A stretch of 46,216 nucleotides of DNA, from NCBI GenBank assembly GCA_052031325.1, contig JBPEXS010000256.1:1-46216 (forward strand), given 5' to 3'. Source of the stretch: Thalassolituus sp. GTDB taxonomy: Bacteria > Pseudomonadota > Gammaproteobacteria > Pseudomonadales > Oceanobacteraceae. Positions 1 through 46,216 of this stretch are shown piece by piece. Each line of letters starts with the position of its first letter. The first letter of the stretch is position 1. The notes beneath the pieces were generated by a model. It was not told the origin of the DNA, searched no databases, and was given only the letters and a program-made list of their open reading frames with translations. The position numbers were made by a program, and so were the translations under genes.

Positions 1-34
1 TGATGAAAAGGATGTCCGGCGACAGGGTGAGTGT

Positions 35-499
35 TCAGTCCTGTTCGGCGAACAGCATCAGCATCAGCCTCACACGCTCATCGCAGGGCTGGTGTTCAAG
101 GGCATGATCCAGCTGCCAGTCACGCAGACGGGCCTCATCAGCAATGCCCTCAGAAAGATTGGCCGCTTCAATCGACATATCACGACCACAGGCATCGTAG
201 AGACGCTCAAGCAGGCGTTTTGTGCCTTCCGGGTCGTGCGTAAATACGCATGGCTGTTCCAGGTCATGTTCCAGTTCGCGTACGACGGACCAGGGGGTTT
301 CACCCAGCTGGTAGAGAGTGTGCTGACTGATACCGTGCAGATCTTCGAGGCTGTAGTCCCAGTCATCCCAGTCGTCATCTGGCTGGATCAGCACGGTTTT
401 GATACTGCCGTCTTCCAGTGACCAGGCAATGGCTACGGGGACTGCCGTGTCCTCGTAAGAGCTGGCATCAATGGCGAGAAAATGCGGGTAGCTGGCCAT
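35..499 (-). CDS. Acidic DEDDh/DnaQ-like exonuclease-fold protein, catalytic residues apparently degenerate
   Basis: 154 aa. FLAIDASS..VPVAIAW..LIQP..W..WD....LHGIS...L...G follows the DnaQ-like pattern, but ExoI DxE reads AxD and the ExoII Asp is absent. Confidence 0.6.
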   Translation of the reverse strand: MASYPHFLAIDASSYEDTAVPVAIAWSLEDGSIKTVLIQPDDDWDDWDYSLEDLHGISQHTLYQLGETPWSVVRELEHDLEQPCVFTHDPEGTKRLLERLYDACGRDMSIEAANLSEGIADEARLRDWQLDHALEHQPCDERVRLMLMLFAEQD

Positions 500-507
500 G
501 GTGTGGG

Positions 508-2319
508 TTACTCAGCAGGTTCGTCTTTGTCGGTTTCCGGGTCCTGGTTATCCAGAGACATGGACAGGGTAACAACCAGGGTGGTTGGCGTCAGCAGACG
601 GCGTTCCATTTCCCCTCTCAGGCGACTGCAGACTGCGTACTCGAGCAGACCAGAGAGAGGGTGATCGGCCAGTTCACTGCAGGCCTGCTGCAGCTGGTAG
701 GTCAGGGTGATACCCACCCGCTCAATACCGGTCGACAGTTCAGCTTCCAGAACGGAGGTGTTATTGAGTAAAGGTTCTTCCTGGATCAGCCGCTGCAGAA
801 TAAACATTCGCAGTGGCAATGCGTCAGAGACAATCAGCGACAGTGGCAGGCGGGTTTTAATTTCTGGAGAACCCGGCAGGCTGCAACCTGAAAGCCAATG
901 ATTCACGGCTTTGGCAAAATCACTGGCGCCATTCTGAGGTTCAGTGCACAGACGCAGGTATTCGGTATAGTCTTTGAGGCGTCCGGGCAGGACATCGGAA
1001 TCCGGATAAAGCGTCTGCATTTCCTGCAGTAACAGCTCTTTAAAACGCATGGAGTTCTGATGGCTGACTGAACTCTGTAAGCGCCCCAGTTCAGCAGTCA
1101 GCTGACGTATGGTATCGCGGGCTTTCTGCTGCTCCAGGTAGAGTTCTTCGGTGCGTTTTGCGACCTGTTTTTCCAGGGTGGCAGCCAGTTCCTGCGCCGT
1201 GGTGCGCGCGGTAAATTCCTTGGTTTTATCAATGATGCAGATGAGCACTTCACGCGGGCGCGACTCTGAATATTTCAGGATCTGGAAGGTTACATCAAAA
1301 TAACGTTTTTCATTGCGGAAATTGCGCAATGAAAACTCACCGTGGACACGGGGTATATGGCCGTAAAGCAGTTGCTGGATACGGTCCAGCTGCTCGGATT
1401 TCCGTTCGCCGTCGATGAGCAGCAAAAACCGCTCAATCGGATTGGTCATGGTTTCCAGCTCATGCTGAGTGGTCGACAGATGACGGGCGAAATGAATATT
1501 GCACTCAAGGTGATCGGATTCAGGATAGTAATGCGCAAAGCCGAGCATGGCATTTTCGATGGCAATGGTCAGCTGCTCCCGGGTTTCAAGCAGGTTATTC
1601 TGAACCTGCTCACGCGTACGGGTTTCTGAACTGATGGACTGACTCATGCGCTCAAGTGCCAGGGCTACCATGTCCAGTTCGTCGCAGCGCTCCCGGGCAT
1701 TGCGTAATTCCGGAATGGCATCGATGTTATCAATGCGCAATTCTTTGACCCAGTCGGCCATGACATTAAGACGGCGGATAAAAAATACCCGCACGATAAA
1801 AAGGAAAAACACGGACACGGACAGGGCTTTCACAAACTGCGTCAGCAGAATGGTGAAGGCTTTGTATTTCAGATCTTCGTACAGGCCGGAATAATCCACA
1901 TGAATGAACAGCCGACCAAGTTTGTAGTAGCGGGTGCCATTCTGGTGGGTCAGTTCAAATGAATATTCACGGCTGGCGCTCTGGTGGCTGTCACCGGCGC
2001 TCTGCAGGATGCGGTTGTTGTCGCGGATATAGACATAAACCACGCCCGGGAAATTCAGAATTCCTTCCAGCTGTGCCTCCAGCTGCTTACTGTCAAAATT
2101 CCACAGACTGTAACTGATGGATTGCTGATAACTGATTTTCAACTGCTCAAGGGTGCCATCAATGGTACGTAACCCGCGTTGATAATCGGCGTAAAGAATA
2201 TACAGAGATGCAATCAGCGACAGAATGAAGCTGAACAGCAGAAGATAAGACAGGAGACGGGTTCCGATATGGCTACGGAGTTTGATCTCATTTATTTTTC
2301 TTGTCCGTGCTGTCGGCAT
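508..2319 (-). CDS. Membrane sensor-like protein (2 TM, periplasmic domain, HAMP, PAS-like, S-helix, degenerate kinase-like C-terminus)
   Basis: 603 aa; two hydrophobic helices, HAMP-like RRL..MA..V / DEL..V..AL..M, S-helix LEKQVAKRTEEL; no recognisable H, N or G boxes. Confidence 0.6.
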   Translation of the reverse strand: MPTARTRKINEIKLRSHIGTRLLSYLLLFSFILSLIASLYILYADYQRGLRTIDGTLEQLKISYQQSISYSLWNFDSKQLEAQLEGILNFPGVVYVYIRDNNRILQSAGDSHQSASREYSFELTHQNGTRYYKLGRLFIHVDYSGLYEDLKYKAFTILLTQFVKALSVSVFFLFIVRVFFIRRLNVMADWVKELRIDNIDAIPELRNARERCDELDMVALALERMSQSISSETRTREQVQNNLLETREQLTIAIENAMLGFAHYYPESDHLECNIHFARHLSTTQHELETMTNPIERFLLLIDGERKSEQLDRIQQLLYGHIPRVHGEFSLRNFRNEKRYFDVTFQILKYSESRPREVLICIIDKTKEFTARTTAQELAATLEKQVAKRTEELYLEQQKARDTIRQLTAELGRLQSSVSHQNSMRFKELLLQEMQTLYPDSDVLPGRLKDYTEYLRLCTEPQNGASDFAKAVNHWLSGCSLPGSPEIKTRLPLSLIVSDALPLRMFILQRLIQEEPLLNNTSVLEAELSTGIERVGITLTYQLQQACSELADHPLSGLLEYAVCSRLRGEMERRLLTPTTLVVTLSMSLDNQDPETDKDEPAE

Positions 2320-2487
2320 GTTCCCTGATCACCGGAAAAATAATGGAATACTGAATACAAGGAGTCTGACGGATTCGCGTCAGCAAATGCTGTCGGCGGC
2401 TGTCGGGTGAAGTATAGCTGCTGATGGCGGAGTGTGTGTAGGGCTATTGGCGCCCAGGGACACTCTTTTGCTTCAGCAGCGGATAAA

Positions 2488-3039
2488 TCAGAGTCCGACC
2501 AGGCGCATGAATTCGCTGCGTGTGGCCTGATTGTCGCGGAATACGCCTTTCATAACCGATGTACGCATCATAGAATTCTGCTTCTGCACGCCACGCATCA
2601 TCATGCACATGTGTTGAGCCTCAATGATCACCCCAACGCCACGACAACCGGTCACCTCTTCAACGGCTTCGGCAATCTGCTTTGTCATGTTTTCCTGAAT
2701 CTGCAGGCGGCGGGCAAACATATCGACGATGCGTGCAAATTTTGACAGCCCCAGCACTTTGCCTTCAGGCAGGTAGCCAATGTGGCAGCGGCCGATGAAC
2801 GGCAGTACATGGTGCTCACACAGGGAGTAGAGCTCAATGCCCTGAACGACGACCATTTCATCGTTATCGCTGCTGAATACCGCACCGTTGACGATGTCAT
2901 CCAGGTTCGACTGGTAACCACTGGTCAGAAACTGCATGGCTTTGGCAGCACGTTTAGGGGTGTCGAGCAGGCCTTCACGACCGGTGTCTTCGCCCAGCTC
3001 GTGCAGGACATTTTTAAACAGTGATTCTAATTCAGTCAT
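2488..3039 (-). CDS. folE: GTP cyclohydrolase I
   Basis: [39 protein letters not shown] motifs. Confidence 0.97.
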
Positions 3040-3092
3040 AACGCTTTCTGATCGGGTTAGCGGGAAAGAGATTCTAGCGGAATTGCCGTTTC

Positions 3093-3962
3093 TTATACAG
3101 AGCTACCTGATTGTATAAGTCTGTTTTCCTGTGTGTGCAGTTGAGAGGACGATTCAAGAGGGCCCAACTTACGCAGAAAATCTTCGGCACCGGCGATGCT
3201 TAGGTGATTGATGTTGTGCTCACTGGCTGAATCCTGTGCCTCAGCCGGTGAGGTCCACCACAGGCTGCTGCTACCTTGCCCTGTGTTGTGGTCGCCCGGA
3301 TACACACGGCCCGCCTGCAATGCCACGGCCTGGCCGGAATCGATCCAGTGAATCCTGGGCCATAATTCTTCCAGTAAGGGTCTTAGCAGTGGGAAGTGGG
3401 TGCAGCCCAATACCACATGGGTCATCAGCGGGTATTGCTGTAGCCAGTCATGCAACACAGACGTCAGATCGGCGCGGATATCTCTGCCACTGATCCAGTC
3501 CTCACTCAGCTGCACCAGTTCGCTGCTGCCCAGCCTGTGTACTGTGCAGTGCGGTGCAAAATCGCGGATCAGTCGTTCGGTGTAGACGCGGTTGACCGTG
3601 GCCGGGGTCGCCAGAAGGCCAATTTCAGCATGTTCGGAATCTGGGTACTGATCAGCAGCGACTTTAATAGCCGGTACAACACCGACGACGGGGATGGACA
3701 GGTTGGCGCGCAATGCTTCAAGCGCCAGGGTGCTGGCGGTGTTACAGGCCAGAACCAGCAGGTCTGGTTGTAAGCGCCTGACACTGGTACAGCAGAGGCT
3801 GACGATCCGTTGCTGCAGATCGTCATCATTACGGGTGCCATAGGGAAACCACTCGCAGTCCATCAGGTAATGCAGATGTGTCGTCGGAAACTGTTTACGG
3901 ATCTCACTGAGAATACTCAGGCCACCGACACCAGAATCAAAGATCAGAATGGAGTGCTTCAT
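3093..3962 (-). CDS. murI: Glutamate racemase
   Basis: [15 protein letters not shown] and LGCTHFP (both catalytic Cys), IDSG. Confidence 0.96.
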
Positions 3963-4024
3963 ACCAGGGAAGTAAGACTGCAGAAGGCTGCAGTCTATCA
4001 GAATGCCCCGGCTGAATCAGGTTA

Positions 4025-4606
4025 TCAGGATTCCGTCAGAACCAGATTGAAGACAACGGGAACGGTCGTCGAGATGCTGTCCAGACCGGCAACCTGACGT
4101 AGTGCTTCGACGCCGCTTTCGAGGCCAAAGTCTGCCGCCTTGATCAGGACTGGAGTGGTGGTGCTGATCACCACCTGGCCGTCAGACGTGGACATTACCA
4201 GAACAGAGGCGGTAACGGCTTTACTGATGCCATGCAGGTTCAGGGTCATGTCGACCTCGGTTTCTGCCATGCCGCCGCTTTTCACCGATTCGATCAGGGG
4301 GCTGGGGATACTGGCACTGACCCTGGCTTCGCCAAACTTCATGGTCTCGAACAGGAGTTTCTGCATACGTTCATTACGGATAGGGATACCCGTTTCAACA
4401 CTGCTCAGGTCGATAGTGAAGCTGGCAGTGCCGTTGTCAGAAATACTGCCACTGATGTCAGTAAACTCGTGAATCTCTGTGATGTTGGCTTTTTTGGTCG
4501 AAAGGAAGTGCAGGCTGGAATCACCCGTCAGTTGCCAGTCGGCCTGGGCAGGCAGGCTCAGAGCGAGGGTTGCCAGAGCAGCAGATGCAATACGCGCGGT
4601 TTTCAT
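4025..4606 (-). CDS. YceI-family periplasmic polyisoprenoid-binding protein
   Basis: Start moved to ATG 4606 (GGAGG SD upstream); signal peptide ending AQA; IDLSSVETGIPIRNERM and LNLHGISK motifs. Confidence 0.88.
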   Translation of the reverse strand: MKTARIASAALATLALSLPAQADWQLTGDSSLHFLSTKKANITEIHEFTDISGSISDNGTASFTIDLSSVETGIPIRNERMQKLLFETMKFGEARVSASIPSPLIESVKSGGMAETEVDMTLNLHGISKAVTASVLVMSTSDGQVVISTTTPVLIKAADFGLESGVEALRQVAGLDSISTTVPVVFNLVLTES

Positions 4607-4653
4607 TGTGTTTCCTCCGGTGGTGTTGTGTGACAGGCTTGGCCAGGGCAGCT

Positions 4654-5199
4654 TCACTGCAATAATGTCACCTGTGGAAATCTGTACTCAACCAGCCAGT
4701 GAAGTTCCCGTTCAATGGCGGGTTTGTTGGCTTCTTCCAGCTGAAAGCGTTTCTTGTCCAGGGCAAACTGCTGTTTTGGGGTCAGCGCCCGGTATGCATC
4801 AAGAATGGGCATATCGCGTATGTCGTTATGGTGCTCCCGCAGGGTGGTCAGCTCATGACGTTGCCATACATCGGCATCCAGACCACGCAGCAGGTATTCG
4901 AGGCGCAGAACGCCTTCGCTGATGTCACACTGCTCCTGCAATACTGAGCGGGCAATAAAGCGGATATCTTTCACCAGTTCTTCCTGATGCTGACGCAGTT
5001 GCAGTTCCGCAGCGGCCTCTTCCTGTTGCTGAAGTTTTTCCTGTTCGCGGACTTTACGTAGCAGGTAAACCGCGTACCCGGCGAGTAGTGCAATAATCAG
5101 GGCGGCGAGAACAATGAGAATCAGAGTGAGGCTTGGCAAAGCAGTCTCCACAGTCGGTTGGATTTTGCGAATGATACCGTCACTCGTTGTGACTCCCAA
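4654..5199 (-). CDS. DUF2489-like single-pass membrane protein
   Basis: N-terminal TM helix, coiled coil, QCDISEGVLRL and MPILDAYRAL motifs; true start may be GTG 5151. Confidence 0.75.
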   Translation of the reverse strand: MGVTTSDGIIRKIQPTVETALPSLTLILIVLAALIIALLAGYAVYLLRKVREQEKLQQQEEAAAELQLRQHQEELVKDIRFIARSVLQEQCDISEGVLRLEYLLRGLDADVWQRHELTTLREHHNDIRDMPILDAYRALTPKQQFALDKKRFQLEEANKPAIERELHWLVEYRFPQVTLLQ

Positions 5200-5360
5200 G
5201 TCAGAGAGACGTTCAACTCTGTATGTGGCCGAGCGCTTCTGGAGGGCTGGCTGTTGAGGGGATTAAGATCTGGCTTATTCGGCTCTTATTCCGGTCTTAG
5301 TCGGGTGTTACAAATGACAGGCCTGACTGGAAAATCCAGCAAAATGAGTTAGGCTGAAAG

Positions 5361-5840
5361 GTGATGAAGAATAAGGATAACTCCATGCTGCTCAACAATC
5401 GCTGGGTCAGGGCGTCCGGAAGCCTGCAGGACAAACCCATCAGTATTCAGTTCCGCGAAGACTGGCCACTGGCCAGAGACCATGGTGATTACACATTATG
5501 TGTACAGATTGCCTGGCACGCCCAATCCCTGGATGACAGTACAGGTTTTCCGGCCGCCGCCGAGCAGGCGCGGATCGTGGCGTTTACAGAGCAGTTGCAG
5601 GCCCGGTTAGAACCGGACGAAGGCAGTTTTGTGGTGATGATGATTACCCACAGCGGTATTAATCAGTGGATTATTTACACCCGGGATCTGGACACCCTGC
5701 GTGCAGGTCTCGACAGTATGCCGGTAGAAGATGGGCTTTATCCGATTGAAGTGGTTGCTGATGAAGACCCTGCATGGCAGACCTTTCAGCAGGTACACGA
5801 ACGCATTGATCCGGCCACGACCAGCTCAAGCTCAGAGTAA
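5361..5840 (+). CDS. DUF695-like protein
   Basis: G(F)P...E motif, ITHSGINQWIIY, terminal DPAW..F; likely start ATG 5385 after AAGGA. Confidence 0.65.
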   Translation: MMKNKDNSMLLNNRWVRASGSLQDKPISIQFREDWPLARDHGDYTLCVQIAWHAQSLDDSTGFPAAAEQARIVAFTEQLQARLEPDEGSFVVMMITHSGINQWIIYTRDLDTLRAGLDSMPVEDGLYPIEVVADEDPAWQTFQQVHERIDPATTSSSSE

Positions 5841-5849
5841 AGTTCTGCC

Positions 5850-6764
5850 TCAGCTCTTATCGGAGGGAGAAGCATCTGAGCTTTGTTCAGCGGCTCTGGC
5901 GGCTTCTTCCGCCATAGCCTGTTCTTCAGCCTGAACCATGTCTGGTGTTTCCAGAGAAATGCGGCCAATCTTGCCTGAGCGCATTTCGTGCAGCACCAGC
6001 TCCGCCGCTTTGTGGCGGTCAATTACCCCTCCGGGGCGCAGGCATCCACGCCGGCGACCGATCTCATCCAGTGCCTCCACACCACTTTCCGGCAGGGCTT
6101 TGAGTTTAAAGCGTTCGCTGAGACCTTTGGGGTAGCACTCCAGCAGATAACCCAGAGTAAACTGAGCAACGTCCGTGTATTCCATCGCGGTATCGCGCAC
6201 AGCACCGCTTGCCGCCAGCCGGTAACCGCTGAGCGGGTTTCCGATTTTAGGCCAGAGAATTCCCGGGGTGTCGGAAAGCACGATGCCGTTTTTCAGATCA
6301 ATCATCTGATTGGCTTTGGTGACTGCCGGTTCATTACCGGTTTTCGCCAGCTGGCGTCCGGCCAGGCTGTTGATCAGTGTTGATTTGCCGACGTTCGGAA
6401 TACCCATGATCATGACCCGTACCGCGCGTTTCTTCTCCAGCTTGGCCTCACCAATCTGTCGGATCAGCTGCGTCAGTTGTTTGATCTGACGACGCTCTTC
6501 GGCGATCAGGGGAATCACCCGCACGTTGTCACCCGTACTGAGATAATCACACCAGAGGCGGGTGGTTTCGGGGTCTGCCAGATCCGACTTATTGAGCAGA
6601 CGGATAACCGGCTTGTCACCGCGCAATTCATCCACCAGTGGGTTGCTGCTGGAGTAGGGCAGGCGGGCGTCGAGCACTTCCAGCACCAGATCAATTTCCG
6701 GCATGGCCTCACTGATTTTTTTCCGGGCTTTGTTCATATGTCCCGGGAACCATTGAATGGCCAT
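5850..6764 (-). CDS. rbgA: Ribosome biogenesis GTPase YlqF/RbgA
   Basis: MAIQWFPGHMNKA N-terminus; circularly permuted G motifs NKSD, GIPNVGKS, DTPG. Confidence 0.95.
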   Translation of the reverse strand: MAIQWFPGHMNKARKKISEAMPEIDLVLEVLDARLPYSSSNPLVDELRGDKPVIRLLNKSDLADPETTRLWCDYLSTGDNVRVIPLIAEERRQIKQLTQLIRQIGEAKLEKKRAVRVMIMGIPNVGKSTLINSLAGRQLAKTGNEPAVTKANQMIDLKNGIVLSDTPGILWPKIGNPLSGYRLAASGAVRDTAMEYTDVAQFTLGYLLECYPKGLSERFKLKALPESGVEALDEIGRRRGCLRPGGVIDRHKAAELVLHEMRSGKIGRISLETPDMVQAEEQAMAEEAARAAEQSSDASPSDKS

Positions 6765-6915
6765 TCTCTTGCCTCTTGCTGTCTCTGAAGTGTCTTACCC
6801 GGTGAACGGGCTGCGCAGGCGCACATGATACCCAGACCCTCGCCGAAACAAAATTGTCACGGTCTCTGTTTTAAGCTGTTGAGCGTTGTGAATCTGATCA
6901 GCCAGGAAGATGTGT

Positions 6916-7107
6916 ATGGATCTCGTCCCTTCTGAACGTATCAACGCAGCCCTGATTCAGGGGCGTCATGCCTCAGCCACCGTATCCGGGCGTCGCCGCA
7001 GTGGTTTACTGCTGGGCAACCGTTTTTTATTTTCTGACAAAGCCGGATTGATGTGGATGCAGGCTGAGCCCGGCGAATTCCGGGGTTTACGGATCTGGCG
7101 TAAATAA
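6916..7107 (+). CDS. Small hypothetical protein (~63 aa)
   Basis: AGGAAG SD before ATG 6916 (ORF track starts 6910); fills the gap between rbgA and bolA; hairpin follows downstream. Confidence 0.5.
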   Translation: MDLVPSERINAALIQGRHASATVSGRRRSGLLLGNRFLFSDKAGLMWMQAEPGEFRGLRIWRK

Positions 7108-7209
7108 TCAGCAGGTGCTGGTGTCCCAGTCTCAGACTGTAGCCTGAGTCAAAGACGGCTGTGTGAGTCACAGGCTGTTGCTTGTGTCAGAGACTGCTGA
7201 GTGAATCAT

Positions 7210-7232
7210 AGGCAACCCGTTACGGGTTGTTT
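7210..7232 (+). terminator. Hairpin / probable intrinsic terminator upstream of bolA
   Basis: AGGCAACCCG-TTA-CGGGTTGTTT; overlaps a TATAGT -10-like hexamer at 7232-7237. Confidence 0.45.
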
Positions 7233-7264
7233 ATAGTGGTCTGACATAACAGGAGGACCCACTC

Positions 7265-7576
7265 ATGAGCACAACTGACGATCGTATTCAGGCTGGCCTG
7301 CAGAGCCTGAACCCGGTATTTCTGCAGCTGGAAAATGAAAGCCATATGCACGCTGGCCCCGCCACGGACTCTCACTATAAAGTGACTCTGGTATCAGACA
7401 CCTTCGAAGGCAAAGGTCTGGTTGCCCGTCATCAGTCGGTGTATGGCCTGCTCAAAGAAGAAATGCAGGGGCCGGTACACGCCTTGGCACTGCATCTGTT
7501 CACCCCGGCCGAGTGGGAAAATACCCAGGCAGTGCCTGAGTCTCCGCAATGCATGGGAGGCAGCAAGGGTGACTGA
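7265..7576 (+). CDS. bolA: BolA family protein
   Basis: ENESHMH, HYKVTLVSDTFEG, RHQSVY, HALALH, SPQCMGG; AGGAGG SD. Confidence 0.92.
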   Translation: MSTTDDRIQAGLQSLNPVFLQLENESHMHAGPATDSHYKVTLVSDTFEGKGLVARHQSVYGLLKEEMQGPVHALALHLFTPAEWENTQAVPESPQCMGGSKGD

Positions 7577-8246
7577 CACCTTGAAAGTTTTTGCGACTCT
7601 GATCGTGAGCCTGTCGATGTTGAGTCTGTCACTGCTGCCACAGACGGTGTCTGCCAGTGACTGGCAGGAAGTACGTTACGACAAGGATGAAGACATCCGG
7701 GTGTATACCCGCAAAGTGAAAGGCTCTGATTTTAAGGCCTTCCGCGCGGTAACCAGGGTCAACAGTACCCTCACCGGGCTGGTGGCGCTGCTTGAAGACG
7801 CTGACGTTGCCAAAGACTGGGTATTCAAATGCCGTCGTATGGAGCTGATTGAGTCTGTCAGCCCCACCCAGTCTTACTATTACATGATCACGGACATGCC
7901 CTGGCCAGTGAAGAACCGTGACAGCGTGAGTCTTGCAACCGTCACTCAGAATGCTGACACCGGGCAGATACGTGTGGACATCACCGCAGCCAATGATATT
8001 AAAAAGTCGAAAAAAGGTTATGTCCGCATCCATGAGATGACCGGCTACTGGCTGTTTACACCTCTGGAGGCTGGCCTGGTCGAGGTCATTTACGAAGCCC
8101 ATGCGGATCCCGGCGGTGGCTTACCGTCCTGGCTGGTGAACAGTTTTGTCGTTGATGCACCCCTCAATACCCTGCGTGGACTGCGCGAAAAAATCGGCAA
8201 CGAGGCGTATCAGTCTGCCCGACGGGAATATATTGGCGAAATCTAA
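7569..8246 (+). CDS. Secreted START/SRPBCC lipid-binding domain protein
   Basis: GTG 7569 overlaps the bolA stop; signal peptide; MPWPVKNRD and DPGGGLPSWLVN START motifs. Confidence 0.85.
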   Translation: MTDTLKVFATLIVSLSMLSLSLLPQTVSASDWQEVRYDKDEDIRVYTRKVKGSDFKAFRAVTRVNSTLTGLVALLEDADVAKDWVFKCRRMELIESVSPTQSYYYMITDMPWPVKNRDSVSLATVTQNADTGQIRVDITAANDIKKSKKGYVRIHEMTGYWLFTPLEAGLVEVIYEAHADPGGGLPSWLVNSFVVDAPLNTLRGLREKIGNEAYQSARREYIGEI

Positions 8247-8275
8247 CCTACTGATTTTTAAACGATTAGTGGGTT

Positions 8276-8309
8276 GTGTCATAATATTGTAACTTCGGGT
8301 GACTAATTT
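8276..8309 (+). promoter_or_regulatory. Pho box plus -10 element
   Basis: GTGTCAT-AATA-TTGTAAC (8276-8293) matches CTGTCAT-N4-CTGTMAY; TAATTT lies exactly 10 bp downstream. Confidence 0.75.
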
Positions 8310-8336
8310 ACCCGGTCCGGAAATTGGGTAGTTATC

Positions 8337-9701
8337 ATGAAGTTACACCTTGTCAGTTTTTTCCTGTTTGCATGCCTCAGTGCCAGTTCTGTTTTCGCTG
8401 ATACCCCTTTCGCTGACCTCAGGGCTGGTGTGTCTCATCATCTTTTCCGAATCGATGGTTCTAACACCATAGGTGCTGAACTGGCGCCCGCACTCGTGAT
8501 GGCCTGGATGAAAGAGCAGGGTGTTGTGGGTGTTGGTATCAGCTCAGGTGAACGCGAGAACGAAGTCCGGCTGCGTGGTTTTCACCCGGATTCCGGCGTT
8601 GAAGTGTCGGTTGATGTTGCGGCTCATGGTTCCAGCACCGGCTTTAAAGCGCTGGCAGCTGAGAAAACGGACATCGCTGCAGCCTCACGTCCGGTCAAAC
8701 CGAAAGAAGCAAACCCCAAACCTGGGGTTAACCTCAACGATCTGTCCAGCGAGCACATTGTCGGTATCGACGGTCTGGCGATTGTGGTACACCCCGCGAA
8801 TCCCCTGACGTCGCTGAGTGTTGAGCAGTTAAGGGCCATTTTCAGCGGTCGCATCCGTGACTGGTCAGAAGTGAGCCTTGCACCGGGACCGATAAAAGTG
8901 CTGGCGCGCGATGAAAACTCAGGTACGTGGGACAGCTTTGAGAGCATGGTCCTGGGGGATGCGAGCCTGCGCGCGGATGCTGAGCGTTTTGAATCCAACA
9001 ACAACCTGTCTGATCAGGTCGCCGCGACGCCGGGGGCGATCGGTTTTGTCGGTCTCTCTGCCGTTCGTGATGCCAAACTGCTCGCGGTATCTGCGGGTGA
9101 TGTTATGGCTATGGTCCCCGATAAACTGACTGTGGCGACCGAAGATTACCCGCTTTCCCGCCGACTCTATATGTACACCGCCGGTGTCTCACAGAATCCG
9201 TTCGCCCGCGATTTTCTCCATTTTGTTGGCCGTGAAGGTCAGAGGCTGGTGGATCAGGTTGGATTTGTGTCGCAGGACGTGCGGGCGGTCATGCCTGAAA
9301 ACTACAACCGCCTGCCGGAGAGCTTCCGAAGTATGACCTCCGATGCGCAGCGACTGAGTGTAAACTTCCGCTTTCAGCAGGGCAGTGCCACTCTGGATAA
9401 CAAAGCGCTGCGGGATCTGGAGCGACTGGTGGAATTTGTTAAGCAGAATCCCGGTGCCGAAGTGATGTTGTTTGGCTTCGGCGACGAGAGTGTCTCTGAG
9501 ATCCGCACGGAGTTGCTGTCGAAGCACCGGGCGATGTCGGTTGCTCGGGCATTGCGACGCGAAGGTGTTTTCCCGGATCTCGCCGCAGGTCTGGGCTCTG
9601 ATCTCCCGGTATCCGGCGTCACGGACACCGAAGGTAAGCTTAAAAACCAACGGGTTGAAGCCTGGGTGCGCATGCCGCCTCAGATCGCCGACGGCGAATA
9701 A
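8337..9701 (+). CDS. PstS-like phosphate-binding protein fused to C-terminal OmpA-like domain
   Basis: Signal peptide; GSNTIG, HGSSTG, AASR, RDENSGT, YPLSRRL; C-terminal LSKHRAMSV..L and NQRVE OmpA motifs. Confidence 0.88.
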   Translation: MKLHLVSFFLFACLSASSVFADTPFADLRAGVSHHLFRIDGSNTIGAELAPALVMAWMKEQGVVGVGISSGERENEVRLRGFHPDSGVEVSVDVAAHGSSTGFKALAAEKTDIAAASRPVKPKEANPKPGVNLNDLSSEHIVGIDGLAIVVHPANPLTSLSVEQLRAIFSGRIRDWSEVSLAPGPIKVLARDENSGTWDSFESMVLGDASLRADAERFESNNNLSDQVAATPGAIGFVGLSAVRDAKLLAVSAGDVMAMVPDKLTVATEDYPLSRRLYMYTAGVSQNPFARDFLHFVGREGQRLVDQVGFVSQDVRAVMPENYNRLPESFRSMTSDAQRLSVNFRFQQGSATLDNKALRDLERLVEFVKQNPGAEVMLFGFGDESVSEIRTELLSKHRAMSVARALRREGVFPDLAAGLGSDLPVSGVTDTEGKLKNQRVEAWVRMPPQIADGE

Positions 9702-9706
9702 CTCTC

Positions 9707-9743
9707 TCAGGGGTGCCCGGTCGCCCCTGAACTTCTCTCTTTC
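9707..9743 (+). terminator. Hairpin after the PstS-OmpA gene
   Basis: TCAGGGG...CCCCTGA stem followed by a pyrimidine tract. Confidence 0.4.
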
Positions 9744-9780
9744 CTGTTTCATGTCCGACGCTTATCGAATGCTTGATTTA

Positions 9781-9797
9781 CTGGCATAGAAGCTGCA
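9781..9797 (+). promoter_or_regulatory. sigma54 (-24/-12) promoter of the urease operon
   Basis: CTGGCATAGAAGCTGCA: GG-N10-GC with TGGCA and TGCA, ~45 bp upstream of ureD. Confidence 0.75.
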
Positions 9798-9842
9798 GTG
9801 TTTTGAAATCCTTAGATTTATTCGATTGAGGTCCTGCGCTTT

Positions 9843-10700
9843 GTGAACGCGCCAGAGACAACGAAGCCCGCTCAGACGGGCTGGCAAGCCGGTCTGAACA
9901 TGACACTGGAACATCGTGGTCTGAAAACGGTAATGACTGACCTGCACCATTTTGGACCACTGCGGGTTCAGAGACCCTTTTATCCTGAGGGCATGACCAG
10001 CCATATTTATCTGCTGCACCCACCGGGTGGCGTGGTCGGTGGTGACGGTCTGTCGCTGAAAATTCGTGCTAACGATAAAGCTCATGGTTTGTTGACCACG
10101 CCCGGAGCAACCAAGTTTTACCGCAGCGCTGGCGGCACCGCCCAGGTGGAGCAACGCCTCCGTGTTGAAGCGGGTGGTGTGCTGGAGTGGTTTCCCCAGG
10201 AAAATATCTTTTTCCCCGGTGCCAGAGTACGCATGAATACGCGGGTTGATCTGGCGGAAGGTGCAGCCTTTATGGGGTGGGAGATCAGCTGCCTGGGGCG
10301 GCCGGTCAATCACGAATATTTCGATCAGGGTGCCGTCGACACCTGCTTTTCCGTTTACCGCGACCGCAAGCCCTTTCTGATTGAGCGCCTTCGGGTCAAT
10401 ACTCCGGCTCATCTTAATGGCTCATCGGGCCTGAGAAACCACCCGATGCAGGGGCTGTTTATCGCCACCGGAGTCGATGAGGCCTTGCTGGAAACCTGTC
10501 GCGAACGCCTGAATGACGCCATGCAGGAGCTCCACACCACTCTGCCTGCGGGCATTACCCGTCTCGACGACCTGCTGGTGCTGCGTATACTGGGCGACTC
10601 GACTGAAAAAATTCAATCCCTGATGATTCCGGTGTGGCAGCAGCTGCGCCGTGATGTTCTGCAAAAAGACGCGGTCATTCCGCGCATCTGGAAAACCTGA
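9843..10700 (+). CDS. ureD: Urease accessory protein UreD
   Basis: [40 protein letters not shown]. Confidence 0.95.
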
Positions 10701-10702
10701 GC

Positions 10703-11005
10703 ATGGAACTGACACCGAGAGAAAAAGATAAGCTACTGATATTTACGGCTGCTCTGCTGGCAGAACGCCGTAAAGCCCGTGGTGTAAAACTGAATTACCC
10801 GGAGGCTATGGCCTTTATCACGGCCGCCATTATGGAAGGCGCCCGCGATGGTAAAACGGTGGCCGAACTGATGGGTGAGGGCCGCACGCTGCTGACCCGT
10901 GAAGAGGTCATGGACGGTGTGCCAGAGATGATTCATGAAGTTCAGGTCGAAGCGACCTTCCCTGACGGGACCAAGCTGGTCACCGTTCATAATCCCATCG
11001 TCTGA
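10703..11005 (+). CDS. ureA: Urease gamma subunit
   Basis: [11 protein letters not shown]..., [14 protein letters not shown]. Confidence 0.98.
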
Positions 11006-11016
11006 GGAGGCCTGAG

Positions 11017-11322
11017 ATGATTCCTGGAGAAATTCTGGTAGCAGAAGGTGAGATCGAACTGAACCCGGGTCGTCGTACCCTTGAGATTGAAGTGGCCAAC
11101 ACCGGCGACCGTCCGATTCAGGTCGGTTCGCACTATCACTTTTATGAAACCAACAACGCATTGCAGTTTGACCGGGAAGCCGCCCGCGGTATGCGCCTGA
11201 ACATTCCGGCGGGTACCGCCGTGCGCATTGAACCGGGCCAGAGCCGCACGGTTGAACTGGTGGAATATGCGGGCGAAAAGAAAGTCTATGGTTTCCAGGG
11301 CAAGGTAATGGGTGAACTCTGA
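11017..11322 (+). CDS. ureB: Urease beta subunit
   Basis: [20 protein letters not shown]. Confidence 0.98.
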
Positions 11323-13025
11323 TGGCAACGATTTCAAGACAGGCCTATGCCGATATGTTTGGCCCGACCACCGGCGACCGCGTGCGTCTGGCAGACACTG
11401 AGCTGTTTGTTGAAGTTGAAAAAGACTTCACCATCTATGGCGATGAAGTGAAGTTCGGTGGTGGTAAAGTCATCCGCGATGGTATGGGGCAGGGGCAGCA
11501 CGTCTCGTCACAGGTGGTTGATCTGGTGATAACCAATGCGCTGATCATTGATCACTGGGGCATTGTTAAAGCTGATATTGGTATCAAACATGGGCGTATA
11601 GCCGCAATTGGCAAGGCCGGAAATCCAGATGTACAGCCTGGTGTGGATATCATTGTTGGCCCGGGTACGGATGTGATTGCCGGTGAGGGCCATATCATCA
11701 CCGCTGGTGGTATCGACTCTCATATCCATTTTATCTGCCCGCAGCAGATCGAAGAAGCGCTGGCCTCGGGTGTTACCACTATGTTGGGTGGCGGTACCGG
11801 GCCATCCACCGGGACTAATGCCACCACAGTGACACCGGGCCCCTGGAATATGGCGCGCATGCTCGAAGCCGCTGACAGCTTTCCGATGAACCTTGGGTTT
11901 CTGGGCAAAGGCAACGCCAGCCTGCCGTATGCCCTGCATGAACAGATTGCTGCCGGTGCTATTGGTCTGAAGCTGCATGAAGACTGGGGGACAACCCCTG
12001 CCGCCATCGATTGCTGTCTGACTGTGGCCGAAGAAACCGATACTCAGGTGGCGATTCACACCGACACCCTCAACGAATCGGGTTTTGTTGAAGATACGAT
12101 TGCGGCCTTTAAAGACCGCACCATTCACACCTACCACACCGAAGGTGCGGGTGGTGGTCACGCGCCAGACATCATTAAGGCTGCAGGTCTGGCCAACGTG
12201 TTGCCGTCATCGACCAATCCAACACGCCCATACACGGTCAATACCGCCGATGAGCATCTCGATATGCTCATGGTCTGCCACCACCTGGACCCGAGTATCC
12301 CGGAGGATGTCGCCTTCGCCGAATCGCGTATCCGTCGTGAAACCATTGCCGCTGAGGATATTCTGCACGACCTTGGGGCCTTCTCCATGATCTCCTCGGA
12401 TTCACAGGCCATGGGCCGGGTGGGTGAAGTTATTACCCGTACCTGGCAGACGGCTCACAAAATGAAAGTGCAGCGTGGCAGCCTGCCGGAAGACCCGTCT
12501 CACCATGATAACTTCCGGGTAAAACGCTACGTAGCCAAGTACACAATTAATCCAGCGCTGGCCCATGGTATGTCACATGAAGTGGGCTCTGTTGAGGTGG
12601 GTAAACTGGCCGATCTGGTGTTGTGGAAGCCCGCCTTCTTTGGGGTTAAGCCCGATATGATCATCAAAGGTGGCTTTATTGCCATGGCGAAAATGGGTGA
12701 CCCTAACGCGTCGATTCCAACGCCTCAGCCAGTGCATTACCGTCCTATGTTTGGTGCTTATGGTAAGGCGCGTAATGCCACCAGTATGACCTTTATCTCG
12801 CAGGCAGCTCTGACGGCGGGCATATCTGAACAACTGCAACTGAAGAATCTGATTGGTGTGGTGAAAGGCTGTCGTACCGTGTCCAAGAGCCATATGATTC
12901 ATAACAACTGGCAACCGGATATCTCGGTTGATCCGCAGACTTACGAAGTACGTGCTGATGGTCAGTTGCTGACCTGTGAACCCGCAGACATCCTGCCGAT
13001 GGCTCAGCGTTACTTCCTGTTTTAA
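11322..13025 (+). CDS. ureC: Urease alpha subunit
   Basis: [34 protein letters not shown] nickel/active-site motifs. Confidence 0.99.
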
Positions 13026-13037
13026 TAAGACAACGAC

Positions 13038-13598
13038 ATGATTGAACTGATTAAAAAGCTGACTCAGTCAGAAGCTGATGAACTGCAGGGCGCAGAGCTT
13101 TTAAGTCTCAGCCTGCCGATTGACGCCCGTATTAAAAGTCGTCAGCGTGTGGTGCTGGACAACGGCACCGACGCCGGATTGTTTCTTGAACGCGGTACCT
13201 TGCTTCGGGGTGGTGATCTGCTGAGCGACGGACAGGGCACCTATGTACGAGTGTTGGCGGCTGCTGAAACCGTGACTACCGTACTCTGTTCTGACCCTCT
13301 GCTGCTGGCCAAAGTGGCGTACCATCTGGGCAACCGCCATGTGCCGCTGCAGATCGAATCCGGCTGGCTGCGTTTTCAGCATGATCACGTGCTCGACGAT
13401 ATGGTATGTCAGCTGCCCGGAGCAGCCGGTGTTGCTGAAGTCATCTGCGAGCAGGCACCGTTTGAGCCTGAGGCCGGGGCTTATCAGCAGGCCGCGGGTG
13501 GACATCATCACGGCCACTCGCATGACCATCCAGATGGTCAGCAACACGAACACCAGCATGAACACTCACATTCACACACACACGGGCACGACCACTGA
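13038..13598 (+). CDS. ureE: Urease nickel chaperone UreE
   Basis: AYHLGNRH, DHVLDDM, PFEPEAGAY, His-rich tail. Confidence 0.95.
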   Translation: MIELIKKLTQSEADELQGAELLSLSLPIDARIKSRQRVVLDNGTDAGLFLERGTLLRGGDLLSDGQGTYVRVLAAAETVTTVLCSDPLLLAKVAYHLGNRHVPLQIESGWLRFQHDHVLDDMVCQLPGAAGVAEVICEQAPFEPEAGAYQQAAGGHHHGHSHDHPDGQQHEHQHEHSHSHTHGHDH

Positions 13599-13618
13599 GG
13601 TCGTGTGCAGGAACTGAT

Positions 13619-13849
13619 ATGCGTACACAATCTTTTGCTCTTTTAACACCTGTGGCTCTGGCCACGTTTCCAGCCTTCGCGCACGAAGGTGATCATTCTC
13701 ATAATGCCCTGGCTGAGATCATTGCCCACGGCATGACCCACGCCGGTCACCTGACGATCCTGATACCGGCTCTGGCTCTGGTTGCCTGTGGCGGTGCGTT
13801 GCTGGCGCGTCGTATCCGTGCGGCTCAGCGTAAATCTGACGTGGAATAA
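13619..13849 (+). CDS. Small His-rich membrane protein resembling the N-terminus of HupE/UreJ
   Basis: 76 aa; signal peptide ending AFA, then HEGDHSH, HGMTHAGH and one TM helix; AGGA SD; fits tightly between ureE and ureF. Confidence 0.65.
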   Translation: MRTQSFALLTPVALATFPAFAHEGDHSHNALAEIIAHGMTHAGHLTILIPALALVACGGALLARRIRAAQRKSDVE

Positions 13850-13855
13850 GACAGA

Positions 13856-14548
13856 GTGTCGGCGAGCTTCTTCCGCTTACAGCAACTGATCAGCCCGTCA
13901 CTACCCATCGGTGCCTTTACCTACTCTCAAGGGTTGGAATGGGCCGTTGAATCGGGCTGGGTTAAAACGGCGGATGACCTCTATCACTGGTTGGATTCCC
14001 TGCTCGACGGTGCCGTCGTCTCCCTGGATCTGCCGGTATTGCTGCGCTTGTATCAGGCGTCAGTGCACAACAGCAGCGAGACCTTTAACTACTGGTCGGA
14101 ATATCTGCTGGCCTGCCGGGAAACATCAGAACTGCGGGCAGAAGAACAACAGCGTGGGCAGGCTTTGCTGACGGTACTGGATAAACTGCCTGACGCAACA
14201 CAGTGGCCTGAGTTACAGGGGCAGGATTCACAATGGCGTAGCGCCATGTCCATGACCCAGTTAGCGGGCTTTGCACTGGCCTGTACTCGCTGGCAGATAA
14301 CGCCGGAAAAAATGCTGCAGGGTTACCTCTGGAGCTGGCTGGAGAACATGGTCATCGTCGCAGTAAAACTGATTCCGTTAGGGCAGAGTGATGGTCAGCG
14401 GGTATTGTTCCGTTTTTCGGATCAGCTTTCTGATTTCTGCGAGCGGGGTATCCAGGTCCGCGATGAGGAGATCGGAGCAGCGTCACCGGCGATGGCCATT
14501 GCCAGCTCCTTGCATGAGACTCAGTATTGTCGTCTCTTCAGGTCTTGA
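13856..14548 (+). CDS. ureF: Urease accessory protein UreF
   Basis: SPSLPIGAFTYSQGLE, VKLIPLGQ, HETQYCRLFRS. Confidence 0.96.
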   Translation: MSASFFRLQQLISPSLPIGAFTYSQGLEWAVESGWVKTADDLYHWLDSLLDGAVVSLDLPVLLRLYQASVHNSSETFNYWSEYLLACRETSELRAEEQQRGQALLTVLDKLPDATQWPELQGQDSQWRSAMSMTQLAGFALACTRWQITPEKMLQGYLWSWLENMVIVAVKLIPLGQSDGQRVLFRFSDQLSDFCERGIQVRDEEIGAASPAMAIASSLHETQYCRLFRS

Positions 14549-14674
14549 ACCTGAAAACTGGCCATACTGCCAGGGCCTTATTAATCACGAACAGATACAG
14601 GCAGCCCTGGGGCGTAGAACGCGACGAGTGAGCTGACCACAAACATCGAAACAGAACAGAATTGGAAGAACACC

Positions 14675-15316
14675 ATGAGCGAATACAAATCTCCACTGCG
14701 TGTGGGTATCGGCGGCCCGGTGGGCTCAGGCAAAACCGCGCTGTTAGAGCAGCTGTGTAAAGCCATGCGCGATGACTACCACATCGCGGTGGTGACAAAT
14801 GACATCTATACCAAGGAAGATCAGCGCATCCTGACCCAGGCTGAAGCCCTGGAGCCTGAGCGTATCGTCGGTGTTGAAACCGGCGGCTGTCCGCATACGG
14901 CCATCCGCGAAGATGCCTCCATGAACCTGGCGGCGGTTGAGAACCTGGCGCGGACGTTTGGTGATCTGGATGTGGTCTTCGTCGAAAGTGGTGGTGACAA
15001 CCTGAGTGCGACCTTCAGCCCGGAGCTGGCGGATCTGACGATTTACGTCATTGATGTGGCTTCTGGTGAGAAGATTCCGCGTAAGGGTGGACCGGGTATC
15101 ACCAAGTCCGATCTGTTGGTGATCAACAAAACTGACCTCGCCGAACTGGTGGGGGCAAATCTGGATATCATGGATTCAGATACCCGACGTATGCGGGGTG
15201 AAAAACCGTATGTGTTTTCGAATCTGCGTACCGATATCAGCGGTTTGCAGGACATCATCAATTTCGTCGTCAGACAGGGCATGCTGAAAAGTCACCAGGA
15301 AAAAGCATCGGCCTGA
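14675..15316 (+). CDS. ureG: Urease accessory GTPase UreG
   Basis: [26 protein letters not shown]. Confidence 0.98.
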
Positions 15317-15375
15317 CCGTACTGGCACACTCTTTGTGGGGATGTGTTACTTAACTACACAATAACCACACACTC

Positions 15376-15400
15376 AAGGCACCATTGTGGTGCCTTTTTT
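15376..15400 (+). terminator. Intrinsic terminator of the urease operon
   Basis: AAGGCACCA-TTG-TGGTGCCTT followed by TTTT. Confidence 0.85.
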
Positions 15401-15426
15401 ATGTCAACTTGTGCAATGCTGGTGCA
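15378..15426. promoter_or_regulatory. Tandem NtrC-like binding sites (enhancer)
   Basis: GGCACCA-TTG-TGGTGCC (15378-15394) and TGTGCAA-TGC-TGGTGCA (15410-15426), 32 bp apart; consensus TGCACCA-N3-TGGTGCA. Confidence 0.65.
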
Positions 15427-15637
15427 AATAATGTAAAGAGCAGCCAGTGATCATTTCTTAACCTCACACTTCCAGAATATTCTTTAAAATCAAAGGCCAA
15501 TTTCAGATTGTTTTTTGATCAACACTTGGTCATTGGATGACATTTGGAGACTGTGTGTTCAATTTACGAGCACATTCAGCTCACTGTGCTTCGCAATTGT
15601 TACAATTCCGTCAATTTTATTTCATGAACTTCAAGAT

Positions 15638-15654
15638 TTGGTAAGCCCCTTGCT
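15638..15654 (+). promoter_or_regulatory. sigma54 (-24/-12) promoter of the TonB-dependent receptor
   Basis: TTGGTAAGCCCCTTGCT: GG(15640-41)-N10-GC(15652-53). Confidence 0.7.
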
Positions 15655-15705
15655 AACTTAATCGGGACAGGAGAGTGCAACGGTGCATTTCCTTACTTTT
15701 TTTCA

Positions 15706-18321
15706 ATGGGGAGACATAAGTCTATGAACTTCAAGAGTGACACTTCTCGCATTGGTTTCGCCAGTGATCCTGGCAAGTGGACCAAGCTGGCGATTGCTGT
15801 CGGTGCTGCATCCATGGCACTGACCGCCGTCAACGTGACTGCGGAAGAAGCAGAAGAAGAACAGGTTGAACTCGAAACCTACACCTTTACCGGTTCGCGC
15901 GTTAAGCGTACTGCGGTAGAAGGTGCACTGCCTGTAACTGTGATCGAGCGTGCAGACATCGACCGTGCCGGTGATGTATCTGTAGCCGATTTCATCCGTG
16001 GTCTGAGTGTTAACAGCTTTGGTTCTTTCCGTCAGCAGTCTGGTAGCAGCGCCCAGGGCCTGGCTACTGTTAACCTGCGTGGTCTGGGTTCTCAACGTAC
16101 TCTGGTATTGATCGATGGTCACCGCGCGCCAAAAGCGCCTTACGCGGCTGATTCAACTGACCTTAACGCTATCCCTCTGGCGGCCGTTGAACGTATCGAG
16201 ATCCTGAAAGACGGTGCTTCTGCGGTATACGGTTCTGACGCCATTGCCGGTGTTGTCAACATCATCATGCGTACCGACTATGAAGGTGCGTCTGTTATGT
16301 ACGGCCGTTCTTACACCTCTGCGAAAGGCGGTGATAAGAAAGAAGGTTCTGTACTGCTGGGTGTGAACGGTGACAACGGTAACGTGATTCTGGGTGCTTC
16401 TTTCAACCAGACTGACATCATCTACTCCCGTAACCAGCGTGATCTGACGCCTCCGGGTGCATCCTTCTTCTCTAACAACACCGTAAGCGCGGTTGATGGC
16501 TTTGCTGCCGTAAACCCGGTTGAAGGTGCCTGTGCTGAGCTGGGTAATGGTTACTACACCGTTGAGTACCCGTTCAGTGATACCGGCGAGCGTTGTGCGT
16601 TTGACTTTACTCTGGCGGCGGCAAACGAAGCCTCCACCGAAGTGAAATCTCTGTTCGCGAAAGGTATCTACAACATCAACGAAGACTGGGATTTCTATTC
16701 CACAGCGTCTTTCGCAAACTCTGAATCTTTCGGTCGTTATGCTCCGACTCCAGCGGTTCTGTTTATCCCTGCAGATGCAGCCACAGCGGTTGACCACGAC
16801 CGTGATGGTACTCCGGATGACGTCTACGTTTACCACCGCTTTGCGGCGCTGGGTAACCGTGACAACACCGTGACCGGTTACGTTGGTGACCTGACCACAG
16901 GTATCAAAGGTACCATCGCTGATACCGTTGATGTGGACTTCGGTGCTCGTTACAACGAATACAAAACCTACGATGTAGGCCGTAACTATGCCGTTCTGCC
17001 AATCGCTGAACAGTATGCAGCGGACGGTTCTTACGACATTACTGACCCGTTCGGTAACGACGAAGCCACTCTGAATGCCATGAAAGCCACCATCTCTCGT
17101 GAATCCACCTGGAAGACCGAAGAACTCTGGCTGAACGGTACCATGAGCCTGTTCGAAATGGCGGGTGGTATGGCGGGTATTGCTGCCGGTTACGAATATC
17201 GTGGCATCGAATACGTTGACCAGTACGATTCACTGTCAGAAGCGGGTGTGATCGGTGGTAGCTCCGGTAACTCTTCCGGTGCTGAGCGTAGCATCAACTC
17301 ACTCTATACCGAACTGGTTCTGCCGGTGATGGATACTCTGGAGCTGGGTGCTGCAGTTCGTTATGACAAATACTCCGACTATGGCAGTGATCTGTCTCCG
17401 AAACTGTCTGCGCGCTTCACACCGATTGAAGAACTGACTCTGCGTGCCTCTTACGGTCAGGGCTTCCGTGCGCCGACGCTGGATGTGATTTCTCAGGCTC
17501 CTTCTTTCTCTGCTGAATCTGTGATCAACGACGAGGCAACCTGTTTGAATGCAGGTGGTACTTACGATCAGTCTGCAGGTTGTAGTGTGAATGTTCAGGT
17601 TGATACCTACTTCATTGCTAACCCTGATCTTGAGTCTGAAACCTCGAAACAGTTCTCTGCCGGTGTTGTATTTGCTCCGACGGAAGACTTCGACGTGTCG
17701 GTTGATGCTTACTACATCAAGATTGAAGACAGCATTACTTCAATCTCTCCTTCTGACATTGCAAACCTGGAAGAAAAAGGTGTTGCTCCGCCAGCGGGTC
17801 TGGGTTGTACCCGTGATGCCAATCGTGGTGGTGCTTACGATGAATGTACCGCCGGTTACGGTAACCTGGGTTACGTGAAAACCTGGGGTTATGACATCGC
17901 TTCAAGCTACAGCACTGAACTGCCAGTGGGTACTCTGTCTACTGATCTGACTGCTTCTTACGTGGGTAACTACGAAGAAAACAACGAGCTGGAGTCTGTG
18001 AAGTACGCTGGTACTCTGGGCGCCCCTCGCTGGAAAGGTGATCTGGTAACAACCTATGCCACTGCAGACTTCGACTTCTCCTGGACCGCGAACTACATCG
18101 GTCGTCAGGATGATGGTGATGGCGCTGACGCCGAAGCTTATGTAACTCATGACTTCCAGTTCAACTACTTCACGCCGATCAACAGCACCGTGACTCTGGG
18201 TGTACAGAATGCCTTCGACAAGGCCCTGCCTGTATACGCTTATGATGGTCGTCCGTACAACTTCTACCTGTACAACGCCTACGGTACAGTGTCCTACCTG
18301 CGTTACACTCAGAACTTCTGA
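15706..18321 (+). CDS. TonB-dependent outer-membrane receptor
   Basis: Signal peptide, TonB-box region TFTGSR, plug motifs NLRGLG..RTLVLIDG and RIEILKDGASAVYGSDAIAGVVNII, terminal Phe; start may be ATG 15724. Confidence 0.95.
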   Translation: MGRHKSMNFKSDTSRIGFASDPGKWTKLAIAVGAASMALTAVNVTAEEAEEEQVELETYTFTGSRVKRTAVEGALPVTVIERADIDRAGDVSVADFIRGLSVNSFGSFRQQSGSSAQGLATVNLRGLGSQRTLVLIDGHRAPKAPYAADSTDLNAIPLAAVERIEILKDGASAVYGSDAIAGVVNIIMRTDYEGASVMYGRSYTSAKGGDKKEGSVLLGVNGDNGNVILGASFNQTDIIYSRNQRDLTPPGASFFSNNTVSAVDGFAAVNPVEGACAELGNGYYTVEYPFSDTGERCAFDFTLAAANEASTEVKSLFAKGIYNINEDWDFYSTASFANSESFGRYAPTPAVLFIPADAATAVDHDRDGTPDDVYVYHRFAALGNRDNTVTGYVGDLTTGIKGTIADTVDVDFGARYNEYKTYDVGRNYAVLPIAEQYAADGSYDITDPFGNDEATLNAMKATISRESTWKTEELWLNGTMSLFEMAGGMAGIAAGYEYRGIEYVDQYDSLSEAGVIGGSSGNSSGAERSINSLYTELVLPVMDTLELGAAVRYDKYSDYGSDLSPKLSARFTPIEELTLRASYGQGFRAPTLDVISQAPSFSAESVINDEATCLNAGGTYDQSAGCSVNVQVDTYFIANPDLESETSKQFSAGVVFAPTEDFDVSVDAYYIKIEDSITSISPSDIANLEEKGVAPPAGLGCTRDANRGGAYDECTAGYGNLGYVKTWGYDIASSYSTELPVGTLSTDLTASYVGNYEENNELESVKYAGTLGAPRWKGDLVTTYATADFDFSWTANYIGRQDDGDGADAEAYVTHDFQFNYFTPINSTVTLGVQNAFDKALPVYAYDGRPYNFYLYNAYGTVSYLRYTQNF

Positions 18322-18353
18322 TCCAGAAGCTCTTATCTGAGTACAACGAAACG

Positions 18354-18383
18354 AAGAGGGCCCCATCGGGGCCCTTTTTGTTT
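18354..18383 (+). terminator. Intrinsic terminator of the receptor gene
   Basis: AGGGCCCC-ATC-GGGGCCCT-TTTTGTTT. Confidence 0.85.
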
Positions 18384-18405
18384 GTCTGAGATTAATGTCG
18401 GACAC

Positions 18406-18433
18406 AAAAAAAACCGGACAAGTGTCCGGTTTT
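18406..18433 (-). terminator. Intrinsic terminator (possibly bidirectional) for the YecA-family gene
   Basis: A8-CCGGAC-AAGT-GTCCGG-T4. Confidence 0.8.
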
Positions 18434-18501
18434 CTCGTTAGCCTCTGGGACTTTTGAGGTCAGGCAGCCCCAACCTTGGCGGTCCCCCTAGGCAGCCCCA
18501 C

Positions 18502-19077
18502 CTAGGCGGCGCCATGCATCATCAGGTAAAGCTCAACGATAGCAGCTGGAATATTGCCGCAGATCTGATCAGACAGTTCTGCATCCTCATCTATGTCGGC
18601 CATTTCCGGCTCATCCATAAACAGGCCTGAGGCGTACATGATGGGGAACAGGTGCTGGGCTACCAGATCTTCTCGATCGGCGTACCAGGCCTCTTCATGC
18701 AGGATAACTGCAGACATAAAGCCCATGGCCCAGCTTTCCAATGGCGGTTCGCCTTCGTCATCCATCAGCGTCAGATCGGTCGGCACCGGGAAATCAACGC
18801 CGGAATCGAGCCACGCCTGAATCTCGCGACTCAGTTTGCTGATCAGGGACTCCAGCTGCTCACGTTGAGTCTTTGAGAAGCCTGTCTGTTCGTCAAAGGC
18901 AGCCTCCATTACGGTAGACATGCCCGATTCAACCGGGCCGGTCAGCAGGCCGGTGAGAAAACCGTGAACGGCAAAAAAATCAAAGCTGTCACTGCGTTCT
19001 GCTTCGTTTTCAAGCAGTTCAGCGAGGGTTTCCAGTTCTTCTTCGGAAAGGGCTGGGATACTATTCAGATCTATCAT
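18502..19077 (-). CDS. YecA/UPF0149 family protein
   Basis: LSEEELETL, HGFLTGL..GP, WAMGFM; acidic; no SEC-C tail. Confidence 0.82.
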   Translation of the reverse strand: MIDLNSIPALSEEELETLAELLENEAERSDSFDFFAVHGFLTGLLTGPVESGMSTVMEAAFDEQTGFSKTQREQLESLISKLSREIQAWLDSGVDFPVPTDLTLMDDEGEPPLESWAMGFMSAVILHEEAWYADREDLVAQHLFPIMYASGLFMDEPEMADIDEDAELSDQICGNIPAAIVELYLMMHGAA

Positions 19078-19121
19078 AGAGACTCCATATTTTCCGCAAT
19101 TTTAAGGGGCCGTTTGCTTTT

Positions 19122-19847
19122 ATGAAAGTAAACCTTTTTTCATCAGCACGCCGTAAGACCTATCGGCAGACCATGGCGATTGATATCGATGGAGAAACGG
19201 TGACCCTGAATATAGCGGCTTCTCAGCGTAAGACCATGCGGCTTCAGGTGACAGATCAGGGCGAGATCGATCTGCGCATTCCGGCCGCCAGTGGGCGCGG
19301 CGATGTGCTGGCGTTTATCAGAACCCACGAAAACTGGCTGAAAACCCGCCTGAGTCAGGTTCAGCTAGCCCTTGAACAGAAATCAGCAAGCCTGATGCTG
19401 TATGGGCGTGAAAGGCCTTATGTACAAAGTGCGCTTGGCGAGTTTCTGGTGACGGATCATCAGGTCTGGATTCCTGATCACTGGTCTGAAGAACAGAAAC
19501 AGAACGCCGTCGATCATTGGCTGCGTCAGGAAGCCAGACGTGAATTCAGTTACTGGATCAATCACTGGTGGCCGAGGTTTGCCGAATATTCCGCGGAGCA
19601 ACCGGTATTGCGGGTAAAAAAGATGAAAACCCGCTGGGGCAGTCTGTCACGCAAAGGTTATATCAACCTCAACCTGCATTTACTGGCATTACCGCATGAG
19701 CTGGTCGAGCTGGTCGTAGTGCATGAGCTGTGTCACCTCCGGCATTTTGACCATGGCCCCGGCTTTCGTCGTTTACTGGCCGATTGCCTGCCAGACTGGC
19801 GACAGCGTGAGAAAGCGCTGAATGAACAGGGGCAGCGTCTGCTGTGA
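19122..19847 (+). CDS. YgjP/DUF45 (M48-like) metal-dependent hydrolase
   Basis: MKTRWGS, VVVHELCH (HEXXH), HGPGF, PDW. Confidence 0.88.
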   Translation: MKVNLFSSARRKTYRQTMAIDIDGETVTLNIAASQRKTMRLQVTDQGEIDLRIPAASGRGDVLAFIRTHENWLKTRLSQVQLALEQKSASLMLYGRERPYVQSALGEFLVTDHQVWIPDHWSEEQKQNAVDHWLRQEARREFSYWINHWWPRFAEYSAEQPVLRVKKMKTRWGSLSRKGYINLNLHLLALPHELVELVVVHELCHLRHFDHGPGFRRLLADCLPDWRQREKALNEQGQRLL

Positions 19848-19867
19848 TCCGGATCCTGAAGGTATGG

Positions 19868-20911
19868 CTAATTGGGCTCTGGCAGTTCGTTATTGAGCCA
19901 GGGCTGTGAATACCAATAGAACCGCCCCGGTTTACTGATGCTGGGTGCTGTGCAGTTAAAGCGGCTTCGGCGCTGGGTAAGGGCTTTTTCGGCGTTCAGT
20001 TCTACCTGCAGGGTGTCTTTTTTCTGCTTCGTCTTTGCCTTCATTTTCTCGCCCCCCGAATAACAGGTCAGTTGCCCGGCGTTAAAGTCCTGTAAGGGGA
20101 TGCGCAGCGTCAGGCGTGGCGGGTTTCGCTCAAGCAGCGGATTCACCAGCTGGTCTGCTGCAACAGCAAAGGGCAGGCTATGCAGTTTGGTGCGCAGTGT
20201 GTCCGGCTCGGCGTACACGCCAGACGCGGGAAAGCGCGGCAGTGCCTGGGCATGGCTGCTCGCACCTGTGGCGCCACTCTGCTGACCCCAGGCCAGATAG
20301 CCGTGCTCCGACAGCCAGTCAGCCAGTGTCAGGGAGAATTCCCCGTAGGGGTAGGCGAACAGTTTCTCTGTGACGCCGGTTTCATCCTCAAGGCGTTGCT
20401 GGGCTCTGAGAATTTCAGATTCCCAGAAAACTTCAACGCGCATACCTTCCGGAAACTCCAGCAGGTGGGCATGGCTTACCGTGTGGTTGGCCAGACGCCC
20501 GCCGTATTCTGTCAGTTCTCTGAGTTCTTCCCAGCTCATCATATCCGGGAACGACTGGTCGACTGCGCCGGTACTGACAAACACGGTAAAAGGCCAGCCA
20601 CGTTGTTTCAACTCCGGAAGGGCATGGGTGTAGATAGAGCGGTAGGCATCATCAAACGTAATAGCGACCGCGGAGTCTGGTAGCTCCTCACCGGCCAGCA
20701 ATCTGCGTGTGGCGTCTGCCAGATCAACAATGGTCATGCCCTCAGATTCTAGCAAGGCCATATGTTCGCTGAATTGTTCGGGTGATACGCTGGTGACAGC
20801 CGGGGTGTCGGCATTCACATGATGATACTGCAGCACCACCAGACCCGCTGACGCCCAGCCGGGCAGCAGCAGAGCAAAGGTCAGTAAACAGCGGGAAAGC
20901 AGAGTACGCAT
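19868..20911 (-). CDS. Secreted polysaccharide deacetylase (CE4/NodB)
   Basis: Signal peptide; LQYHH, ITFDDAY, NHTVSH, FAYPYG, LPRF. Confidence 0.9.
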   Translation of the reverse strand: MRTLLSRCLLTFALLLPGWASAGLVVLQYHHVNADTPAVTSVSPEQFSEHMALLESEGMTIVDLADATRRLLAGEELPDSAVAITFDDAYRSIYTHALPELKQRGWPFTVFVSTGAVDQSFPDMMSWEELRELTEYGGRLANHTVSHAHLLEFPEGMRVEVFWESEILRAQQRLEDETGVTEKLFAYPYGEFSLTLADWLSEHGYLAWGQQSGATGASSHAQALPRFPASGVYAEPDTLRTKLHSLPFAVAADQLVNPLLERNPPRLTLRIPLQDFNAGQLTCYSGGEKMKAKTKQKKDTLQVELNAEKALTQRRSRFNCTAPSISKPGRFYWYSQPWLNNELPEPN

Positions 20912-20912
20912 G

Positions 20913-21521
20913 TCAGGCCTGTTGTTTCAGTCGTTGATAAGCGGCGGTAATTTCACGGAAACGTTCCGGATCACCGCCTTTGTCGGGGTGATGGGCGTTT
21001 GCCAGGCGGCGGTACTGGCGCTTGATCTGCTCTGCACCGGCGTTAGTTTCAAGCTCCAGTGCCTCAAGATCCTGTGAGCGATCCACTGGTCGCAGCATGC
21101 GTTTCCAGAAGTCTGTCAGCAGGGCATCGACGTCGCTCTGCTCTGTATTTAACTCTTCAAGATTCAGATAGTAAGCACACAGTGGATCCGGCTCAGCGAG
21201 CTGGTTACTGGCGGGAGTGTCAGCGCTTGGCAGACACTGAATCTTCAGCGGACTGATGTCCAGCCAGCCCCGCCTTTGTTCCGACCATTGCTGACGCAAG
21301 GTGTACAGGCAATGCATGACCAGAAAGTGGGTACGGAAGAGCATCAGTGAATCTGACAGTGCGTCTGCAGCAAAATATCCCTGCTCAGGGGCACGCAGCC
21401 AGCAGATGATGTCATGCTCTGAGCAGACAGGGTGTGTATTCAGATACGCCGCGATCATCGACTTCAACAAATCCAGGTCGCTTTCGCAGGTTGTTGAGTC
21501 GTTAAGATTCGGCTGCGGCAT
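20913..21521 (-). CDS. DnaJ-related protein with C-terminal J-domain
   Basis: LFRTHFLVMHCLY N-domain; HHPDKGG J-domain motif. Confidence 0.88.
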   Translation of the reverse strand: MPQPNLNDSTTCESDLDLLKSMIAAYLNTHPVCSEHDIICWLRAPEQGYFAADALSDSLMLFRTHFLVMHCLYTLRQQWSEQRRGWLDISPLKIQCLPSADTPASNQLAEPDPLCAYYLNLEELNTEQSDVDALLTDFWKRMLRPVDRSQDLEALELETNAGAEQIKRQYRRLANAHHPDKGGDPERFREITAAYQRLKQQA

Positions 21522-21556
21522 GGTGTTTCGAAAGCAAAGAAAAAATCAAAAGTAGC

Positions 21557-21838
21557 TCAGTGAGAAATCTGATTCAGTGGATTTTCCGGGTCAGTGTCCG
21601 TCAGCAGGCGTTGCAGAAAACGTGGCAGACGGTGACTCAGTTCCCGCAGTCTGGCTGAGGTCTTTGGATAGTGACGACGCATTTTCACCAGATAGTGACG
21701 CAGAGCGGGTATGACAGAAACCAGCAGTGATAATCCGACAAGAATCATCAGCAACCCGACCGGAATTGGCAGTGGGGTCATAATGATGCCCAGAGCAACG
21801 AGCAGCAGGCCTGCGGATAAATGTGCGATACGCTTCAA
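21557..21838 (-). CDS. Small membrane protein (PGPGW-like helical hairpin)
   Basis: Two short TM segments around TPLPIPVG, basic tail. Confidence 0.7.
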   Translation of the reverse strand: MKRIAHLSAGLLLVALGIIMTPLPIPVGLLMILVGLSLLVSVIPALRHYLVKMRRHYPKTSARLRELSHRLPRFLQRLLTDTDPENPLNQISH

Positions 21839-22310
21839 GGCAGTCTCACCGGGTGGTTGATGACGTCTCCGCTCAGAAGAGCGCTGGAAAGTTCGTGTTT
21901 AACTATACTAGAGTCAGATGGTTCTGCTGTGTGCTGGTTCCTGAGCCATATGACTTTCTGGACAGGATTCATCAGATACGCGACACATTCACTCACAGGA
22001 CTATGGCTTTGTCTTGCTCATTTCGGTTGCAACCAGATGGTTCTGAAGAACGCGTTAATTCAGACGGTTCAGGCTTGTGACTGCCTCTCAGTGTCCGGCT
22101 TTCCTGATCATGAGTTCTCAGATCATGAGTTCCCAGATTATATTGATACTCTGATGTGTCTGTTTTGTGAAGTTACGGCAAGGTCCGTCTTAATCGCAAG
22201 GCACAGTCAGTGGCTGAAGCTGGTGCTCTTCAACTAAGAACCAGAAATCATGAACCAAGAACCGATTAAAGACCGATTTAACACTGTTAATAATTCCTGA
22301 ATAGAAACCC

Positions 22311-22826
22311 ATGCCGGAAACGAAAAAACCACTCCCTAAACGCAGCGACCTGATTACGCCAGAAGGCGAGCAGGCACTGCGCGACGAATACGACTTTCTT
22401 TGGCGCGAAGAACGCCCGAAAGTGACTCAGGAGGTATCGGATGCCGCCAAACTTGGCGACCGTTCGGAGAATGCTGAATATATTTACGGAAAACGCCGCC
22501 TGCGCCAGATCGACAGCCGTATCCGTTTCCTGCTTAAACGACTGGATGCCGTGACTGTGGTTGACCGTCCTCCCACCGATCCTCAAAAAGTGTACTTTGG
22601 CGCGTGGATCGAGCTTGAGGATGAAGACGGAGAGATACTCAGATATCGGATCGTTGGTGCTGATGAAATTGATCTGCCCAAAGGTTATATCAGCATTGAT
22701 GCGCCACTGGCGCGAGGCCTGTTGGGCAAATCACTGGATGATGATGTGCAGGTGAAATTGCCGAAAGGGCTGACGGAATATTTTATTTCTTCTGTCAGTT
22801 ATACCCGCCCGGACTGGGATACTTAA
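22311..22826 (+). CDS. greB: Transcription elongation factor GreB
   Basis: LITPEG, LWREERP, LGDRSENAEYIYGKRRLRQID, ISIDAPLARGLLGK. Confidence 0.93.
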   Translation: MPETKKPLPKRSDLITPEGEQALRDEYDFLWREERPKVTQEVSDAAKLGDRSENAEYIYGKRRLRQIDSRIRFLLKRLDAVTVVDRPPTDPQKVYFGAWIELEDEDGEILRYRIVGADEIDLPKGYISIDAPLARGLLGKSLDDDVQVKLPKGLTEYFISSVSYTRPDWDT

Positions 22827-22876
22827 CAGGCGGCTCGTTTCCTCTCTGCTAGTCTTAAATGCAGAGAGGAAATTCT

Positions 22877-23380
22877 ATGAAACGTCTGATTGCTGTACTG
22901 GCGTGCTGCCTGTTGCCACCTGCTTTTGCTGATGAACTGACCGAAGTGTATCGGCTGCCACTCTGGGTTGATGGTGTCGCTGAGGTCTGCCCCTGGAAGT
23001 CACCTTCGGCGCAGGGCTATATCCGTCTGATCCGGTCTGAAAAAGGTGATGGTCGTAACAGCCTGTACGTGCAGTGGGTGCGATCCGGGCTGGTGGACCG
23101 GCCTGCAGAGGCGGTATCGACGTTGGCGGTTGAATTACTTGAAAGTGAATACATGGTGCGCCTGACCATGCCAGAGCCGCAGTTGAGCCGTACAGCCTGT
23201 CTGTTATCGGCCATGGGTGAGGATATGATCAACGAACGCCGGTATCGTTTTGATCTGGTGCTGAAGGGGCCGGGTAAGATGGATGTCTCGGTCACGCGAC
23301 TGTACGACAGTGAGGTACAGGCGGACGAAGACCTTAAGCTACAGATGGAGCAGGGCTGGACGCCGGTTTCAGCCCGTTAA
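22877..23380 (+). CDS. Secreted hypothetical protein
   Basis: GAGGA SD before ATG 22877; signal peptide ending AFA. Confidence 0.7.
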   Translation: MKRLIAVLACCLLPPAFADELTEVYRLPLWVDGVAEVCPWKSPSAQGYIRLIRSEKGDGRNSLYVQWVRSGLVDRPAEAVSTLAVELLESEYMVRLTMPEPQLSRTACLLSAMGEDMINERRYRFDLVLKGPGKMDVSVTRLYDSEVQADEDLKLQMEQGWTPVSAR

Positions 23381-23411
23381 ATCCAGCCTTTATACTTAAC
23401 TGCAGGATGGT

Positions 23412-24338
23412 TCAGTCGTCGATCTGAACCACATTCAGGCGGGTGCCAAGGTGTCCCTTGTCCTGATCGTCATCCAGTTGTCTGAAGTCCCAGAGCTCGC
23501 GGTCACCGAGCTGAGACGGGGCGACATTACACACCGCTGCAAAAATATTTTCACTGCGCCCCGGCTGTTCGCGCTCCCACTGCTGCAGCATATTTTTCAC
23601 ATTCTGACGTTGCAGATTTTCCTGTGAGCCACACAGGTTGCACGGAATAATCGGGAATTCTTTTGCTTGAGCAAAGGCTTCAATGTCTTTTTCTTTGCAG
23701 TACGACAGCGGGCGGATCAGGATGTGTTTCTTATCGTCGCTCAGCAGTTTCGGAGGCATGGCTTTAAGCTTGCCGCCGTGGAACATATTCAGAAAGAGGG
23801 TTTCGATGATGTCGTCGCGGTGATGGCCGAGGGCGATCTTGTTGGCACCAATGCTTTCGGCAAAACCGTACAGGGTGCCGCGGCGCAGACGTGAGCACAG
23901 ACCACAGGTGGTTTTGCCCTCGGGGATGATCTCTTTCACCACACTGTAGGTGTCTTTTTCAATGATATGGTATGGAACCCCAAGCCGACTCAGGTATTCC
24001 GGCAGGATATGCTCCGGGAAGCCAGGCTGCTTCTGGTCCATATTCACGGCAATCAGCTCAAAATTCACCGGCGCGCTTTTCTGCAGGCTAATCAGAATAT
24101 CGAGCATGGTGTAAGAATCTTTACCGCCTGACAGACAGACCATCACCTTATCGCCATCTTCGATCATGTTGTAATCTTCGATGGCTTTACCGACATTACG
24201 ACGCAGACGCTTCTGCAGTTTATTGAATTCGGTGCGGGCTTTACGCTCAGCACTGGCTGATGCCGGGGCGGCGTCCTGGGCGGCAACATCCTCTGCGGCG
24301 ATCTGTGTCTGAGTAGCGTCGGTGAATAAATCGGTCAT
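23412..24338 (-). CDS. ttcA: tRNA 2-thiocytidine(32) synthetase
   Basis: SGGKDS PP-loop, [24 protein letters not shown]. Confidence 0.97.
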
Positions 24339-24464
24339 GGTGTGTCCACGGTCTTACACGGCCAATAGAAGAATAAGTCTGACCATCAGATGGGCAGAAT
24401 ATTGATTAGCCGGTTAATAAATGAGCTGCGCTTTATAGCAGAACAGTGATCAGTATGAAAGCGC

Positions 24465-24971
24465 TCAGGCCGCCGCCACACAAGGAGCAACCAGTGCCTT
24501 ATAGCGTTCCAGAAAGTGTTCAATCTCAAGATCGGCACGGGTGTGGTAGAAGGTTTTCCAGATCTTGGCGAGGTGCAGCGGGGTGGGGTTGGAGGGGAGA
24601 GAAAACTGGGCATGGCGCACATAAGCAACCCAGGTAATGGCCGTAGCGTAGCTCAGATTGGTGGTGAGCTCGGCGTGCGGCTGATTCAGGAACTCCCGTT
24701 GGCTGGCAATACCGCGGATAGCGCTGGCCAGGTCAGGGTGGCCGGCAAGATAGTCATCCCAGATATGGCGATGCGTCAGACCGTGCATACGATAGATACC
24801 GGCTGTTTTTTGCCCCTCTGAGCGCAGAAAGGCACCGATGGACGATTCAGCGGCGGCCGTTCCGAGTAACAGCAGTTCAGCGGCCGGACTGTTGATGTCC
24901 AGTTTCTGCAGGGTTGGGCGGATCACGCAGGCCCTGTAATCAACGGCGTCTATTCCCATGGGGTACTCCAT
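24465..24971 (-). CDS. Hypothetical protein, probable lysozyme/lytic-transglycosylase-like fold
   Basis: IRPTL, LLLGTAAAES (helix ending in ES), GIYRM, NLSYATAI, WKTFYHT. Confidence 0.6.
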   Translation of the reverse strand: MEYPMGIDAVDYRACVIRPTLQKLDINSPAAELLLLGTAAAESSIGAFLRSEGQKTAGIYRMHGLTHRHIWDDYLAGHPDLASAIRGIASQREFLNQPHAELTTNLSYATAITWVAYVRHAQFSLPSNPTPLHLAKIWKTFYHTRADLEIEHFLERYKALVAPCVAAA

Positions 24972-25088
24972 AGCAAGATAGTACTAGACTGGCTGATAAT
25001 ATATCGGCACGCAAGGTACTTACTTAAGAATAAGACGAAAAACCGGTAATGCCGTCAATTCGGCGGATATTATTCGTTAAGAAACGTA

Positions 25089-25754
25089 TCAGAGCAGGTG
25101 CTTTCCGGTATTCCAGATTGTCCATATTCCATAAGCAATCAGCAGCAGACCGCTGAGATGTCGCACCGACTGTTGGCGCAGCAGATTCATCAGGCTGGCA
25201 GAGAGCAGGCTGGCTGAGAAAATAGCTGGCCAGGTCCCCAGCCCAAAAACCAGCATGATCAGTGCGCCCTGAACCGGGTCGCCGTGCGCCGCTACCCAGC
25301 TCAATGTGCTGTAGATCAGACCACAGGGCAGCAGCCCCCAGAGCATGCCCAGGGCCAGTTTACTCAGGGCATCCTGACGTCCGAGTAGTGATTGCGTTAG
25401 CGGTTGAACCGGCTTCCAGATCAGCTGACCGATCGCCTCGATCCGGGTCAGCCACATCAGCCAGCGGCCGATGTAGAGCCCCATGAGAATCAGCATGACT
25501 CCGGCCAACAGTCGCAGGCCGATCATCAACAGATCATTCAGACTCTGAAGCCATAGGCCCGCAGCCCCGACTAACAGGCCCGCCAGGGCGTAACTCAGAA
25601 TCCGCCCGCTGTTGAATAACAGCGCCGAACGGAAACGGTGCTCGCTGGCTGCGCTACCCGCTGCGGCGGCAATGCCACCACACATCACCAGACAATGGCT
25701 GGCACCGGACAGGCCGATCAGAAGCGCCGCCAGTAATGACAGGGGTTCAGTCAT
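25089..25754 (-). CDS. cco-associated DsbD_2 / TauE-SafE-like membrane protein
   Basis: HCLVMCGG, GRILSY, GLLPCGLIY, FGLGT; multi-TM. Confidence 0.88.
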   Translation of the reverse strand: MTEPLSLLAALLIGLSGASHCLVMCGGIAAAAGSAASEHRFRSALLFNSGRILSYALAGLLVGAAGLWLQSLNDLLMIGLRLLAGVMLILMGLYIGRWLMWLTRIEAIGQLIWKPVQPLTQSLLGRQDALSKLALGMLWGLLPCGLIYSTLSWVAAHGDPVQGALIMLVFGLGTWPAIFSASLLSASLMNLLRQQSVRHLSGLLLIAYGIWTIWNTGKHLL

Positions 25755-25980
25755 CGGATGACTTTTTCAGAGTAGCTGTACCCGTGGCGGATTCTGAATC
25801 CTCAGGCTGGCTCTTTGGGGGATGAGGTGGCTGAGGCTCATCATCGTCATCAAACAGAATGCGGTGAGCTGGTGAGTCCAGGTCATCAAACTGGCCACCT
25901 TTTACTGCCCAGAAGAACACCAGAACCGCAATACTGATCAACAGGATGGAAAGGGGAATCAGTACATAAATGATGTCCAC
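25747..25980 (-). CDS. ccoS: cbb3 oxidase assembly protein CcoS
   Basis: LIPLS, WAVKGGQFDDLDSPAHRILFDD. Confidence 0.95.
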   Translation of the reverse strand: MDIIYVLIPLSILLISIAVLVFFWAVKGGQFDDLDSPAHRILFDDDDEPQPPHPPKSQPEDSESATGTATLKKSSDD

Positions 25981-25981
25981 G

Positions 25982-28426
25982 TCAGGTGTCTCCGGCGTTG
26001 TGTTTGGGCAGGCGTGTCAGGCGCAGCGCGTTCAGTACCACCAGTAGTGAGCTGAACGACATACCGATGGCCGCCGCCCAGGGGGGGACCAGGCCAGCTG
26101 CAGCCAGTGGCAGTGCAATCAGATTGTACACGAGCGCCCAGGTGATGTTCTGACGGATATTGTTGCGTGTACGTCCGGCCAGTTGCAGGGCATCGCGAAT
26201 CAGCGTCATCTGACCACTGATCAGCAGGGTGTCGGCGTTGGTCTTGGCCAGATCCGTGGCATCACTGACGGCCATGGAAACATCTGCGCCGGCCAGCACC
26301 GGAACATCATTGATACCATCACCGACCATCAGAACCCGATCCCCCTGAGACTGCCACTCGCGCACCTGCTGCAGTTTCTGCTCTGGTGACAGTCCGCGAT
26401 GAACGTCGTCAATGCCGGCTTCATCGGCGATGCGATTTGCTGAAGGGCCTGGGTCTCCGGTCAGCATGGTCACTTTCAGGCCCTGGCGTTTGAGATGACT
26501 GATCAGATCCGGTGTGCTTCTGCGCAAGGTGTCATTCAGCAGGAACCAGCCCATGGCCTGGTCATCCCGCGACAGCAGCAGCCATTGCCCGGTGTCGGAC
26601 TCAGGTGCCTCAGGTGTCTGGGAGCAGGCAAAGTCGGCACGGCCGAAACGCCAGGTGCTGTCCAGGTAGTGACCACTGACACCCTGGCTGGTGTGATGGC
26701 GGATATCACTCATGGAGACTGGGTCAAACACCCGGAAGGTGCTGGCAATCGGGTGGGCGGAGTCCTGCTCCAGTGCGGCGATGATGTCACACATTGTCTG
26801 CTGATCGATGTCTGCGACCGGCAAAATGTCCTCCAGTTGCAACTGTCCTTCGGTCAGCGTGCCGGTTTTATCAAATACCACACGATTGATCTGATTTAAG
26901 GTTTCCAGAACATGACCTTTGCTGATCATCAGGCCTTTTTCACGCAATGCCGTTGTCGCTGCTGTTAATGCCGTGGGCGTGGCCAGAGACAAAGCGCAGG
27001 GGCAGGTTACGACCAATACCGACAGGGCGATAAAAAAGGCGTGATCGTTGCCCTGTAATGTCCAGTAGGTGAACACCGAACCAGAAATAATCAGCACAGC
27101 GGCAACAAAACGGCTGGCGATGGAGTCGGCCAGCAGGGCGATACGTGGCTTTTCCTGCTGGGCTCTGTCCATCAGGCGCACGATAGCCGACAGGCGCGCA
27201 CTGGCTCCTGTGGCGGTAACTTCAATTTCCAGAGTGTTTTCGCAGTTGACCGTTCCACCAATCAGGGTATCGCCCGGCTTTTTGGCCACGGGCAGGTATT
27301 CGCCGGTCAGGGCCGCCTCATCGACAGCCGACTCACCTCTGATGATGATGCCATCGGCGGGAATGGGTTGTCCGGGGCGGATCAGCAGTCGGTCACCGGT
27401 CTGGATACTTTCAACGGGAATAACCTCTTCGGTATCACCCTCCTTGCCAGCTTCAAGGCGGCAGGCGACGTTGGGTAACAAGGACAGTAGATTATTACCG
27501 GCATTGCCCATGCGGTGACGGGCGCGCATTTCCAGAAAGCGCCCCAGTAACAGCAGGAAGGTGAACATGCACACGGAGTCAAAATAAACTTCAACACCCT
27601 GGTTGAAGGTACTCCAGATACTGGCACAGAAGGCGAGCAGTATCGCCAGAGAAACCGGCACATCCATGGTCAGGTGACGGGCTTTCAGGTCACGCAGGGC
27701 CGCATCAAAGAAAGGTCGTGCAGCGTAAAGCACAACCGGGGTGGTCAGCAGCATAGAGGCAAAGCGGAAAAAGACCTCGTATTGCTCAGCCATGCCAACA
27801 TAGAGGGGGACAGCGAGCATCATCACCTGCATCATGCCGATGCCAGCAACGGCCAGGCGGCGGATTGCCGCTTTCTGTTCCCGGCGGTTGCGCTCGTCGT
27901 CTTCGGTTGCGGAGAACGGGGCCGGTGTATAGCCCAGCTGGTGGATGGCTTCAAAAATAGCCGACAGCAGGATGGTGTCGGTATTCCAGCGCATCACCAG
28001 GCGGTGGTTAGACAAGTTCAGACTGGCCGAGAGAACGCCATCCAGCTGGCTGAGGCGATGTTCGATTAGCCAGGAGCAGGCCGCACAGGTGATACCTTCA
28101 ATGATCAGCGTCGCCTCTGCCTCAGTGCCGTTCGAAGTGCCCAGGCGGGCGACAAAGCGCTCCTGCATGGCCGCAGAGTCATACAGTGTCAGAGTATCCC
28201 GTGCTGCAGGCCCCGTTGTACGGTCGGTACTCACGGGCAGATCCGGCAGCTCGGTGCGGTGGCGGTAATAATCCTTAAGCCCTGAGGCTACAATGGTCTC
28301 AGCAACGGCTTTGCAGCCGGGGCAGCACATGGGCTGTTCTTCGCCGTTGATCACGGCGCTCCAGCGCTGGCGGCCCTGAACCGGCTCGCCACAGTGAAAG
28401 CAGGCTTCGGTTGCGTGCTCAGGCAT
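25982..28426 (-). CDS. ccoI: Cu-translocating P1B-type ATPase CcoI/FixI
   Basis: CFHC/CCPGC N-domain, CAAC metal-binding domain, TGE, CPC, DKTGT, GDGIND. Confidence 0.95.
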   Translation of the reverse strand: MPEHATEACFHCGEPVQGRQRWSAVINGEEQPMCCPGCKAVAETIVASGLKDYYRHRTELPDLPVSTDRTTGPAARDTLTLYDSAAMQERFVARLGTSNGTEAEATLIIEGITCAACSWLIEHRLSQLDGVLSASLNLSNHRLVMRWNTDTILLSAIFEAIHQLGYTPAPFSATEDDERNRREQKAAIRRLAVAGIGMMQVMMLAVPLYVGMAEQYEVFFRFASMLLTTPVVLYAARPFFDAALRDLKARHLTMDVPVSLAILLAFCASIWSTFNQGVEVYFDSVCMFTFLLLLGRFLEMRARHRMGNAGNNLLSLLPNVACRLEAGKEGDTEEVIPVESIQTGDRLLIRPGQPIPADGIIIRGESAVDEAALTGEYLPVAKKPGDTLIGGTVNCENTLEIEVTATGASARLSAIVRLMDRAQQEKPRIALLADSIASRFVAAVLIISGSVFTYWTLQGNDHAFFIALSVLVVTCPCALSLATPTALTAATTALREKGLMISKGHVLETLNQINRVVFDKTGTLTEGQLQLEDILPVADIDQQTMCDIIAALEQDSAHPIASTFRVFDPVSMSDIRHHTSQGVSGHYLDSTWRFGRADFACSQTPEAPESDTGQWLLLSRDDQAMGWFLLNDTLRRSTPDLISHLKRQGLKVTMLTGDPGPSANRIADEAGIDDVHRGLSPEQKLQQVREWQSQGDRVLMVGDGINDVPVLAGADVSMAVSDATDLAKTNADTLLISGQMTLIRDALQLAGRTRNNIRQNITWALVYNLIALPLAAAGLVPPWAAAIGMSFSSLLVVLNALRLTRLPKHNAGDT

Positions 28427-28929
28427 TAACGAAAGCTCAGGTTGATCGCCTTGCCTTCTTCAATAAATACCGTCTGTTGCAGACGCCAGCCCTGTTCCGG
28501 GCTGGTCAGCCACAGGTGGCGTTTCTGAGGCAGTTCGAGCGTGTTCATTCCCAGATACTGGTTGTTACTGGTCTGCTGCAGCATGGCTGTGGCATCACGT
28601 TCTTCAATCGTGGGGTGACCCATCTGTAAGCGCAGTACGGTTGGCATCTGCGGCATGGCTTCAGACAGAGTTATCTGGATTCGGTCACCAATAAACTGGA
28701 TTTCCGCCTCAGCGAGCATGTCGCGGGCCAGCTGATCCTGGTTTTCGTTCTGAGTGTAAGTGACACCGTCTTTGTAGTAACTGTCGCTGACCAGACTGTC
28801 TGCACCATCGATAGCCAGAGTCAGCATGACAAACCCCCAGCCAATGGACAGTAACGGAATACCGATCACCAGCAACATCATGGGTTCTTTATACCAGCGG
28901 GTTGTTTTTTCCACAGAGTGTCCTGCCAT
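28426..28929 (-). CDS. ccoH: FixH/CcoH family protein
   Basis: WYKEP, one TM helix, LVSDSYYKDG, HPT; lies between ccoG and ccoI. Confidence 0.9.
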   Translation of the reverse strand: MAGHSVEKTTRWYKEPMMLLVIGIPLLSIGWGFVMLTLAIDGADSLVSDSYYKDGVTYTQNENQDQLARDMLAEAEIQFIGDRIQITLSEAMPQMPTVLRLQMGHPTIEERDATAMLQQTSNNQYLGMNTLELPQKRHLWLTSPEQGWRLQQTVFIEEGKAINLSFR

Positions 28930-28933
28930 CAAT

Positions 28934-28968
28934 AAAAAAAGCCGCCTGATTTTACTGACTCAGGCGGC
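28934..28968 (-). terminator. Terminator-like hairpin between ccoG and ccoH
   Basis: Minus strand GCCGCCTGA-N10-TCAGGCGGC-T7. Confidence 0.7.
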
Positions 28969-28991
28969 GCTTCTCCAGTTACGTCTGCCAA

Positions 28992-30401
28992 TCAGCTGCG
29001 AGGAGCGATAAAGCGGCTTTCTTCGCGGGTGACTTCTTCGCCACTGGCGGCGTCGGTAATGACGAACTCAATATCGGTCTTGCTGTCCTGGGTTTTGGTC
29101 ACCGCAGGGTCGATTTCAAGAGTGAGCGTCACTTCTTTCAGCTGGTTCACGTCCAGTGCCCAGTCGGTTTTGCCGTTGATCTGCAGTCCATCCAGGCCTT
29201 CGACACTGATGGTGTATTCATGCGGATCATTCGACATGTTCATCAGCTTCAGGGTGTAGGCATTGGTGATGGTGTCGTTGACGGTCACCCGGTACAGCTG
29301 GCCGCGGTCACGTTCGATGTCCAGTTCAAACGGTGTGCGGCTGATTACGGCGTAGGCCAGCAGACCCATCATGGCAATCAGAGCGAACGAGTAACCAAAG
29401 AAGCGCGGACGGAAAACGTGCAGCTTACCACCGGCCAGTTCGTTTTCACTGGTGTAGCGGATCAGGCCTTTCGGTTTATCGAGTTTTTCCATGATGGAGT
29501 CACAGGCATCGACACACAGGGCGCAACCGATGCACTGGTACTGCAGACCATCACGGATATCAATGCCGGTAGGGCAGACCTGAACACACAATGAACAGTC
29601 CACGCAGTCGCCTTTCTCCTCGGTTGCCGCTGCTTTCTTGCTGCGCTTGCCCCGTGGTTCACCGCGGGTCGCGTCATAAGACACGGCCAGGGTATCTGAG
29701 TCGTACATGACCGACTGAAAACGCGCATAAGGGCACATATAGATACAGACCTGCTCACGCATCCAGCCTGCGTTGACATAGGTGGCAACCGTAAAGAAGC
29801 CCATCCAGAAAATGGCCCATCCATTGATATCCGCCAGGGTCAACAGGTCAGGCACAAGCTCGCGGATAGGTGAGAAGTAGCCTACAAAGGTCAGGCCGGT
29901 CCAGAAGGCGATAAACAACCAGACAATGTGCTTGAACGCCTTTTTCCGAAACTTTGTCGCACTCATGGGCTCTTTATCGAGCTTCATACGTTGCGTGCGG
30001 CTGCCTTCAATTTTTTCTTCTACCCACATGTAGATAAAGGACCAGGCAGACTGTGGGCAGGTATAGCCACACCAGATACGACCGGCGAGGTTGGTGATGG
30101 TGAACAGGCCAAAGGCGCAGATGATCAGTGTCCATGACAGCAGCACAAAGTCCTGCGGCCAGAAGGTAATGCCAAACAGATGGAACTGGCGCGCCGGCAG
30201 GTCAAAGTACACCAGTTGCTGGCCATCTATGTTGACCCAGGCAACGCCAAAATAGGCGAGCATCAGCGCCCAGAGTGTCCAGGTCCGGACTTTCTGAAAC
30301 AGGCCATGAATTTCGCGGACGTAGATTTTTTCGCGTTTTTTATAGAGTGGAACGGAGTCGTGTTGTTCGGGTGTCACATCTGTGGCGGGTATCTTGTTCA
30401 T
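28992..30401 (-). CDS. ccoG: cbb3 accessory 4Fe-4S protein CcoG/FixG
   Basis: GRIWCGYTCPQ, CIYMCPY, CVDCSLCVQVCP, CIGCALCVDAC. Confidence 0.97.
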   Translation of the reverse strand: MNKIPATDVTPEQHDSVPLYKKREKIYVREIHGLFQKVRTWTLWALMLAYFGVAWVNIDGQQLVYFDLPARQFHLFGITFWPQDFVLLSWTLIICAFGLFTITNLAGRIWCGYTCPQSAWSFIYMWVEEKIEGSRTQRMKLDKEPMSATKFRKKAFKHIVWLFIAFWTGLTFVGYFSPIRELVPDLLTLADINGWAIFWMGFFTVATYVNAGWMREQVCIYMCPYARFQSVMYDSDTLAVSYDATRGEPRGKRSKKAAATEEKGDCVDCSLCVQVCPTGIDIRDGLQYQCIGCALCVDACDSIMEKLDKPKGLIRYTSENELAGGKLHVFRPRFFGYSFALIAMMGLLAYAVISRTPFELDIERDRGQLYRVTVNDTITNAYTLKLMNMSNDPHEYTISVEGLDGLQINGKTDWALDVNQLKEVTLTLEIDPAVTKTQDSKTDIEFVITDAASGEEVTREESRFIAPRS

Positions 30402-30469
30402 GAGTCTCTCACCTCACCTCTGAAACGGTTACCAGGTCATTATATCGTTTCTTTCTTATATTCGAAGCC

Positions 30470-30497
30470 AAAAAAAAGCGGCATCATTGTGCCGCTT
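30470..30497 (-). terminator. Intrinsic terminator after ccoP
   Basis: Minus strand AAGCGGCA-CAATGA-TGCCGCTT then a T-run; a second hairpin lies at 30528-30553. Confidence 0.8.
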
Positions 30498-30509
30498 GAT
30501 AATTATCAA
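30496..30509. promoter_or_regulatory. FNR/Anr box upstream of ccoG
   Basis: Perfect TTGAT-AATT-ATCAA; minus-strand TATAAT at 30444-30439. Confidence 0.85.
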
Positions 30510-30558
30510 TGTCCACCGCAGTGAACAGGGAGAGTGGGGTAAGCCACTCTCCCGGATC

Positions 30559-31470
30559 TCATTTCTGAGACAGAGAGTAGATATAGGCTGCCAGGACGTG
30601 AACCTTGTCTTCACCCAGAATGTCTTTCTGAGCAGGCATCTTACCGGCACGACCGTTACGCAGAGTGAACTGGATCTGCTGGGTCGAACCACCGTACAGC
30701 CAGATATCATCGGTCAGGTTAGGAGCACCCACCAACTGGTTACCTTTGCCGTCTGAACCGTGGCAGACCACGCAGTTCTGCGTGTAAGCCGGAGCTGCTT
30801 TGGCAGCCATGTCAGCATCGTGTTTCAGACCAGACAGGCTGCGAACATACTGAGTCATGTTGGCAATACCTTCATCACCCAGAACCGCCTGCCAGGCTGG
30901 CATAGCACCCTGACGACCGTAGAGCAGAGTCTCTTTGATCTTCTCAGGTGAGCCACCGTAGAGCCAGTCATCATCGGTCAGGTTCGGGAAGCCCATGGCG
31001 CCCATGGCACTGGTGCCGTGGCACACTGAGCAGTTGCTTTTGAACAGACGCTGACCGGTCTGTAGGGCTTCTTCGTTCTTAGCCAGCTCAGCAACAGGTG
31101 TTGCCAGGTAACCGTCGAACAACGGAGCCAGTTTGGCGTCGTACGCCTGAACTTCAGCAGCCCACTGGTTGGTAGAGGTCCAGGTTACGTCTTCGCCGTC
31201 AACTTTCACGGTCAGCAGACCATTGAAGTTACCCAGGCCGTAGAGGCCAACGTAGCCAAAACCGAATACGATGGTGGCCCAGAACATCCATACCCACCAG
31301 CGTGGCAGTGGGTTGTCGTACTCTTCAATACCGTCATAAGAATGACCGGTGGTCTGAGTGGTTTCTTCTTTGCGGTGGCCGCGCATGCTGTAAATGATCA
31401 GGATGCCACAGCCGATCATGGAGCCAAAAACAATGGCCATGATCCAGACTTGCCAGAATGTACTTAACAT
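30559..31470 (-). CDS. ccoP: cbb3 oxidase subunit III (diheme c)
   Basis: GHSYDGIEEYDNPLPRWW; CSVCH and CVVCH. Confidence 0.98.
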   Translation of the reverse strand: MLSTFWQVWIMAIVFGSMIGCGILIIYSMRGHRKEETTQTTGHSYDGIEEYDNPLPRWWVWMFWATIVFGFGYVGLYGLGNFNGLLTVKVDGEDVTWTSTNQWAAEVQAYDAKLAPLFDGYLATPVAELAKNEEALQTGQRLFKSNCSVCHGTSAMGAMGFPNLTDDDWLYGGSPEKIKETLLYGRQGAMPAWQAVLGDEGIANMTQYVRSLSGLKHDADMAAKAAPAYTQNCVVCHGSDGKGNQLVGAPNLTDDIWLYGGSTQQIQFTLRNGRAGKMPAQKDILGEDKVHVLAAYIYSLSQK

Positions 31471-31472
31471 AT

Positions 31473-31649
31473 TTATTTACTCCGCTTGTTATCGCTGTCT
31501 GCGGGCATTTCTTCGTTTTCGCCAAAAGGTATCTTCGCGTCTTCTTCAAAGCGCTTACGGCGGCTGGAGCCGTAAGCCCACCAGGTGATTCCGGAAAACG
31601 CGATCAGGGCAAAAACAGAGCCGAGTCCACGGACGTCGTTAATATCCAT
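31473..31649 (-). CDS. ccoQ: cbb3 oxidase subunit CcoQ
   Basis: Start moved to ATG 31649: MDINDVRG..F.GI.WWAY...RKRFEEDAKIPF. Confidence 0.92.
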   Translation of the reverse strand: MDINDVRGLGSVFALIAFSGITWWAYGSSRRKRFEEDAKIPFGENEEMPADSDNKRSK

Positions 31650-31653
31650 TGTC

Positions 31654-32262
31654 TTAGCGCTTGGTGACGACGGTGCCCAGATGCTGCAGATAAGCAACCA
31701 GAGCTTCGATTTCAGTCACACCATCAACCGCTTCTTTTGCACCTTCGATGTCTTCATCGGTGTACGGTACGCCGACCATACGCAGAGCTTCCATCTTGTT
31801 CGGTGTCAGACGGCCATCGACTTTGTTTTCGAACAGCCATGGGTAGGACGGCATAACAGACTCAGGAACAACATCACGTGGGTTGTACAGGTGAGCGCGG
31901 TGCCATTCATCGGAATAGCGACCACCCAGACGTGCCAGGTCAGGACCGGTACGCTTGGAACCCCACAGGAACGGGTGCTCATAAACGTGTTCACCGGCAA
32001 CGGTGTAAGGGCCGTAACGCTCAGTCTCGGCGCGGAACGGACGAACCATCTGGGTGTGACATACGTGGCAACCTTCACGGATGTAGATATCACGGCCTTC
32101 CAGCTGGATTGCGGTGTAAGGCTCCAGGCCTTCCACCGGCTTGTTGGTGTCCTTGTGCCAGAACAGCGGCACAATTTCCACCATGCCGGCCCAGCTCAGG
32201 GCGATGACGATCATAACGATCATCAGCGGCAGGTTTCTTTCAATAGTATCGTGCTTAATCAT
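31654..32262 (-). CDS. ccoO: cbb3 oxidase subunit II
   Basis: [26 protein letters not shown]. Confidence 0.98.
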
Positions 32263-32274
32263 TTGTAATTCCCC

Positions 32275-33705
32275 TTAAGCCTGTGCCGCAACCATGCCCG
32301 CTTCTTTGTTCGCTTCGCGGGTAGTCATGTAAACGTTGAACAGCATAATCAGCATACCGGTCAGGAACAGTGCACCACCGATGGCACGGACCACGTAACC
32401 GTAGTGAGATGCTTCAACGGACTCAACAAAGCTGTAGGTCAGAGTGCCGTCAGCGTTTACAGCACGCCACATCAGACCCTGCATGATGCCGTTCACCCAC
32501 ATAGAAGCGATGTACAGAACAGTACCGATGGTCGCCAGCCAGAAGTGAACGTTAATCAGACCAGTGGAGTACATCTGACCGGCTTTGCGGCCGTACATGA
32601 TCGGAATCAGGTGGTACAGAGCACCAATGGATACCATAGCAACCCAGCCCAGAGCACCGGAGTGAACGTGACCAATGGTCCAGTCAGTGTTGTGTGACAG
32701 AGCGTTAACCGTCTTGATAGACATCATCGGGCCTTCGAAGGTAGACATACCGTAGAAAGACAGAGATACAACCAGGAAGCGCAGGATCGGGTCAGTACGC
32801 AGTTTGTGCCATGCGCCTGACAGCGTCATCATACCGTTGATCATACCGCCCCAGCTTGGCGCCAGCAGAATCAGAGACATGATCATACCGGAAGTCTGAG
32901 CCCAGTCTGGCAGAGCAGAGTAGTGCAGGTGGTGAGCACCGGCCCACACATAGATAGAGATCAGAGCCCAGAAGTGCACGATGGACAGACGGTAAGAGTA
33001 AACCGGACGGCCAGCCTGCTTAGGAACGAAGTAGTACATGATGCCGAGGAAGCCCGCCGTCAGGAAGAAACCTACCGCGTTGTGACCCCACCACCACTGA
33101 ATCATGGCATCAATGGTGCCCGGCCAGATGGAGTAAGACTTGGTCAGAGAGACCGGAACTGAAAGGTTGTTACCCACGTACAGGATAGCGATCATGATCA
33201 TGAAGGCTGCGAAGAACCAGTTGGCAACATAGATGTGGCTTTCTTTACGGATAGCCACCGTACCGAGGAAGTTCACAACATAAGCGACCCAGACCAGAGT
33301 GACGAGAATATCGATCGGCCATTCCAGCTCGGCGTATTCCTTGGTTGAGGTCAGACCCATTGGCAGAGTAATCGCCGCTGCGACGATAACGGCCTGCCAG
33401 CCCCAGAAGGTAAACGACGCCAGAGTATCTGAAAACAGACGGGTACGGCCCGTTCGCTGAACGATGTAGTAAGAGGTCGCAAACAGGGCGCAGCCACCGA
33501 ATGCAAAAATCACCGCGTTGGTATGCAACGGACGCAGGCGGCCGAAGGATAACCAGGGTGTGTCAAAGTTCAGTTGAGGCCAAGCCAGCTGAGCAGCAAT
33601 GAAAACGCCCATTGCCATGCCAACAACGCCCCAGACAACTGTCATGATGGCAAATTGTCTTACCACCTTATAGTTGTACTCTGGATGGTCAAATGATGTG
33701 CTCAT
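32275..33705 (-). CDS. ccoN: cbb3 oxidase subunit I
   Basis: [32 protein letters not shown]. Confidence 0.99.
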
Positions 33706-33799
33706 GATCTGATTCCACGGTTGGAGAATGTTTAGAAAGGTAAAAGCGGCGCAATTATGGTCTCAGACGCCCGCTTTTGCAAACTAACCCTATCATAAC

Positions 33800-33867
33800 T
33801 GCCGTCTGATCAAAGTGTTTGCGCTGCTGTGCAAGTTCACATTTCAGCAAGAATTGACACATGTCAT
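33800..33867. promoter_or_regulatory. Two FNR/Anr-like sites upstream of ccoN
   Basis: Minus-strand TTGAT-CAGA-CGGCA (33813-33800, one perfect half) and TTGAC-ACAT-GTCAT (33854-33867). Confidence 0.5.
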
Positions 33868-33948
33868 GGAACTTTGCCGAAAACGCTTAAATCACGTGCT
33901 CTGGTTCAATAAAATACCCATTCAATTTTCTTCAGACAGATACGTATT

Positions 33949-34578
33949 TTGTCCAGTAACACTTTCGACACAGGTAACCCTTCAGATCCAGTTTTTATAA
34001 TGGCCCACGGCGCGGGTGCTGACGCTTCCAGTGACTTTATGCAGAGCATGTCAGAACGGATTGCCGCGCAGGGTATTTATGTTGTGCGCTTTAATTTCCC
34101 CTACATGATCAAACGTCAGGAAGATGGCAAACGTCGTCCCCCGGATCGTTTACCCAAACTGCTGGATGCCTTCCAGGAAGTGATTACCCAGCTTAATCGC
34201 CCCTGTGTAATTGGAGGAAAAAGCATGGGTGGCCGGGTTGCGTCGGTGTTGTCTCAGTCAGAAGACCGTTCTGAATTGATTAAGGGTTGTGTCTGTCTGG
34301 GCTATCCGTTTCACCCTCCGGGTAAACCTGAGTCACTACGGACAGAACATCTGCAGTCACTGGAGGTGCCAGTGCTCATGGTGCAGGGCACACGGGATGC
34401 CATGGGCACTCAGGAAGAGGTCGGTGGGATGACGCTGGATAAAGCTCTGGAGTTTGTCTGGCTGGAGGATGGCAATCATGACCTGAAGCCGCGGAAGGTT
34501 TCGGGCTTCAGTCACGAAGATCATCTGGATACCGCAGCAGCGGCGGTAGCGGAGTTTGTACGCAGTTACGCAGAGTAG
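33949..34578 (+). CDS. Alpha/beta hydrolase (KANL3/Tex30-like)
   Basis: HGAGA, GKSMGG nucleophile elbow, LGYPFHPPGK, QGTRD, DGNH. Confidence 0.9.
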   Translation: MSSNTFDTGNPSDPVFIMAHGAGADASSDFMQSMSERIAAQGIYVVRFNFPYMIKRQEDGKRRPPDRLPKLLDAFQEVITQLNRPCVIGGKSMGGRVASVLSQSEDRSELIKGCVCLGYPFHPPGKPESLRTEHLQSLEVPVLMVQGTRDAMGTQEEVGGMTLDKALEFVWLEDGNHDLKPRKVSGFSHEDHLDTAAAAVAEFVRSYAE

Positions 34579-34860
34579 TTATGCCGTAAGAACGGTCACT
34601 TTCTCCGGATGACGCAAGGTAGCACGAACGGCAGACACCACATCGTCACGCTGGCTGGATTTTGACCAGGTCTGCCAGTCATCCAAGCTCTGCCAGTTGG
34701 TAATAATAAAACGTCGGTTGGCGTTTTCCGCATCTTTATACGTTGCACCTGAGGTGTAACCTTTGGCTTCAAGAATCGCTCTGAGCGTGTTTTTGATAGC
34801 ATTTTCGTAGGTTGATTCCATGCCACTATCAATCTCACGTTCAATGATTACTTTGATCAT
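34579..34860 (-). CDS. ABM (antibiotic biosynthesis monooxygenase)-like protein
   Basis: 93 aa; MIKVIIER, GY.SG, W.S.DDW..W..S..R pattern. Confidence 0.8.
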   Translation of the reverse strand: MIKVIIEREIDSGMESTYENAIKNTLRAILEAKGYTSGATYKDAENANRRFIITNWQSLDDWQTWSKSSQRDDVVSAVRATLRHPEKVTVLTA

Positions 34861-34977
34861 GCATCTCCGTCCTTCATCATCGGTTTACAGTTCGTCTTAA
34901 GAGTATGGTCGTAATCCATAAGGCGGGCCAGATAATATAGACATGAATTTTCTGACTCAACGGGAATCCTGAATACC

Positions 34978-35937
34978 ATGCAGGCAAGTGACCTCGTACA
35001 GCAGTTGCACCGGCTTCTGAAACAACAACCCGAAGGGTTAAACCAGATCAGTCTGATGACCGGGCTGAGTACTTCCCCGGACCGGTTGCAGCAGGCGCTG
35101 GCCCAGCTTAAAGACGAGTACGGAGCTCCTGTCGAATTCGACAGTGAGCAGCGGCTCTGGCGTTACCGGCCTGATGGAACAGACTTTGAATTACCGGGCC
35201 TGTCACTGACGGCTGGTGAGCTGCGAAGCCTGATCACCGTGATCACGCTGCTGGATGATCTGAATGACGGCATTTCTGCCGATGTACTGGGAGATTCCGC
35301 CCGTCAGATTGAGGCAATGATGCGTTCGCACGGGCTCAATCCGGCGGACATGAAACGCCGGGTACGGATTCTCAGTGCCAGTCAGTCGAAAGTGAATAAC
35401 CGCATCTACCGTCAGGTCAGTGATGCGTTGTTCAGCCGTCAGCGGATTGATATCCGATATGTCGCCCGGGATCAGAGCATCAGCGAGCGCACGGTCTCAC
35501 CACAGACTTTGGTTTATTACCGCGATCACTGGTACCTGGATGCCTGGTGCCATCGCCGCCAGCAGATGCGTACTTTTATGCTCAGCCGCATCAGTAGCGC
35601 AGTCGTCTTGTCCGAGGCGGCTGAAGAGTTTGCCGATGAGCTGCTCGAGCATCATTTTCACAACAGTTATGGCATTTTCTCCGGCGAAGAGACGGAAAAA
35701 GCTGAAATCATCTTTCTGCCCGGTGCGGCCCACCTGGTTGCCCAGTTACGCTGGCACCCGGACGCTGAAGGACACTGGGATGGCGATCAGTACCATCTGA
35801 CGTTGCCGTTCAACGACAGCCGGGAGTTACTGCGTGATCTTTTGTCATATGCGCCGGATGTGGTGATAAAAGCGCCGGAATCTCTGCGTGCCGCTTACCG
35901 CAAGCGACTTCAGGATGGCCTGACCCGGAATCTCTGA
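34978..35937 (+). CDS. HTH-WYL-WCX transcriptional regulator (PafB/C, DriD-like)
   Basis: N-terminal HTH-like region; SERTVSPQTL..Y...WYLDAWC..R...RTF..SRI; WCX-like tail P..LR. Confidence 0.9.
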   Translation: MQASDLVQQLHRLLKQQPEGLNQISLMTGLSTSPDRLQQALAQLKDEYGAPVEFDSEQRLWRYRPDGTDFELPGLSLTAGELRSLITVITLLDDLNDGISADVLGDSARQIEAMMRSHGLNPADMKRRVRILSASQSKVNNRIYRQVSDALFSRQRIDIRYVARDQSISERTVSPQTLVYYRDHWYLDAWCHRRQQMRTFMLSRISSAVVLSEAAEEFADELLEHHFHNSYGIFSGEETEKAEIIFLPGAAHLVAQLRWHPDAEGHWDGDQYHLTLPFNDSRELLRDLLSYAPDVVIKAPESLRAAYRKRLQDGLTRNL

Positions 35938-36003
35938 GTCTTTATTCCGAACAATACACCTTAACTCAGTGTCACAGCAGGGTATCACGGAAAGGAAAGC
36001 ATC

Positions 36004-36702
36004 ATGGGGCAGCATGTACTGATTGCCGGTAGTGGCAGCACGGTGGGGCAGGCGTTAATCAGGAGTCTTCAGGCCCAGGGCTATAAAGTGTTTACCCTGA
36101 GTCGTCAGTCCGACACCTCACCCGCTCATCTCTGTGCTGATCTCAATGACGAGTCCTGCCTTGAGCAGGTGAGTGCATTTTTGCAAGAGATTCAGCCGCA
36201 GGTGATTTTCTGCTGCACAGGCCTGTTGCACGATGCAGACAGGCAACCGGAAAAAGCACTGAGACAGATGTCGGATGCCTGGTTGCAGCAGAACCTCAGT
36301 GTGAATCTGTTATGCCACATCCATCTGGCCCGGGCGGCCGACACTCTGATAAGCCGCAGGCATCCGATACGCTGGATTTCACTCTCTGCCATGGTCGGCA
36401 GCATTGAAGATAACCACCTCGGTGGCTGGTTCAGCTACCGCATCAGCAAAGCTGCACTGAATATGTTTATCCGCACCTTGTCGATTGAGTGGCAGCGGCG
36501 CTCGCCGCAGTCCGTGGTGGTGGCTCAGCACCCGGGCACAACGGATTCACCACTGACGGGTCCATTTCAGGAAGGAATAGAAGAGGGGAAGCTGTACACG
36601 CCCGCTCAGACTGCTGAGCGTTTAATTGCGGTCATGTCGTCATTAACGGCGGAAGATAACGGCCATCTGCTGCACTGGGATGGCAGCAGATTACCATTCT
36701 GA
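36004..36702 (+). CDS. SDR oxidoreductase (C-factor/CsgA-like)
   Basis: GSGSTVG, VGSIEDNHLGGWFSYRISKAALN, HPGTTD. Confidence 0.9.
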   Translation: MGQHVLIAGSGSTVGQALIRSLQAQGYKVFTLSRQSDTSPAHLCADLNDESCLEQVSAFLQEIQPQVIFCCTGLLHDADRQPEKALRQMSDAWLQQNLSVNLLCHIHLARAADTLISRRHPIRWISLSAMVGSIEDNHLGGWFSYRISKAALNMFIRTLSIEWQRRSPQSVVVAQHPGTTDSPLTGPFQEGIEEGKLYTPAQTAERLIAVMSSLTAEDNGHLLHWDGSRLPF

Positions 36703-36721
36703 CAGACGGCAGGCTCTGTGA

Positions 36722-37195
36722 TCAGAGACCGTCGAGTACGGCCAGCAGGTCGTCGTGGTGAGTTTTGGTTTTTACTTTGGCCATCACGTGCGCCAGCTTA
36801 CCCTCTTCATCAATGATGAAGGTCACACGATGAACGCCCATAAATTCGCGGCCCATAAACTTCTTCATTGCCCACACGCCATACAGCTCGGCAATGGCGT
36901 GGTCTTCATCGGATAACATGTCGAAATTCAGTTCGTCGCGGTCAATGAACTTCTGCAGGCGCTTTGGTGCATCCGGGCTGAGACCAAAGACTTTGACGTT
37001 ACGCTTTTTCAGCTCGGCTTCTGTGTCACGCAGACCGCAGGCCTGAACGGTACAGCCCGGTGTCATCGCTTTCGGATAAAAATACAGCACCACTTTCTGG
37101 CCCTTAAGGCTGCTCAGTGTCACTTCTTCTTCGCGTTGGTTCAGGGTGGTGAAGTCTGGAGCAGCTTCGCCGATGGCAGGAAAATTCAGGGCCAT
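36722..37195 (-). CDS. bcp: Thioredoxin-dependent thiol peroxidase Bcp
   Basis: YFYPKAMTPGCTVQAC. Confidence 0.96.
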   Translation of the reverse strand: MALNFPAIGEAAPDFTTLNQREEEVTLSSLKGQKVVLYFYPKAMTPGCTVQACGLRDTEAELKKRNVKVFGLSPDAPKRLQKFIDRDELNFDMLSDEDHAIAELYGVWAMKKFMGREFMGVHRVTFIIDEEGKLAHVMAKVKTKTHHDDLLAVLDGL

Positions 37196-37339
37196 AATGT
37201 CCTCTGTATAACGGATGTATAAGTCAGCGCTCAGGCTACCGGATGGCGGCCAGAAATCAAGGTCCGGGTGTGAGAACCCGTCCGGACTGCAGCAATTTTA
37301 TTCCAGAGCTTTGATTGAAGAACGTTTATTGAAGAACTT

Positions 37340-37855
37340 TTATTGAAGAATCAGAGGGCTCACCGGGATGCAGCAGCAGGGCAGGATTTCATCGTCGTCG
37401 ATCCAGGCCATAGGCTCGGTGGTGTAATGCACATCGCCTTCTTTCAGCTTCATACGGCAACTGCCGCAGTAGCCCTCACGGCACTGGTACTCGACATGAA
37501 TATCCTGGGATTCCAGAGATTCGAGCAGACTGCTGGCGTGCTGAAAACGGGCTTCGCGGCCATCCCCGAGGCGTACAGCAAAGACAGGCTTGGCCATGCC
37601 ATCGAATTCAATCTGGGGGGTAGGTTCCGGGCTTTCTGCCAGATAGCCAAACAGATCTCCCTGATCAACGGGTTCAGTCTCTGGCTGAGGTGTTGGATGA
37701 GCAGGTGTACTGGGGGATGGGTCACCCAGATCCATTTCGAGCTGGGTGCTGCCGCCACCAACCAGTTCCATCTCAGCCTGAGCGGCTGAATAGAAGGTTC
37801 TGGAAGGGTACCAGCGGCGGCGTCGGATCAAAGGCATCCGGGCGGACGGCGTCAT
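37340..37855 (-). CDS. yfaE: RNR maintenance 2Fe-2S ferredoxin YfaE with long N-terminal extension
   Basis: YQCREGYCGSCR and ILPCCCIP; directly downstream of nrdB with TGATG overlap; ferredoxin core starts at about aa 87 (37597). Confidence 0.88.
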   Translation of the reverse strand: MTPSARMPLIRRRRWYPSRTFYSAAQAEMELVGGGSTQLEMDLGDPSPSTPAHPTPQPETEPVDQGDLFGYLAESPEPTPQIEFDGMAKPVFAVRLGDGREARFQHASSLLESLESQDIHVEYQCREGYCGSCRMKLKEGDVHYTTEPMAWIDDDEILPCCCIPVSPLILQ

Positions 37856-38985
37856 CAGAGGTCGAAGTCACCGAAGTCAGCGGTGTCCACTTCACTGTCG
37901 ATAGCACCCACCAGGTAAGAGCTGATTTCAGCTTCCTGCGGGGCCACCTGCACGTTATCACTGTTGAGCCAGGCGTTGATCCATGGCAGTGGGTTATTAC
38001 GTGACTCGAAAATTGGGTCAAAGCCAAGGGCACCAATACGTTGGTTGGTAATGTATTCAACGTACTGGCAGAGAATGTCTTTGTTCAGGCCGATCATAGA
38101 GCCGTCTTTGAACAGATATTCGGCCCAGCCTTTTTCCTGTTCAGCGGCTTCGCGGAAGATGGCGATCACATCGTCGCGGCACTCGGCAGCGATTTCGGCA
38201 AACTCGGCATCGTCTTTTCCGGCGGCAATGATCTGCAGCATATGCTGGGTACCGGTCAGGTGCAGGGCCTCATCGCGGGCAATCAGCTTAATGATCTTGG
38301 CGTTGCCTTCCATCTTGGCGCGCTCAGCAAAGGCGAACGAGCAGGCAAAACTGACGTAAAAACGAATGGCTTCGAGTACGTTGACCGAGACCAGTGTCAG
38401 ATACAGGCGGCGCTTGAGCTCACGCAGGGAGACTTCAATGGTTTCACCATTCACAGTGTGCGTACCTTCACCCAGCTGGATGTAGTAGTTACTCAGATTG
38501 ATGAAGTCATCGTAGTAACGGGTCACGGTTTCGGCACGGCGGACGATGTATTCGTTTTTGGTGATGTCGTCAAACACCACAGCCGGGTTCGGAACGATGT
38601 TGCGCACGATGTGGGTGTAAGAACGGCTGTGAATGGTTTCACTGAACGACCAGGTCTCAATCCAGGTTTCCAGCTCTGGAAGGGACACCACCGGCAGCAG
38701 GGCAACGTTGGGTGAGCGACCCTGAACAGAATCCAGCAGCGTCTGGTATTTGAGATTAGAAACGAAGATGTGCTTTTCGTGCTCTGGCAGGTCCATAAAG
38801 TCTTTACGGTCGCTGGCCAGGTCGACTTCTTCCGGGCGCCAGAAGAAGGACAGCTGCTTCTCAATCAGATTCTCAAAAATCTTATGTTTCTGCTGGTCGT
38901 AACGGGCAACATTCACCAGCTCGCCAAAGAACATGGGCTGGCTGAAAGTGTCAAATTCGTTGCGGTTAAAGGTGGTGTAAGCCAT
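37855..38985 (-). CDS. nrdB: Class Ia ribonucleotide reductase beta subunit
   Basis: [16 protein letters not shown] (radical Tyr), [23 protein letters not shown]. Confidence 0.98.
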
Positions 38986-39043
38986 ACCTGTGTCAGTACT
39001 CTCAAGTCAGGCCGCTTTCGCGGCCGAAGTCACTAGCGTTAAA

Positions 39044-41323
39044 TCAGATCTTGCAGGCGCCGCCGGCACAGTCATCATCTTCTTTCTGGATGTCTTTCTG
39101 TGGGTCTTCCATGCCATCACGGGTATTGTGATAGTACAGGGTTTTTACGCCGTTGCGGTAAGCCGTCAGCAGGTCTTTCAAAAGCTGCTGCATCGGAACC
39201 TTATTCCCCGGGAAGCGGGAAGGGTCGTAGTTGGTGTTGGCTGAAATGGCCTGATCCACAAACTTCTGCATGATACCAACAAGTTGCAGGTAACCGGTAT
39301 TGTCCGGGATGCGCCAGAGCAGCTCGTATTGCGACTTCAGCTTCTCAAATTCAGGTACAACCTGCTTGAGGATACCGTCTTTACTCTGTTTAACGCTGAT
39401 GTAACCCCGTGGCGGCTCAATACCGTTGGTGGCGTTACTGATCTGCGATGAGGTCTCAGATGGCATCAGAGCCGTCAGGGTCGAGTTACGCAGACCGTCG
39501 GCCAGGATGTCTTTACGCAGGGCTTCCCAGTCGTAATGCAGGGGTTCATCACAGAACTTATCAACGTCTTTCTTGTAGCTGTCGATCGGCAGAATACCCT
39601 GGGCGTAGGTGGTGTCTTCGAAGGCTTCACAGGCGCCCTGTTCTTTCGCCAGCTTGTTAGAGGCTTTCAGCAGCCAGTACTGAATCGCTTCAAAGGCTTT
39701 GTGCGTAAGACCGTTGGCACTGCCGTCCGAGTACTTCACATTGTTCTTGGCCAGATAATAGGCAAAGTTGATCACACCGACACCCAACGTACGGCGTGAC
39801 AGTGAAGCTTTCTCAGCGGCGACTACCGGGTAGTCCTGATAGCTCAGCAGGCTGTCGAGCGCGCGTACGATCAGGTCAGCAAGTTCTTCGAGTTCATCCA
39901 GATTTTCCAGTGCGCCGAGGTTGAAGGCGGCGAGGGTACAGAGCGCGATTTCGCCATCCGGATCATTGATTTCTTTCAATGGCTTGGTCGGCAGAGCGAT
40001 CTCAAGGCACAGATTGGACTGACGGACCGGTGCTTTTTTCGGATTGAACGGGCTGTGGGTATTACAGTGGTCGACGTTCTGGATGTAGATACGGCCGGTG
40101 CTGGCACGTTCCTGCATCATCATCGCGAACAGGTCGACGGCCTTGATGACCTTCTTACGGATACTGTCATCGGCTTCGTACTTAACGTACAGCTGCTCAA
40201 AGCGTTCCTGATCTTCAAAGAAGGCGTCGTACAGGCCCGGCACATCGCTTGGCGAGAACAGGGTAATGTTGCCATTTTTGATCATGCGCTCGTACATCAG
40301 CTTGTTCAGCTGCACACCATAGTCGAGGTGACGTACGCGGTTTTCTTCCACGCCGCGGTTGTTCTTCAGTACCAGCAGGCTTTCCACTTCGTAGTGCCAG
40401 ATCGGGTAGAACAGAGTCGCTGCACCACCACGCACACCGCCCTGAGAACAGGACTTAACGGCGGTCTGGAAGTGCTTATAGAAAGGAATACAGCCGGTGT
40501 GGAAGGCTTCACCTCCACGAATCGGGCTGCCCAGTGCACGGATTCGTCCGCCATTGATGCCGATACCGGCACGCTGGGACACGTATTTGATGATGGCACC
40601 CGCAGTGGCATTAATGGAATCCAGACTATCGCCGGCTTCGATCAGTACGCAGGAGCTGAACTGGCGGGTCGGGGTGCGGACGCCGGCCATGATCGGTGTT
40701 GGCAGCGACAGCTTAAAGGTCGATACGGCGTCGTAGAAGCGTCTGATGTAATCAAGACGGCGTTCTTTGTCGTACGCAGAGAACAGACAGGCGGCAATCA
40801 GTACATAGAGAAACTGGGCGCTCTCGAATACCTGGCCGGTCACCCGGTTCTGCACCAGATACTTGCCTTCCAGTTGTTTTACGGCGGCATAGCTGAAATT
40901 GAGGTCACGGCTGTGATCGATGAAGTCGTTCATCGCCGCAAACTCTTCTTCGGTGTAGTCGCTCAGCAAGTGCTCGTCGTAGCGTTCGTTTTTGACCATC
41001 CACTTGACGTGATCAATCAGCGCCGGTGGCTCAAAACGGCCGTAGGCTTTTTTGCGCAGGTGGAAAATGTTCAGGCGGGCGGCCATGTACTGGTAGTCCG
41101 GCACCTCTTCCGAGATGAGGTCAGCCGCGGCCTTGATCAGGGTTTCGTGAATTTCAGACGTCTGGATGCCATCGAAGAACTGCAGGTGAGCTCGCAGCTC
41201 GACCTCAGAAACAGACACCTTATCCAGCCCGTCTGCAGCCCATTCCACCACCTTGTGGATTTTATCGAGATTCAGTGGTTCCTGAGTGCCGTCACGCTTA
41301 GTGACTTTGAGCGTTGAGTTCAT
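39044..41323 (-). CDS. nrdA: Class Ia ribonucleotide reductase alpha subunit
   Basis: ATP cone VTKRDG, SSCVL, SNLCLE, KTLYY, C-terminal CAGGAC; likely start ATG 41323. Confidence 0.98.
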   Translation of the reverse strand: MNSTLKVTKRDGTQEPLNLDKIHKVVEWAADGLDKVSVSEVELRAHLQFFDGIQTSEIHETLIKAAADLISEEVPDYQYMAARLNIFHLRKKAYGRFEPPALIDHVKWMVKNERYDEHLLSDYTEEEFAAMNDFIDHSRDLNFSYAAVKQLEGKYLVQNRVTGQVFESAQFLYVLIAACLFSAYDKERRLDYIRRFYDAVSTFKLSLPTPIMAGVRTPTRQFSSCVLIEAGDSLDSINATAGAIIKYVSQRAGIGINGGRIRALGSPIRGGEAFHTGCIPFYKHFQTAVKSCSQGGVRGGAATLFYPIWHYEVESLLVLKNNRGVEENRVRHLDYGVQLNKLMYERMIKNGNITLFSPSDVPGLYDAFFEDQERFEQLYVKYEADDSIRKKVIKAVDLFAMMMQERASTGRIYIQNVDHCNTHSPFNPKKAPVRQSNLCLEIALPTKPLKEINDPDGEIALCTLAAFNLGALENLDELEELADLIVRALDSLLSYQDYPVVAAEKASLSRRTLGVGVINFAYYLAKNNVKYSDGSANGLTHKAFEAIQYWLLKASNKLAKEQGACEAFEDTTYAQGILPIDSYKKDVDKFCDEPLHYDWEALRKDILADGLRNSTLTALMPSETSSQISNATNGIEPPRGYISVKQSKDGILKQVVPEFEKLKSQYELLWRIPDNTGYLQLVGIMQKFVDQAISANTNYDPSRFPGNKVPMQQLLKDLLTAYRNGVKTLYYHNTRDGMEDPQKDIQKEDDDCAGGACKI

Positions 41324-41449
41324 GTCTGTAATGCCTTTGTTCAAGGGGATACTGCTCCTTTAGTCCCTGAGTCTGTTCAGCCGCCAGAGGCGCTCCGGAG
41401 TGGAGGGAAGGCGGCCTAAGTAACTGACCTGCAGTAGATTTTATTCGCT

Positions 41450-41497
41450 CCACAAGATAATGCGCTGACCAGTCGAATTCAACCCCAGATATAGTGC
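41450..41497. promoter_or_regulatory. Tandem NrdR boxes
   Basis: CCACAAGATAATGCGC (41450-41465) and ACCCCAGATATAGTGC (41482-41497), 32 bp apart, upstream of nrdA. Confidence 0.8.
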
Positions 41498-41513
41498 TGT
41501 TATACCCCCGGGA

Positions 41514-41533
41514 TGTGGATAAGTTGTGCGTAT
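41514..41533. promoter_or_regulatory. DnaA boxes in the nrdA promoter
   Basis: Perfect TGTGGATAA (41514-41522) and adjacent degenerate TGTGCGTAT (41525-41533). Confidence 0.75.
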
Positions 41534-41735
41534 CCCGTTGATGGGCAGGGGGCATCCGGCGCAGAGCTACGGCCTGTCTCAGCTGCTGATAAAATACGAT
41601 GATCCGCGCCTGAAAACGACGTTCAATGTTTACTTTGTGCAACAGTGTAAATCTCGGTCTACAGTTAAGAAGAGGCTCCCTGTTCTGTAACAGGTTCAGC
41701 ATCCGACATCCAAACGGCAGCAATGGTACTTCTTC

Positions 41736-42476
41736 ATGTTAAAGACCGACCCGAATTCACAAACAGACGTTAACTGGCGGATCATGATCGTCGAAGACGA
41801 TGAGCGTCTGTCCGCTTTGACGAAGGACTATCTTGAGAGCAATGGCATGAAGGTGTCAGTCGAGGGTGACGGCAGCCGGGCCATTGAGCGCATTAAATCG
41901 GAACAGCCGGATCTGGTGGTTCTCGATCTTATGTTGCCAGGGGAAGACGGCCTGGCCGTCTGCCGTCTGGTACGACCTTACTACAAAGGCCCGATCCTGA
42001 TGCTGACAGCGCGTACGGAAGATCTGGATCAGGTTCTGGGTCTGGAGATGGGCGCCGATGATTACGTCGCCAAGCCGGTGCGGCCGCGTGTGCTGCTGGC
42101 ACGCATCCGGGCGCTGCTGCGTCGTGTCCACGACCTGCCCAACGAAGAGAAGCAGGAGATGCCTTCCTCGTCGCGCCTGACCTTTGGCAATCTGGTGGTT
42201 GACAGCTCCATGCGTGAAGCCTGGCTGGCAGGAGAGAGCATTGATCTGACCAGTGCAGAATTCGACCTGCTGTGGCTGTTATCCAGCAATGCCGGGCGGA
42301 TTCTCACCCGCGAAGAGATCTTTAATCAGTTACGCGGTATTGAATACGACGGCCAGGACCGCTCCATCGACGTGCGTGTATCGCGTATACGGCCGAAAGT
42401 CGGTGATGACCCGATGAACCCGCGCCGTATCAAAACGGTGCGCAGCAAGGGCTACCTGTTCGTAAAAGAACTCTGA
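41736..42476 (+). CDS. rstA: OmpR-family response regulator (RstA/BfmR type)
   Basis: IVEDD, LDLMLPG, GADDYVAKP, RSIDVRVSRIRPK..DD...P.RIKTVRSKGYLF. Confidence 0.85.
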   Translation: MLKTDPNSQTDVNWRIMIVEDDERLSALTKDYLESNGMKVSVEGDGSRAIERIKSEQPDLVVLDLMLPGEDGLAVCRLVRPYYKGPILMLTARTEDLDQVLGLEMGADDYVAKPVRPRVLLARIRALLRRVHDLPNEEKQEMPSSSRLTFGNLVVDSSMREAWLAGESIDLTSAEFDLLWLLSSNAGRILTREEIFNQLRGIEYDGQDRSIDVRVSRIRPKVGDDPMNPRRIKTVRSKGYLFVKEL

Positions 42477-42524
42477 GCGGAAGCCACTGACGTTCTCTGA
42501 GGAGTAACCGCTATTTTCATCCGC

Positions 42525-44036
42525 ATGTACCTTGGGTTGGTGGCCGCTCTGGCCATCATTCTGGTCTTAAGCATTGTCTCGTTCATGCTGGTGAGCCATG
42601 TGCGCTTTCAGCAGCATGCCGCCTCCCTGAGTCAGCTGAGTACCTATCTGATTGCCCAGGAGCTTGCCCGCAACCCCGCGGGTCGCGCCAGTCTTGAAGC
42701 CCAGAGCGGTACGCTGATCACAGTGACTGACCAGCAACAACAGGCCCCGGTACTGAACGGGGGATATGCCGTTGTAATGCAGAACAGCGACAGCCATTTC
42801 AGCGTCCGCGCTGCGTTTCAGGGGACGCCTGAGATCGTCGTCCGCTACCCCGTCCCTGCTGAAACTGACACCTTTCTTGAAGCCCTGGGGCCTTTTGTCG
42901 CTGAGCAGATGCAGCAGACTCTGACTGGAGTCATCTCTCAGGAAAACCTGAAATCATATGCTTCATACAGTGGTTTTCCACTGACACTGGTTGAACAGCC
43001 CGCCAGTGCCAACGGATTGATTAAAGACTCAGGTCGTTATTATTACCGTTTCCCGTTTAACGCTGGCCAGCAGCAGATTGAGCTCGGACCTCTGGAAGCC
43101 TTTTCTACCTGGTCGCTGCCGGTGGTGATGGTTCTGCTGATCAGTGCTCTGATGCTGACCGGTCTTGGGCTTTACCGCTCGGTTACCAGTTTTGAAACCC
43201 GTCTGCGCAAATTGCAACAGGCCACGACCCGACTGGCGCAGGGGCATCTGAACGCCCGGGTCAGCACCCGTGGGCAGGATCAGGTCAGTCAGCTGGGTGG
43301 GGCCTTCAACAAGATGGCTGAGCACATTCAGCGGCTGATGGATATTCAGCGGGAAATGATACGGGCGGTATCCCATGAATTGCGTACCCCGGTAGCGCGG
43401 ATCCGCTTCGCGGCTCAGCTGATCGAAGATACGGTGATGGATGACCCCTTTGTGACGAAACAGCTTGCCGGTATGGACTCGGATATTCAGGAACTGGATA
43501 CCCTGATCGATGAAATCCTGACCTATGCCCGGCTGGAAGAAGGTGGGCCGGTACTCGATTTCCAGGCCGTCAACGTTGCCGAAATCGCCGAGCAGGTCGT
43601 TGGTGAAGCCCGTCCGCCTAAAGACGTCACAACCAGTTATGGTGGCGATGAACCGGATAAATTTCCGGCCTCCGAAGCGGAACCCCGGTATGTACACCGG
43701 GCGATTCAGAATCTGGTCGGAAATGCCGGGCGCTATGCGTCTTCTACCGTGATTGTTACCTGCAGTGTGGCGGATGATATCTGCCGCGTGGATGTGGAGG
43801 ACGATGGCCCAGGAATCCCGGAAGAGGATTGGGATCGTGTATTCAGCGCCTTTGCCCGTCTGGATGACAGTCGGACCAGGGCGTCTGGCGGTTATGGTCT
43901 GGGCCTGTCAATTGTGCGTCGCATTATGTTCTGGCACGGCGGGCGGGCCATGGTCAGCCGCAGCGAGTTGCTGGGTGGTGCTAAATTCAGTCTTATCTGG
44001 CCAAGGGTTCATGAAGAAAGCACAAGTGATGCCTGA
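42525..44036 (+). CDS. rstB: Sensor histidine kinase (RstB/BfmS type)
   Basis: 2 TM, HAMP, SHELRTP H-box, NLVGNA, DDGPGI, GYGLGL; start may lie slightly upstream. Confidence 0.85.
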   Translation: MYLGLVAALAIILVLSIVSFMLVSHVRFQQHAASLSQLSTYLIAQELARNPAGRASLEAQSGTLITVTDQQQQAPVLNGGYAVVMQNSDSHFSVRAAFQGTPEIVVRYPVPAETDTFLEALGPFVAEQMQQTLTGVISQENLKSYASYSGFPLTLVEQPASANGLIKDSGRYYYRFPFNAGQQQIELGPLEAFSTWSLPVVMVLLISALMLTGLGLYRSVTSFETRLRKLQQATTRLAQGHLNARVSTRGQDQVSQLGGAFNKMAEHIQRLMDIQREMIRAVSHELRTPVARIRFAAQLIEDTVMDDPFVTKQLAGMDSDIQELDTLIDEILTYARLEEGGPVLDFQAVNVAEIAEQVVGEARPPKDVTTSYGGDEPDKFPASEAEPRYVHRAIQNLVGNAGRYASSTVIVTCSVADDICRVDVEDDGPGIPEEDWDRVFSAFARLDDSRTRASGGYGLGLSIVRRIMFWHGGRAMVSRSELLGGAKFSLIWPRVHEESTSDA

Positions 44037-44174
44037 AAGCAGGTTGAAGCTTTGTTCAGAGCGGCCGATAAGGACTGACAGAATGCGCAATATGATATAG
44101 CACCGCTCCGATAGAAGACTTAACCTAAGCCAACTGAATATCCCTCAGAATTATACGTGTAAGGAAAGCACCTC

Positions 44175-45290
44175 ATGGGGTCACATCATCACGATATACT
44201 GCGCCGTCACGGTATGGCGGCACTCGGTATATTGTTATTTACCCTGCTTTACCTGTTCGCCTATGTCGCGACGTACGATGTTGAAGGCGATATCAGCGCT
44301 ATCTACCTGCCTGTGGTGTTCTACGTTACAGGGCATGCCCTGACCGTATTCTGTGTCTCGAAGGGTTGGTTTGATGAATCCAGGGACCCAAGCCTCACCA
44401 TCCCGGTGATGATGATGGCCATCCTTTATATGTCCTATTTCCTCTATCTGGCACCAGAGCTGCAATGGCTGGTGCTGATCAGCTACCTCAATATCATGCC
44501 TTTCGGAATCTTCTCACTGGCCTGGCGCGGTCTCCTGGGTATGACCCTGTTTGTGGTTTTCTGTTATGCCAGTGTGTTGTTTGTTCTCAGTTACCAGCAG
44601 ATGGGACTGGCTCCGGAAGTGGAGGCGCTGTCACTGATGGCCTTGCTGGCAAGCCTGCTGATTGTGGCCTTTGTGGGGCGGGAGTTTTCACTGCTGCGCC
44701 ATGCTTACCACCGAAAGAACGTTGAGCTGCGCCGTGCTCTGGGGCGCATTGAAGAGCTGGCCGTGACGGATGAGCTGACGGGGCTGAATAACCGCCGCTA
44801 CCTGTTGCGAACTCTGGAAAAGCACCGTGCCATGGCGATGCGCCAGAATATCCCGTTTGTGGTGGCCTTTATCGATATTGATCACTTTAAACAAACCAAT
44901 GACCGCTACGGTCATCGTATTGGTGATCAGGTACTGGGTGAGCTGGCTCAGCTGCTGCAGTCTTCTATTCGCGAGGTGGATCTGGCGGCCCGTTACGGCG
45001 GTGAAGAATTTATTCTGCTGTTATCCGGGTTGCGCTTGAGTACGGCTGAGCGGGTCATGGAGCGAATTCGGGAAAGCATCGAGGTACACAGTTTTTCCGA
45101 AGCCGGTCTGCATCAGACAGTCTCGGTGGGCGTGGCCGCGTATGTTCCGGATGAGGAAGCCGATGATGTGCTCAGTCGGGCTGATGCCATGCTTTACGTC
45201 GCCAAGCACGAAGGACGAAATCTGGTGCGGGTAGACCCGGCAGAGGCACCGGAACCCGATACCCCTCCAATGATGCCGGAAAGACGCTGA
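44175..45290 (+). CDS. Membrane-bound diguanylate cyclase
   Basis: About 6 TM helices; DELTGL, DIDHFK..ND..GH..GD, REVD I-site, GGEEF. Confidence 0.93.
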   Translation: MGSHHHDILRRHGMAALGILLFTLLYLFAYVATYDVEGDISAIYLPVVFYVTGHALTVFCVSKGWFDESRDPSLTIPVMMMAILYMSYFLYLAPELQWLVLISYLNIMPFGIFSLAWRGLLGMTLFVVFCYASVLFVLSYQQMGLAPEVEALSLMALLASLLIVAFVGREFSLLRHAYHRKNVELRRALGRIEELAVTDELTGLNNRRYLLRTLEKHRAMAMRQNIPFVVAFIDIDHFKQTNDRYGHRIGDQVLGELAQLLQSSIREVDLAARYGGEEFILLLSGLRLSTAERVMERIRESIEVHSFSEAGLHQTVSVGVAAYVPDEEADDVLSRADAMLYVAKHEGRNLVRVDPAEAPEPDTPPMMPERR

Positions 45291-45356
45291 TCGTTATCAG
45301 GCCCCGTCTGGCAATACTCTGTCACCGGACTCAGAAATTGCGCTCAGGTACTACCT

Positions 45357-46216
45357 TCAGGCGTGCGTCACCAACAGGAATTCCAGCAAGGCTTTCTGAG
45401 CGTGCAGACGGTTTTCGGCCTGATCCCAGACAACCGCACGCGGATCATCCAGCACGTCCATCGAGACCTCTTCGCCACGGTGTGCTGGCAGGCAATGCAT
45501 AAACACGACGTCTTCTTCTGCCTGATCCAGTAACTCAGGGGTTACCTGATAGTTGCGGAATTTACGCAGACGCTCTTCCTGTTCATCTTCCTGCCCCATG
45601 GAAGCCCAGACATCCGTGCATACCAGGTGCGCCCCCTTAACGGCTTCGGCAGGATCACGCAGCAGCGTGATCCGGTCACCGGCCTCGGCGACGATATCCG
45701 CTTTTGGATCAAAGCCCTCAGGGGCAGCGATGCGCAGGTTGAAATCAAACTGCATCGCCGCACGGATGTAGGAGTGACACATATTATTGCCATCACCAAC
45801 CCAGGCTACTGTCTTACCGGCGATGCTGCCACGATGCTCGGAAAACGTCTGCATGTCAGCCAGCAGCTGGCACGGGTGGAAATCATCCGTCAGGGCATTG
45901 ATCACAGGCACACGGGAATTGGCGGCAAACAGCTCAAGCTGGCTGTGATCGAAGGTCCGCACCATGACCACATCCAGCATACGTGACAGAACACGGGCAG
46001 CGTCTTCAATCGGTTCGCCACGACCCAACTGAGTATCCCGGGGCGACAGGAAGATGGCACTGCCCCCCAGTTGTGTCATGCCCGCTTCAAAGGACACGCG
46101 GGTACGGGTGGATGATTTCTCGAAGATCATGCCCAGAATACGGTTTTTCAGCGGCTCGTGAATGTCTCCGGCGTACTGCATGGACTTCAGTTCCATGGCA
46201 CGGCGGATGATGTGCT
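45357..46216 (-). CDS. argF: Ornithine carbamoyltransferase (5' end outside the window)
   Basis: KSSTRTR, HPCQ, SMG, HCLP, QAENR; frame stays open to the window edge. Confidence 0.95.

Follow-up and report, generated by a model that had tools for sequence, protein, structure and literature searches.

In a 46,216-nt stretch of Thalassolituus sp. DNA (contig JBPEXS010000256.1), hereafter the window, the gene directly behind nrdB encodes a variant of the known ferredoxin YfaE whose N-terminal arm probably confers a beta-clamp-binding function, one that is likely to have arisen more than once among YfaE proteins. Whatever purpose such binding might serve, the pattern of motifs makes it quite probable that the arm binds the clamp. 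That docking through the arm localizes regeneration of the NrdB radical at replication forks or repair sites is a narrower proposal, which we favor slightly over all others taken together.

A YfaE with an N-terminal arm encoded directly after nrdB

The yfaE gene (37340..37855, minus strand) specifies 171 amino acids, consisting of the 86-residue arm (aa 1-86; 37598..37855, minus strand) and a 2Fe-2S ferredoxin domain (aa 87-171; 37343..37597, minus strand) that carries C125, C130, C133 and C160-162. It is the third gene in the order nrdA-nrdB-yfaE, all on the minus strand, with nrdA (class Ia alpha subunit; NF006578) at 39044..41344 and nrdB (class Ia beta subunit; NF006576; C-terminus DFGDFDL) at 37855..38985. 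An earlier note on this DNA had described an 86-codon extension starting at an ATG that overlaps the nrdB stop codon, and the open reading frame has precisely this structure, the yfaE ATG and the nrdB stop sharing one base (TGATG). A terminator-like hairpin, recognized by consensus match only, lies 60 nt 3′ of yfaE (37260..37279, minus strand).

Residues 105-167 match the NCBIfam model for YfaE, NF007985, with 104.2 bits (cut-off 75), and C125, C130, C133 and C160 are invariant in an alignment of 63 orthologs (58 of 73 loci, 15 duplicates or near-duplicates having been dropped, and five database proteins). The product is thus assigned to YfaE by its family score, its conserved cysteines and its position directly after class Ia nrdA-nrdB. 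YfaE maintains the diferric-tyrosyl radical of NrdB, and its role in the maintenance of class Ia ribonucleotide reductase (RNR) was reportedly described by Wu et al. in 2007. Judging from family and gene position, the armed YfaE would reduce met-NrdB for rebuilding of the tyrosyl radical. Escherichia coli YfaE resembles it in having a 2Fe-2S domain above the NF007985 cut-off and in being the third gene of nrdA-nrdB-yfaE, but the 86-residue motif-bearing arm sets the window's protein apart: the family model, which spans 81 positions, has no counterpart of it, and the enterobacterial and Alteromonas loci are armless.

The nearest named relative of the armed locus, from a Thalassolituus genome, shows 85% identity. 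Metatranscriptome contigs from three runs of one study give shallow, partial coverage of nrdB and nrdA and none of yfaE. Elsewhere in the window, the DNA immediately downstream of the nrd operon encodes a regulator with a WYL-WCX domain (34978-35937, plus strand), whose neighbors are an SDR oxidoreductase and a peroxiredoxin, and a 141-codon open reading frame that overlaps the nrdA upstream region (41298-41723, minus strand; best family match E 0.07) is probably spurious.

The arm is coding and conserved throughout the family

The arm is a coding segment that occurs family-wide and is selected at its motifs. A yfaE gene is held by 78 of 86 family genomes (60 of the 61 near-complete ones), and in all 78 the frame, extension included, is free of stops and open over 151-209 codons. 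All 49 of the best named loci carry the arm (Thalassolituus, Oceanobacter, Oleispira, Bermanella, Bacterioplanes, Bacterioplanoides, Venatoribacter, Parathalassolituus, Gynuella-labelled and unassigned genomes), and it is absent from each of the next 31 (L080-L110; Alteromonas, Paraglaciecola, enterobacteria and others). When 23 related pairs are pooled, the motifs have a dN/dS of 0.068, the linkers one of 0.216 and the domain one of 0.046, values obtained from non-independent pairs with partly saturated synonymous sites and with some motif 1 and motif 2 windows missed and scored as linker. The earlier note had proposed asking whether the motifs are conserved while the linkers diverge, and these values indicate that they are.

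Were translation to start at Met87, the arm would be an untranslated or functionless spacer. A methionine is held at this position in 46 of the 63 orthologs, but Leu, Ile or Phe replaces it in 14 (Phe in five), the earliest in-frame start codon and the nrdB stop overlap in 34 of the 73 armed loci, a count that includes duplicates, dN/dS lies far below 1, and the region lacks both a promoter-like site and an Rfam match. The 21 nt preceding Met87 contain no AGGAG-like element, in agreement with the earlier remark that this codon has no clear Shine-Dalgarno sequence. Because the frame is open in 78 of 78 genomes, dN/dS is low and Met87 is unconserved, we judge the arm to be coding; the spacer reading, to which we attach almost no probability, is largely ruled out already. 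Met7 was rejected as a start codon, the residue being unconserved, and the absence of Rfam matches and promoter-like sites from the region likewise led us to discard a non-coding element inside the arm.

Three other families of the order each have one genome with an armed YfaE (L024, L178, L191), so the armed form either predates the family or has spread; class-wide sampling, in which 29 of 400 genomes matched, yielded no additional armed YfaE. A phage origin was rejected, as four viral loci match the domain alone and six phage-collection records match only the domain of a tailed query. Two Oxalobacter-labelled loci (L100, L108) have an enterobacteria-like nrdB-yfaE with an acidic N-terminal extension of about 25 amino acids that is devoid of Q motifs, and a search of the ESM Atlas returned only ferredoxin clusters without names.

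Motifs of the arm and the two forms of the clamp motif

Behind a basic/aromatic tip, RRRRWY (aa 11-16; 37808..37825), the arm of the window carries, all on the minus strand, motif 1, QAEMEL (aa 26-31; 37763..37780), motif 2, QLEMDL (aa 38-43; 37727..37744), motif 3, QGDLF (aa 65-69; 37649..37663), and motif 4, QIEFDGM (aa 81-87; 37595..37615), the last adjoining the domain. The tip and the four elements, the last then given as QIEFD, are located where the earlier note had placed them. Among the orthologs the four motifs keep a fixed order along the arm, and the spacing between motifs 3 and 4 is just 16 or 18. The R-rich tip ending in W is a genus-level feature: all 15 sequences from the genus have it, and the remaining 48 lack it.

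Clamp motifs have the form Q-phi-x-[LM]-[FL] or Q-phi-x-[LM]-x-[FL], both of which, as described in passages of PMC11139829, occupy one clamp pocket; QxxLF serves as the working consensus in corresponding passages of PMC12926913. Motifs 1 to 3 of the window, with Leu or Met at position 4 and Phe or Leu at position 5 or 6, all fit: motif 1 has the hexamer form, motif 2 the strict hexamer form, resembling LQLELDF, the winning phage-display peptide described in part of PMC11139829, and motif 3 is here a pentamer. Motif 4 is non-canonical. Its glutamine, Q81, is present in 63 of 63 orthologs and a glycine at position 6 in 59, position 5 is polar or small and the hydrophobic residue comes at position 7, so that the conserved unit, Q-[ILF]-[ED]-[FL]-x-G-[ML], fits neither published form. 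The count of four clamp-like motifs given in the earlier note is thus overstated.

Motif 3 is the element maintained family-wide. Q65 is present in 63 of 63 orthologs, Asp, Glu or Ser at position 3 in 59, and Leu or Phe at position 4 in 62 (Leu in 55, Phe in 7). The hydrophobic residue is placed as in the pentamer alone in 14 sequences, as in the hexamer alone in 24, as in both in 24 and as in neither in one; motif 3 therefore alternates between the two clamp-motif forms, with 62 of 63 fitting. By genus, it is the pentamer QGDLF in that of the window, a hexamer such as QDSLIL in Oleispira and QxELxL in most others. Motifs 1 and 2 are more restricted, and the multivalent arm that the earlier note envisaged is regular only in the window's genus, where both read Q-x-E-[ML]-x-L; in other genera, motif 1 is mostly x-x-[DE]-F-x-L and motif 2 mostly x-x-x-F-[ED]-L-E.

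Such an accumulation of motifs is uncommon by chance, with the reservation that the patterns, the loose form included, were chosen after the motifs had been seen: none of 200,000 shuffles of the window's arm contained three loose clamp-type motifs and 36 contained two strict ones, and three loose motifs inside 86 aa occur in 2 of the 2221 open reading frames of the genome, armed yfaE being one. Across the 63 arms, which are related and hence give non-independent counts, the Q-x-x-[LM] motif occurs 86 times where 11.6 occurrences would be expected, and strict motifs occur 26 times where the expectation is 2.9.

An objection to clamp binding is raised by position 2, where the optimum is aliphatic and best Leu. 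The window has Ala there in motif 1, Leu in motif 2 and Gly in motif 3, and none of the 63 orthologs has Leu at this position of motif 3. The position is described as tolerant in passages of PMC11139829, although Ala there costs about 40-fold in affinity and Gly also lowers it. MutS, treated as a known clamp ligand in parts of PMC8744996, offers an in-clade control: near its C-terminus, all five clade genomes inspected, that of the window included, have Q[GNS]D[LM]F (QGDMF, QNDLF three times and QSDMF), which, from its position, is presumably the MutS clamp motif. Motif 3 matches this pattern, in which position 2 is Gly, Asn or Ser. Elsewhere in the clade, QGDLL occurs in the DnaE2 of one genome and QL[TP]L.V in Hda. 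At the internal clamp-motif position of DnaE (about aa 930-950; L125-L128 of this clade), the sequence is M-x-D-[LM]-F, with Gln absent. A clamp motif on NrdB itself was rejected, as 199 NrdB sequences gave only five scattered matches, at an internal position.

The predicted setting of the motifs is also that of a clamp ligand. In two AlphaFold2 models, the plant-type ferredoxin fold begins at residue 92 with no secondary structure before it, and pLDDT is 46-62 across aa 1-80 of the arm; motif 4 may be partly ordered, because aa 81-90 reach a pLDDT of up to 76. Folding of the arm onto the ferredoxin domain was discarded as a possibility, there being no packing in either model. Among armed orthologs the arm is 21.7% Asp plus Glu and 10.6% Pro, so the motifs are predicted to sit in an exposed, disordered, acidic segment. 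Known clamp ligands (Hda, MutS, DnaE, Pol II/IV/V and PolA2) similarly bear one of the two motif forms, Q-x-x-[LM]-[FL] or Q-x-x-[LM]-x-[FL], within an acidic terminal segment that is disordered; unlike them, armed YfaE, a candidate ligand, has up to three motif copies in one arm. The host clamp itself appears to have the canonical peptide pocket, judging from the DnaN of the closest relative (G012), in which 17 of the 18 pocket residues listed for E. coli are retained and position 344 differs. The dnaN of the window's genome reaches a contig end at residue 269 and is 94% identical to the relative's over that part.

C-terminal tails with clamp-type motifs in other YfaE lineages

In a profile search covering 1.84 billion representatives, about 14 clusters carried the arm, and armless YfaE ending in QGDLF, QGELF, QNDLF, QAELF, QNDMF or QPELF also appeared. 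Querying with one of these tailed proteins returned 31 proteins, of which 27 have a C-terminal tail motif and two bear the label Neisseriaceae in their source. A metagenome scan gave 80 loci, 67 of them distinct, with nrdB upstream in 55 of the 67. Among 55 distinct tails of at least 14 residues, 27 carry a Q-type motif (12 with two or more copies), 22 carry E/D-x-D-L-F only and 6 neither, although these are related sequences retrieved by means of a tail-bearing query, so the figures are not frequencies; the background for a Q-type motif is 60 of 2221 C-termini. Both motif forms occur in the tails, in one to three copies, with QADMF and QVSLF among the pentamers and QLALDL among the hexamers, which are terminal; in several tails a basic run separates the motifs. 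One large tailed group shows repeated E/D-x-D-L-F without Gln.

In a tree of NrdB built from 125 of 165 distinct sequences, for which only every third armed sequence was kept, the armed loci group together (support 0.81), the arm-bearing L057 and L074 among them and L066 outside, and tailed loci fall in another group (0.92), intermixed with tail-less lineages. Because arm and tails occupy opposite protein ends in separate lineages, the tails are likely to have arisen independently of the arm. One further protein, P0016, the single member of its cluster, combines a YfaE domain of the genus type with a rebuilt arm bearing QLDLF, QQELLL and QFELSL and a basic R..W segment.

The clamp reading of the earlier note gains strength from the pentamer/hexamer switch, the clade's MutS motif and the similar C-terminal tail motifs of other YfaE lineages, and overall it appears partly supported.

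Proposed clamp docking and its alternatives

The beta clamp is a dimer and offers two peptide pockets. We envisage that motif 3 acts as the clamp anchor throughout the family and that, in the window's genus, motifs 1 and 2 have turned into copies bearing Q, which would give avidity across the two pockets or across neighboring clamps, while the basic tip would favor DNA-loaded clamps. Single motifs are expected to be weak, because motif 3 lacks Leu at position 2, and YfaE would therefore exchange with polymerases instead of blocking them. The clamp-held ferredoxin would re-reduce inactive NrdB near forks or repair sites, meeting it transiently, so that forks would be the place of RNR reactivation and RNR would not necessarily be anchored there. 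Tethering of RNR itself, which the earlier note had also entertained, would need a lasting contact between YfaE and NrdB.

Several observations sit uneasily with docking. Four different motifs in an unchanging order are more reminiscent of an extended interface with a single partner than of interchangeable copies; in other genera, motifs 1 and 2 are mostly without Q and carry at position 4 a Phe, a disfavored residue there; and 22 of the 55 tails carry E/D-x-D-L-F without Q. Most YfaE proteins have neither arm nor tail (the outgroup loci being armless in 31 of 31 cases), which indicates that tethering is not generally needed.

The fixed order of the motifs and the 16- or 18-residue spacing of motifs 3 and 4 would suit an arm that binds RNR, either with motifs 1 and 2 mimicking the NrdB C-terminal tail in the NrdA groove or with the arm wrapping NrdB, an alternative that we regard as unlikely. 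It is also suggested by the translational coupling of nrdB and yfaE and by the D-F-x-L of motifs 1 and 2 in most genera, which equals the last four residues of the clade's NrdB (..G-D-F-D-L). Arm and tail do not co-vary, however: Bermanella NrdB ends in D-I-E-L while the arm keeps F, and in the window's genus the arm has shifted to Q-x-E-M-x-L while the NrdB tail keeps F. The invariant Q and the pentamer/hexamer alternation are, moreover, left unexplained by it. In four Bermanella genomes (L062, L065, L066, L067), the NrdB body is 80-81% identical to that of Colwellia and 65-66% to that of the window, compared with about 80% between the window's NrdB and those of sister genomes, whereas the C-terminal tail and the armed yfaE are native and all four motifs are kept. 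Such an apparent in-place replacement of the NrdB body is in keeping with clamp docking and counts, weakly because shared surfaces remain, against a clade-specific site for the arm on NrdB. A division of labor, in which motif 3 would bind the clamp and motifs 1, 2 or 4 would bind RNR, is compatible with clamp docking and, if true, would make YfaE a genuine clamp-RNR bridge.

No less unlikely than RNR binding, in our estimation, is a regulatory read-out in which loaded clamps switch on YfaE, sequester it or time its turnover, so that RNR activity would follow the number of active forks. Hda senses replication through DNA-loaded clamps, and all the sequence evidence for clamp binding applies equally to such a read-out; basic segments beside the motifs, in the window's genus, in P0016 and in several tails, would suit combined recognition of DNA and clamp. 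Because dNTPs diffuse fast, local supply may add little, which also speaks for a read-out. Against it, no switch or degron feature was identified, and in the predicted models the arm shows no packing against the domain from which it might be freed.

Finally, a clamp motif places a protein and leaves its client unnamed, and the clamp-bound ferredoxin might serve another client at the fork, such as Fe-S DNA enzymes or local redox repair. This is quite improbable, given that yfaE stays directly behind nrdB in armed and tailed lineages and that the domain passes the YfaE equivalog cut-off.

Relation to RNR localization and implications

Whether RNR resides at forks is an old and disputed question, in E. 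coli too: passages of PMC2826317 describe a 'replication hyperstructure' with NrdB foci near replisomes and cite a contrary study that saw no foci at forks. Clamp docking by armed YfaE would resemble the hyperstructure in concentrating RNR at forks, but E. coli-type YfaE is armless, and the arm would thus be a lineage-specific solution; those passages name no physical adaptor for the E. coli NrdB foci. The main text of PMC10638427 and that of bioRxiv 2025.08.20.671105, in the portions available, name neither YfaE nor NrdAB among clamp partners, and titles and abstract openings of the open-licence literature, a scope that leaves subscription papers outside, revealed no armed or clamp-binding YfaE adaptor. 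The clamp ligands that feature in passages of PMC11139829 act on DNA or the initiator, whereas armed YfaE is a redox protein of nucleotide metabolism.

A bolder and more tentative proposal, to which we give a little less than an even chance, is that YfaE has evolved at least twice into a clamp-riding adaptor coupling the sliding clamp to ribonucleotide reductase, through the N-terminal arm in relatives of Thalassolituus, Oleispira and Bermanella and through C-terminal tails in Neisseriaceae-labelled and other lineages. The candidate link between RNR and the replisome comes down to a few residues in a small protein, and point mutants can therefore test it directly. If the proposal is true, it would be the first time that dNTP synthesis is tied to the bacterial replisome by a defined physical link, with a metabolic redox protein as the clamp ligand, and the partners of the clamp would extend from DNA enzymes to a protein of metallocofactor repair. 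The likely independent origin of motifs at both ends of YfaE suggests that a link to the clamp has been selected repeatedly.
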